A stretch of DNA of 60,443 nucleotides, counting the filler, from Dugesia japonica (Eukaryota), in the NCBI GenBank assembly GCA_001938525.1. It is 6 parts of 6 records of this genome, joined end to end, with 100 filler letters (N's around TTAATTAATTAA, not from the genome) between each part and the next. Parts side by side here need not be neighbours in the genome. Positions count along the whole stretch, not along the records: positions 17,818 to 29,160 come from MQRL01527427.1; 5 more parts are not named here. One strand, given 5' to 3'. A program made the translations under genes and the position numbers. The notes beneath the pieces are model-generated. The model had not been told where the DNA came from and searched no databases. It was given only the letters and a program-made list of their open reading frames with translations. Below, piece by piece: positions 1 through 60,443 of the stretch (its first letter is position 1; every line of letters starts with the position of its first letter).

Positions 1-3000
1 TTTTCAAAAAGGCGAATAAATCACTATTTTGTCCAATATCAAAGGCGATGAACTAATATCACGATAGGTTATGTTGCTAATTGTCGGACTTCGTCATGGA
101 TTTAATAATCTTGACAATTTCTTGTTACATCATGACCATTGATCTGTCAGCGACTCTTTAGGAATATTTGGAAAAGTGAAAGCTACCTTTTTTGAAGATT
201 TTTTCAACCCTNGGTACTCTGAATGACTGGTGGCACCAGAGGTGTTTCTTGTGTAACCAGACTTGTGGACCTCGGGTGCTCTGATTGAGTGGCGGCACCA
301 GAGACTTTCTCTTGTGTAACCACTTTATCCTCAATCAAAGAAAAAGCAGCTTTCGCCTGTTGGACGCAGGATATTCCAGATAAATAAAGGAATATTAATA
401 TAATATTCCAGATAAATTAATATTATTTTAATTAAATTAATTAAATCAAAATTTAAATCAAAAATTAAATCAAAATTTAATAAATTAAATCATTTGAGAT
501 AACTTATTCAAGTCAGAGCAGTTTTTTGCGAGGAACATAAGGTACTTTGATATTGCGCTTAAGATGTGTACCTTTCTTCCAGCAATTTGTGTGGCTCTTG
601 TCTCTAAATTTCAAAAGTATTTTCGCCAATTCTGGATTTTGATCCATAATATGGTTAATGTACCTAAATACACAGGAAAAAAAGTAACACCAGTTAATCC
701 TATTACGTAAAATTTCACCTATGAAATTAATCTCATGACATAATTTGTGTGCAAAATAATTTTCCCAACTAAATACATAGGAAAAAAGTAACCCCTAATT
801 AAGTACTATTACCTTATGATGCAATTTATGATGCAATTTTTAAATTCCCAACTAAATAAATTAGGATTAAATTTCGTTACGTNACGGTGGGGGGGTGTTA
901 CTGAATGTGTGCGTGGTGCGGTCCGCTACTATGGCAAAACTAATTCTTTTGGTAAAGGCGAGGCAGGGCAGCAAGCTTTAGGATCAATTTCATCATTACC
1001 AAAATAATTGTCGCTTTTATTATTATTAATTATATTGCTGTTATTAATTATATTATTAATGTTATCCCCGTTATAATCATTGTTATATTTATTATCATTA
1101 TTACCACTACTATTGTCACAACAAGAAGCATTTTTATTATTACAATTATTATCGTCTCCGTTAGTATTTTTATTATAAGTATTATTATATATAATGGAAA
1201 TATTATCTTCATATTTAAGTTTGACTTCGCNNNNNNNNNNNNNNNNNNNNNNNNNNNNNNNNNNNNNNNNNNNNNNNNNNGCTATTATTAATTATATTAT
1301 TAATGTTATCCCCGTTATAATCATTGTTATATTTATTACCGTTATTACCACTACGATTGTCACAACAAGAAGCATTTTTATTATTACAATTAATATCGTC
1401 TCCGTTAGTATTTTTATTATAAGTATTATTATATATAATGGAAATATTATTCTCATATTTAAGTTTGACTTCGCATTTACTGGTTTGTAGCAAGATGTCG
1501 CTAAACCTTTTAATATCAGAAGCATAAATGTTTATATATTTATAAATATTTAGAATCATGTTATCAAAGAGGATAGAGAAATCGCTGTTCCCAATGGTTG
1601 TAGTAGGATATTTATTATTAAATATAAATGAGTTTATTTTCTTATTTAATTATTTGAAAATAAGATAATATAATATAATATAAAATCAAATAAGAAACAG
1701 TCATTAAGATCTTTATAGGTCGGCATTAAACATGCCAAATATAACTACTTCATTTTTTCATTTAATCTGTTTTTTATTTATCTACTATTAAATTAGAGAA
1801 ATAAAGTCAAAAAAAACTAAATAACAATATCTCAAAATACAAATTGAACGAGAAGTGAAATATAACAAATTAGATGCTCTCATGATAACAGAGACACGTT
1901 TGTTTAGCACGGACTATGTGATAATGAAATTGAAGTTAAAAGGTTTTAAATTTTAGAACATAAATTTTTCCATTCCATAAGGTCCTTTGAAATTGCACTT
2001 AAGGTTTTCACCTTTCTTCCAGCAATTTTTGTGGCTGCCGTCTCTAAATTCCATAAGAACTGCAAAAGTATTTTCGCCAATTCCGGATTTTGGTCCATAA
2101 TATGGTTAATGTACCTATCGCAACTTTTCTGAAATTTTAAATCTACTTTAGAGAAAGGTTTCACCCTATTATCAGCTGTTGATATAGGAACTTCAGTAGA
2201 TTTCACTTTATTATTAGGAGAGACTTTTTTCCTATCCGAGACATTATTCTTTACAATAACTTTAATATTATGAGGGAGGTCACCCTTACCTTTATTTAAA
2301 ATAGAGATCATACGGAGGACCTTAAATCTATGTTCAACCCGATTACAACAGGTTAAACTTTTCGGGACAACGAATTTGGTCTTTTCAGCGACAAACTCGT
2401 TACAAGGCCTCATAATATTGTTGCTGCTAAAAATCTGTCTCAGACAAGAAAACTTTCTTGGACCTATAACAGAATTGATATTATCCTATCCATTGTTAAG
2501 ATATTCATCAATAAATTCTCTGTTTTTATATTCATTCTCATTATAAGGATCCATATTCCAATTATTGTTAGCACAAATGTGCATTTTGACGAGAATATTT
2601 TATTTGCTCCTTAATTAAATTATAATTACATAATTATCAGTGATTAACCTGATTATTATCTAATTTCTGGATGTTTGTGATTATTAATACTTTCTGGAAT
2701 ATTCGAATTTGATTTGGATCCATCTTTTTGAGCAAACATTGTTTTTTTGCCTCATTAGGAAATTTCAAATTATAATTTATCATATCTTCATTGAAATTTT
2801 CTGGATTGTTTGATTTGGACGATTTTCCAAGAGAGCAATAAAGTTTTTTAACAAAATAATTGATTTATAGCTATCTTTTTGTGTTTCTGATTCTATGTTA
2901 TTAGTAATTTCTGGAATCATCGAACTTGATTGGCATCAATATTTCTTATTTAAACATTCTGTGAGATATGCTTTTTCTTTCAATAGACTGTCCAAAAATT

Positions 3001-3109
3001 TAGAAATGATCTAACAGAGAAGCAACGTTAGGGGTGTAGTCAATTTTCATGTCTTTTTGAACGGCTTTAGACAAGCTGTACAGGTGATACCAGTAACAAT
3101 GGGATCACT

Positions 3110-3574
3110 ACTAGTGAAAGTCCGAAAGGTATGAACTATTGCTTGAATAGCGTATTTGTCTCTAACGGATGTCAGATCAAGGCCACCTTATTGGTATGCT
3201 GTAGAAGCGTTGAGAGGAAGACTGCAAATTTTCTTAATCCTTTTCCTAACTTCAAAGTCAAGAGCTTTGCTAAAAGTTGTATTTTCGACTTCATGATGGG
3301 CATAATCTGAACGTTCACGGTTCGGAATGTTAAAATTTCGAAAGACAAAAGTAAATGTTGACTGGATGAAGATTTTGAAGGCTTCAATCTTTTGCCAGGG
3401 AAATATAATTGAGTTAACCAATTTTTCAAAGTCAGCAATAACTTCCTTAAAAAGCTTGTCCGGTGAATTTTTTAAACCTTTGCTAATATCCAAACCTAGA
3501 TATCTGNNNNNNNNNNNNNNNNNNNNNNNNNNNNNNNNNNNNNNNNNNNNNNNNNNCCTTATGTCCGTTAACAT
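3110..3574 (-). pseudogene. Non-LTR RT domain 7/thumb fragment
   Basis: RYLG..LVNSIIFPWQKIEAFKIFIQ resembles the L-x-P-W-Q-K thumb motif of NeSL/Utopia/R2-group elements. Confidence 0.75.
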
Positions 3575-4214
3575 TATTAATTTTTAAGCAGATATCAGAA
3601 CCTAGAGCCGTTAAACAATTCTTTAAGTTAAAATAACTTGAAATTAAGTTTTCACTTATTGCTGAAACAGTAACGTCCTCATGGTTGTGCTAAATCAGGA
3701 TTGTAATAAATTTAATTAAAATATTAAAGTATTGTTATAAATTAATTAAGTATTAAATTCAAAAATAAATTTGGAAAAATCTAACTACTGGGCATATTTT
3801 TCTAGATTTTCCTTATCAGCGACTAAATAAACTTCAACAAAAATGTTACGCTTTGAAAACAAACCATTAATATTCTTGCAATCTTTAATAAAAGTCATAC
3901 AAATTTCTCAAAAATTAGGCTTTATACTAAGTTAAAAAATTGTTTACAAAATAACATTTTAAAAGATTGATTTTAAAATCTTAAATCTAAATCTTGCGAT
4001 CTTGTTTTGTTCAACTTTTATTCTACCGGTTAATGTGTGAACTAAATATTTAAGAAATTTCCTATGGTTTAGTATGAGTTCATTAGCGAGGGGATCTTTT
4101 TAATAAATTTTGATTTTAAATTTAATTCTGTTTTATTGTTATTTTTCACATGTTCTACTTTGATTAACATCAAACAACAAACGATTTGAACGCTTTTTCG
4201 GTTTTTTGTACAAG

Positions 4215-4460
4215 GCTTTAAAATGTTGGTTTGCGGGGACCCTATTGTTAGAGACGTGGCCAGCAATGATCTTATTCCTACTGCCACTAAATATCTCAAA
4301 CACCCTAAAATCTACTATATTAATGACTCGTTAGACTGGCTTTATATCAATACTATCCAATCCTACTACAAATGTTGGTGGTCCCAGATTCAGATAGCGA
4401 TTGTGAATCTCAAAAATATCCTTAATATTGAGATCAGGTTTCAACACAATGAACTTGGAA
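4215..4460 (+). pseudogene. Inverted fragment of non-LTR post-RT region
   Basis: FKMLVCGDPIVRDVA..KCWWSQ resembles the post-thumb segment of NeSL/Utopia ORFs. Confidence 0.5.
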
Positions 4461-5339
4461 CTATAATATATTGATGTTGTTAATTACGGCAGAAATTTCA
4501 GTCTTTAAAGAATTTTTATTAAAGTTATTAAAGATATGCGTTATTTCATTTTCAAAGGTTTTATCAATTGTATTTTTTTTATTATAATTATTATTTTTAA
4601 AGTAGTTAATTAAATTATAAAATAATAAAATTATTAATAAATTATGAAATAATATGTATAAAGAATTTGAATTATTTAAAGTTAAACAATCTTCAGAAAT
4701 ACCTGACTTAATTTTAACATTAACTTTTGGCTGTACATAATCAGCTGATCTGGTAATAAAATTTCTGAAGTTGAATATATTTTCTTTTGTAGCATTATTA
4801 TTGTGATTTCTTTCATTATTGTTGAGGTCATTTGGATGCATTTTAGTAGGATTGATATTATCCTTTCCATTGTTAAGATATTCATCAATAAATTCTCTGT
4901 TTTTATATTCATTCTTATTATAAAGATCCATATTCTTTTCATAGATATTCCTCGGATAGTTTTTGGGTATTCCATTATCAAGAAAATCATTTTCAGTATT
5001 AACTTTCTGATTTTTAGTAGAATAGTTTTGATAATATCTTGCAATTTCAGGATTGCATAATAATTTTAATTCATTATTGATGTTTTACATAATATTCTGG
5101 ATTTGTAATGAATTTTTGATAATAATTTTTTGATCTTGTGGAATGTTTGATGAATAGCTGGGAATTTCAGAAGCATTTCTTTTTATATTCGATGAAAGAC
5201 AATTATCAGAGCTTATTTTCAGTGTTGATTGAGTGATATGGCGATCTAACTGAATAGGTTCATTTGCTCTTTTACTTGTTGGTGGATAATTTTCACAAGT
5301 TTTCATATTCACACATTCTGTGGGATAAGCTTTTTCTTT

Positions 5340-5700
5340 CAATAGATTGTCCAAAAATTTAGAGACGATCTGACAGAGATCATAGTAGCCTTTAGAAGGG
5401 TCATTAAGGTTTGATGTTTGAGCATTTTCAAATCCAGTATTTTCCGTAATATGATGTTCTGTTTAGTAGCCAGAATTCCTGACGTTCTTTGATTTCAATT
5501 TGGAGATCAACTCGCAATTGTGAATTCAAAAGTCCACAATTGTTCCGACCATTTGATGAGATTTGAAAGTTTGTAGAGACGATGAATTTGAAAACTGGCA
5601 TCTGCTTTTGAGTTTTCGTGAATTGTGACACTTTCAAATTTTGCATTGACTTAACATACTGCCAGCAGCTATCAAAAATTGCACAACATAGAGATTCGGA
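5340..5700 (-). pseudogene. Degenerate restriction-like endonuclease (RLE) region of a non-LTR element
   Basis: SQLRVDLQIEI..FWLL resembles the RPD-type motif. ISVRSSLNFWTIY resembles the RLE terminal motif. Confidence 0.55.
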
Positions 5701-5815
5701 TAAGAATGTGCTATTAGAAGGCAATTGAAGGTTATCAACAAGCTTATTTATTGTAAGCATATTGATGTCCACAAGAGATTTAAGGGACACTTCTACCATT
5801 AGTCGTCAACAGTTC

Positions 5816-6331
5816 CTATCTGGCTGTTGCGGTTCCATATCGTTTTTCTTGCTCCTCCATACCCATAAGTCTCAGAATTCCCGTAATGTGACGAATAGGA
5901 AGGCTTACAAAAGCATCAGAGATGTCTAAGTAGGCAATATGAAGAGGTTTCTCGGACCCATATTCTTCTAGAATGCACCGAAGGATATTGTTGTGTTCAG
6001 TGCAACCTTCAGATCTTCCAGTGCCTTTTTGAAGAGGGAACAAAAGACAATTTTCATCAATCCAGTTTTCGATTTGGTGAGCCAAGCATGCAGTAAAGAG
6101 TTTATAGGTACACTCAAGTAAGGCTATTGATCTCCAAGATCCAATTTTGTTATACTGTCCTTCTTTATCAGGTTTTGGAATTAACAGAGTGCAGTAAGAT
6201 TTCCATCTCTTAAGAATAATTCCAGTTTTGAGAATTCTGTTAAAGAGATGACACAATAATTGGGCTTGAGGATCGCAATATTTGATATCTCTATAAGTTA
6301 CATTGCTGATATCTGGGCTGCTATTTGACAT
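5816..6331 (-). pseudogene. Non-LTR reverse transcriptase fragment, domains 0-3 (NeSL/Utopia-like)
   Basis: SSPDISNVTY..DPQAQLLCHLFN..RWKSYCTLLIPK..WRSIALLECTYKLF..QKG..GCTEHN..YLDISDAFVS is a typical non-LTR RT motif series. It is truncated before the YADD region. Confidence 0.9.
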
Positions 6332-7186
6332 ATTGTTGAGAATTTTGATGAGATCACATTGATCGATTTCTTTGAACTTGAAAGCGGGACCATGACGAAT
6401 ACGAGGAAAAATATTCCAGTCAGTGTCAGGAGGATAAATCGATTTAAGCCCAAAGTAATTCTCAATTACTTCTTTAGTAGGAGAAGAACTGACCTTATTG
6501 TCGAATTTGATGATATCAAATACAGAATTCGGAGTTGTTTAAACTTTTCGCGTAAAGAAAAGTCAAGTTTTGATCTATCACTTCTGAACCGATTTGTGCT
6601 GTTGATGTTTTTAGACTTAACATTCCTTTAATTCAAAATGTGGTCAGTGTAAGCTTTTTCGATTTCTTCAGGAGAAGCGTTTTGGAAGTCAGCAAACATT
6701 TTGACAATGAAAGAAACTCTCTCGTGAAGAGCGTAAGTTTTCTTAGAAGAACGAGTAGGACTAATTTCGACATCAATTTTAACGGGAAAGCTGATGAGCA
6801 ACACAATATTTTCTCGAACTTTAGGCAAATTAATGTTAGTGAGGCATTGATTGTGAATAATTCNNNNNNNNNNNNNNNNNNNNNNNNNNNNNNNNNNNNN
6901 NNNNNNNNNNNNNNNNNNNNNNNNNNNNNNNNNNNNNNNNNNNNNNNNNNNNNNNNNNNNNNNNNNNNNNNNNNNNNNNNNNNNNNNNNNNNNNNNNNNN
7001 NNNNATCAATCAATGGCTTATTTAAACTGTGACTTATGGTGTCAATTAGGAATGATTCGCGATCTTTTTGATTAAAAATAAAAATATTCCAGTCCATATT
7101 AGAGAGTACAGCGTCGCAGGGTACTTAACCATAGAAAAGCACAAATATAAAGTATCATCACAAAAATGTTAAAGTTCAGTTTTAAC

Positions 7187-7665
7187 TCATCGAATGTTGA
7201 TAGCGTTTGTTGAGACTTGAGCTAACTTATCATTTGTTGAGACTGAAACCTTATCAATTTCGTTCTCCATTCGATTCCAAGCAACTGAGATTTGTGAATC
7301 ATCTGTCAGACTTTGTTGTAAATAGATCCCATTGTTTTTCTCTTCCATAAGTCTTTGATTTGCATCCACCAGTTCCATATAACTTGGGGCTCCATCGACA
7401 AGATTAAGAGTATTGTGAGAAATCCAGATGAGATTACTCCATTTTATGTTGGAGGAATTCAGATCATTTTTCAAATTGTGGATTTTTGATTAAGGAGTTT
7501 TCAGTTTTTTGAGAATTTTGTCATTTTGAAATCGCCAAGAGCCAAGACATCCGACTATGAACGTATCAAGAATTATATGCCAATTAGGTAAAATGATCTG
7601 GAGTTGGTCTTTGAGACATTGGTATTTGGAGATATTTGCCTCATGGGTGTGTTCCATATTATCCA
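7187..7665 (-). pseudogene. RLE C-terminus of NeSL/Utopia-like element plus in-frame extension
   Basis: Minus-strand translation reads EANISKYQCLKDQLQ..FIVGCLGSWRFQNDKILKKL*..SNIKWSNLIWISH. This contains the K-x-x-K-Y-like, VG-x-LGSW and S-x-x-I-W motifs of RLE domains. Confidence 0.85.
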
Positions 7666-9319
7666 NNNNNNNNNNNNNNNNNNNNNNNNNNNNNNNNNNN
7701 NNNNNNNNNNNNNNNNNNNNNNNNNNNNNNNNNNNNNNNNNNNNNNNNNNNNNNNNNNNNNNNNNNNNNNNNNNNNNNNNNNNNNNNNNNNNNNNNNNNN
7801 NNNNNNNNNNNNNNNNNNNNNNNNNNNNNNNNNNNNNNNNNNNNNNNNNNNNNNNNNNNNNNNNNNNNNNNNNNNNNNNNNNNNNNACGTGATATTGAGA
7901 TTCAATATCACAGTAACATTTCCTTCAATGTTTTTTATCTGTCAAGATGTGAGGACGACCATTAACAGGTAAGGTGTCTTAGCCGGTATCCAAAGATATC
8001 TGGCGACTCTTTTTTTTGGATATCCAGCGACTCTTTAGGAATATTTGGAAAAGTGAAAGCTACCTTTTTTGAAGATTTTTTCANNNNNNNNNNNNNNNNN
8101 NNNNNNNNNNNNNNNNNNNNNNNNNNNNNNNNNGTAACAGAGAATTCAGTATTTCACATTTTCGGTCTCAGTTAGGGCTTGAATCCTGTAATGCTGAAAA
8201 GAAAAGATTGATGTCTGTTAGTGACATAATACGAATTAGCCGGGCACGATCCAAGCACGTGANNNNNNNNNNNNNNNNNNNNNNNNNNNNNNNNNNAATG
8301 TTTTTTATCTGTCAAGATGTGAGGACAACCATTAACAGGTAAGGTGTCTTAGCCGGTGTGAAACTTGCCAGAGCAAATTTTAATTTCTTTTTAGTTCTAG
8401 TATTATTCCCTACACAGCTTAGGTCTTTAGCTGGAATACTGATGGATGTATCAGCTGAGAAGTTTAAAACTTCACCTGTTACATTTAGATAATCTGGATG
8501 CAGATTAAATTCTTCCACTGGTCCATGGTTGACATTACTGATTGAGTCCGATAGAATATTATTTTGAGCTTCGGCAATATAGGTATGGACTACTAAATCC
8601 AGTTCTATTTCTTGATTTCCTTATGATTTTTTGGATAGAGAATTCTGTATACTTTTTCATTACAAAGAAAAGTATTTTTTGCTCAGCAGAATTCTCTAAG
8701 TTCCTTGACATCCTCCACAGGAAGTGTCAACATCGATGAAGGTGTCTCAAACTGGTTTATGAATTTGAAATGCTTCACCGCAATTTTCCTCAAAATCAGA
8801 GGAGCATTTAAGAGAAGGGAGTCATAAACTTTGATGAACAAAAGATTTTTCATCTNNNNNNNNNNNNNNNNNNNNNNNNNNNNNNNNNNNNNNNNNNNNN
8901 NNNNNNNNNNNNNNNNNNNNNNNNNNNNNNNNNNNNNNNNNNNNNNNNNNNNNNNNNNNNNNNNNNNNNNNNNNNNNNNNNNNNNNNNTACTCTGAATGG
9001 CTGGCGGCACCAGAGGTTTTTCTTCTGTAACCACTTTATCCTTAATCAAAGAAAACAAGCTATCGCCTGTTAGTCGCAGGATATTCCAGATAAATTAGGG
9101 TAAATTTAAATAAAAATTTAAATCAAAAATTAAATCAAAATTTAATAAATTAAATCATTTGAGATAACTTATTCAAGTCAGAGCATTAAATTACCTCATC
9201 CAAGTAGCACAGTCGAGCATTTATTCCGACTGTTCACTTTCAGTATTTTTTCCAGTATTTATTCATAATAATTCAAATAATTCAATTAATAATAATTCAA
9301 ATAATATTTAAAATAATAA

Positions 9320-9419
9320 NNNNNNNNNNNNNNNNNNNNNNNNNNNNNNNNNNNNNNNNNNNNTTAATTAATTAANNNNNNNNNNNNNNNNNNNNNNNNN
9401 NNNNNNNNNNNNNNNNNNN
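9320..9419. other. Artificial scaffold linker (44N-TTAATTAATTAA-44N)
   Basis: Exact 100-nt structure, repeated five times in the window. Confidence 0.97.
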
Positions 9420-10849
9420 AATTGAAATTGTTGTATTATTCATGAAATTTAAGTAGTTTTGTACAAAATCTAATGAAAATAGTGTATATGATAATGACAT
9501 TAGACCATACTTTATTGAAATTAGTGAACAAAATGAGTGAATTAAGTTGATTGAATGTATTCGGTCTAATGATTATACTTGGTTCAAATAGTATGTATTT
9601 GAAACATTGGGTTTAATAATATGTATATTCGTTAGCATATTTTTTGTAAATGAAATTAAATGTCTTGAGTGAGTTGATTTACTGTATTTAGTATTATGTA
9701 ACGAATAGACTATATATAATTAAAATAGTTTATTGAGAGAACATATTTTTGTGTAATGATTGAATGAATTAAGTAGATTAGGTGTATGAATATATTTATT
9801 GTTCATATACTTTTAGTAATTTATTATGAATTTTTATATTCTTCTAATAATTTATTGATAATTTCTCTTTACTTTTAGTAACTTTTTGATAATTTCTATA
9901 TACTTCTTGTAAATATTTGAATTATTTTCTTATTGTTTTACAAAGGATTTTAAAAACTTTAGCAACTTCTAGTAAATTTTCAAAACTTTTTGTATACTTC
10001 TAGTAAATATTAAGGATTTTTGATATACTTCTTGTAACTTATTTTTTTTGATATACTTCTTGTATTTATATACTTCTAGTAAATATTTGAGAAATTATTT
10101 CAAGATCTAGTAAATCTTTTTACAATTGCAATTATTGCGAGAATAATTGTTGGACTTAACCATTGATAGTTTTATAGAATTCATTTAATANNNNNNNNNN
10201 NNNNNNNNNNNNNNNNNNNNNNNNNNNNNNNNNNNNNNNNNNNNNNNNNNNNNNNNNNNNNNNNNNNNNNNNNNNNNNNNNNNNNNNNNNNNNNNNNNNN
10301 NNNNNNNNNNNNNNNNNNNNNNNNNNNNNNNNNNNNNAATAATTAAAACCTAAATTTTGATGTAAGCTTTTATATTAAATGAAATCTAGTAAATCGTTAA
10401 GAAATTTTAAACACTTCTAGTAGATATTTGAAAAGTTTTTGTTATGTTGATTAAGTGAATCAAGTATATGTTGACTGGATCAAATAATATAAATGTGTGA
10501 TGTATTGAGTGGATATGTATGTATATTAACTGATAATATTATTTGTATTAAGTGATTGTAAGGAATGGAATGCATGTATAGATTCAATAGGTTCATTATG
10601 TAAAACGGGTTAAATGAATGTGATGGGTTATATTGAGCTTATTATACTATATGTTTTAATAAATGTATTGAATGTATTGAGTATATTGACTGAATAAATT
10701 GTTAATGTAAGTAAGTGAATCATGTTACTTCCCAGATGACTCTTAGTTTTCATTAAAATTATCAATATTACATAATCAATAATTTGAGTTTAATCATCTT
10801 AATCTAGTTAAGAATTCTAATCCAAGGGGTAAAAATAATAAACCATCGT

Positions 10850-13090
10850 GTAAACTTCTTAACCAATACATTAAAATTCTTAATTTATATATGAAAATTG
10901 AAACCTACCACACTAACTTTGACCTATCAAACAAAACGAAAAGTCATAAATCAATATACAAAACTTAACTCAACACAAAATTTCAAAACGAACATACAAA
11001 ACTGATGATCCAATTCATAAAAATTATAATACATTACACAAAGTTCTAAATCAATACTCAGAAATTGAAAACCAACGTACAAAAAAGTAATATATATCAC
11101 ACAAAACTCAAAGCCAACATATAAACATTAATACTCAAAATGAAAAATAATAAACTCATGACATGAAATTGATAATCAATTCACTTAAATTCTTAACTGA
11201 TACACTAAAGTTCTTAACCAGTCATATAAAGATTTATCTCAGCACACTGAAATTTTAACCATTACACTAAAATTAAAACGTGTGAAACTAACAGAATCAC
11301 TCGAAATTGAATCAATACTTAAAAGTAAATAATATACCGATAAAGCAATACATTTCCTATAACCACTAAACATTTGGCACTTGAACCAATAATATAACTA
11401 AATTTCTCATTCTTGACATTAAAAATTTACTTACTGAAACCAAACCTTTGACTGATATGAATTAAATCAAGTAATTAATTTTTATCTTTATTAATTTGGT
11501 GAATATATCGATCAAATTGAACTGGTAAAGAACCCATAAAATAGTTTTTCAATCCATATTATGTATTTCATTCATTTATCAATCATCTACGTGAACTGTT
11601 ACAATCTATTTATTGTAATTCAATCCCTAATTTACGTATTTAAATATTCTCATAATTTATTCTAGTATTTACAAATCAATCAAATAAAAATTTAACCCAA
11701 AATAACATGTGCAAACCTTTACTTAAACTAAAACGTACAACATAATTAATTAAAAATAAATTAATTTAATCCATCACATGAAAATTATAATCAATCATTC
11801 TTAGATTTAAACTAATGCACCAAAGGTCTATGTCAACACACTAAATTTTCAATCAAAATTTAAAATTGTAGCACATTACATTAAAATTATAATCTGTCAT
11901 ACAAAAAATATTCAAAATCAATACATAATTTAGTTATCTAAAATTAATACTATAATTTAAAAATCAACTATAAATATATGAAAATCTAAACCAATACATA
12001 TAAACCTTTAAAACAACACAATAAAAATTGTAATCAAAAACATAAAATCTATAATCTATCATACAAATATCTAAATTAATACAGAAAAATTCGAAACGGA
12101 ACTTAAAAGGTCTTAAACCATAATACAAATATTTTAAACCTAAGCATTTAAGCCAACATAATAAAAATTGTAACATATTACATAAATATTATAACCATTT
12201 ATACAAAAATCTAAATTATATATAAAAATATGAAACCAATACAAAACATTACAATTGAACATATAAAATATTTAGCCATTATACAAGCATTTTAAACCAA
12301 CACTATAAATTTTAAGCCAACATACTAAAAACATTGTAATACATTACATAAAAATCTATACTTAACATGTAAAAAATAAAACTTTTAACACAAAACTGAA
12401 AAGTAATATAAAAAACTTCAAAGCCAACGCTTTAAAATTCAAAGTAAATAGATAAAAAATCTAAATCAATGCATAAATTCCAAACTAATACACTAAAGGT
12501 TTAAACCAACACATCACGATTCAAAATCAATTTATGAAAATCTAAACTAATACATAAAAATTTCAAACTAATACACTTAACCTTTATACCAACTTCAATA
12601 ATAATGTAACTCATTACATAAAAATAATAAACCATAACGCAAACTTTACAATCAAACTTATAACTTGTTAACAATTATATAAAAAATCTAAACTAATACA
12701 TTTAAATTCAAAACTATTACACAGAATTTACAACCAATCATCCAAATATTTTAAACTAACACAATAAATTTAAAGCCTCTCGTACAAAAATCCTAACAAA
12801 TGTATAAAAATTCGAAACCAATACAATAAAATTTTAATCAAACACTTAAAAATTCAAAAATTAGAATTCATAACAAAACATTGTAATCTAACATAGAAAA
12901 ATACAAAATCTGACATAGAAAATGTTCAAAGTTTAAAATTCGTCACCTTAAATTGTAATCTAACATAAACATCTGAAATACATCATAGAAAATCTTAATC
13001 AAACATAAAAAAGTTACATAAATTACATGCAAATTATAATCTAACATAAAATGCGAAACCAATCTATTAAAATTAACTTAATACATTAAA
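10850..13090. repeat. Degenerate, strand-asymmetric (A/C-rich) tandem repeat, about 21-22 bp period
   Basis: Recurrent units like aaatctaaaccaatacataaa and aaactaatacactaaa; G is scarce on the plus strand. Period estimated by eye. Confidence 0.6.
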
Positions 13091-13279
13091 CAAAATTAAT
13101 AAATTCAATTATTTGATACAATTAAGACCTATAATATACTCAATCTACATAATATATTCAATATAATCTATCAATTCATAAAATTTAATAAAAGCATTCA
13201 ATACATTTGACATATTTATTTCATCGAGATTTCTTGATTACTCTATTCAATACAGTCATAAACCCAATGATCACTGAAA

Positions 13280-15752
13280 GCATGATACGCCTTGTTAGCC
13301 TCTGCTATACTTTCTGCAGTTTCAATATATAAATATTTATTAATAACAATTAAGTTTAGTAAAATATTTATTGTAATAAAATAGCAATATTAACACAATT
13401 AACTGTTTTAATTATTTTCGTCTTTTTAATTGAAATTTTTTCAATTATTATTAAATCAAATTTTTATGAAACTTTTCATAAAATGTTTATGTAAAATATT
13501 AAAACATACGGGAATCCTCCTTCTTTAAGAAATTTCAACTTTTCCACATTTCTGTATAATACTTTTCCTTGCTTGTCTTCTAGCTCGTACCTTCTTTCAT
13601 GGATCTTTTTCGTTAACACGGATGTGCCATCGTATCTTATCTTGTCCTTTGACCGTACTTCGTTTTTCACCAATACATTCTGAAAACTCTGCGGGTTGTG
13701 TATAATTCTCCACTGATCAATTTCTCTTCTACGTCTTCATAAGCGATCCATCTTTCTCTTTGAATCTTCCTGTCATACACCATTGCTGTTGGGCTAGTTT
13801 TAATCGTCTTTTGATATGTGGCGTTCATCATGAACCCTAATTCTGAAATTTTTGTCCCAATTTGCTTTTCCAGATGCATTTATGCAGTCTCTGATGGTTT
13901 TGAACTGTCTCTCAACCAAGTCATTTGTCCCGTGGTGATATGGGCACGAATAACATCAATTTTCATCAATTTAAGCAAAATACAGCATTTTTACCCAAAA
14001 TAAAGATTTCAAAAAATTATGACGTCATAACCAACTGTAAGAAAAATTTCAAATAAATCTTATAAAACCTGATAATTAATTTTCTTTCCACACATACCAA
14101 CTTTCTCCTCCTGAAAAAAATTTAACACACTTATACTTCTTAAAATAAACCAATCAAAGTCAAGCCTTTAAAAGAATAAATCAAAGCACATTCGACAACC
14201 ACCACCTTCCCCATCACATTAGCTTTCCAACCACTCATGAGCCAACAAATTCCATTAACCACATACAAACCTACAGCCTCCTTAAAAACAACCCACGAAA
14301 ACTCATACGACTGTACCCGTGCGCTACTAACCTTGTAGCGAAAACCATCCATCCAAACGCAAAAGTTGTTTAGACAATATATAGACCAAATTTTTGTCCA
14401 ACCACAACCAAATCTTTAAAACTACAAAGAAAAATTTTCCAAGATCTCCAGCTCCTCCTCCTCATTTTTCCACTCTTACACACACAACCACACACACAAC
14501 TACACACACAACTACACACACACAAACTCAACTTGACCTACTTTTTAAAAACCACTTTAGAAACCCAAAAAAAAGTAGAAATCAAAAAAAATTTTGATCC
14601 CAAAAATCTTTGGAAAAAACCCAGCACAAAAATCTTGTCAAGAAAATGCAGCTCAAGCGTAATGTGTTATCAAGCCATCCCCAGGTGTAGGAGGAAGGGT
14701 GAAGTGGGTGCGNNNNNNNNNNNNNNNNNNNNNNNNNNNNNNNNNNNNNNNNNNNNNNNNNNNNNNNNNNNNNNNNNNNNNGCATTTTATCTTCGTGCAT
14801 AAACGCCTTATGTTGGATCCTTATCCGAAACATTTTTTATGGGAGTCGATGGGCAGTCTTTTCTTATATGCCCTGGCTTATTACAACCGTAACATAATAT
14901 CTCTTTTTGTTTTTTATCCATACGTTTGGATTTCTGCTTGTCTGGTAATCCTCTCGTCATTTGAAATTATTGTATTGATTGTTATTGTTCATTAGGGCTC
15001 CTCTGTAACTGACACGGATTGCATTTATTGACTCTTTATCCTCAATTCTATTAATGCTTCGTAAAAGCGTAATAATGCCGTCCGAATCTTTAATGTTTTG
15101 GATTGCTACATCTTTCTTAATTTCACCGCTATTACAACAATGCATAAGAAGTTCTTTCCTCATTTCTTNCTTATCGTTGTGTGCCATTAGTAACTCAACC
15201 ATCTTGTCAATTTCTTCAACAAAACTGTCAACATCCTTTTGTTGTCGTCTGTATGACAATACGCTTTCAATATGCTTTACAAATGACTTTTCCTTGACGA
15301 ATAAACGTCTTAGTATATCTTCGTAACCATGTCTATCATCGGTTTTTTCGAATCTTCTCCTCAATTTATCATCAAGTAGACTTACAATTACAGTTCTCTG
15401 GTACTTTTGAATACGTTTGCTGCATCAAAATACTTTCGGCATTCGATTATAAACTGCTCAACGTCATCTCCTTTATGATATGTTTTTGGCCTCAAAGCTT
15501 GTACAAGCAAGTCCTTTGTCGCCCTTGCGTGGAACGCCATGTTGGCCGCTGCTATACTTTTTGAAGTTTCCATCTATAAATATTTATTAATAAGTTACAA
15601 TTAAGTCTAGTGAAAAATTTATTCTAATAAAATAGCAATATTAAAACAATTAATTGTTTTAATTATTTTCATTTTTTTTGAAATTTTTTCAGTTATTATT
15701 ATATAAAATTTTTATGAAGATTTTCATAAAAGTTTTATGTATAATCCTAACA
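13280..15752 (-). mobile_element. Internally deleted Gypsy/Ty3 LTR retrotransposon with two diverged LTR-like repeats (about 13280-13506 and 15527-15752)
   Basis: gag spans 15573 to about 14780 with zinc knuckle CYGCNKPGHIRKDC. The integrase C-terminal part spans 13950-13520 (FMMNATYQKTIKTSP). A purine tract aaagaaggagga precedes the 3' repeat. The flanking direct repeats are about 220 bp and begin with TG. Confidence 0.8.
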
Positions 15753-15859
15753 CACTTTATGATTTAGGTCAAATATACTTAATAAACTAAAAAGCACTCA
15801 AAAATCTAAATAAACCATATAGTATAATAAACTCATAAAGCTAATACAATGTATCTACT

Positions 15860-16290
15860 AATCTAATCATCATAGTCACTTAATTGAAGATGCTTACTTC
15901 ATTAAATACAAATGATTGTTGCGTGATTTTTAATAAACTTACGATAATAATTTGTCAATCCCAAAAATATTCGAATTTGGGTTGCACATTTTGGAATAAC
16001 AGCCTCTTTTACTTTATTAATAATGTCATCATTTGTTTTAACACCCTTAGAACTGATTGTTTGGCTAAGTAATTTGAGTTTTGATACACAAAATATAAAT
16101 TTTCAGGATTAATTTTGAGACCAGATTGCTTAATTAGTTCCAACACATTTTTGAAATTTTTATCTTGAATTTCTTGTGTCCGGCCAAAAATTAAAATATC
16201 ATCAAAATAAACCAGTAAATAACATCTTGATCAAAATTTAATGCATTAATTCTTGAAATGTTACAGGATCAGTGCATAATCCAAACGACG
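15860..16290 (-). pseudogene. Gypsy reverse transcriptase fragment
   Basis: FGLCTDPVTFQELM..VYFDDILIFG..GLKINPE..FLG motifs with frameshifts; truncated at about 16290. Confidence 0.8.
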
Positions 16291-16292
16291 TG

Positions 16293-17717
16293 AGTAAGTA
16301 GATAGTATCGCACTAGACCACTAAGAAATATTAGTCGCTTATAAACTACTTACAAAAAGTAAATAGCTAAATTAAATTAAATAATGATTATGAAAAATTT
16401 GTATGACTCATCATTTTTTGTAACAAAGACCATGACTCATTATGACGAGTCATCGGTCTTGTAGAACAAAGACAATGATTCATCAGATGAGTCATACTTT
16501 TTTCAAAAAAATTTCTAAATCAGAACAAAGACCCCCCTAACAAAGAAAAGTATATAACAAAGAAAAATTTTTCTAGATCATGAGTCATACTTTTTTTCAA
16601 AAGTTAGAACAAAGACTCTACCCCTCGACGAAGAAAATTATAAATCAAAGATTTTTTTTATAATTTTTTTTTGAAAAAATATAGAACAAAGAAAAAATTT
16701 TCTAGATCATGAGTCATACTTTTTTTCAAAATATTTTCTAAGTCGAAACAATTTTGTTAAATTTATTTTCTGAAATTTTTTTTTGTATTTTTTTTTAAAT
16801 TCTTTTTTTTTAATTCTTTTTTTTTTCATTTTTTTTGAAACATTGAAAAAGACAAAGTCTGTTTAAGTTAACATTTATTATAAAAAGTCTTAAAAGATAA
16901 ATATATTTATTTCTTTTAAAGAAATATTACAACAGAACGGATGTTAATATTGTCATTGTAGCATATTTGATTCTTCTTTGTTGTTCCAATTTATCCTTAA
17001 TTTTCTTTATTAATACTAATCGGACAATAATTTCAACATAGTCATGTTTACTCATTGGACCACTATCAAGTTCTGTTAGGATTTGAAAATCTTCAACGTT
17101 TCCACTTTTAATCGAATCTGTCAATTTTTTAATTTCTTTTCTAAATAGTTCATGTTTAGAAGAATTTTTAATTGTAAAACAGATTTATTTTACGAAAACT
17201 ACTGCTTTTATACTTGCTAAGCTACATACATACAGGTTATTTTGACAGTTTCCTCTAGTTTTAGAAGGAAAACATTGATTATAATTCATTTTAATTTTAT
17301 ATGATTGGTTGTAAATCAAATAAAATAATATGATTTGCTATTAAAAGTGTGTGTCATTTCTGTCCAAGATATACAAAAGCAATGCAATATTATTGCAAGT
17401 ATGGAATATAATTTTTTTGACAAAGAAAGAAAAACAAGTAGTCAGTATAAATTAATATTTATTAAAGACAATAACGCGAATTATTTTAAAAAGTCTAATA
17501 TTATTTCTTTCATGATTGTGTACAGACATAGATCTTTACCATTTTCGTTTTCTAAATAGAATTTGTTATCAAAAAAGAATAAAACATCCTCCATATCGAA
17601 GTATTTAGTATTTAAAACATAATTCCAGAAATTGTCTTCTCCGAATCGATAATATTTACTTTCTAATTTTGGATACATTTCATTTAGTATCCTTCTTGCA
17701 AGGTTTTAAAATAAATT
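16293..17717. mobile_element. Probable Polinton/Maverick terminal region with palindromic subterminal repeats and decayed small ORFs
   Basis: Starts agtaagtagatagt exactly where the Gypsy RT breaks. A TGA(C/G)TCA and AACAAAG repeat cluster spans 16400-16730. Short unassigned minus-strand ORFs lie at 16927-17678. Confidence 0.4.
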
Positions 17718-17817
17718 NNNNNNNNNNNNNNNNNNNNNNNNNNNNNNNNNNNNNNNNNNNNTTAATTAATTAANNNNNNNNNNNNNNNNNNNNNNNNNNN
17801 NNNNNNNNNNNNNNNNN
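17718..17817. other. Artificial scaffold linker
   Basis: 44N-TTAATTAATTAA-44N. Confidence 0.97.
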
Positions 17818-18130
17818 ACTATTGTCGAAAATTTGAACCTTTTTACAAATAAATTTTATTTTGATCGAAGCCTTTTCTCATTTTAATGAAATCTAAAATT
17901 AGAATGCTTGTTATTACTTGTGTTCTTGAAATAAATTGCTCTATTTTTGGTACTAATTGTTTTCCATTGTTGATTATTTCTACTCAACAAAGAGATTTTA
18001 TGATTCGTATTTTAAGACTATATGCAAATACTGTAAACTAATAATTTAAGGATGTTTGAATTTGATAAGTTGTATGTGAATACAATATTATATATTAAAT
18101 ATTTTATCAAAAATTTGAAACGTGTGTGTA

Positions 18131-18131
18131 A

Positions 18132-18174
<43 letters not shown>

Positions 18175-18708
18175 ATTATAATTATTATTATTATTATTAT
18201 TANNNNNNNNNNNNNNNNNNNNNNNNNNNNNNNNNNNNNNNNNNNNNNNNNNATTATTATTATTATTTTTGTTATTACAGACACGTTATATTAGTAATAT
18301 TGAAAATCAAACTATCTTTTAGTCGACATTAAATGTCCCATAGACTTTATAGATAATTTCAAGAAGGCTGATTTTAATAACCTACAGAATTATAATGAAT
18401 TATTATTAATGATTTAAAGGATACTATCAAAAAAAGGATGCTGTCGAGTTTTTAAATTTTTATTTGAATTAAAAATTAAATAATTATTTTTATTTTATTT
18501 AATTGATTATTTTTGTTTTAAATTTTATATGACAACTTATAATAATAAAGTAAAAATTTGGTTGAAAATTTTAATATTTAAAAAAGTATCACCAATTAAA
18601 ACATCGAATTCTAATTTGTTTGAATAAACAAATAGTATTGGAAATAGTTTAGTTTTGTGAATAAATATTTTGTGGAAATGAGTTTTGACATTAATAGTTA
18701 TTCTAACA

Positions 18709-18771
<63 letters not shown>

Positions 18772-18835
18772 NNNNNNNNNNNNNNNNNNNNNNNNNNNNN
18801 NNNNNNNNNNNNNNNNNNNNNATTATTATTATTAT
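18131..18835. repeat. Two (ATT)n microsatellites each followed by a near-identical ~190 bp sequence
   Basis: (att)n at 18131-18265 and 18709-18834, both running into gaps; 18253-18440 matches 18822-19012. Confidence 0.9.
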
Positions 18836-20299
18836 TTTTGTTATTACAGACACGTTATATTAGTAATATTGAAAATCAAACTATCTTTTAGTCGATATTA
18901 AATGTCCCATAGACTTTATAAATAATTTCAAGAAAGCTGATTTTAATAACCTTCAGAATTATAATGAATTATTATTAATGATACTATTAAAGGATACTAT
19001 CAAAAAAAGGATATATGCGGTCGAGTGTGGAAGTGGTTAGCACATATTAATGTGAGATGTGAATTTCCACATCTATGGCGATATTTTTCAAATTTTTAAG
19101 TAAACAATTGATTTTTATTGTTTTTTTGTGTAAATACTGAACTTTCACCATCTAAATGTTTTTTATGTGTGAACATTCATACTTTAATGTAAATAATGAA
19201 CTTTCAAACAATTTAGATCTAAGACTTTTAACAACTATTATATTTTTATGTATACTGTATTGCGCATCACAATATGAAGATATTGTTATCTTGTAAATAT
19301 TTTTAGCCGTGAATTTTCACACTGAATGAAATTAATTCACTTTCACTCCTTAGATCTAGATTTTACAAACCTATTATGTTCTCAATAATTACATTTATTT
19401 TTTTTGTAAACCTCCAAAAAAATGAAGAATGAAGTTTCAGACTTCAAGCGTCACCTTATTGATGAATCTTAATATTTTATTATTATTATTATTATTATCA
19501 TTATTTTAATTATATTATTATTTTTAATATGCAAGAATATGTAAAGATAATATTTTTTTTACAAGATGACACGTAATGTGCACACAGATTTAAACATTTT
19601 ATGTTAAACAATTTAAACATTTTTTTGATCAAAAATCAATTTCTAAATTATGGTTATCCAAAAATAATTATTTCTAAGTATTTATCCTCGAAAAGAAAAT
19701 TTAATAAAATCAAACAAAAACAAACACAGTAATTAAATTACCATTTATTGAATCTATCAAATAGTCATCATTCCTGAATGAAGCATTATATTTATAAATT
19801 TATTAAATCATTATCATTAATATCGATAAATTAATATCAATATTATCGATATTATCGAAATTATTATTTTTGAATTTCTTTACAAATACATTTTATTTTG
19901 ATCGAAGGTTTTTCTTTATTTTAATGAAATATTTTGTAAGCAATATAATTTCCATGATTTTAATATGGACAGGATATATTATCCGGTATACATAATTGAA
20001 GAAGCTCAGTTTAATTATAATTAACAATTCAAAGACTCGTGAAAATATGCATCAAATCAAATAATTATAATTCCATTATTTGATCTTTCACATAAAATAA
20101 TGCATCATTAGAAATTCATTGCAAGTCTTGGAATATTTGAATTGGATCAAACTTACAATCTTCATCAATCCACCTGAGTTGATAACTTCAGAGTAGTAAG
20201 TACTTATTAGTTGTTTGAGTAGGTTTTGACAAACTACCCATGAGTTAAGACATTGCAAACATGTAATGGACCGGTTGAAGAATATTATTCATATTCATT

Positions 20300-20585
20300 A
20301 TACGTAATTCTTTAATAAAATAGTTGACATTGTCATCCTGAAAAGCTTCACTGTCAATAAAAACACAGACATTTTCAATTATTTATTGATAATAACATTA
20401 ACATTGTTTATAATCACTGGTTTTTAAGCCGATCAATACAATATTGTCCATATAGAAATTTCAATCGACTCTGATACATGACTTGATTTTATTCGACACA
20501 ATACTGTATACGCTCCAATTTAGTGACCAGCAATGATGTATAAAATATACCCGTTGGATCAAATAGACGAATAATATATACCAGG
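20300..20585 (-). pseudogene. Polinton/adenovirus-type cysteine protease (adenain-like), C-terminal half
   Basis: A single frame reads IRLFDPTG..VE*NQVMYQSRLKFLYGQYCI, matching FD-x-x-G..N..Q..CG-x-YC with the catalytic Cys codon changed to TAT. A possible N-terminal piece lies at about 21700-21795, directly after the MCP stop. Confidence 0.7.
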
Positions 20586-20599
20586 ATACCTGATCAAAT

Positions 20600-21700
20600 T
20601 TTGAAGGTATTAAATACCACTATTAAAAGGTTAATACCATATTTTAATATTTCAATCTTTACTTTTTTATCAATTTTCTCATTAATATTTTTATCATTTA
20701 TCTTCTTTTCTCAATTTTGATCGCTTTATTTAATAATGATAATGATTGATTAATTAACATTTGTAACTTACTGATTTTTTATGTGGTTTTCTTGGTGAAA
20801 ATTATTAATTTAAATTAAATTTAAATATTAAAATTTTTATTAGTCATTTATAATTTTAATTTGTTTTTTAATAATCTAATTTAGCCCATGGAGAGTCCGA
20901 GAATAAAGTTTGTTCATCATTTAAAAATTGAGATGAAATAAAAAGGAGATTGTGTGAAATGTAAAAAGTGTGCACATATTATAAAAACCGGATGTGGCTT
21001 GAAAAATGGCCTCCATACACATTTAAAGACCAAACATAAAGTAAAATCACGAAAACGAGTTGATGTTGAACCTGTAGTTGGATCTAGTTCAAAATCTGAT
21101 AAGCGTTCTCCAAAAATTACAAAATTGTTTAGAAATATTAAGGACGACCCATTAGCAGCGATCCTAATTAGAATGATAGCACGTGAAATTTTTATAACAT
21201 CCGACGATCTTTGAAAATCACTGAAAGCCTTTAAGTTAAGTGATAAACTTCCAAAATCAGCCAACACCATACAGAAAATCGTCACTAATTATAGCAAAAC
21301 CATTCGTCAAGTATTAATTACTGAAACATTGGATTTAAAATTAAAAGGAAAGTGGTTAAGTATTACTTTAAGTATTACTTTCTCTAAGGAATCGTAGATA
21401 CATAAATGTGAATCTTCATTTGGAATCAAAAATTTTTAATTTCGGACTTTCCCTTATCAATATAAGTTTACCTGTAGTAAAATGTGTTTCAGTGTTAAAT
21501 GAAAAATTAAATCAGCGTGGCTTGTCCTTGGAGAAGAATTTGGTTTGTTTAACAAATGAAGATGACACAGTTATGCAGAAAGTAGGAAAATTAGTACCGA
21601 CTGCTCATTAATTGTGTTTGGTCCATGCATTATAACTAGGGAATGCAATGTATCATACAACTTGCGATCGTATATGTTCTTTATAAAAAAGATACAAATG
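20600..21700 (+). mobile_element. hAT transposon fragment with BED zinc finger
   Basis: CKKCAHII..GLHTHLKTKH (BED), LPKSANTIQKIV, RYINVNLH and CLVHAL (C-x-x-H) motifs; multiple stops. Confidence 0.8.
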
Positions 21701-21817
21701 AAGATAGAAACAGCAATCCGCATCAAAACACAGCTCATCAAGTGTGGGCAGATTAAATTATAGATTCAAAGGTCAGTGAGGTTGTATGTGACATACACAT
21801 ATGGATTGTTTATAAAA

Positions 21818-22700
21818 CTAATACTCTTTGATGTTAATTTGACATTCCGAATCAAAAACCCCATATGCACAAATTATCACTGAATCCATAGAGATTTTAT
21901 GGATTCGCACATCTAACTTGAGATTTCCGGTTTTTCGGCAATTGCGGTTGATAAACTACAAAATCTAGGGCCAATACAAAAGTGAAAAATGTATATAAGT
22001 CTTTTAATTCCTTCATTTTAGTACAATTGTTTCAAACATTTAACAGACCGATGTTACGAATAATAAATTGCACATATGCCTCAGTATAGTTGGTATCAAA
22101 GTCAGTAGTACATGTTTCTCGATAATCAAGGTTTCTTGCCAAGCATATTGACTTTACACCGAAATTTGAGAATATCGAAAAAAATAAGCCATAATCACTA
22201 CTTGCTGGTTTTGATGATTGGAAAGCAATCAAAACAAATCTTGGTAATTGTTCATCAGAAAAGTTATTATCTATGCATGTGAGTTTTTGTAATTGTAAAA
22301 TATACGATGTTTGTTTTTGAAAAGGGTAGATTGCAGTTTGATGTTCCGATCCTTGACGTTGTCCAATCATAACTAACTCATCAACAAACAAACACGGCGC
22401 ACCAAAGGTTTCGCTTCTATAATGTATGGCTATAGGTTTATATAAATTGTATCAGTATCCTTATTATATTTGTAAATTACCGAACCAACATTTCTTGTCA
22501 ATTTTATTGTCACAATAACTCCAGGTAGAAAATACTTTGGTTGATCAACAAAATAAAGAATAAAATCAATGCATAGCGTGAGCATTGAATACCTTTTAAT
22601 TTATCGTTTTATTTTATTATCTTCCTTGTGATAACCAATGGCTTCAAGAAATGTGGCCTTTGTATATGATCCAAAACTCAAAGCCACTTCTTCTCCTTAA
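21818..22700 (-). pseudogene. Polinton/adintovirus major capsid protein (double jelly-roll), disrupted
   Basis: Ordered motifs: EVALSFGSYTKATFLEAIGYHKED; DQPKYFLPGVIVTIKLTRN; IIEAKPLVRRV; IYPF..NNFSDEQLPRFVLIAF..FSNFGVKSICL..DFDTNYTEAY; GNLKLDVR; IICAYGVFDSECQIN. These match the Polinton PY/MCP consensus as I recall it. Confidence 0.8.
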
Positions 22701-22739
22701 TCTAATATTTTCGTAATCTTCGTATAAATAACAACAATT

Positions 22740-23214
22740 TATTAATTAATTAATATAATATTAATAAACTTTACCATTTCCTAATACATGTTGTACTTTT
22801 GACTATTTTGTTTCAATTTATTCTTATTGTTGTACACAAACTCATTATTCATGATAAATGTGTTAGTCCTTATACTACTAATGCGATTGGTAGTAATGCT
22901 GCTATATAGCCACTATTTTTTTCATACAGAACCTTTTCATTAATTTTTTGTATTTACAAGTCTTAACAGTAACATATTATGCTTTTCCAACGCTTGATTT
23001 TAATTTTTCTTAAAGTTACATAAACGATATTTACAATAATCTCAACTAAATCATCTCTAAAAAATGATAAAAATGACTGTAACATTCTCTTTCTCATCAC
23101 AGCTGTAGATTTTATCAATGTTGTAAAAAACGAAAGATTTTTTTCAAAATCCATTAATATTTTAATAAATACACTTTTTATTTTAATAAATAAATTGTTT
23201 ATCACTTTATTCAT
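22740..23214 (-). pseudogene. Small Polinton-type accessory protein remnant
   Basis: LVEIIVNIVY..SGYIAALLPIAL resembles the E-x-x-x-N..GGFL-x-x-LL small protein of Polinton morphogenesis clusters; it lies directly upstream of the MCP. Confidence 0.4.
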
Positions 23215-23954
23215 TTTTTAGTTTAAAACTTCTTTCCATACATTTTCGAGAGCATTTTGAATTAAAATTGTAACATTTTATGCTTAAATTACGATTAGCT
23301 ATGTACGAATTGTGACCTTCTGTGTGTAAATTGTTATTATATATTGTACATTGAGATATTAGTTTGTAATTTTTCAAGTTAAAATTGTATTTGTATAACA
23401 TAAATTAATATAGATTTATTGAAAATATTACTAAGTTTATAAGTAATTACATTAAAATTTATAGACTCGTGATAAAAATATAGACTAAGTTTAATAAGAT
23501 TGGTCAAATTTCCATTAATTTCTTTAATTTCTCTAAGTTTTATAAATTTCACAAAGTTTAGCAAAGGATTATAAAAATCCAGTAAATTTAACAAACATGT
23601 GGATATAGTAAGCTAATGGATACAGACGACAGATCATAAGCAGCAAACCAATGAATATATTATGTAAATAAGTAGTGTAAGCCCATGTGATTCAGTAAAA
23701 CCAATGGACTCAATGTAGTAAAGAATTATAATACCGGTATTAAAACAAGTATTCAAAGAAATTAATTAAATCACACTTTTTTCAAAAATGATTCATATTT
23801 TTATTGGTAATGTATAAAGATTTACATTTATTTATTTTGAAATATAAATTAATACAAATAATTCATTAAAATAATGATTAAATTAAACATAATTCATTTA
23901 AAATAAAAGCTTCGATTAACATTTTTTGTTTTATTTTTATTGATATTTGATAAC

Positions 23955-23988
23955 AATTCGATATTTCAACTTAGTCTTCTTCAGGAAA
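23955..23988 (-). ncRNA. Minimal type I hammerhead ribozyme in pLTR
   Basis: Minus strand UUC-CUGAAGA-A-GAC UAA GUU-GAAA-UA-UC-GAA. Confidence 0.75.
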
Positions 23989-25002
23989 TGACTTTTTAAT
24001 AAATTCAATATTTATTCTTATAATAGTAATTTTCTTTGGATAAATTTATTTGTAACTAATTCTTCTTTAGAAAAAATTTTAGAATTAGAAAACAATTTAA
24101 TTGAAAACATTAATTTCACTTTAGAGAAATCAATTGACTTTCAGATTCAATTTCTGGACACTTTAATCCAAATGAAACCTGCTGATATAATAACTACTCA
24201 ATGGTATATGAAAACATTTCACAGTGGACATAACCTTGGAGTAGTAATACGACCATCAGTCAAAAAATTGCTATAATTAAAGGTGAAAGAATACGAGCTG
24301 AGAGACTATCTTCAAATGAAGAAATGCAATTGACTTCTTTCAAGTTGATAAAAAATAAATTCTTAAATAACGGCTACCCAAATAAAATTATATCAAAATA
24401 TTTATCTTTAGATACAAATCGAAAAAAATCAAACCAAAACCAAACACAATTATTAAATTACTTTTTATTAATGAGAAATGTAGCCAAATCATGCAGAATA
24501 TAATAAAAAATGCTAAACTCAAACAGAATCCAAGAATTATTTTCAAAACACAAGCACCTTTATCATCAAATTACGGAAACCAAGACAAAATTTTGTGGTC
24601 CCAAATGCATTTGTGATGGTAGAAATATGTGCAATAAGAAAATTGTCACTTATAAAATAATATGCACTATTTGTTAATAAATATATTTAGATGAAACATG
24701 CAGAACCAACAGAACAAGAATTAAGGAACATTTAAAACAAAAGAAAGTAAAGTCTTCAAACACTTTCCACACAAGCATAAAATTTTACCAGAAAATCATT
24801 ACATTACATGGGAAACACTAGAAACTGGTTACATTTCTACACAAAATAGAAAAAACATGAAAAATTACTTATTAAAGAAAATAATCCTAAAATAAATGTA
24901 ATTTATAATAATTAAAAAATTGAACTTAAAATTAAAATTAATCAATTAAAATTTAGTAAAGAATCCAAAGAAAATTTATATTTTAAGAATAAATTAAAAC
25001 GT

Positions 25003-25039
25003 CAATTCATGAAGAAGACTAAGTCGAAATATCGAATTG
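25003..25039 (+). ncRNA. Hammerhead ribozyme in 3' pLTR with a core C3-to-A substitution
   Basis: CAAUUC-AUGAAGA-A-GAC UAA GUC-GAAA-UA-UC-GAAUUG. Confidence 0.65.
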
Positions 25040-25259
25040 TTATCAAATATCAATAAAAATAAAACAGTTTAATTGAAGCTTTTATTTTAAATGAATTCTG
25101 TAAAACGATCAATGGATATGTACAACTATTATTCTCTCAATAATTGCAATTGTAAAATAAACATAATGAACTTAAAAATCATAATTCATTAAAATATATT
25201 TCAATAAAAATTTTGTTGGTCTATTTTGTAATATACTTATCAAATCGTTATTTATCTTC

Positions 25260-25560
25260 TTTGAAATACCCTCTTAAAAACAAAGAGCATCCAAAGTTCT
25301 GTCATCCATTCTGCATCACAACTTATTTAAAATTACACCGGCCGCAGAAACGCTCTTTCGAATTCAACACTGTTTGTGTGAACCGTTAAGAAGTTCGTTT
25401 AACCTGTTGGAGGTATTTTCTTTTATTTTCAAACTGGCGCATTTCTTTTTTTAGAAAATTGTTTGGATCCCCTCCACGTTCTGATACTTTTCCGACTTTA
25501 AAATATTTTGTTTCAAAATGGAAGCGTCTAACTGCTTCAATAATAAATTTTCAGACTTTT
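25260..25560 (-). pseudogene. hAT transposase C-terminal dimerisation domain fragment
   Basis: KKEMRQFE..TNSVEFERAF/SAAGVILNKL*CRMDDRTLDAL, with a frameshift. Confidence 0.8.
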
Positions 25561-25589
25561 CTGTTGTTTCATCAATATATTATTTTGAG

Positions 25590-25960
25590 AACCAGAAATA
25601 TTTGTACAACAAACCCTATGTATAATATGTTCAGCCTTTTACTCTGAGTTTAAAAATACTTAATTTTTTTGATTATCATAAGCATTTCTAGAAACAAATT
25701 TTTTATCTATGGTGCAACATTGCACTTGGAAATTTTATATCTTTTGAACCAAACATATTTTTACAGCAAACCCTATACAAAATAGGTTTGGAATTTTATT
25801 TTGAATAGTACTACTTGTGAGGCGACACGATAGGTTTTGCAGAGACATTTTAAAAACTAGTCAAAGTGTTTCAGAACTCCCATACCTTTCTCTTCGAAAC
25901 TAAAATTATTTATATAGCAGATTCTATACAAAAAATGTTTAGTTTTTGATTCTAGAAGAA
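25590..25960. repeat. Degenerate ~153 bp tandem repeat (about 3 units)
   Basis: An acagcaaaccctatacaaaa-like motif recurs at about 25606, 25762 and 25914. Confidence 0.5.
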
Positions 25961-26409
25961 TCAATACTAAACTCGATATCATACAATAGAATTCGAACGA
26001 AGTATTTGTATTTTAAATTACTATACGATCTTCCCCAGCAAGAATTTGACCGTTCCAATTTGAATTCAAAAAGAATTTTCATGTATACGTAACGTTCAAT
26101 CAAAAGCATACATTTCAAAACACTAAAACGTCAAAATGTTAAAAACAGTCGGCATCGGGGGGGGCTGTTCTAGTGCACTCATATCTATCTACTATTATTA
26201 TCATGTTCTTCTATCCATTCTGCTTTCAATAAACGAACATTAACATTAATAACAACAAAAGGTTCAGCAATACTACTGTTAGATGAGTTTTGAGAACTTG
26301 GATTATCAATATTAAAATTCATCTCCATAAACTATTTGTCAAAATAAAACTATTCACATAATTTTGTTTTTTTCCAAACAAATTTAATAATTCATATTTA
26401 AAAATGGAA

Positions 26410-26700
26410 AATATTAAATTCTAAAATTTTATTGATATATAATTTTAAAACACTAAAATAAACATTTTTTATTCATTTACTTTATATTTTAATCAATTTA
26501 AAATATATTTACATTCTTAAATTTTATTCAAATGTAATTTTAAAACACTAAAATAAACATATTCCATTCATTTATTTTATATTTTATTCTATTTACAATA
26601 TAATTTGATTTTTAAACGTATTAATATCAAATTTCAAAACACTAAAATTAACATATTTCATACATTAATATATATTTTATTTTATTTACAAATTTTAAAA
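26410..26700. repeat. ~95 bp AT-rich tandem repeat (3 units)
   Basis: aattttaaaacactaaaataaacat recurs at 26441, 26536 and about 26630. Confidence 0.7.
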
Positions 26701-26800
26701 TTGCAATTATAGCGAGAATAATTGATGGTTATACAGAATTCATATAAAATAAAACCTTCAATTAAAATTTTTTGTTTTTATTTTTATTGATATTTGATAG

Positions 26801-26837
26801 CAATTCGATATTTCGACGTTGTCTTCGTCAGGAATTG
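26801..26837 (-). ncRNA. Intact minimal type I hammerhead ribozyme (solo pLTR, about 26690-26885)
   Basis: Minus strand CAAUUC-CUGACGA-A-GAC AAC GUC-GAAA-UA-UC-GAAUUG: 6-bp stem I, 3-bp stem II, full core. Predicted cleavage between 26807 and 26806. Confidence 0.85.
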
Positions 26838-26999
26838 AAAAAAGTCAATTCCTGACAAAGATAAGGTTGACAAATCGAATTGTTAAATTTTAGTAATTTA
26901 TATTATAAATTATTTTCCTAATAAAAATTTAAATATACTTTTGATTTTAATAAATTCCGTTTTAAAAAATAGAAATTAAATCTGCTTTAAAAAGAACTA

Positions 27000-27760
27000 T
27001 TTTATAACTACAATAGATGTAAATTTCATTATAACACTTCAATATTCTAGGTTTCTTATTACTTTTATATTATAGTTGTTCATCATAAAAATGTATTCGA
27101 GTACATTGAGATTCAATTAATCCTAATGATTTTGATAGTATTTTATTGAAGTTACCACGTTTTATTCTAATGATTTTAATTCAAAAAAAAATATACCAAG
27201 GTGTAATTCATTTAGCTTACTTCCCAATTCCCATCCATGTAAATTGGATTTTGAAGCTCAACAATATAATTACTACAAGTATTATTTAGACGAACTAGTG
27301 GACAACTATTACTTTGTAAAAGTGTTTAGAAATTATTTGATTTCTTCTGAACTATTATCTTTATTGACTATTTGCATGAAACAATATGAAGATTAATTGT
27401 TAATCTTTCTAAAATGTCACGTTAAATGAGTTTTAGAGTCTTAAGCAAAGTTTATTAGTTTTTCATTATCATCGCGTATATTGATTTCTTTATTGTTTAT
27501 ATTTGATTAAGAAATAAGTAAATACTGTAAATTTTCATTAATAATTATAACTACTTTATTATTCTCATATTTTTCTATCCATATTGATTTCAATAAAGTA
27601 ACATCAAAATAAACAAAAACAAAAGGTTCAGCAATACTACAATAGATGAACATTTCATTATAACACTTCAATATTCTAGGTTTCTTATTATAGTTGTTCA
27701 TTATCAAAACTTATTCGAGTAAATTGCGATTTTATTAATCCTAGTGATTATTTTTAAGAT
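27000..27760 (-). pseudogene. Polinton minor capsid (penton) fragments, partially duplicated
   Basis: SNIIVELQNPIYMDGNWEVS (L-x-x-PI-x-L-x-G-x-WEV motif) near 27215-27280 and MFIYCSIAEPFV..LLKSI near 27575-27650. A related piece lies at 26190-26345. Confidence 0.65.
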
Positions 27761-29160
27761 TTTGTGAAATTTGGGTCCATATTCATATCACTATTATTTT
27801 ATTCATCATATAAAAGACAATAATAGTATACTATTCTTAAATCATATTTCATCCAGAGTACCTGGGTCTAACCACTCGATAGGCTCTTCTGGTATAAAAT
27901 TAGACACCGCCGTGTCATCGTTATTGTCCCATTGTAAACTAGACACTTTGCCTAATTGACGAGACAAGTCGGAGATATAATGTTTAAAAATATTTGTCTT
28001 ATTTTATAGAAGCTGTTTGGTTTGCTTTGCCAGGTCACTCTGCTTTTTCACAATCACATCCATCCGTTTGATTAACTTATTGCGTTGGGCCAGATGTTTT
28101 AGTAAGGCCCTTTCACTCTGTCGTTTGACAAGTCTTTCTACCAATAATTTCTGTATCAGGTGGTGGCAACGTCGCAAGCTATTTGGGAGTCTATTTTGTG
28201 GCACTGAAAAACAAAATGATATTTAGCATGATAACTTATACAAATTATGATTATTTATAGTGAGACAAAAATGCCTTTAAACTAAAGTGAGCAGAAAGAA
28301 TAACGCAACCAAAAATTTTTAATATAATATTTTTTACAATTCAAGTCATTATCGTGACGTTTGGATACCCTTATCGACCATCAAAGGTTCGAGGGGCATG
28401 GCCGTTTTTAGTGTTAAAATATCATTGATCAGTTTATTCTCTTCGTCTTGGTAGGACCAGATTGTCCCTATGAATGACTTGACTTGCCCCTTTCCATATT
28501 TTTTCTTAGGCATGTGATGCCTCAGCCTCCTTCCTAAACGCGACGCATTTAGACTTGTATCGTTTTACTTTGGCTTCCGCTGAAGCGGTATCAGCCTCCC
28601 AACATCTTTTGGCTAGGCGATAGATGTCCCATGTCATCTCCTGGTCACTACTTTATTCGCGTACCTTCTTAGTGGGCTCTGCTGTACGATTTATTGATGA
28701 ATGCACTATAAAAATGAAGTATTAAATAAAAATCCTAGATAAAACAACAAAGTTAAATAATAGACAAATTTCTTATTATGATTTATGTGAGTCGTTAGTA
28801 ACAGCAGTTATACAGTGAAAGTTATATTAATGAACAACCAAAATTGAATAAAATGTAAGAAAAAAACGCATCGCTACACAGGAGTTTCATTAGCGGGATC
28901 AGCGTTTTTGGAATTGTTATTTTCGACCGATTCTCAAATATTCCAAAGATTGTTTTGGATGAAGGCACCCAGTTCGGAATAAGGAGGTATCTGCTCCGTG
29001 GACATACTTACAACCGAGGGGCCTACCTGCCATACTCGAACCGTCTGAGATTCTCCATTGATATCTATTTGGGTAGTGGTAACAGCTTACAGAACAGCGC
29101 AAGTGCGATCTGGTCCGTCCCAGTTATAGTAAGATGCACGCTCGTTCGCATCCCACTCCC

Positions 29161-29260
29161 NNNNNNNNNNNNNNNNNNNNNNNNNNNNNNNNNNNNNNNN
29201 NNNNTTAATTAATTAANNNNNNNNNNNNNNNNNNNNNNNNNNNNNNNNNNNNNNNNNNNN
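29161..29260. other. Artificial scaffold linker
   Basis: 44N-TTAATTAATTAA-44N. Confidence 0.97.
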
Positions 29261-30959
29261 GATTTCCAACGTAAAACATTTTAATGAATTAATAATAAAA
29301 TATTATTGCAACAAATTAAATAATTTCATTTTTTAGTTACATAAGAAAAAAAGCGTAAATAATACATTTTATTTTAAGAATTTTTTAATAATTACACGAA
29401 TTATTGCGAGAATAATTGTTAGTATTAACCATTGATCGTATTTGAGATTTCATTAAATTAAAATTTTCGATCAATTTATTTTTATCAAAACTTTTAATTT
29501 AATAAAATCTTTTAAGGTCAAAATTTTATTTAGAAATTCGAAAATTAAAATAAAATTTAATTTTATTACAATATTATTACAAAATTTTCATTTAACAATT
29601 TATAAAATTTATTTAAATTAAATTTCTAAAACATGAATAAACTTTTATAATTACATTTATTATGAGNNNNNNNNNNNNNNNNNNNNNNNNNNNNNNNNNN
29701 NNNNNNNNNNNNNNNNNNNNNNNNNNNNNNNNNNNNNNNNNNNNNNNNNNNNNNNNNNNNNNNNNNNNNNNNNNNNNNNNNNNNNNNNNNNNNNNNNNNN
29801 NNNNNNNNNNNNNNNNNNNNNNNNNNNNNNNNNNNNNNNNNNNNNNNNNNNNNNNNNNNNNNNNNNNNNNNNNNNNNNNNNNNNNNNNNNNNNNNNNNNN
29901 NNNNNNNNNNNNTACGAATATTTTCAATTAATTTGCTTTTACAATTTTACTTTACGTAATCAAAGTTATTTTTATAATTTTACAATTAAGACTTGGCGTG
30001 ATTTTGTTTTTATTATTGAAATACACGTATAATTTACGTATTTGCATACATATCTGAATAATGCACACGTTAAATCAAAAAAATTAAATATTAAAAATTT
30101 ATTTTTGAAAGATAAAAATATAATTAAAATTTTTTTTAAAATTCTAGTAATTAATTATAATAGTTAATATTTTTTAAAAGTTGGTTTTGCAAAGTTATTT
30201 TAAATTAATGAAAAAGTAAGGATGTATATACATATACGTGTGACATGCAAATAAGGTTTGTTAAAAAGGTTCCCATCAACCATCTAATTTTTGTCTTATT
30301 CGTTTGTTTGCTCCAGACTGGCTTAAGAGATCTAATTTTACTCGATATCAATGAATTTTCTTTGCTCTCTTTCTTACTATTGTCCAACGGATCTCATGTT
30401 GAATTGATGTACCCACTAAGCACTCGCCTTATTCAGCACATCGATTACTTCAGGAAGTTGCCTAATCATGTGATATCTGCATGTTTTTGTCTTTAAGCTT
30501 TAGTTTAAAACATAAAATTTTGTGCATCACGCACACACAAAGAAAAAAATCTACACCAGTAGATTTAAATATATTAATTTCATTAAAATTTTATAATTAT
30601 CATCATTAAAGTTGACAAATTTTACATACTTTTTTTTGAATTTTTTTCATTAAATCTTTTAATTTTTCTAAAAATTTTATCTGTAATAAAATGTCAATAT
30701 AAATCTGTATAATTAGTTTTGAGATTTAAAACTTTGTGCATCACGCAAAAACAAATATATATATAATAAATTCATTGATAATATTTCAAATTCGGTATTT
30801 TTTTAAAATAAATTTGAAAATTTCGGAAATAATTTTTAAAAATTATAATAGAAAAAATAATGATTTCGTTTTAAAATTCAATAATAATATCAAAATATTT
30901 TAAATCTTTTGTAATAGTTAAAAAAATACAATATATATTGTCATCATAATCTTTCATAT

Positions 30960-31400
30960 TTAGCAAAAACTGTTTAAGGTCATTAATATACACGTCTTTA
31001 TTAAAAGTGTCATCGTATTTTCTTAGATATTCAAGCCTGTTAAATATTTAAGCAAGGCTAACATCAATATTTCCATGTTCTAATGTATACTTCAGTTGTC
31101 ATGGCTGCAAATCTTCAATTTAATATGCCTTACATAGTGCATCATTAACCTTCTTCTTTACTATTTTATCATTCGATAAAGTGCAAGAATGATTATTGAG
31201 CTGCGATTGATAAAAAGCAACGTTACCGTTTTAGTCAACAATTTTCCTAATATTGTAATCACAAAGCTGTTGTGTACATTTGTAAGTAAATACATTACAT
31301 TTCTTATAAAAATCTCCTTGTCTCAATAAGCCGTTTTAAAGCCACTTCTTTTCATAATCACAGGCTATCCAATTGATTTTCATTCTCGATTTTCTTTCTC
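30960..31400 (-). pseudogene. Possible MULE-type (WRKY/GCM1-like) zinc-finger remnant
   Basis: YKCTQQLCDYNIR..LNNHSC, a C-x4-C..H-x-C pattern, with stops. Confidence 0.3.
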
Positions 31401-31789
31401 CAAACATTATCTAAATTTGTTATTAAAATTTCAAATATTTTCTAAATTTTTTAAAAAAATCTTGCTTTTAAACATTAAAACGAAAACATTTTAAATTTAG
31501 CGTAAAATTCATTAAAAATTATTAATGTAAAGTTTATTAAATTAGCGTAAATTTAATTATTTTTTCTTAAAATTATTCCAAATTTTAAAATGAACGAACC
31601 AATTTTATAACAAAATTTATTTTATTCGATTGAGTCATTAATTTAAAATTAATTATTGATACATAATTTTCAAATTATGAAATTTTTAAATTTTTTACTT
31701 TATTTTATGTAGTTAGGTAAATTATTTATTAAACTATTTTCGTTAACAACTTTGGTCAAACTATCAAAAAATTTAACNNNNNNNNNNNN

Positions 31790-32475
31790 TATTTACAGTG
31801 TTTTATACGGGTTTTAAGTACTTTATTCAATATTTCATGAAATATTAGGAATTTATAAAGGTTTTTTAAAGACATTTTATATTAGTTTTATATTATGTTA
31901 TAATTAGTTTTACATGGATTTATAATACTTCGATATAGGTTCTGTGTTTTATCCAAAATTTTAGGAAATTTTAGGAACTTATGGGTTTTTTATATAGAAT
32001 TTTTTATGGAATTTTTATGAAATTTAAGGGATTTATTGGGTTTTCGTAATTTTAAGGAGTTTATGGTGTTTTCAGCAATTTCAATGTCATAAAGTGGTTT
32101 TTCATAAATTTTTAAAGAAATTTATGGGTTTTGTAGAGGATTTATACGGATATTTTAGATCAGTTTTTTATGTTATAATGAATTTTACGTGTATTTATAA
32201 TGCTTTAACAGAGATGTTAAGGATTTTATCTAATAGTCATGAAATTTTAACAACTTATGGATTTTTCATTACTTTTAAAGGATGTGTGAGACTTCCAAAT
32301 CTTTTTAAGAATTTTTAGGGGTTTTATAGGGACTTTATAAGGATATTTAATTTGCTGTTATAATGCAATTTATCTTAGTTTTATAGTGCTTTTATACGGG
32401 ATTTAAAAACATTGTTAAATATTTCATGAAGTTTTAAGGGTTTTATATATGTTTAATGAATTTTAAGGGATTCAT
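31790..32475. repeat. Degenerate ~10 bp periodic G/T-skewed repeat
   Basis: Units such as ttttaaggga, ttttaggaaa and ttttatggga; 31797-31850 recurs at about 32384-32435. Confidence 0.6.
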
Positions 32476-32599
32476 GAACAACTAAATGAATAATAAAATG
32501 AATAGCAAAATGAACAACAATCTGAAAAAGAATTCAATGAAGAGAAAAATTAATGAAGTAATTAATATTTTCTGATTAATTTAATTTAAGTATTTTTTT

Positions 32600-35325
32600 T
32601 AGAATGAAGATATGAAAATTATGGAAATAAGAGGAAAAAAACAATTAAAACCAATGATTATAATCGCAAATTAGATTACAATGAATTATATATCATTTTC
32701 CAATTTAAGGTGAAGAACTTCAAATTGAAATCGGTTCAAATTTCAGAACATGTGAGAAATCAGGTTGAAGAAGAGATCAAGAAATTCAAACATTGTAAGG
32801 TGAAATTTAGAATCCATATATAATTTGAAATTAATGATGGTGATGAAAAAGAAAGTAAAGAACAGTTATTATCGTACATTGATATGGAATATTCAGATGA
32901 TTTTATGGATAAAATAACAGAAAAAGCAAATACCGAATTTTCAATACATTCAATGCTCAGCAGTGGATAAAAGATTAGAAGAATATTAGAGCTACGATTT
33001 ATTTGATGAAATATAAAACAGTGACTTATTTATAAATAACACATTCAGAGTACTACAGCATTACATAGATCCATGCAATACTGAATCTGAAATTCAAAGA
33101 TTTTCGAAAAACAATAACATCGAATTTTGTAATACATGCAGATATTGAAGCTGTTCTAGTACCGTAAGAAAATAGTAGTATAGTAAAACATGTACCAATA
33201 TCTGTAGAGTTTCATTGATAATAACAATAAATTACTGAATACAACAATAAAATGCAAGTATCATTCGTTTTCTAGTACAAGCTGGATGGTGTAGTTTTTA
33301 AAATGTATTGATAAGTTGTCAAAGAATGCAATGTCTCATTGGTATAAAAAAATATGTGTATGAAAATGAAATTGACAACAATAGAAAAAATGACTTTTAC
33401 GAAAAGCACACTTTGCTTCATTTTCTAGAAGCAATAAAAACAAGCTGGTTCGTAATCATGATCACTATACTAGAAAATATCTAGGAGTTGCATGCAATCA
33501 GTGCAATTTATCACGCAAAGTTAGAATGAAGTTAACGGTCGTGTTTAATAACTTTAAAGGTTATTATTTACATCACATCACCAATTATGTGCTTAACCAA
33601 TTTCCACATTTTGATCTGAATCCATTCGCACAAACAACTGAAAAGATTTGGCAATGTTTGCACATGTTGTTAATCATGTTACGATATGAATTAAAGATTC
33701 TAGTTCTAGTTTATAAATATTGACGAAAGCTCTTGAATGCTGTTCATTAATATCAACCAAATTTCTTAAAACAAGGGTATATTCCCAGATAAATTTGAAG
33801 TGCCGTATGAAATGCTCATAAATCAAACCGTGTTACCAGCACAATGACCAGAAATAACAAATGAAGAATATAAAATCGCAAAGTTAACGTGAATAGAATC
33901 TTGAATATAAAGCTAGACATATACTAGAATGTATTTCAAAGATTTCGCAAAATGCACTTGAAGAACATGGATTGGAATCGTTACAATTTGTTTCATTCAC
34001 AAGATTGAGTTTGTCAAGTTCTCTCAAGTCGATGAATAGACCAATATAATTACTTTAAGATGCTGAAGTGCATTACAATTTGAGCTCGAAATTTGCGAAG
34101 GAGTGACGCGAAGGAATAGGAATTATGTCCAGGCAGATGAAAATACATAATTGCTTTATATTGACATCAATACTTGAACCTTAAGGCAGCCTTTACCATA
34201 TAGCGATTTTGAAATTAAATCAGAAGATTAAATTGAAGAAACATATCAGAAGATGATCGCCGATAACAAGAATGAGATTGGATACCTGCTTGAAATTGAT
34301 CTTGAAATACCTAACGAACATCATGATATGTTAGATGAATTACTTTTGGTTACAGAATATCGAAATTTAAATTTACAAGATCGAAAGTTAAAAAGTTGCT
34401 GACACATGAACCAAAACGAGATTATATCGTATATTGGCAATTTTATATTGGAATTATATATAAAACTCGAGACTTGTGTGACTGCAATACATAGAATAAT
34501 TCAATTTAAACAAACATAAATATTGCCGATTATATTAATGTGAATTCTGCGAGAAATGCTGGAAAAAAGTTCAAATTTTAAAACGTTTTCTAAAAACTAT
34601 TAAATAATGCGCTATATGGCAAGAATTTAAAGAAGCGCCCGGATCTTCGGCCATGTAACAATGAAAAGAAATTTGTAACTTACACTATCAAAGTTACGTT
34701 TAAGAAAACAATGGATATTGCAGAAGGACTCAATGCTTTATTGTTAGAGAAAATACTATTTGTCTAAATAGACCGAATTATATAGACCAAGTGGTTTTAG
34801 ATTTGTGTAAATTGCGAATAAGTAGATTCGAATATGTAGAGTTGGGAAAATATCGTCAACAATTTATTGCTGGAGATACGGATAGTGTTTTTTTATCATG
34901 TACCCGAGAAGATAAAAACAAACACTTGTCTCAGATAAAATCGGGTGATATTTTGGATACAAGCAAGTATATAAAAGATCATCCTCTCTATTCCAACAAT
35001 AAAGGCAAAGATTATGCTGAATGAGTATTTTTAAAGCAAAAATTTTATAGTTTGAAGAAAGCAGATGTTAGTATGACAATAATAGGAAATAGAGTCAGTT
35101 TAAAACAAACAGATATCAATCATCAAACTTATTTAAATATGTACAAGAAAGTCGGAGACGGAGAGGAAAAACCAAACAAAGTTATGCAGACTAACTTGCA
35201 ATCACAAAATCATCAGTTTTATACAATAGATCATGTGAAACGCTTATTTTTCTTGTCTGGATGACAAGCGCTTTTGGAGCGGAAAAGTACTAGTATGGCA
35301 TATAGTCATTATAAAATAAATAATA
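32600..35325 (+). pseudogene. Polinton-type family B DNA polymerase with endonuclease-VII-like Zn motif, heavily disrupted
   Basis: Motifs in the correct order: ADIEAVL (ExoI), RNHDHYTRKYLGVACNQCNL, VFNNFKGY (ExoII), LLYIDIN (motif A), GYLLEIDL, KLLNNALYGK (motif B), AGDTDSVF (motif C), DDKR. Confidence 0.9.
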
Positions 35326-36883
35326 AATGTAAATATATGTAAATGATATGTTTTGATTAAATGATAACATGAGATTGACAAAGAAGAAGACAATGAAATC
35401 ACTTTAAATGATGAAATAAATGTTGTTGCATATTTGTTTGTTTATAGATTATATATATAAAGAAATATTTTTTATCGTTGCTTTTAGAAAAGTATAATGA
35501 CTCTTTAGATTTATTCATAATGATAATAATAAGAAATATGTATTTGTGGTGTTAAAATATTTAAAAGTAAATATTTATTAGTTACGTGTTTAAAAATAAT
35601 AAATACACATAAAATAAGATTAATGATGATAATGACAATATATATTATGCAACGTACTAATTGTGTATTGTTCTATGTAAAGCTAAATTCTATGAAAGTC
35701 ATTACGCAATTATACATATCAAACATTTGACTAGAAAATAGGAAATATCAAGTTTTGAAAAATCTGATAACTTTTCAAAAAACAATTCCACCAAAACTAT
35801 TTTCAATTGTAAAATGATCATGTATAAGCCTACGCGCAATTATCCAGTTGTGCTCAGTGATGCGGATAATAATTTCAACTGTGATAATCGTTATCGGGCA
35901 TATTATTCTAAATCATCTTATTCTGACATTGGAAATTATTATCATCAGAATAATATTTCAAACAATATGAATTATCTCAAATCAAAATCCAATGTAGATG
36001 TATCAAATCAATCAAATATTTCTCCTCTCAAATATTCAAACACGAAGTTCTTTAATCAACATTTGGAAAGTGGAAAATTTCAATGGGATTTTCTTCCGTT
36101 TCAAAAAATCAAAATGTGGATTCTCATTCATTAAGTAACATTCCAAAAAAGTCAGTTTATTGGATTTCACGATTCAATACAATTACTACACATACTATAT
36201 GTTCATATACTATGTAATAGTCCAAATTTTATTCTATCCTCATACTATTCTCATGTGTAACTATCCTCCTACTTAATATTAAATAATCTTCATCTGTGCT
36301 ATTTCTCTATAGATCGGTTTTCATAAACCATTTTCCCTCTATGGTATGTAACATTGTTAGTTAATGGTCATGATACCATTCGAATACCATTAATATATTT
36401 TCTGCAGTGAGCTCTTTCTAATTCGGTTTCCATTATTCACTTGGTGTTACTATTCACCATTTTAACTGATAATTTTTCAATAATCACTATTTACTCGGTA
36501 ATCATTCGCTTGTTGTCCTTATTGTCTTTTTAACCGTGATAATTTCATTATTTTGCTATTCATCTGTGATATAACTTAATTATTGGCTGACTTTCATTAT
36601 TCGCCTTTTTTAACCAGGATATTTTCATGATTTGACTTTCATCCGTGATATAATTCAATTACCCGCTTTCATTATTATTCGCTTTTAATTGTAATCAGTA
36701 TGTGCGTATGCTTTTATCAATCATTATTTGCGTTGAATTACTATCAATATTTTCTTCTTCTTTTATCAAATCATTAAGGAGCATGATCAGTGAAATCTCG
36801 CCTTAGTAAATTAATGACAATGGAATTGACACAAAAAGATAAGGTTAAAATTACTAAAAATAAATTCAAATTAACTTTTCACT

Positions 36884-36987
36884 ATTCATTTAAAATAAAA
36901 GCTTTGATCGAAATTTTGTTTTTTTAGGTTTTTGATAACAATTCAATATTTCGACTTTTTCTTCGTCAGGAATTGAAAAAGTCAATT
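36884..36987 (-). repeat. Solo Penelope pLTR with degenerate hammerhead (36939-36975)
   Basis: CAAUUC-CUGACGA-AGAAAAAGUC-GAAA-UAUU-GAAUUG plus the pLTR tail shared with 25040-25095. Confidence 0.75.
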
Positions 36988-37229
36988 TATTTATTCTATT
37001 TTCAAATTTCAACTCATCATTCACAATCTTGTCATTTAAATAATTATTTTCTAATGATAATACCATTAATTATTTATAATAAAACATACATACATACTTG
37101 CAAATTTTCTGTATATGTAATTAAAACCAGTTTTAATTTATAGGAATAATTGAAAACAGATCACAAATATACATATTTTAAAGGTAAATAACAAATGTAA
37201 ATTAATAAAGATAAATTGATTTGTTTAAA

Positions 37230-37710
37230 TAATCCTCGGTAGTATTGCGCCAATTTAAATATGGAGGAAAATAAAAATGATTATAAGCATTTGATGCTTT
37301 TCTTTTACCGGAAAGGTAAAAATGCCACAGGCAAAATATTCACTGTTTCCGATAAAGGTGCTTTATCTGAAAGAATTTTTCAGAAGTGGTTTGTTAGGTT
37401 TGATTTTAATCATAACAATCTTGAACTTCTGGATCGACCCAGCACCAATGATTACGATCATATCAAAAGGCTTGTCAAGAATAATCCACATCACACGTGA
37501 ATTAGCCAAAATGTTAAATATACCGAAAACCACATTCTATGAGCATTTATTGAAGGTTTGATAAATAAACAGTTTAGATATATGGATTCCGCGCGATTTA
37601 AGTGAAAAGAACTTGATATGTCGCATCAACATTTGCGACTTGCTCAAAAAACGCAAAAAAGCGACACCATTTTTAAAGCAAGTAGTAGCAGGAAATGAAA
37701 AAGAATCATA
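37230..37710 (+). mobile_element. mariner (Mos1-like) transposase 5' fragment
   Basis: HLMLFFYRKGKNAT..ALSERIFQKWFVRF (HTH), WIPRDLSEKN (WVPHEL-like) and FLKQVVAGNEK (TGDEK-like). Confidence 0.85.
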
Positions 37711-37969
37711 AATTCAGTATTAATTCGACCTCCCTTGTTTTATTCTTGTTTCAATTATATCTGTCATTTTCCAATTAAATTCGTCAAGTTTTGTTGCTCG
37801 CCCTGCTTCTTTTTAATATAACATGTTTCTTCAAACTTTTTAATTAACTTATTAAGTTATTTCATATTATTTATTTTATGTTTTTAGGTATTGCTCACCA
37901 CTAAAAACCCTTGGAATAAAAAAACTCACATACATACACGCATATATATTTACAATGAACATATAATTA

Positions 37970-38390
37970 TGTTGGGGTTTTACACTTTTTACGTTGATGA
38001 TTTATGTGACTAAATCTAGGGGGGTCGATCTTTATATCAAATCAAGTCTAGGGTCGTTGATCTGGTAAAAACCCCGCGATGAATTTAAATCTGGAGTCCC
38101 CAAAAATCCAGATCTTCGAAATGAAGCCGTTAACTCGTAGCTCGAGTACAGACTCGCATTCCTTTAGTTCGGGTTTGTTCACACGATACTCGCTTAATTT
38201 TCTAAGCAAAATTGGCTTTTACAATTGTCCGTTAATAATTTTCCGTTACCCTATAAATAATTTTAATCTTACTTGCTATTTAATAAAAACAACAGAATTT
38301 GTAAGTGAAAAATATATTATGATTTAAATTTCACTTGAAATAACATAATTTAATAGTTAACATAACTAACGTAACCTGGATCCCGATCTG
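37970..38390 (+). repeat. Possible LTR-like dispersed repeat
   Basis: Starts tgttggggttt; the ctaggg..ttgatct..aaaacccc segment is shared with 47608-47667 on another scaffold. Confidence 0.35.
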
Positions 38391-38925
38391 GAGAAATTAA
38401 CGGTTTGAGGAGTCCACCATTACTGTTTCTTCTCGAGTCAGAAATCGTGATATCATGAACTAATGAAAAAATAATTACCTTTGTGAAACTAAAATTTTTT
38501 CCGATTAACTCAAAATTTTCTGGTTAAAAAGTGTTAATTTTGTGAAATTTTTATCGGTATTTATACCGGTTTTTTCTACACCCCCATTTATTCTATTGGT
38601 GAATATAAATTTTCGACACTTTTATTGGTCAGACGGTCACATGCTTTCTTTTCATTGGTGGTTATTTTCGAACTTCGAAACTATTGGTCAACCTTCAAAC
38701 CCTTATAACTTTTCCCCTTTCCTTGCTATGGTTTTTTAAGTTTCATTTTTGAATTCGCCAGATTTTTCTCAACCAGAATTTTCTAGATTGATAATTTGGG
38801 CACCACTAGAAGTCCTAATTTTCTTAGTTTTTGTAGAAAATTTAATTTTCAATTTAAAATAAATAATTTTAATTCTTATGATTTATTTTATTTAATAAAA
38901 TAAATTATTTATTTTATTTTCGTTG

Positions 38926-39025
38926 NNNNNNNNNNNNNNNNNNNNNNNNNNNNNNNNNNNNNNNNNNNNTTAATTAATTAANNNNNNNNNNNNNNNNNNN
39001 NNNNNNNNNNNNNNNNNNNNNNNNN
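38926..39025. other. Artificial scaffold linker
   Basis: 44N-TTAATTAATTAA-44N. Confidence 0.97.
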
Positions 39026-39601
39026 ATTATATATAATAACTAGAGCGTTTTAGACAATTTCACATAGTTTTTCAAGATTTTGTTGGTTGTTTAACTTTTA
39101 AGCAAATGTAAATTGGTTCAAATATAGATATTTTGTAATTTTCACGATTACAACAAATAAAATTTTTTTCGTTATTATTGTTTAACTTCAAAACCAAATC
39201 GTTATTTTCACTATTGTAATTTCAAAAATTATTTTCGAAATTTTAAAAAAATTTGGCTAATTTGAAATATTTTCAATGAAGTTTCTATTATTATTATTAT
39301 TATTAATTTTGAAACAATTTTTAATTTTACTATTAAATTTTTTAAAATTATTTATATTATAGGTCGAGTGTCGCAGATATTTTTTTGATATATAATGCAA
39401 AATTCTGTGTACCAAAATTAGTATAAATCCAATAATAAAAAAATTGTCGAAAATTTAGATATTTAACAAAAAATTGAAGAAAATATATTGTATCTAAGCT
39501 CTTTAGTTTAATTGAAAATTGTAAATAATTAACATGGAAGTTCATGTATACATAAAATTTGTTTAAATTTTTAAATTATTTAAAAACATTCGCCATTAAA
39601 T

Positions 39602-41690
39602 ATGACTGCATATTTGCCACCAAATTTGTTGGCGCTTTTTGCAGCCAGAGATCCAATTCCATTTGCTATACCTATAGAACGTCCTAAACATCATCGTCCA
39701 TTGCCATATACTGGTATTGCTCAGTATGTAAAATTATTTGAAGATCCTTCCGAAACTCCAATTCCACCTAAAGTAGAAACTAGAGAGGAAAAACGAGAAA
39801 GAAAGGTATATACAACAGTTTTTAGGTACTATTTTTCTATAAAAATTTTTTAGAGAAAAGAAAAAGCTGAACAAATTGCTTATAAAGTTGAACAGGATTT
39901 AGCTCTTTGGAATCCAAATGAAATCCCAAGCGGAACAAAGGATCCTTATAAAACTTTATTTGTTGCTCGAATTGTTAGTATATTTTAAAAAATTTATATT
40001 TTATTAAAGTATTGTAGAATTATGATACCACAGAAAACAAAATTAGAAGAGAATTCGAAGGATATGGTCCTATTAAAACTATTAGAATGGTAAAAAATGC
40101 GATGAATAACAAGCCTAGAGGGTACTGTTTCATTGAATATGAGCATGAAAGAGACATGCATGGTAAGTATAATCTCACATTCCATGAGGAAATAACGGTT
40201 GATTGTTTATTAAATTAATGTTTAAAATATTTAAAATAATAAATTACATTTTTGAAATGTGGTTGAAGATACGGAAACATTGGTCAATGACATGATATCA
40301 ATATTCGGACGATTCTGAAAGATATTTGGTATTTTAAAGCAATCTATTTACCATTTGCAGAACTTACAAGTCATGTGTAAAATTTGATTAAAATTATTGA
40401 TTAGCACAATTTTAGTAAATTAATTTTAGTTAAAACTGCAGCAAACTTGTTATATAAACTTTTTGTAGTTCGACTTAACGTTGACTAGTTACATTATTTA
40501 AAATAATGTAATATTTATAATTTTTTATATGAATTATTGTTAGTAATTTTAAATCGGAAACTATTGATTATTAATGAATAGAAAGAAATCGATATTTGGT
40601 CGTAAAATGCAAAGTTGATACTATTTTATCATTTTTAGCGTTTATTACCACCAAAAAGTGTTTATAAATATTGAAAACACATGATTATGTAAGTTTTGGA
40701 AATGCTTTATTATCGGTTTGTATTTATTTATTTAATCAACTTGATCAAGAATTAACAACACGTTAATCAGCATTGTTACCTGGTAAGTTTTTTCAACGGT
40801 AAGGCTTGAAACTCTATTTTTTACTTCCTTTGAGATCTTTTAAAATATTTCTATTTTCTTTAGATGCCTTTGAGCCCATATGGCCTATAGAGCATCCCTT
40901 GAATAGCTTTTCGTAAAAAATCGAGACTATAGGTTTGTACACATGGTAGGTGCTGATTAATATAAATAAAATAATGAATTCTGTTTCTTTTACTTAATTT
41001 GCTGGAGTTCTGAAATTCTTTACTTTTTCAGCGGCATATAAGAATGCTGACGGTAAGAAAATTGACGGTCATCGGGTTCTTGTTGACGTAGAAAGAGCAA
41101 GAACGGTTCGTAATTGGAGACCAAGACGATTAGGTAAGAANNNAATTGAGAACTTGATTGATTTAATTTGAAATATAAGGTGGAGGGTTGGGTAATACGA
41201 GAAGAGGTCCACCAGAACAGAATTCTAAATACACAACTCGAGAAGAACCTCGAGAACGAGATTCTGATCGGCGCAAACGAAGCAGGTCACGAGAGAAAGA
41301 TCGACGAGATCGAGATAGAGATAAAGAAAAGGAAAAAGAGAAAGAGAAAGATAGAGGAAGAGAAGATAGAGAAAGAGATCGTGATAAAGAACGTGACAGA
41401 AAGAGAGATCGAGATCGCGATCATGAAACTCGTGGCGATCGTACCAAAAGAAAAAGTAACCATTTTATCGATTATTTCATCTGTGTATTTATTTTTATCT
41501 TTCAGGGAGTAGATCAAAGGAACATCGCAAACATAGAAGTAGGTCACGTGGTAAATCAAAAGACAGATCGACGGATAGATCTAAAGATAAGAAACGTAAG
41601 AAGGATAAAGATCGTGAAAAGGAAAGAGAAAATGGAGTTGTTTCGGCTGCAATTCGTCAGTATGGAGAATACGGGGCGGACATGGAATAA
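39602..41690 (+). CDS. SNRNP70: U1 small nuclear ribonucleoprotein 70 kDa (U1-70K); 6 exons: 39602-39805, 39854-39973, 40018-40162, 41032-41133, 41180-41455, 41506-41690; 343 aa
   Basis: Manual splicing at GT-AG sites gives an uninterrupted 1032-nt ORF. It has the N-terminal [30 protein letters not shown], then [17 protein letters not shown] (RNP2), [17 protein letters not shown] (RNP1), [38 protein letters not shown] and an RS/RD/RE-rich tail ending in TAA at 41688-41690. Introns are 48, 44, 869, 46 and 50 nt. Confidence 0.97.
40639..40804 (+). other. Candidate poison (PTC) exon with three alternative 5' splice sites in U1-70K intron 3
   Basis: Acceptor ctattttatcatttttag|cg ends at 40638. 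Spliced from exon 3 it reaches an in-frame TAA at 40665-40667. Donor-like sites follow at 40689 (tat|gtaagt), 40783 (ctg|gtaagt) and 40799 (acg|gtaagg). Confidence 0.6.
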
Positions 41691-43395
41691 ATATGTTGTT
41701 TGTATAAGTATAATATTATATAAGTTGTTCTGTTTTCACTTTGTCAGAGATTGGTTGAGATACTTTGTCTGAAGATGTTTGTCGTTGTTTGTATGCTATC
41801 ATATGTCGTTAGCATTTATATGATTTGCATTTGATTAATGTTATGGCTGCAAACTTTAACTTTGTTTGGTACATGGCATCTTTATGTATGTGTTAACCGC
41901 CGGTTTTTTTTTTNNNNNNNNNNNNNNNNNNNNNNNNNNNNNNNNNNNNNNNNNNNNNNNNNNNNNNNNNNNNNNNNNNNNNNNNNNNNNNNNNNNNNNN
42001 NNNNNNNNNNNNNNNNNNNNNNNNNNNNNNNNNNNNNNNNNNNNNNNNNNNNNNNNNNNNNNNNNNNNNNNNNTATAAATTCACATTCAAGGGAACGTGT
42101 ATTTTTGCTGGCTAGATAGTTATGATTTATTTCGTTTTTTTAAATTATTATATTGTGCATGATTATTTTATCCTAAAAACAAAATATACTATTTAGATTT
42201 TATATGAGTAATAGTAGAAGTTTTAACTTTTTTAAAAATGGTTTTTGGAATTATTTCAGTATCTAAGAATTACCAATAATAATTAATTTGGGTATATGTT
42301 AAAACAATTGAGTGTATATAATTAAAAGTGTTTATTTTTTATCGTATGAGGTAGATTAATTTGATAATTTTTGAACTTTTTAAAATAAGATACTTTTATA
42401 TAGTCAAAGAGGTTTTTACATATTATTAACAAGTTTTGAGTAATTTAAGATTCAATTGACTTTATTTACCAAAATTTCCCTAGTAATAAGTGTTTGATTT
42501 ACCTTTTTGTCGACAATACAGATTTACATAATAGGAGGCCACAAAAAACACTAATGAAATTTTTGAAACTTATTTCATGCTTGACATGCTTATGCAGTAT
42601 TTCGAAAGCTCTTGGTTTCCGTCATCACTTTCCTCTCAGTCTTTGTTATTTTGTACTGGGGCTTGGATAAGAGTAGTTTTCCATGTTTTTGTCACTCGTA
42701 TCAATCGATAAGCTGATGATTTCTGCACGCTTAATCACTAATATGTGACAATATGGAGGTTTTTTATTCAATGGACCTTGCAAAAATGATGACTGTATGC
42801 AGATTGTGACTATAATGTGATTGATGGGAGATTTTTCTTACAATAAAACCTCATATCACTTCAGTTACCAGCTTTTATATATTTCATCGGAGCATTCTAA
42901 TGATCTTTTTCCACAACAATCGGCGTTTCATATTTTATTCTGCTTTCCATCGTAACAATTTAGTAAAAGCATTTCATATTTCAACATACAATTTATAATC
43001 TATTATCGGTTTTTCATATTTCATTTCACTCTGCTTTTCATTATAGGAATTTATTATCAACATTTTTTCTACTTTACAAGTTTCATCATAACAATTTAGT
43101 TATTAGCTTCCAGAAATAATCTAACATTTAAAAATGATTTATTAATTTGCGTTACTATTGTATCACTGGGACGTTTTAACAAACAAGAGAATTTAAAATT
43201 CAAACGGTTGATTGCTTTTCGCATTCTATAAAAAGTTTATACGCATTCAACCAGGACGATAAATTTTAAATAAATTATAATTTTTAAATCAAAATTATCA
43301 GGCAAGTAAGAATTGACCGGGATGTAGCTCGNAAATTATGAGACAAGTAATTTATAAATATAAAATGATAAAAAACTGTTGTAAATAATGATATA

Positions 43396-44686
43396 CAGGG
43401 TGCGCTAGTAGAATTGGCGCCATTTTCTAAATGTAAAATCTTATAAAAATGCATTTATATCATTATTTTTATTGATAAATTTAATGTGATCAATGCTTTA
43501 TTCAAAAATGGAAATATTACAAAATTTCAACAAATTTCAGTGGGTCGAAGAATGTAAAAAAAAGGTCATAATGCATGCCACGTACGCCGGAATGACCAAC
43601 AATAATATTTATGAGAAATTGAAGTCACCTATGAGAACAATTCAAAGAATCAAGAAGCAGTTGGTTGATTCATACTTTAGCGTCAAACTGGTTGGTAACN
43701 GAAAAAATCACAATCGAGCAGAACAGCGAGTTAGAAACCAAAAATTGATTGAATATGTGAAACAGCTCGTTGACTATGACCCATCTATTTCAATGCGTAA
43801 GATTTCTTGACAGAAAGACACCTGCGACAGCACCATAAGACTCTGTGTGGAAGAAGATATTGGCTACAAGTCATATAAAATGAGGAAGGGACAGATTCTA
43901 ACAAAAACATTGAAAATTTGACTTCTGTTGAAGTGTAAGAAACTTTTGGAAAAGATTAAACATCCACTGAAGCCGAAGATATTGTGGGTTTTTTCGGATG
44001 AGAAATTCTTTTGTCAGGATCAGGCACACAATAAGCAAAATAACAGATAGCTAGCAGTGAGTCCTGAAAATGTGCCCAGAGTCATGAAAACCAAATTTCC
44101 AGCACATCTGATGATTTTTAGTGTTGTTAGTAGTGAAGGTAATGTTATGACTCCACATTTAATTGCGGAAGGTCTTAGGGTGAATCNNNNNNNNNNNNNN
44201 NNNNNNNNNNNNNNNNNNNNNNNNNNNNNNNNNNNNNNNNNNNNNNNNNNNNNNNNNNNNNNNNNNNNNNNNNNNNNNNNNNNNNNNNNNNNNNNNNNNN
44301 NNNNNNNNNNNNNNNTGTCAGAAAACTTTTTTGACCATGTTACTCCTCTAAACTCTCCTGATTGTAATCCGCTTGACTATTACGTATGGGGCACAGTTAA
44401 AGCGATAACAAATAAGACTGCCTGCAATAACAAAAACAAACTGCGAAATAGAATATGCCAAGCATTTCAAAATTTGTATCCTGGCGTTGTTAAAATGTCC
44501 TGTTTTCGTTTCAGCGGTCTGGTAAAGGTTGGAATTTATACTGATGGTGATTTTATTGAGTAATTACAACCTCTGGTGTTTAATATTACTGATATTTGTA
44601 AAATTTCAAATAAAAGTTCAAATTTGTAGTTTTTAGAGATATTTTCTTCACTGCACTTTTCGCGCCAATTCTACTCGCGCACCCTG
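43396..44686 (+). mobile_element. Full-length Tc1/mariner-superfamily transposon, probably maT/DD37D-like, with decayed transposase
   Basis: 25-bp TIRs CAGGGTGCGC(T/G)AGTAGAATTGGCGC at 43396-43420 and 44662-44686 (1 mismatch), flanked by TA on both sides. FSDEKFF and SPDCNPLDYYVWG motifs are present. The second catalytic Asp probably falls in the N gap. Confidence 0.93.
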
Positions 44687-44759
44687 TAGTTACAATATTT
44701 TAATATTTCTTCGTTTTAATATTATTAGAAATTGTTTTAATTTTGATTTTTAATAAATA

Positions 44760-46520
44760 TATTATATTTAAATGAAGTTTGATTATGAATAGAGAGTAAC
44801 TGGCGAGAGTTATTCGAATGTGTTAAAAGAAGACCAAAAAAGTCATGAGAGACAATCTCAAAACCAGCCATGAATTAGTTTTAAAACCAATAATAATGTA
44901 AGATTTAAAAAACCAAGAACATAAATGTCAACGTATCAGAGAAAATACGATCGGATGTCACAACCGGAGATTACAGAAAACAAAACACATTACAGAAAAC
45001 CGACAGTTTCGATGAATCAGCTAGCAAGATGTCATTTTATCAGATGTAGAGGGTTATTAGAACTACAAGAAGAAAAAATACGAGAAGGTCAATGTTGTTG
45101 CAAAGAACATGGGCATATGCGTTATCAATATCTGTTAAAAGACAATTGTTTGATTTGCGGAAAAGCTCCACACAATTTCCGGAAATGTTATCTTGTGCAA
45201 AATCAATCTAATAGCAGAAATACTAAAATTCTAGGCATCCCAGACGAACAAAAGGTACGAACTGACTGAGATGAAAGCTTTAAAAGGCATTATATTATCA
45301 AAGAAAAAACCCAGAACAACTCCGTTTTATACATTTTGTCATTGGAGTTTGCTTAAGAAAGAATAGCCCGAATCAAAAGGATGAAGACAGAAAAGATATG
45401 CATGAAAAAGAAGACGGAAGAAAGTGAAGCTGAGTGGACGTGAATGGGGTAAAATGGAAAATGTTATGGGATTCAAGAGCATCAGTTGCAGTTATGAGCG
45501 AAGAGTACTAGTTGAAACCATCGTTGTTATGTTGTAACGTTATATTAAATGGGGGTATTTTTGAGCAGTGGAGAGAGATAGTTGGGAAGTGTAGAACTGA
45601 GCGTTAAATGGAAGAATAAAGTGAGAGTTATGAAAATCATAATACCTAAAAAGATACAATCGCAATTTATTGGTGGGATAGATGAAATGAAAAGTTTCGA
45701 AATAAAACTGACAGAAGTTAATAATATTGAAACTAAATGTTTGAAAAGAAACTACTTCAACGAATTTAGAAAAAATTATGCATTAAATGTCTTCAAAGAA
45801 ACAAATAATAAAGATCTAAATAATTTAATTTCGATGTTTGGTGAAATATCCATGGCATCTAAGTTTGATATAGGACACACAAAACAAGTGGTACACGAAA
45901 TAAAAGTAATTGGAGATCCAATTGTTCAACATCTCCGAAAACAACTGATGCACTTGGAAAAGAAGATTGATGAAATGATACAAAATTTAATAAGTATTTA
46001 AGTAATTAGCAAATATAAAAGGCAGTGGAATACACCTTTAGTAATTGTTGGAAAGAACAAGGGTTCAATAAGAATGTGTCTCGATTATCGACAACTAAAT
46101 ATAATTCCTGAACAAATTTCACTTCTGATACCAGACATCTAGCTATTATTGGATTGCTTAGCATGTGCAAAAATATTTTCTTCAATTGAGCTAGGACAAG
46201 CTTACTACCAGGTAGAATTAGCAGAAAGCTCGAGAGTTCTTACGACATTTAGTATAAAAGAGGGTCAATTTGGGTTCAATCGGATCCCATTCAGGTTAGC
46301 AACGGCACCGGCAACTTTTCAAAAGTTGATGAATGATATGTTGACAGGGGTAATTTTTAAAGGTGTCATCGTATATCTAGATAATATATTAGTTTATGGA
46401 ATGTCGGTCGAAGATCATTATGAAATTTTGAAAAAAGTTTTTAACAGAATCAGAAAATCAAGATTGAAGATAAATCCAGAAAAATTTAAATTTTACCAAA
46501 AACTAATGGTCTTTTTGTGA
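44760..46520 (+). mobile_element. Gypsy gag-pol remnant (Zn knuckles, protease, RT)
   Basis: CLICGKAPHNFRKC; MLWDSRAS (aspartic protease-like); WNTPLVIV..IRMCLDYRQLN; AYYQV..PFRLATAPATFQ..VYLDNILV. Confidence 0.88.
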
Positions 46521-46861
46521 ACTTAACAAAATATACTCAGACAAAATATATTTGACAAAATAATGGTCCAAAAATATAAAATTGGTATGTAAACTGTTCG
46601 TGGTAAAATTAAACAAAAAAGAAAATTGGAGGAGTTTACAAGATATTGTGACAGTAATGCAGGTCCTTCAAATCGAAAAACTTTCAAGATCCCATCATAT
46701 AAATATTTAGATTCGGACATGCTTAAATAGTTCAATCAAAAACAAACAGTAGGGATGTCAATTAACGGTTCAATGTGTACAAATAAAGCCAAACTATTTC
46801 ACATAGCATTGGGGTTAAGTGGACAATTCAATCCTTCATATTTCAATCCAAGGAGAACATC

Positions 46862-47060
46862 TTTTGTCATAATATATTTTGTCTGAATATATTTTCTCAT
46901 AATATATTTTCTCATAATATATTTTCTCATAATATATTTTATCATAATATATTTTGTCTGAATATATTTTCTCATAATATATTTTCTCATAATATATTTT
47001 ATCATAATATATTTTATCATAATATATTTTATCATAATATATTTTGCCTGAGTATATTTT
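46862..47060. repeat. 15-bp minisatellite (CATAATATATTTTCT-like, about 13 units)
   Basis: Directly visible tandem array. Confidence 0.9.
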
Positions 47061-47681
47061 GTTCTACCACCATCCCAGCGTATTGAATTTATTATTGTGG
47101 AATTTACATACATATATTTATAGCTTTTAAGGAATCGATTATGTAATAATGTTCGAGCACTTTAAANNNNNNNNNNNNNNNNNNNNNNNNNNNNNNNNNN
47201 NNNNNNNNNNNNNNNNNNNNNNNNNNNNNNNNGGGTTTGGGGGTTGCGTATGAAAAAAGATCATTTTTTGATGCGACTTAGAGATTACAAACTGAATATT
47301 CGAATATATTTGTGTGTTAGTTGACTATTTGATATTCGAATATTTTTGAACGATACAAAATTATAAAATATAAAAATTCAATCAAAGTAAGCTTTGGAAA
47401 GTTTCAAAGAGTCGCATTTTGAATTTTCGTAATGTGTTTTGTGTGACATTATTTTAGTTGGCTTTTGAAAAATAGTCACAATAAGTAATTGTTATTGTCA
47501 TTAAAAATTTTAATGATTAAAATAAATCGCAATCAATTGTTACTGTTAGATAATTCTGTAACATTCATCTTTGCATTTAAAAATTGAACACTTTTCATTC
47601 TAAGATTTGTTGGGGTTTTATCTAAGTGAGTTGACAAAATCTAGGGTAGTTGACCTAATAAAACCCTTCGAAGAATTTAAT

Positions 47682-47781
47682 NNNNNNNNNNNNNNNNNNN
47701 NNNNNNNNNNNNNNNNNNNNNNNNNTTAATTAATTAANNNNNNNNNNNNNNNNNNNNNNNNNNNNNNNNNNNNNNNNNNNN
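47682..47781. other. Artificial scaffold linker
   Basis: 44N-TTAATTAATTAA-44N. Confidence 0.97.
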
Positions 47782-48139
47782 AAAATCAACAGATTGGGCA
47801 CATCTTTTACCGGAAATAGAATTTACAATGAACGCAACAAAGCAGAAGACTACTGAAAAGAGCCTGGCTGAGATCGTTTTTGGAAAGAAAATTAGCAGAG
47901 AAAAGTGGTACGAGTCAGAAGTTTCAGATATTATTAAAGAAAACATTTCAGACGAAATTACTAAAAGAGAATTCAAAGTGGGCGATTATTTACTCATCAA
48001 GGTAGAAACAAGAAATAAAAGTCAAGACAGATTTGAGGGACCTTATCGAATAATGGAGAAAATTTATGAAAGGCGGTATGCAGTACAAGGAGAAAATGGA
48101 CAGTGTTTAGAAAGAAATTTGGAAAAACTTAGAAAGTTT
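47782..48139 (+). pseudogene. Gypsy integrase C-terminal fragment
   Basis: DWAHLLPEIEFTMNAT..EIVFGK..FKVGD..RFEGPYRI; related to 13520-13880. Confidence 0.85.
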
Positions 48140-48389
48140 NNNNNNNNNNNNNNNNNNNNNNNNNNNNNNNNNNNNNNNNNNNNNNNNNNNNNNNNNNNNN
48201 NNNNNNNNNNNNNNNNNNNNNNNNNNNNNNNNNNNNNNNNNNNNNNNNNNNNNNNNNNNNNNNNAAATAAAAAATGTCTAACAATATGAATTCTGATTTT
48301 CAAAATGAATCAACAATTGAAGATTTACCTAACATTGTCAACTAACGAAACTTAGAAAGATTGTAAAACAATTTATTAAATAAATCTTA

Positions 48390-49657
48390 GTTAGTTAATC
48401 TTGTTTTCATTGTGTTTGTACTATTAATTGTTTTATATAAAATAATAAGACACCGGTAATGAAAAACATCAGTAATAACTAAAAAATTAAAATATTTATT
48501 AACATAACAAATCAATTCTATCTTTTTAATATTTTTTACTTTCCATATCGGTGCTACATTGTTTTCCAATCTTTTATATCCTAGTATTTCTGCTGTAATC
48601 ATTGTTTTACTAGAATTTTCATAAAAGATCTCTTCTTTCAAGCTGATGAAGGATGTGTCTGTTATTTTTAATTATTTGTTGATTCTCAAAAACAATTCAT
48701 TCAATGTTGATTGATCATCTAAGCTTATTTCAGTAATGAGCATACTAAATGTACATTTATGAATTTTAACAGGTTTCTTAATCAAACTATTAATAAAGTA
48801 ATCGAAAATAATATTACCTGGAAAGTATAAATCATAGTCTTCTTGAAAAAGTTCATTTCACATTTGTAGTACTTATGTGGCTTACCACATTTGATCTCAC
48901 AAGATGACGAATTATCTTTTGTAAGCGTAATGAACTTCATTTTTAAAATAATGAAAATATAAATAAAAGATATGTTTTATATAGTAGTAAGTATGTGTGT
49001 GTGTAATAAAACTTCATGTGTTTTTCAAATTGAAGAAGTAAAACAAATGATTATTAATTTAAATCAAATTTCGTTTATTTTAAATTTATATATATTAATG
49101 TTAATATTACCGAGAAACATTAATATTAATATTGCCCGGGGAATATTTAATGTTAATATTGCACGGGGGAATATTTTATGTTAATATTATCTGGGAAAAT
49201 CACATTCAATAAATTTGTTTAATTTAAACAAAGATAAGCTTTTCAATAACTTTTCTATGAAGATACTCAAAATTAATAATTTCATTAAATTTAAACAAAT
49301 AATAATTTATTTCAATTAACTTAAACAAAGAATCATTAAACCACTTAATTTAAACAAAATAAATACCGTGACATCGTCATTACGCAATCATCAACATACC
49401 GACTAAATTTCGACCAATCAAATTGCATTATTACTACCGCAATTAAGTAATCATCAAAAGAAAAGTTTGGTCAATCAAATCGTTAGAAATATGTTTGCAA
49501 CCAATGAAATTGAAGCACCCAAAAAATTCCGTAATGGCACCAATTACGTAATCACATACTTGAAATTTCGACCAGTCAAATTGCAGGAAACATGTGTGCA
49601 GCCAATCCCATTGAAGCCCGAGAAGTATGTGGGGCCACGTGCACATATTCAACTACT
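48390..49657. mobile_element. Probable Polinton end: penton-like remnant (minus strand, 48390-48870) plus repeat/CCAAT-rich terminal region ending in ACTACT
   Basis: LYFPGN..LIKKPVKI..ITEIS and AEILGY motifs; four ~27 bp tandem repeats at 49100-49200; CCAAT cluster at 49410-49610; actact at 49652-49657. Confidence 0.45.
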
Positions 49658-49809
49658 TTTCTTTCTTACTGGTTTTTCTTGAATAATTAGCACTTCTTCT
49701 AAAATAACAAATTCTTTAAAAGATTCATTAAATTCTTCAATGCAAGGAATTTAAAGAATCTCATCGGTATTTCTGGAATCTTCTTTTTCAACAGTTTTTA
49801 ATAGGTTTT

Positions 49810-49966
49810 AAAAGTCAATTCCTGACGAAGAAAAAGTCGAAATATAAAATTATTATCAAAAACCAAAAAACAAATTTTTATTGAAGCTTTTATTTTAATG
49901 AATTCTGAAAAACGATAAATGGTTACGTCCAGCAATTATTTTACCAATAATTGCAATTGTAAAATT
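49810..49966 (+). repeat. Solo Penelope pLTR with degenerate hammerhead
   Basis: gtcaattcctgacgaagaaaaagtcgaaat..gaagcttttattttaatgaattctg..caataattgcaattgtaaa is homologous to 25001-25157. Further partial copies lie at about 10119-10190 and 29397-29458 on the minus strand. Confidence 0.8.
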
Positions 49967-50588
49967 ATATTTTTAAATTAAATAAAAAAAATCTATTAGT
50001 AAACTTTGTGATTAACATTTATTGAATAATTTAAATGAGTTCATTGTTAATTTTTTTCAAACTGGTGATGATCCTAAATTTGAAAATGATACGCATATGA
50101 TTGAAATTTATAAACATAAATCTAAAATACTTTTGTACTTAACAATGAGGTTCTCAATAAATTTAAAAGTAGATGGTTTATCAATTATATATATACTTGA
50201 TATAAATTTAGTAAAAATAAAAAGGAAATGGATAGTTAAAGGTTTTTTTAAGATATTTAAACCATTTTATTTCCTTGAAAAACTATTGGAACTTTATTTT
50301 ACATTGAGTAAAATATATTTATTTTGTTTTTCATTGATATTGTGATATTCCTTATATTTTTAAATCACTATAATAATTCCTGGAATTGTTAAACATTTTG
50401 ATTATAACTTTATAGAACAAAAATATTTTTCAATTTTTATAGAAGATTCAAAAGTTAATTCTAATTTTAAACAAGTAAAAAACATTACTTTAATTGTACC
50501 TGAAAGAATTTATATATTTTTAAAATTTTAATCTCAAATGATCTAACATTTGCAAAAGTATTATTATCTAAATTATCTCTTAAATAAA

Positions 50589-51030
50589 ATGTGTCAAGAA
50601 AACTTGTATCCTAATATTAATGATTATAAAAATCAAGATAAAGAAATTATTTTACAAAGTTTTAAAGCTAAATTAGTTAATCTTAGAATAGTAGATTTTG
50701 AGTCTTATTTACTTTTTATAGATGAAAAGATTAGACATTATAAAAGAATTTATAAAAGATTGTCTAGATTTGATAGTGGTGCGAGAATAACAGATATTGA
50801 AATTAGTACAATTGTTGGGATAGGAGGGGCAATTGTAATTACTTTGGGAATTTTGGTAATCGCAACTCCTATAATTATAACTGCAATAATTACTTCTATT
50901 TTTATAATGTATTCTATTTCTCATGGATTTTTAAGATTATTTTTTCTAAAAACAAGAAAATAAAAGTATAGAAATTTAATTCATGAACTTGAAGCAACTA
51001 GAAATAAATTATTTTTATTTCATTAAAAAT
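50589..51030 (+). pseudogene. Predicted two-TM membrane protein resembling Polinton-associated LYP-motif proteins
   Basis: MCQENLYPNIND..IRHYKRIYKRL followed by long hydrophobic segments; the frame appears to continue past the TAA at 50961-50963. Confidence 0.4.
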
Positions 51031-51287
51031 GATGATGTATTTACAGATGAAAAAAATTAATAAGCAAGAATATGGTTAAAGAAGTTAAAGATTTAATAAC
51101 TACAACTAATAGTGATGAAAATGAACAAAGATCCTTTGAAAAAACAAGATTCTTTTAAAGAAACTAGAAGAATTAAAATTCTAAAATTAGTAACAGTTAA
51201 AATGATTTTTTTAAATTGTTAAATATTTTATATAAGTAAATAGCTGAGAATTGAGTTATATTTAAATTGTTAAAATCATATTTTTAT

Positions 51288-53530
51288 TTAACAACGCAAA
51301 TTGATCATTTCGTTGTTAATTTCGTTGATCATAAACGTAATCGCTTTATGGTTTGTCCGTAGAGTGAATCTTTGCCCATATAAGTAATCGCTGAAGTGGT
51401 TGCAAAAGTATAATATCACTTGTAGTTTCTTTCTTGTTATGCAATGCCCCAATTCTTGGTTGTTCATTGATTGTGATCTATACGCTATCACCATGGACTT
51501 GTCCGTCGTTATTTGTGATACTACGGCACTGATTGTATTGTAGCTAGTATCCGTATCCAGTGTGAATTCTCTCCTGACATCCAAAAACACCCAAAATTGG
51601 TGGCTTTGTTAATACCTATTATATATCTCCGAAGGATTTTTCTCAGTTTTCTATCCAAATTAACTTCTAATTATTTACACTGCGTGATTTCTTTAGTTCT
51701 CTAACCGTTTTTGTGTAATCATTTATGGATTTTCTGTAAAAGCAACATATTCCCAAGAAACTCCTCAATTCTTTCACACACTTTGCCTTTTTGAATGGCC
51801 TTCTGTATTGCAACCAGTTTTTTGGATCGGCCTGTAATTTTTATTACCTATAACGTGTCCTAAAACTTTGATCTTTTTTCTTAGCAATTGACATTTTGAC
51901 TGGCTCTCTCGTAGTCTCGCTTGATGTATTTTACTAAATACGTCATCTAGTCTTTTGTAATTCTCTTCTCAGTTCTCTGAATATATTGAAAGATTGTCTA
52001 AAAACACAATTGTTTTAATTATTATTACTATAAACATTTTTCATGAATTTTTGTAATGTCCAAGTTGCTGCAGCTATGTCACACGGCATTCCATTGAAAC
52101 AGTATTGATTTGACTTTTTTGAGATGGCTGTTTTATCTTTGGACTTTTCTTCTAGCTCTACTTGATAGTAAGCATTACTTAAATCTAATGAGCTGAAATT
52201 CCAGACAGAAATTAATGTCTTTGTTTTCTTGTTTTCAGATAGAAATCGTCAAGGTGTTTTATGTTGAGTTGCACTTTCATACAGTTCCATTTTCAAATAG
52301 ATTACGCACCCCTTCGTTTATTTGGTCCTCTAGGCTTATAGGTGTCTTACACAGCTTAAAATGTATAGGTCCTCCATTTTTTACTGTCATGCTTGACCCG
52401 TTTTGTGCATCCTATGTCCAATTTATATGCCATAAAGATATTTGACTGTTTCCTTATTGTGTAATTTTCTAATGTATTTATGTCACTCAAAACGTTTTGA
52501 AATTTTTCTTCATCCTTAATAATCCATCCAAAATGCAGCTCAATACTGAAAATCCGGTCTTGATTATCTTTTACTGCTTTATCTTTAAAAACGTAGTTGT
52601 AATCCAAAATTCGTATGCAACTCAATGCTACCAATTATGCTAGGGATTACCTTTTCTACAATCATGAAAGTAGTTTACCGTGTGGTATAACCAATCCTTA
52701 CTTCCATCTCAACTTTTCTTTTGGTGCATAACGAACTATCATTGACTCACCGTAGTTGGTCCTTTGTTTCCAATAACGTGACATCCTTCAATTCGTTAAA
52801 CACATTTATATCGATCACATTAATCTTTACTCCGGTATCCAGTAAACATTTAAACTTCATGTTTTAGATATTAATCGCAATACTCGGTCTACCCTGCATT
52901 GAATCATATCTAATCACACTTTTCCACCGTTCTGTCACTGTTTTGATAGTGGCTTCAACTGATGTTTCTCCATTGACTACTAATATCTCTTTCTTAAAAA
53001 CATTGTAAACTAATTTTCCAACATCTACCTCTATATTATTGATATGACTGCTTTTACTAAAAAATATTGATATTTTGGGGATCACCCATTAGATTTCGAG
53101 TTCTACTGCTCCTATCATTTCCTCAGCTGGTGTTGTCTCTCCGTTTTAGTTTCTCATTGGTTCATAGATGTTTGCGTTATATCTATTGTCATCACATCTA
53201 ATGTCTTCATATCTGTCTTATTCATATTATTTGTTATTTATTTTATCAACTTTCTACTTCTTCTGTTCTAAACTTCTTTATGGTATTTGACGTTTATAAG
53301 GTTGATTTCTGTATCATTGGTACCATTCTTTTTGGTTCTGTGTATAATGCCTCATTGAAGCTACACATCATGGTTATTCCGTCTGTCTTTTTGACGATTC
53401 CTGAAACGTCTCTAATAATTTCTTTTATTTCTTCCTGTTTGGAAACCTTTTTCAACAGAATCCCTTTCTCTACCTTTTTCTGTGCCGTTGCGTTTATCAA
53501 AAGTGCTGCTAATAACAACTCTAATCACTA
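51288..53530 (-). mobile_element. Gypsy gag-pol remnant (gag, protease, RT, RNase H)
   Basis: CLLDTGVK (protease), DLSNAYYQV..VFLDNLSI (RT), LRSFLGICCFYRK, and FTLDTDTS..VIAYRSQ..FTLRTNHKAI (RNase H). Confidence 0.88.
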
Positions 53531-54499
53531 ATCACATTTATTTTCTAGGTAAATCACTTAATTAAACTATACATTTTATTTATAGGGTAACTACTTGTAC
53601 GAATTATAAATTTGATAATATTGAATTGATGCGGCAAATCATGGAGAAGTTAAAGATAAACGATTAGATATAATTTGTTCAATAGGACCTATGTTCAATT
53701 TTATTTCTCGTCTATGATAATACCTTAATTAAAAGCATGACTTGAACCGTTAATAAAGTATCTTTCAAATCGAATTTAATTCTTGAATAACGTAATATAT
53801 TATTTATTAATTTAATAATATTTATATTAACTTTTATTTAATATTTATTAATATTAATATTTATTAACTGATCAATTATTATTTTTTAAATAATTAATTG
53901 TTTAAATAAACAAATTATTGTTATAGATTTTATAAAAATGTTTTATGGAACCAAATAATCCTTTAAATTAAACAATGACTGTTACAAACTCATTTAACAG
54001 TAATAATTTATACAAAATACATTTTGATTTGATTAAAATTTAAAAATTTATTTCTAACATTTTACAATTAAAATTTCATTTATCACAACAATTTGATTCT
54101 TGATCACAGATTCCAACACTTATCTACTTTCTCTTGAAAATTGCATTTGTCATTTTATGCCTTTTAATAAAACGATAACATTATATAAGCAATATAGAAA
54201 TTTTGCACACAAACTATGCCAAAAGATTAAATTCATAGGTGAAATTTTATTTTTATAGGATTAATTGGTATAGAATTTTTCAGGCTTTTTAACTGACGAG
54301 CAAAATTTATGTGTAATTATGTAACTTTTAATCGTATTTTGAAAGGTTTGGATTTTTTTTGCAAACTATTAAATTACAATTATGAGGTGTTGAACCAGCA
54401 ATTATAATTAATTATATTATATTAATTATATTTTTTTGGTTATTATCATCGGTCATAATTTAATTTATTTTACAATCCTCATTTTTTACGTACAGCTTA

Positions 54500-55150
54500 C
54501 CTAATTTCATACCTTGAAGAAGAGTAACATCTTCCTTATTATAATTAGCAATTTTTTTTTTTTTTTTTGTGTAGGTTCTCTATCATTTAATGTTTTAGTT
54601 TCTATTGCATAAATTTGCTTATTTTTAGGTTTATAATTATAATTCGACTCAATTCTTTGTGCTTTTTTCATTAATTTGTCAATCTTATTATATTCTACAG
54701 CTATAAATACAGATTTTATATAACTATGAATCCTCTATAACATATTTTATATTATCACCTCCTTGAAAAGTCATTTTTGCTATTTTCTTTAAGTCACACA
54801 AATATTCACCTACAGTTTCTGTAGCTCTTATTGTTCTATTTCTAAATTTCTGTATGCAAATTCTTTCAATTCTGTAGGGACTATTATAAGTTCTCCAAGC
54901 GCTTTTATTAAATTGCTAAAATTCTTAGGTTGATCTCTTAAAATTTTAAAACTTTGTAATGCCAAACCTTTTAAATATAATGGTAATCTTTTAATTAATT
55001 TGTCGTTTGTTTTAATTGCACGCTATTGCACATATTGTCATCTCCTCAAAATATTCATCAAACTCTTCAGGATTCCGGAATACGTTTTATCGGCAGTAAA
55101 TCCAAATTAAGTTGCAATAGTAAAAGAATTTTATTATTCGTTCATATTTT
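54500..55150 (-). pseudogene. LTR retrotransposon gag remnant
   Basis: PEEFDEYFEEM..LPLYLKGLALQSF..ETVGEYLCDL, a gag-like motif series. Confidence 0.5.
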
Positions 55151-55908
55151 CGTTATCTTTTGCGTGATATAATTATATTTCTACTTATTAACTTATACCT
55201 AATATTGTCGTCTTTATCAATTTTTTGTATTATTTGTTATATTTAATTTATTGTTAAAAATTTGTGTTGGTGCAAAATGTTTTTTTATTTCTAAAATTAT
55301 TAGATACAAAACTGTCAGGAAAATCCTTATACAATTGAGAATAATTATCCAATCTAAAATATTAAGCCGCAGTGCTACGTTTTTCATTTTAAATTCTCAA
55401 AAATTCTGCAGGTTTGAATTCCATTATTTAAATTTTATTCGCTGGGTTAAGAACCATATGTGAATTTCGTTTCAATTCATATATCAAAAGTTTATATTTA
55501 AAAACGGGTTTCGTTTCAAACTTTTTAAAATTATATTTTATTACTTTCAAAACTTTATTTAAAAATGTTATCTTATTCAAAAATGGGGTTTCGTTTCAAT
55601 TATAAAAATTTCTTTTCAAAACATACTTTTTTAAATTTAGAATTTTTTATGAATTGGTTTCTCACTACGGTTACCAAATTTGTTGAGATGAATTTGGATA
55701 TTTAAGGTAACGCAAGTCAACAATACGTAAGTTCAGATTTGTTAAGTAGTTCTTCAATTAGTAATACATTTTCAAAATCACAACTTTTTTATACATAATT
55801 TATTTCAATTCTCACAGCTATCTCAAATTTATAATTATCTTAGAATAGAACCATAAAAATATATATCTACAATTTTATCGAGAGTAGGTATATATGAGTG
55901 CATGACCG

Positions 55909-56990
55909 CAGGGGGTCTCCCCTTGTTGCAGATCGATATAGATCTTCGATTTGATTCATTATTGATATTTGTCTGATTAATTATTGATTTCTGAAGTGAT
56001 TTATTATTGATTTTTGAGTTGTTTGGTTTTTTNNNNNNNNNNNNNNNNNNNNNNNNNNNNNNNNNNNNNNNNNNNNNNNNNNNNNNNTAGATTTATATAT
56101 CTGAGAGAATTTTTAATTTTTATGCGTTTGCTCAAGATAAGCGAACTGAAAAACTGAATGAGCATACAAATTCTCTGTCAATGCAACAAAATATGTTCAC
56201 CAGAATAAATTATGAGAATGTGGCTAGTATTACAGCTGGATTTAAAATTTGTCACCGTATAGTTGCTTCAGGTAGGCCATTCAAAGATGGCGAGTTTATC
56301 AAATGTTGCATTATTGATGCGGTTTCTACTAATCTTCCAGAAAATATATCACGTTCAAGAAATACAGTAACAAGACGAACAGAACAAATTTCTGAAGATA
56401 TTATTAAACAACTTAATGAGCGTATTCAAAAATTTCTACATTTTTCTATTGCTTTGGATGAGAGCACAGATGTAGTTGATACAGCGCAACTACTTAATTT
56501 TTTAAGAGGTGTAGATTCCGATTTCGATGTTACAGAAGAGCTAGCGGCACTTTCTTCCTTATATGGATCAACAACAGGACAAAATATATTTGATAGTATG
56601 GAAATGTGTTTTGATAAGTTGCAATTAAATTGGGAGAAATTATTTAATGTCACTACAGATGGAGTGCAATGTATGACTGGAGATAATATTGAAATCAGAG
56701 GGAAAATTAATGAAAAAATGGTTTACTTCGAGTTGAAAACACCTTTATATTTGCATTGTATTATACATCAATACAATTTATTGGCAAAAACCTTGAAGTT
56801 TGAAGATGTTTTGAAAACAGTAATTTCTACTGTTAATTTCATACGGAATAATATTTGGATGAAACTGATGTTGATTGAGATGATTTAATATATTTCGCTG
56901 AAGTTAGATGGCTAAGTAAAAGTAAAGTTCTAACTAGATTTTTAACTTACCAAAATAAATTATATCATTTTGTAATAAAAAAATTTTTGT
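55909..56990 (+). mobile_element. hAT (Charlie/Buster, GTF2IRD2/SPIN-like) transposon, 3'-truncated
   Basis: ORF 56181-56888: RPFKDGEFIK..SRNTVTRR..FSIALDESTD..AQL..EEL..TTG..VTTDG..HCIIHQ, then EVRWLS in another frame. A TIR-like CAGGGGGTCTCC lies at 55909. Confidence 0.92.
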
Positions 56991-57039
56991 AATAAAGAAT
57001 TCTTAAAATTCGTTATTCTCCACATTTCAAATCCTTTTT

Positions 57040-58620
57040 CATACTATTCATCTGTGTCTCCATCCCATTTCGGTGGCATTTGTCTTGTTTTAACCAGAAC
57101 TTGCAAACTGGTTGCATAATTATATGAAAATATCCCTTTTGACGTTGTTATTCTTGTATCTTTAAACTCCTTTAACGCCAAAGGTGTCTCTTTTAAGGAC
57201 ATTACCGCCGAATTGAGTGATGAGTTGTTGGAATACAAATTAGACTCCATTCAAGAAATTTATTTAATCCATATTTCAAGATATGATTCAAATTCTACCC
57301 TCTTAAATTGTGATATACAACTGGTAGTTGGCTTTTTACTTTTCTGCTCAAATTACATTTAGAGGATGCTGCACCCAAATACTGATCAGTAAAGTGATCA
57401 TGATCACGAATTGGTGCAGACAATGTTTTCTTACACAAATAACAATTTGTGGGTGCAGCAAGTGATATTTCTTTCTCTTTTGATATTATTATTTTCTTAT
57501 TTTCATTTTTCTCGAAATATGTAGTTACCATAATTTTATTTATTTCTTGAATTTCCTTAAGGAAATCAAATACACAGCCATCTCCAATGAACTGATTATA
57601 TGATGTTTTGTAAGTAAAATTATTTACTAACAGTATTCTTGAAGAAACCGGCATATGTTTTGGAAAATGAACTTTGTATGACGGTAAAACTGATTCAAAA
57701 TCAGCATATATGACGAATGCTGGTGTCAATGTCTTTGAGAAATCCTTAAACTCTAAGTTTCTTTCCGCCTGGATGGTTTATAATTACATATTGTATCTAA
57801 AAAATATGCCATTTGCAAAGTGTGAAAAACATGTTTTACTTTGTATTTTCTCGCAAATTATTTAAATCTTTTCGAACGCTATTTTCTTTCTGAATCTATT
57901 TCAACAATTTAGACACTATATTCATTGAATTTTTGTGTCGTCTATTTTATCATATTGGTTCTTTAATCTATTCAAGTCCATTACACCCGTGTAATGGTAA
58001 TTATTATCATTTTCTATCAACAACAAATACATATGCTTTCCGTCTACCAGGCGTGACCTGCGGATTTTATCTAGATTGGGATGCTTTGATCATCTTCTAC
58101 ATTATTTGAATTCCATTGACTGCATATCTTGGATTTTTTCTTTTAAATTATTTAATATTTTCAAGTTGCATTAGCATATCTGTTTCTTTAAACTCTAATT
58201 CAAACATATAATTTTCATATACAGATGGTCTATGTCTACAGTTACTATCAACTTAATCTTTTTTGATAGTTGCTAAACTATTGAAAATAAAGCATTTATT
58301 GTCTTTATTTTGAATTCTAACCACTGCCATTTTCTTTTTCAGATTGATTGGGTTGGTATGTAACTATGTCTTGACAGTCTGCTAATTGGTGATGTTAAAA
58401 TTCACTTTCAAAATCCTACTCAGTATCCAAATGGAACTGAGCTCGCGCCTTATAAACATTTTTTTGTTCAAAATCTTTATTTCTTCTTTGAAAAAGTTTT
58501 CATCTAGTTGAACAGCCTTATTTAAGATTCTGCAAGTCTTTATCTCCTCGTCGCTGATAAATTCCACGTTGAGTCCAAATTTTATTTTTACTTCTTTCAT
58601 CTTTTTAATGATCTTAAATA
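57040..58620 (-). pseudogene. Second Polinton-type PolB, N-terminal/exonuclease part, disrupted
   Basis: NKDNKCF, YHYTGVMDLNRL, FVIYADFESVL, RDHDHFTDQYLGAASSKCNL, YHNLRG, KGIFSYNY; collinear with 32600-33850. Confidence 0.88.
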
Positions 58621-58700
58621 GTTTGACAATTAAATTTTCCGGTAGTATAATTTGATTTGTGTTCCAACTTGATATATCTATTTTTTAATTTTTTTTTCTA

Positions 58701-58911
58701 TTAATTAATAACAATAATATTACTGTATTCTTAGTTAGATTAAATTTTCTTCTACTTTGTTTATAAAACTAACGCAAATCTGTATTCTCATGCATCCTTG
58801 ATCCATAACCTCTTTCATCATTTAAATTCTAAATTCTAAAGTAATCTTTTAATTAATAACAATAATATTACTGTATTCTTAGTTAGATTAAATTTTCTTC
58901 TACTTTGTTTA
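58701..58911. repeat. Exact ~63 bp direct repeat (58701-58763 and 58849-58911)
   Basis: ttaattaataacaataatattactgtattcttagttagattaaattttcttctactttgttta occurs twice. Confidence 0.85.
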
Positions 58912-59544
58912 TTCATAATCTATAAAAGATAATAATAATAAAATAAAAATAATAATAAATTACTTTAGATGGGTTAATTTACTTTATTAGATGGGTTTTG
59001 AGAACTCTTTGAATTATCAACATCAAAATTCAACTCCATAAAATTTATTTCAAAATAAAACTATAACACCATTATTTGTTTAATTAAACAAATTAAAACC
59101 TCATGCTCTGATTGAAAACTGTTTTCTAATAGATTTAAAATTTCAGATTCACTCAAAAATAATTTCAGCTGCAAAATTTTAATTCTTATTCAAACACTTA
59201 AAAATTTTTAAAAAAATAATTTAATTGCAAAATTTTAGATAAAACTTCCATTCAAAATGATTATTTTAACTTTTTAATTAATTTGTCAAAAGATTTAAAA
59301 AAAACAGTTTCCAATCAAAGCACAAAAATTTGACGTGATTCGACCTCAACGATGAAAAATTTGATTAAATTAACCTAAAAATTACCCAAATTGACCAGCT
59401 CAAGCAAATAATTGATCAAATCACACAAAGAATTACCCAAATTTACCATTCTCGAGGAAATAATTGGTCGAATAGTTTAAAAATTACTATGAGTACACCG
59501 AGAAAAGTATCAACCAATTTCATTTAAACCAGTCGAAAATATAC

Positions 59545-59685
59545 CTTGTTAGGTAATTCTTCAATTGGTAATTCTTCAAATTCATTTACAAAATCATAAC
59601 TATTTTAAACATAACTATTTCAATTTACACAGCTATCTCAATTATATAAGAATAGAACCATAAAAATATTTATCTACAATTTAAT
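59545..59685. repeat. Diverged copy of 55738-55878
   Basis: Shared ttcttcaatt..cacagctatctcaa..agaatagaaccataaaaatat..tatctacaattt. Confidence 0.75.
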
Positions 59686-60443
59686 CGCTTTCTATTGGCT
59701 TAATTAAGTATTAATTTATAATTACTTCCTTATATACCTCATTCTACCTCACCTAATTAATTCTCAACCAAAAACCTTGAAAATGTATTGCTACTTAAAA
59801 GCCTACAAAATATTCTTAACCAAAATAATTAATAATAAAGATTAACAATCATAATAATTATTATTATTATTATTACAATACAAGAAATTTTTTAAAATGA
59901 AAAACATGAAATTATAATTTTTAATTTTTATCTTCACAAGAACCTGAATAACTTTTTTGGAAAAAAGTTTTCAATATTTTGTTATAATGAATTTTACTAA
60001 TAATGTTTTCTTAAGGTCAGGACTTTTATCCATATACAGTATCAGCCAGAATTGTCCTTGCTATTTGGTGGCTATTTTGCCTTATTATATTTAGTGCCTA
60101 TACAGGTGATTAATTGTTATTATTTTCTTGGAAATTAAAATAGTTTTAAGTCAACTTTTTAATTCGTAAGTAATAAGAAATAGCTATTAAAAAATTTAAA
60201 TTTAAATAATTCGCTCGGTCAGATATTTAATTTAAATTGTTTCTATGACCTCATTTAGATTTTATATAGAATGTTGACGGAAAAATTGTTTAATACATTT
60301 GAAGCACAGCCATATTATTAAAAGATGAATTATGATTAAATAAAAAGATTTGAATTTGTCATTAGAAACAATTTATTGAAAAAACATCAATATTGAATTA
60401 AACAAATAGTATTATTTAATAATAATACATTTGAAACTATATA

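What the first reader, a model, noticed from the sequence alone, without database searches (positions are those of the whole stretch)
20100..23600. Endogenous Polinton/adintovirus virion-morphogenesis cluster hidden under frameshifts
Seen on the minus strand in order: a small accessory ORF, major capsid motifs (22700-21818), then an adenain-like protease split by a hAT insertion, then further unassigned coding-like sequence near 20100-20300. The ORF track shows only a 119-aa piece of the capsid. Known: MCP next to a maturation protease is typical of Polinton/adintovirus genomes. Inference: a capsid-encoding DNA virus lineage integrated in this host. The motifs look divergent, so it may be an undescribed clade.
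Basis: partly seen in the sequence, partly recalled or inferred. Interest (0 to 1): 0.7.

Follow-up and report, generated by a model that had tools for sequence, protein, structure and literature searches.

The report
Decayed Polinton end in nested repeats
This is the broken tail end (capsid, protease and nuclease-like genes) of one of many copies of a virus-like jumping element of the well-known Polinton/Maverick kind, fused to pieces of two other repeats, so the site is likely a dead genomic fossil rather than a new virus.

Summary
The virus-like genes are real; the 'cluster' is not one element. On the minus strand lie codons ~128-416 of a Polinton major capsid gene (two frameshifts, three stops), the C-terminal half of an adenain-type protease, a Maelstrom-fold (MAEL) pseudogene and the element's terminal repeat. 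A natural sister copy folds as a double jelly roll (pLDDT 90; Foldseek E 2e-16), and the protease family profile hits adenovirus protease (E 1.5e-8). The protease is truncated, not split: its N-half is absent. The 'accessory ORF' is a pX-like gene from a second, neutrally decaying Maverick-derived repeat joined on by a deletion. The family is high-copy (99 of 99 scored candidates matched the capsid, nearly all broken); sister copies give PolB, TBP-like, ATPase, pX-like, integrase, penton, PW-like, capsid, protease, MAEL between AGTAG-led inverted repeats. Its capsid has relatives at 60-78% identity outside this genome and a profile match to vertebrate Maverick-type proteins (E 9e-97). Verdict: new member of a known kind. 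The one unusual feature, a TBP-like gene, is absent from this window and was noted by this scan before on other genomes. Expression untested.

The parts
19005..19620 (.). Right terminal inverted repeat of Polinton family A, outer bases decayed (edges approximate)
   Evidence: Matches 39 other contigs of 40 scored; sister ends start with AGTAG; same sequence lies beyond PolB at the other end of sister copies
19933..20397 (-). MAEL-like (Maelstrom/DEDD RNase H fold) pseudogene, 8 stops
   Evidence: 55-60% aa to sister ORFs; profile iE 4e-40; model of a metagenomic relative: best match Maelstrom, Z 11.5, rmsd 2.6, 134 aligned, Foldseek E 9e-4
20417..20575 (-). C-terminal half of the maturation protease; one stop, catalytic His region absent, catalytic Cys not kept
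   Evidence: 62-68% aa to sisters; family profile hits adenovirus protease E 1.5e-8; 34 of 37 members hit Pfam Peptidase_C5 at E<=0.1, best 1.1e-7
20578..21784 (+). 5' part of a hAT-like DNA transposon, terminal repeat trimmed, no target-site duplication
   Evidence: 10 other contigs of 40 scored at 78-81%; zf-BED in a sister copy E 1.2e-7; sister ends TAGGGAATCC at both sides, missing here
21836..22690 (-). 3' two thirds of the major capsid protein gene; frameshifts near 22385 and 21930, stops at 22603, 22432, 22034
   Evidence: sister copy folds as double jelly roll
22689..23714 (.). Internal piece of Maverick-derived repeat family B, joined to the capsid gene at a deletion junction
   Evidence: 39 other contigs of 40 scored; sister copies run on past 22689 with their own sequence; junction bridged by one public contig with 0 differences
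   Evidence: profile from 9 metagenomic ORFs: window iE 4e-16, and iE 2.5e-6 to an ORF that passes Pfam Adeno_PX; stops
23715..25576 (-). 3' part of the same hAT-like element, inverted, interrupted by another repeat at about 23904-25152
   Evidence: sister copies continue from the 21784 point directly into the 25576 point
25577..26193 (.). Terminal repeat of family B, ending in AGTAG at 26193
   Evidence: four further copies end in AGTAGAT; inverted arms around the pX-like ORF in L046

Best explanation
The site is the broken right-hand end of one copy of a high-copy Polinton/Maverick family, joined to a piece of a second Maverick-derived repeat and to two halves of a hAT-like transposon, and it likely makes no working protein today. 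Shown: gene identities, breaks, copy abundance, family gene map, inverted repeats. Inferred from known Polinton biology: the parent family copied itself with a protein-primed PolB, inserted with its RVE integrase, and could build capsids (capsid, penton, ATPase, protease); its TBP-like gene probably served its own transcription and the MAEL-like protein probably acted as a nuclease. Inferred history of this locus: family A inserted; family B came to lie beside or in it and a deletion removed the left part of both; a hAT inserted and was then broken at one point, its 5' part ending up in place of the protease N-half; point decay followed.
For: Fold and profile tests. Gene order INT-penton-small ORF-capsid-protease in sisters equals the vertebrate Maverick module (PMC8097293, section 7 read). 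PolB-TBP-ATPase linked in L186 and L187, PolB Pfam E 7e-11. One contig holds both ends with flanking 6-mers alike in 5 of 6. Every gene in the window has stops or truncations. 30 sister copies are 87% alike on average with a star-like tree; the window copy is 80% alike. Family B ORF dN/dS 0.95 over 22 copies. Junctions at 21785 and 22690 are bridged by public contigs.
Against: Capsid dN/dS is 0.46 among sisters (28 pairs against one copy) and 0.31 for the window copy, so not all change is neutral; I read this as selection before insertion, but cannot date it. The protease/hAT junction at 20578 was not bridged in the listed pieces: four records stop at 20577 with 19-32 unmatched letters, so that joint may be strain-specific or an assembly product. 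No contig shows all family A genes together; the map is pieced from overlapping defective copies. The target-site duplication rests on one element. Pfam gives no capsid hit for the sister copy and only 2 of 66 relatives hit DJR-like_dom, weakly.
Confidence: 0.9

Rival explanations
1. One contiguous morphogenesis cluster of a single, undescribed virus lineage.
For: All four genes lie on one strand and a pX-like gene does precede the capsid module in this group. No named close relative found.
Against: In family A about 3 kb (integrase, penton, small ORF) separate the pX-like gene from the capsid; the window ORF is 24% identical to family A's in a sister comparison and belongs to family B. Capsid relatives at 60-78% exist elsewhere.
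Confidence: 0.05
2. The host has co-opted the capsid or pX-like piece for a function of its own.
For: dN/dS 0.31 for the window capsid against one sister; the locus is present in runs of three studies.
Against: Stops and frameshifts throughout; pX-like piece dN/dS 1.6; an allele lacking 22613-23197 is seen in all four runs laid.
Confidence: 0.02
3. The mosaic is largely a short-read assembly artefact.
For: Assembly of 648,594 contigs; the 20578 joint is not bridged; the inverted hAT halves need a complex history.
Against: The 21785 joint is bridged in three runs of two studies and the 22690 joint in one. An artefact would not change the gene identities.
Confidence: 0.08

Closest known systems
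Group 1 Maverick-Polintons / vertebrate Mavericks (PMC8097293; 10.64898/2026.06.19.733378)
   Same: Module integrase-minor capsid-PW-major capsid-protease; ATPase next to a pX/PZ-like gene; AGT-led terminal repeats; most copies degraded; capsid profile hits 'F54H12.2-like' proteins of the skink Tiliqua (E 9e-97; 28% identity). That these proteins are Maverick capsids is recalled, not shown by a call.
   Different: Family A adds TBP-like and MAEL-like genes, puts ATPase and pX-like gene on the capsid strand with PolB divergent, ends in AGTAG(G/A) rather than (AGT)2, and reaches far higher copy number than the vertebrate median of eight.
Adintoviruses, Beta-class virion module (PMC8502044)
   Same: Small ORF between penton and hexon and a pX-like gene (their Cupiennin and GasderminX, by position); MAEL-labelled genes occur in their maps (Fig. 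S2 text); TBP-like genes are noted in some MELD viruses.
   Different: No sequence comparison with their references was possible; Alpha/Beta class is inferred from gene order and from recalled PolB motifs; their MAEL labels were in the Alpha-PolB panel and their TBP label in the figure on non-animal datasets.
TBP-bearing Polinton-like contigs in public metagenomes (L105-L184)
   Same: Same gene set and order at 41-51% capsid identity in the nearest ones; TBP-like gene in 11 of 80 loci, MAEL-like in 23 of 80, most loci too short to tell.
   Different: Open reading frames, PolB convergent after MAEL, hosts unknown.
DNA/Maverick expansion in Dugesia planarians (10.64898/2025.12.11.693146, two passages read)
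   Same: Large Maverick expansion in an animal genome.
   Different: The host here was not identified by my calls; an earlier scan note calls it a planarian. The passages give no gene-level description.

Membership tests
Polinton/Maverick (Polintoviricetes) | [quoted passage not shown] | tested here: met
   Sister copy model pLDDT 90, pTM 0.88; Foldseek to iridovirus and PBCV-1 capsids E 2e-16, TM 0.6. Window holds a broken 3' part.
Polinton/Maverick (Polintoviricetes) | Adenain/Ulp1-type cysteine protease | tested here: met
   Profile of 37 vs adenovirus protease E 1.5e-8; H, D, Q invariant, C in >=90%. Window holds the C-half only.
Polinton/Maverick (Polintoviricetes) | [quoted passage not shown] | tested here: met
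   In sister copies linked to TBP and ATPase; PF03175 E 7e-11. Not in this stretch. Terminal-protein and vOTU domains not tested.
Polinton/Maverick (Polintoviricetes) | RVE integrase | tested here: met
   rve E 9.6e-8 in L067, collinear with penton and capsid. Not in this stretch.
Polinton/Maverick (Polintoviricetes) | A32/FtsK-like packaging ATPase | tested here: met
   Pox_A32 E 6e-5, above cut-off, in L064. Not in this stretch.
Polinton/Maverick (Polintoviricetes) | Minor capsid protein (penton) | tested here: inconclusive
   Conserved ORF in the expected place, 25-38% alike to metagenomic ORFs; no Pfam hit; not folded.
Polinton/Maverick (Polintoviricetes) | Terminal inverted repeats | tested here: met
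   Same sequence beyond PolB and beyond MAEL, inverted, both on C647826.
Polinton/Maverick (Polintoviricetes) | 6-bp target-site duplication | tested here: inconclusive
   One element with both ends, 5 of 6 bases alike, one end motif itself changed; the strict screen reported none.
Polinton/Maverick (Polintoviricetes) | Virions or present activity | not testable with these tools
   No data obtained on expression or particles.
Adintovirus Alpha vs Beta class | PolB and hexon cluster with Mayetiola or Terrapene references | not tested
   Reference sequences not available to the tools; Beta inferred from gene order only.
hAT transposon (20578-21784, 23715-25576) | BED finger, short TIRs, 8-bp duplication, dimerisation domain | tested here: inconclusive
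   BED finger and TIRs in sisters; DUF659 weak, E 0.002; dimerisation domain not hit in the 5 pieces tried; duplication not tested in sisters, absent here.
Non-autonomous Maverick derivative (family B) | Maverick-type TIRs without PolB, integrase or capsid | tested here: inconclusive
   AGTAG end; inverted arms 5.3 kb apart in L046 with only the pX-like gene between; no copy with both clean ends and a duplication.

The most novel reading that the evidence does not exclude
Family A belongs to a Polinton clade, not yet described in print, that carries its own mini TATA-binding protein and a Maelstrom-fold nuclease (a possible counter to piRNA silencing) and expanded to thousands of copies in this host, with a second lineage leaving a non-autonomous, pX-carrying element that was mobilised in trans.
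Probability: 0.4. Interest if true: 0.5.

Novelty: new member of a known kind. Interest (0 to 1): 0.2.

Why it matters
The locus itself is one fossil among very many and matters only for repeat annotation. The family is of modest interest: it shows at least three Polinton capsid lineages in one genome, a massive expansion, and a gene set (TBP-like, MAEL-like) that could say how these elements switch on their genes and meet small-RNA defence. Those two genes can be assayed from open-frame metagenomic relatives.

Tried and rejected
Pfam on the window's own ORFs and frames: no capsid, protease or MAEL hit. Protein search with the 139-aa piece: none of 73 candidates scored. PDB sequence search with the capsid, single and profile: nothing significant. 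Viral contigs: 80 pattern matches, no relative. Shallow protease profile (10 copies): adenovirus protease only E 1.7; the 37-row profile settled it. MAEL-like profiles vs PDB sequences: nothing credible; Atlas gave Maelstrom only as a lead, 0.87. Protease-like words I first saw at 21400-21600 lie inside the hAT and are chance. I first took 22689 for a terminus of family B; sister flanks refuted it. I first took the PolB of L022 for family A's; linked copies show another PolB lineage. No RNA holder listed, which is no evidence; expression remains untested. Literature: 6 searches found no paper describing a TBP-bearing animal Polinton clade; subscription journals, Repbase and unread supplements could hold one. 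The PMC8502044 supplement was cut at 4 million characters and its sequence and host tables were not reached, so its zero hits for flatworm names mean little. The supplement of PMC4028283 was not seen.

Full report
Setting. The finding lies in the pack stretch 17818-29160, which is contig G000:C527427, 26% GC, in an 854-Mb assembly of 648,594 contigs. My calls did not identify the host; an earlier, unchecked scan note on the same genome calls it a planarian.

Observation. Pfam found nothing in the window's own frames. A DNA search of the genome split the region into three repeats: of 40 scored candidates, 29 other contigs matched the capsid part, 10 matched 20578-21723 and one was the window; a second search gave 39 other contigs of 40 for 22690-23720. 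Natural sister ORFs laid on the window placed capsid codons 128-416 of 424 at 22690-21836, the protease C-half at 20575-20417 and a further ORF at 20397-19933. Family profiles agree and find no capsid N-terminus and no protease N-half in the stretch; the reversed stretch gave no hit. Stops: three in the capsid pieces, one in the protease, eight in the third ORF, four in the accessory ORF.

Identity of the genes. A sister capsid frame that is still open (L029) found 73 relatives among 2332 candidates, 29-78% identical, none named. Folded with 65 of them it gave pLDDT 90 and matched double jelly-roll capsids of iridovirus, PBCV-1 and virophages (E 2e-16); the top viral-library match was a Cotesia bracovirus protein (E 6e-25, 21% identity, TM only 0.38). 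The profile reaches 11,642 clusters at E<=0.001. Of 20 clusters looked up, one had an informative name, 'F54H12.2-like' from a skink, 28% identical. The protease profile of 37 ORFs hits adenovirus protease (E 1.5e-8). The third ORF's family folds like Maelstrom/DEDD nucleases (Z 11.5, tied within 1 with a second Maelstrom; arenavirus exonuclease 10.3); the model was of a metagenomic relative. A shared fold shows no activity. The accessory ORF matches a profile of 9 metagenomic ORFs that also reaches an ORF passing Pfam Adeno_PX, an indirect link.

Family A. Overlapping defective copies give: terminal repeat, PolB and TBP-like gene on one strand; ATPase, pX-like, integrase, penton-like, small ORF, capsid, protease, MAEL-like on the other; terminal repeat. 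The TBP-like gene passes Pfam (E 9e-13), matched in 150 of 150 scored candidates of 4714 and lay next to the ATPase in 18 of 20 stretches. Ends begin AGTAG; one contig has both ends with flanks alike in 5 of 6 bases. The capsid query matched in 99 of 99 scored candidates of 9165; only the query itself was listed as open over its whole length. Thirty copies are 87% alike on average, the window copy 80%. Capsid dN/dS against L029 is 0.46 (28 copies), 0.31 for the window and 0.15-0.26 for six other lineages (simple counting method, low-identity codons filtered out). A quick tree of 73 pieces (the careful search did not finish) nests the window copy among family A and three outside proteins (support 97) and needs at least three origins for this genome's capsids. 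Metagenomic relatives show the same order with open frames.

Family B and the hAT. The 22689-23714 piece continues in sisters with its own, mostly non-coding sequence on both sides and ends in AGTAG at 26193 in the window. Its pX-like ORF changes neutrally (dN/dS 0.95, 22 copies), as expected of a passenger. Apart from the pX-like gene, the only other Maverick genes in the 18 sister loci were a capsid and protease of another lineage in L047 and a PolB piece in L049. The hAT-like element is broken at one point into two opposite halves, both lacking their terminal bases. Public contigs bridge the 21785 and 22690 joints but not, among the pieces listed, the 20578 joint; they also show an allele lacking 585 bases around the capsid/family B joint. 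One of those runs may be the source of the assembly.

Mechanism. Today the locus most likely does nothing (0.9). The parent family would have worked as described for Polintons (PMC4028283, passages; PMC11161782, passages; 10.1101/2023.08.22.554363, passages). The order of local events is inferred, not shown.

Comparison and novelty. The capsid module equals that of vertebrate Mavericks (PMC8097293, section 7 and passages). MAEL and TBP labels already appear in adintovirus/MELD maps (PMC8502044, results part 1, passages, text of Fig. S2; 10.1101/697771, passages). Mavericks, Polintons and adintoviruses are synonyms (10.64898/2026.06.19.733378, passages). Maverick expansion in Dugesia is reported (10.64898/2025.12.11.693146, two passages). 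PMC11131425 was searched for six terms with no hit. This scan noted TBP-bearing Polintons in two other genomes and Polinton ends elsewhere in this one. Recalled, not from a call: the equation of F54H12.2-like proteins with Maverick capsids, Beta-type PolB motifs, and the hAT affinity of TAGGG ends. Verdict: new member of a known kind, interest 0.2.

Noticed in passing
L013:6129-6575 and family A copies: TBP-like gene divergent from the packaging ATPase in family A and present in 11 of 80 metagenomic relatives; not in the window's stretch.
   Followed up: partly
window 33232-35324 (+) and 56948-58603 (-): Broken Polinton PolB remains in two other stretches of the pack.
   Followed up: no
window 23904-25152: Repeat with inverted ends inside the hAT 3' part; translation resembles Penelope RT end and GIY-YIG by recall, but Pfam gave no such hit.
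   Followed up: partly
window 18139-18449 and 18822-19026: Near-duplicate sequence flanking two N gaps with (ATT)n runs, possibly an assembly duplication.
   Followed up: no
L047, L070-L073: Further capsid lineages in the same genome, 35-50% identical to family A.
   Followed up: partly
L096: pX-like gene related to family B, followed by integrase and a second PolB lineage; possible autonomous relative of family B.
   Followed up: no
L114:9125-12391, L112:2818-6474: PolB of metagenomic relatives carries an endonuclease VII-like insert (Pfam E 8e-5 and 2e-4, just under cut-off).
   Followed up: no
L142:225-719: ORF resembling a ubiquitin-conjugating enzyme (by eye) near the end of a metagenomic relative.
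   Followed up: no
G000:C369378 and C21727: Contigs 94-95% identical to parts of this locus, probably alleles or recent duplicates.
   Followed up: no

Follow-up and report, generated by a model that had tools for sequence, protein, structure and literature searches.

The closest known system to the locus described here is exon 7a of vertebrate SNRNP70 (2013, PMC3798272). [quoted passage not shown] Demonstrations of exon-7a feedback via U1-70K in the literature are confined to human, mouse, and zebrafish. The level of U1 snRNP sets 5' splice-site choice and guards against premature polyadenylation genome-wide; its constancy therefore matters. Literature searches for an exon-7a switch in invertebrate U1-70K found none, and in the papers searched the switch is described for vertebrates only; an earlier annotation of this DNA, made from the sequence alone (the first-pass annotation), had likewise known of no description in a compact-intron invertebrate lineage.

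The likeness to other systems is partial. The discussion of PMC3798272 mentions U11-48K and U11/U12-65K, where a snRNP senses its own abundance: decoy 5' splice sites in tandem switch on a 3' splice site upstream of them. The self-sensing, the tandem decoy sites, and the upstream 3' splice site are all similar to what is proposed for the locus reported here; however, the minor spliceosome and U12-type sites are used, and the genes and motifs are different. The ultraconserved pseudo-5' splice site of ENOX1/Enox is intronic, conserved from insect to vertebrate, and bound by U1 snRNP, and it tunes a neighbouring splice choice (PMC13100119). It is also a conserved intronic 5' splice-site-like motif; however, it belongs to another gene and is a single, never-spliced site that silences an essential exon, whereas the activation of a poison exon is predicted here. 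Golovkin and Reddy are said to have described, in 1996, a long and regulated intron 6 in the RRM-coding part of Arabidopsis U1-70K, the inclusion of which truncates the protein. The intron analysed here is also long and lies in the RRM-coding part of U1-70K. The Arabidopsis event is intron retention, unlike the exon inclusion predicted here, and the two were likened by description. We know of no B/C-like block in plant U1-70K. The exon structure of the RRM is identical in human and Arabidopsis (Fan et al. 2021).

The window is the whole stretch of Dugesia japonica DNA that was analysed (60,443 nt, filler included; GCA_001938525.1), and all positions count along it. The U1-70K gene lies in an 8.6-kb piece of this stretch (MQRL01594406.1), as follows:

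39602-41691, + strand: U1-70K (SNRNP70) orthologue with six coding exons, 343 aa (spliced model and Pfam)
39602-39805, 39854-39973, 40018-40162, 41032-41133, 41180-41455, 41506-41691, + strand: U1-70K exons (spliced model)
40163-41031, + strand: long phase-1 intron after ...ERDMH, 869 nt, positional homologue of vertebrate SNRNP70 intron 7

The introns of the spliced model measure 48, 44, 869, 46, and 50 nt in order. Pfam matches were found for U1snRNP70_N in exon 1 and RRM_1 in exon 3. The translated model shares 57-67% identity with animal U1-70K proteins, and 99.7% identity across 343 aa with P0151, a protein of the same species. The N-terminus of P0151 is FGTRN, an adaptor read-through; the protein is therefore cDNA-derived, and by this match the exon model is confirmed. 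Closer U1-70K relatives were sought using exon 1, P0001, and residues 1-250 of P0151, and none was found beyond about 57-74% identity. No truncated U1-70K isoform of this species was found in the protein collections searched. Further along the piece, the Pfam search assigned no family to the transposase-like ORFs at 43493-44563.

The gene model bears out what the first-pass annotation had described: an 869-nt phase-1 intron after ERDMH within the RRM, the other four introns being 44-50 nt. This intron directly follows the ...EYEHERDMH codons. An intron at the same codon and in the same phase, after E(R/K)DMH, was found in 10 other animals, the taxa being schistosome, nemertean, leech, frog, cnidarian, oyster, beetle, tick, and copepod. 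The sequences of many U1-70K proteins in the databases part ways exactly after ...RDMH. In the marine contig L008, the 165 residues ahead of the intron are uninterrupted by introns, and the conserved block described below lies inside it. The frog orthologue, which served as the stand-in for human genomic sequence in this comparison, is interrupted in phase 1, exactly after ERDMH, by a 4.9-kb intron that holds the sequence targeted by the human exon-7a morpholinos. The equivalence with vertebrate intron 7 given in the first-pass annotation is thus supported. The human sequence used was confined to the two 25-nt morpholinos printed in PMC3798272. That the only long intron was kept in a gene with introns of 44-50 nt suggests that it was kept for a reason.

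A recent transposable element insertion was considered as the origin of the intron, and rejected. Database and alignment searches took in the sequence up to 40211 and from 40251 onward, and the stretch between was covered by motif counts. There are no internal direct or inverted repeats in the 869 nt, no Rfam match to 40251-41140 at E up to 1, and no copy of the intron elsewhere in the 8.6-kb piece; nothing therefore indicates such an insertion, by which the first-pass annotation had allowed that its proposal could fail.

Within this intron, the following features were identified:

40845-40863, + strand: candidate acceptor of the exon-7a homologue (ATATTTCTATTTTCTTTAG, AG 40862-40863), pyrimidine-rich
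40864-40945, + strand: predicted poison exon, exon-7a homologue, 69 nt via site B (end 40932) or 82 nt via site C
40914-40916, + strand: premature TAA, in frame from exon 3 in silico, two or three exon junctions downstream
40931-40940, + strand: AGGTTTGTAC, conserved core homologous to regulatory 5' splice site B, with its GT at 40933 (alignment, profile, shuffles, and human morpholino targets)
40946-40951, + strand: GTAGGT, homologous to regulatory 5' splice site C, 86 nt ahead of the true acceptor (alignment)

The segment 40931-40951 reads AGGTTTGTAC-N5-GTAGGT on the + strand; site B is AG|GTTTGTAC (GT 40933) and site C is TG|GTAGGT (GT 40946). The pattern GGTTTGT-N-GGTA[AG]G occurs in one copy per locus, on the + strand, and is confined to the phase-1 intron after E(R/K)DMH; the loci are those of D. 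japonica, Heterobilharzia, Lineus, frog, oyster, and beetle. Variants of the block are present in leech, tick, a copepod, and the marine contig L008. In the alignment of eight sequences (D. japonica and seven other species), GGTTTGT is invariant, and this core is common to animals that split at the base of Bilateria. When reverse-complemented, the human morpholinos directed against A/B and B/C, cryptic 5' splice sites of exon 7a, are nearly identical to the frog block.

The block is short (about 21 nt), and the E-value of its profile across the whole piece is only 0.12-0.13. Nevertheless, the profile built without D. japonica has its top match in the 8.6-kb piece, both strands searched, at 40928-40950. 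In leave-one-out searches, the top match fell in the correct intron and strand in all seven species, and the block pattern of the other species arises in 8e-5 of shuffled introns. D. japonica departs from the consensus at site C, which is GTAGGT and not GTAAG, and in the spacer (ACACATG versus ATGTGTG). No counterpart of site A, that is, no GT-containing 5' splice-site-like motif, was found in the 15 nt before 40933. Site A is also missing from the other invertebrates in the block alignment; it therefore looks like a vertebrate addition. The whole-intron alignment across species showed nothing in common beyond the short block. The GTTTGT block was not found in the same intron of the cnidarian Exaiptasia. 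Two TGGTAAGACAA motifs, 37 nt apart, are present in that intron, and are too weak to claim.

A pyrimidine-rich acceptor lies 55-117 nt 5' of site B in every bilaterian examined. In D. japonica, a second candidate tract ends at AG 40833-40834, and the choice of 40863 or 40834 is a prediction. At 69 or 82 nt, the predicted exon compares with about 85 nt in human. The frame of the predicted exon runs for 17 residues and then meets a stop; the predicted exons of all the invertebrates examined contain an in-frame stop. The GC content of 40851-40950 is 0.39, as in the CDS, and that of the other intron parts is 0.16-0.30. Judged from these sequence features, the autoregulatory cassette of vertebrate SNRNP70 exon 7a probably has its orthologue in the 869-nt intron of U1-70K.

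The mechanism proposed is modelled on human and zebrafish. Complete U1 snRNP, with U1-70K and U1C, would bind sites B and C, define the short exon, and switch on the upstream acceptor. Inclusion of the exon would put the TAA at 40914-40916 in frame, and the transcript would be unproductive and lost to NMD or nuclear retention. High U1 snRNP would thus lower the output of U1-70K, and low U1 snRNP would restore splicing from 40162 to 41032. The use of these sites in RNA, the decay of the isoform, and the dependence on U1-70K and U1C are expected here by analogy.

Several features are shared with vertebrate exon 7a. The gene and the intron (phase 1 after ERDMH) are the same; the core is homologous to sites B and C; about 70-85 nt upstream there is a candidate acceptor; and a premature stop is predicted if the exon is included. 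Unlike the vertebrate exon, the D. japonica cassette is without site A, and its site C is GTAGGT. It occupies the 3' end of a short intron (869 nt), with 86 nt left before the true acceptor, whereas the vertebrate intron is 3 kb long and has its cassette within the first 0.8 kb. Moreover, three consensus donors and an acceptor of their own form a separate array upstream, to which nothing in vertebrates corresponds. The features of this array are:

40620-40638, + strand: alternative acceptor of the first-pass annotation, tract ACTATTTTATCATTTTTAG and AG 40637-40638, a candidate from sequence
40665-40667, + strand: TAA after AFITTKKCL if AG 40638 is used (translation)
40689-40804, + strand: three consensus-like 5' splice sites, GTAAGT 40689, GTAAGT 40783, and GTAAGG 40799 (cluster P=0.0012)

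The best-surviving alternative is that these upstream sites form the working poison exon, from AG 40638 through the TAA at 40665-40667 to donor 40689, 40783, or 40799 spliced to 41032, the conserved block being minor or idle. This was the proposal of the first-pass annotation, and AG 40638, the TAA, and the three donors are all present where it placed them. The sites match the local consensus strongly: the acceptor is like the true one, the exon from AG 40638 would begin with CG, and two of the donors read GGTAAGTTT or GTAAGTTT. The clustering of the donors, which it had also noticed, is denser than chance. In dinucleotide shuffles of 40251-41031, 0.52 GTAAG were expected and three are seen (P=0.0135); three inside 120 nt gave P=0.0012, and TTTTYAG followed by at least three GTAAG at 30-200 nt gave P=0.0002. 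These tests, which favour the upstream cassette, were chosen post hoc, after the data had been seen. Strong arrays like 40689-40804 recur in the same intron of Lineus, the marine contig L008, and oyster. However, AG 40638 and its donors have no aligned counterpart in any other species compared, and their region has an intron-like GC content of 0.23-0.29. With the vertebrate element that experiments have defined, D. japonica shares 40931-40951 and no other sequence. Furthermore, the upstream cassette may well work together with the conserved one, as a two-exon poison path, and not in its place. This alternative is therefore considered unlikely. What stands of the vertebrate-like cassette claimed earlier is that a homologue of the regulatory 5' splice-site block is present; the homologous sites, however, are B 40933, C 40946, and the candidate AG 40863, and this cassette is about 225 nt downstream of the one first proposed, for which no detectable counterpart exists in the species compared.

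Another possibility, still less probable, is that no exon needs to be included for the conserved block and the donor array to act: bound U1 snRNP would stall removal of the intron, and the RNA would be kept in the nucleus and degraded, or cut and polyadenylated early. Fourteen runs guessed to be RNA, from five studies, contain 0.79-0.87 of the sampled words of 39602-41133, so that most of the intron must be present in them; these runs are only guessed as RNA and may be DNA. In line with a detained intron, the human 7a-to-8 junction is unseen without cycloheximide (PMC3798272), and 5' splice-site motifs in RNA are reported to promote nuclear retention with U1-70K (PMC9074902). On the other hand, exon use is favoured by the good acceptor at a conserved distance and by the in-frame stop that every invertebrate has. 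Intron detention and the poison exon are mutually compatible routes.

That nothing here is regulatory, the intron being merely long and its motifs chance in AT-rich DNA or old insertion remnants, draws on the shortness of the block and its weak E-value in the whole piece, and is highly improbable given the 8e-5 probability of the other-species pattern in this intron, the seven correct leave-one-out matches out of seven, the lack of repeats or transposable element signatures, and a core that is invariant among animals diverged at the base of Bilateria.

The preferred reading, an exon-7a orthologue in this intron, also bears on the age of the switch. The first-pass annotation had left open whether a U1 snRNP sensor was retained or re-evolved in this lineage; retention fits better, because the block is shared across bilaterians. 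Since the same 10-nt core is found in the same intron from flatworm to frog, the circuit would date to the bilaterian ancestor. We lean slightly towards the view that the U1-70K poison-exon switch did not originate with the vertebrates but is bilaterian-wide and more than 500 million years old, with a weak extended U1-pairing core and arrays added by individual lineages. The core AG|GUUUGUAU is predicted to pair with U1 snRNA at -2 to +2 and +5 to +8, the UU at +3/+4 being a conserved mismatch. Such a mismatch design could combine U1C-dependent binding with poor catalysis. If the view is correct, the element would rank among the oldest intronic regulatory elements known to be conserved in animals, and RNAi in a planarian-type model could test it directly. 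Conservation falls on GGTTTGT and on the GGTA after it; site A, the spacer, and the exon body can vary freely. Compact, RNAi-friendly invertebrates have the entire cassette in less than 200 nt. A lone long intron in U1-70K genes with short introns should not be dismissed as junk or misassembly.

Consensus 5' splice-site arrays appear to have been added repeatedly around the core (D. japonica, Lineus, copepods, and oyster). The general excess of 5' splice sites reaches significance in Lineus and in the marine contig L008 and is borderline in beetle; it is not significant in oyster, leech, schistosome, frog, and cnidarian. Because this excess is patchy among species, the arrays were treated as lineage-specific and not as a defining feature. 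The donors 40689, 40783, and 40799 with acceptor AG 40638 are most likely a lineage-specific addition. The upstream array may provide accessory U1-binding sites, or its members could be donors splitting the long stretch into the 50-80 nt introns usual in this genome. Possible short internal introns of this kind run from 40783 to AG 40834 (52 nt) and from 40799 to AG 40863 (65 nt).

The U1-70K (SNRNP70) gene lies on the + strand within the piece 39026-47681, and its Pfam domains are U1snRNP70_N (exon 1) and RRM_1 (exon 3). Four of its introns are short (48, 44, 46, and 50 nt), and the remaining one, intron 3, measures 869 nt.

Features of the U1-70K gene region
39602-39805, 39854-39973, 40018-40162, 41032-41133, 41180-41455, 41506-41691, +, six exons
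40163-41031, +, long intron, phase 1, immediately 3' of ...EYEHERDMH
41141-41143, N run inside intron 4
41914-42073, N run just past the 3' UTR region
44187-44315 and 47167-47232, further N runs in the window

The spliced product matches the UniParc/MetaClust protein P0151 (99.7% identity, 343 residues), whose N-terminus, FGTRN, is what a cDNA cloning adaptor usually gives when read through. P0151 is a cDNA product of the same species, and thus gives the productive exon model cDNA backing. The next best matches share 57-74% identity, and no U1-70K of a close relative was found in the protein collections searched. The C-terminal motif QYGEYGA is common only to Heterobilharzia (schistosome), Echinococcus (tapeworm), and one environmental transcript, and so a flatworm is the most likely origin; the AT-rich sequence and the short introns would be in keeping with a planarian.

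Orthologue genomic loci were fetched and their exons mapped, to compare the position and phase of the long intron. An intron was present at the identical codon and in the same phase in all ten loci.

Orthologue loci and intron lengths
L001, Heterobilharzia (schistosome), 898 nt
L002, Lineus (nemertean), 4910 nt
L003, Helobdella (leech), 1507 nt
L004, Pyxicephalus (frog), 4887 nt
L005, Exaiptasia (cnidarian), about 4500 nt
L006, Crassostrea (oyster), 2196 nt
L007, Zophobas (beetle), 813 nt
L008, marine metagenome contig (Tara Oceans), probably copepod, about 915 nt
L009, Ornithodoros (tick), about 4340 nt
L010, Eurytemora (copepod), about 2200 nt

The first-pass annotation had placed the vertebrate regulatory intron at this same position; with frog as a proxy for human, this was confirmed. 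Judged by codon and phase, the intron after E(R/K)DMH is ancient.

Local alignment of the introns showed a single common block. The loci of the window (40932), Heterobilharzia, Lineus, frog, oyster, and beetle each contain a single copy of the pattern GGTTTGT, 2-12 nt, GGTA[AG]G, which is on the + strand and inside the long intron in every case. The leech block has the same pattern with a longer spacer; the tick block reads TGGTTTGTAT...TGGTAAGG; the two copepod-type loci (L008 and L010) contain one or two copies of AGGTTTGTAT each. GGTTTGT is invariant across eight aligned sequences. The frog block corresponds, with one or two changes, to the reverse complements of the morpholinos used against human exon 7a, ...GGTATAAGGGTTTGT and AAGGGTTTGTATCATGGGTAAGATC (PMC3798272), which identifies GTTTGT as regulatory site B and GTAAGA as site C. 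By this alignment, GTTTGT at 40933 and GTAGGT at 40946 of the window are homologues of sites B and C. Searched against the whole piece on both strands, a profile of the six remaining species scored best at 40928-40950 (E 0.12-0.13), and in leave-one-out searches the block was the top match, in the correct intron and strand, in 7/7 species. When the window intron was shuffled 100,000 times, the pattern AGGTTTGT, 2-25 nt, GGTA[AG]G turned up in 8 cases.

The metagenome contig was assigned, as a guess, to a copepod because its block resembles that of Eurytemora. Its U1-70K gene (1353-2849) has 165 intron-free residues ahead of the post-EKDMH intron, which contains two AGGTTTGTA cores (2314 and 2342) and repeats the octamer of its true donor, GTAAGTAT, exactly at four places (2427, 2456, 2477, and 2567), in a layout like that of Eurytemora (about 5705). 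No GTTTGT-type block was found in the Exaiptasia intron, so the evidence extends to the bilaterian ancestor and not deeper. The same cnidarian intron carries two copies of TGGTAAGACAA 37 nt apart (3526 and 3563) without a GTTTGT core; both match the site-C context of oyster (GTGGTAAGACAA) exactly. This pair may represent the sensor in a cnidarian form, or may be fortuitous.

All bilaterians examined in detail (7/7) have a pyrimidine-rich acceptor at 55-117 nt on the 5' side of site B, and in every invertebrate the predicted exon, read in phase 1 from the exon before it, contains a stop.

Predicted poison exon in the window
40834, +, end of the second candidate acceptor
40863, +, end of the best candidate acceptor (ATATTTCTATTTTCTTTAG)
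40864-40932, +, predicted exon to site B, 69 nt
40864-40945, +, predicted exon to site C, 82 nt
40914-40916, +, premature TAA in the predicted exon, preceded by 17 residues

Two more exon junctions lie >100 nt downstream of this TAA. The GC content of 40851-40950 is 0.39, equal to that of the coding sequence; it is 0.16-0.30 in the remaining intron. Human exon 7a measures about 85 nt to its third site (184-46-53 nt) (PMC3798272). Many database proteins leave the shared sequence right after ...RDMH, into the intron or an alternative exon. P0020, P0025, and P0031 depart from the normal U1-70K sequence right after ERDMH, and P0025 reads through a frog-type exon 7a and its A/B/C sites (..HCMVGIRVCMMGK..); poison-exon isoforms thus enter public sets as translated "proteins". 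Fourteen RNA-like runs from five studies, whose RNA status is guessed and which may be DNA, contain 0.79-0.87 of the words sampled from 39602-41133, a content at which most of the long intron must be present in them.

In human cells, a complete U1 snRNP on the 5' splice-site cluster switches on an alternative 3' splice site that lies upstream, and use of this site gives a stop-containing RNA cleared by NMD. The effect disappears when U1C or U1-70K is lost, which completes a feedback loop; the mechanism has been described in human, mouse, and zebrafish (PMC3798272). In the window, U1 snRNP at 40933/40946 would likewise activate AG 40863 and bring TAA 40914 into the transcript, and a human-type loop on U1-70K is the most likely reading. 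By base-pairing rules, the U1 snRNA 5' end can pair with the core AG/GUUUGUAU at -2 to +2 and +5 to +8, and UU always occupies +3/+4. This would suit a weak U1 binder that is poor in catalysis, a sensor rather than a donor. Host gene, intron position, B/C homology, and an in-frame premature stop are common to the window element and vertebrate exon 7a; the acceptor is predicted, and site A, which seems to be a vertebrate addition, is missing. The window element is a new member, from an invertebrate, of this known regulatory device, and its function in the animal is inferred. The device appears to be bilaterian-wide, and no invertebrate description was found in the literature searched.

The first-pass annotation had proposed a poison cassette further upstream in the same intron. 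The kind of element was right, but the location was off by about 225 nt, the homologous B/C block lying downstream. All the individual sites exist: a pyrimidine-tract acceptor with AG at 40637-40638, a reading AFITTKKCL that ends at TAA 40665-40667, and donors GTAAGT 40689, GTAAGT 40783, and GTAAGG 40799. When 40251-41031 was shuffled, P was 0.0012 for three GTAAG inside 120 nt and 0.0002 for the full layout of acceptor and three donors, both tests having been picked post hoc on data already seen. The distance from these sites to the conserved block downstream is 130-295 nt, and the introns of the other species contain no sequence that aligns with them. No repeats, Rfam match, or copy elsewhere in the piece 39026-47681 were found for the long intron. 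Donor 40783 is 52 nt from AG 40834 and donor 40799 is 65 nt from AG 40863, near the other intron lengths of the gene (44-50 nt). Under intron definition, these donors might be spliced to the conserved acceptor, and AG 40638 might start an upstream exon. Similar arrays include the four donor octamers of L008, three AGGTAAAT in Lineus (spaced 29-37 nt), and three TCAGGTAAGA in oyster (32-35 nt). Lineus and L008 showed a significant excess of 5' splice-site motifs, beetle a borderline one, and five other species none. Relative to the block, the arrays lie on the 5' side in some species and on the 3' side in others. They are read as lineage-specific added U1-binding sites, not as part of the homologous core.

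In schistosome, nemertean, and oyster, U1-70K is next to, or nested within, a voltage-gated K+ channel gene (BTB_2, Ion_trans) of opposite orientation.

K+ channel gene near U1-70K
L001 1-1364, minus
L002 1-12816, minus
L006 1-33131, minus

In human, KCNA7 is a neighbour of SNRNP70, and the adjacency may be a very old microsynteny. Downstream of U1-70K in the window is a retroelement remnant.

46149-46520, 44925-45269, 45582-46001, +, retroelement remnant

One of its ORFs matches the reverse-transcriptase family RVT_1 (E 3e-21), and another, further upstream, has a CCHC-like zinc-knuckle string; the ORFs are short and apart from each other. ORFs broken by N runs at 43493-44563 (+), with the string ...PDCNPLDYYVWG..., look Tc1/mariner-like by eye and matched no Pfam family. 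A tandem repeat at 46799-47113 (-), reading KYIM(I/R)KYIM..., probably represents a satellite, or a repeat internal to a TE, rather than a gene.
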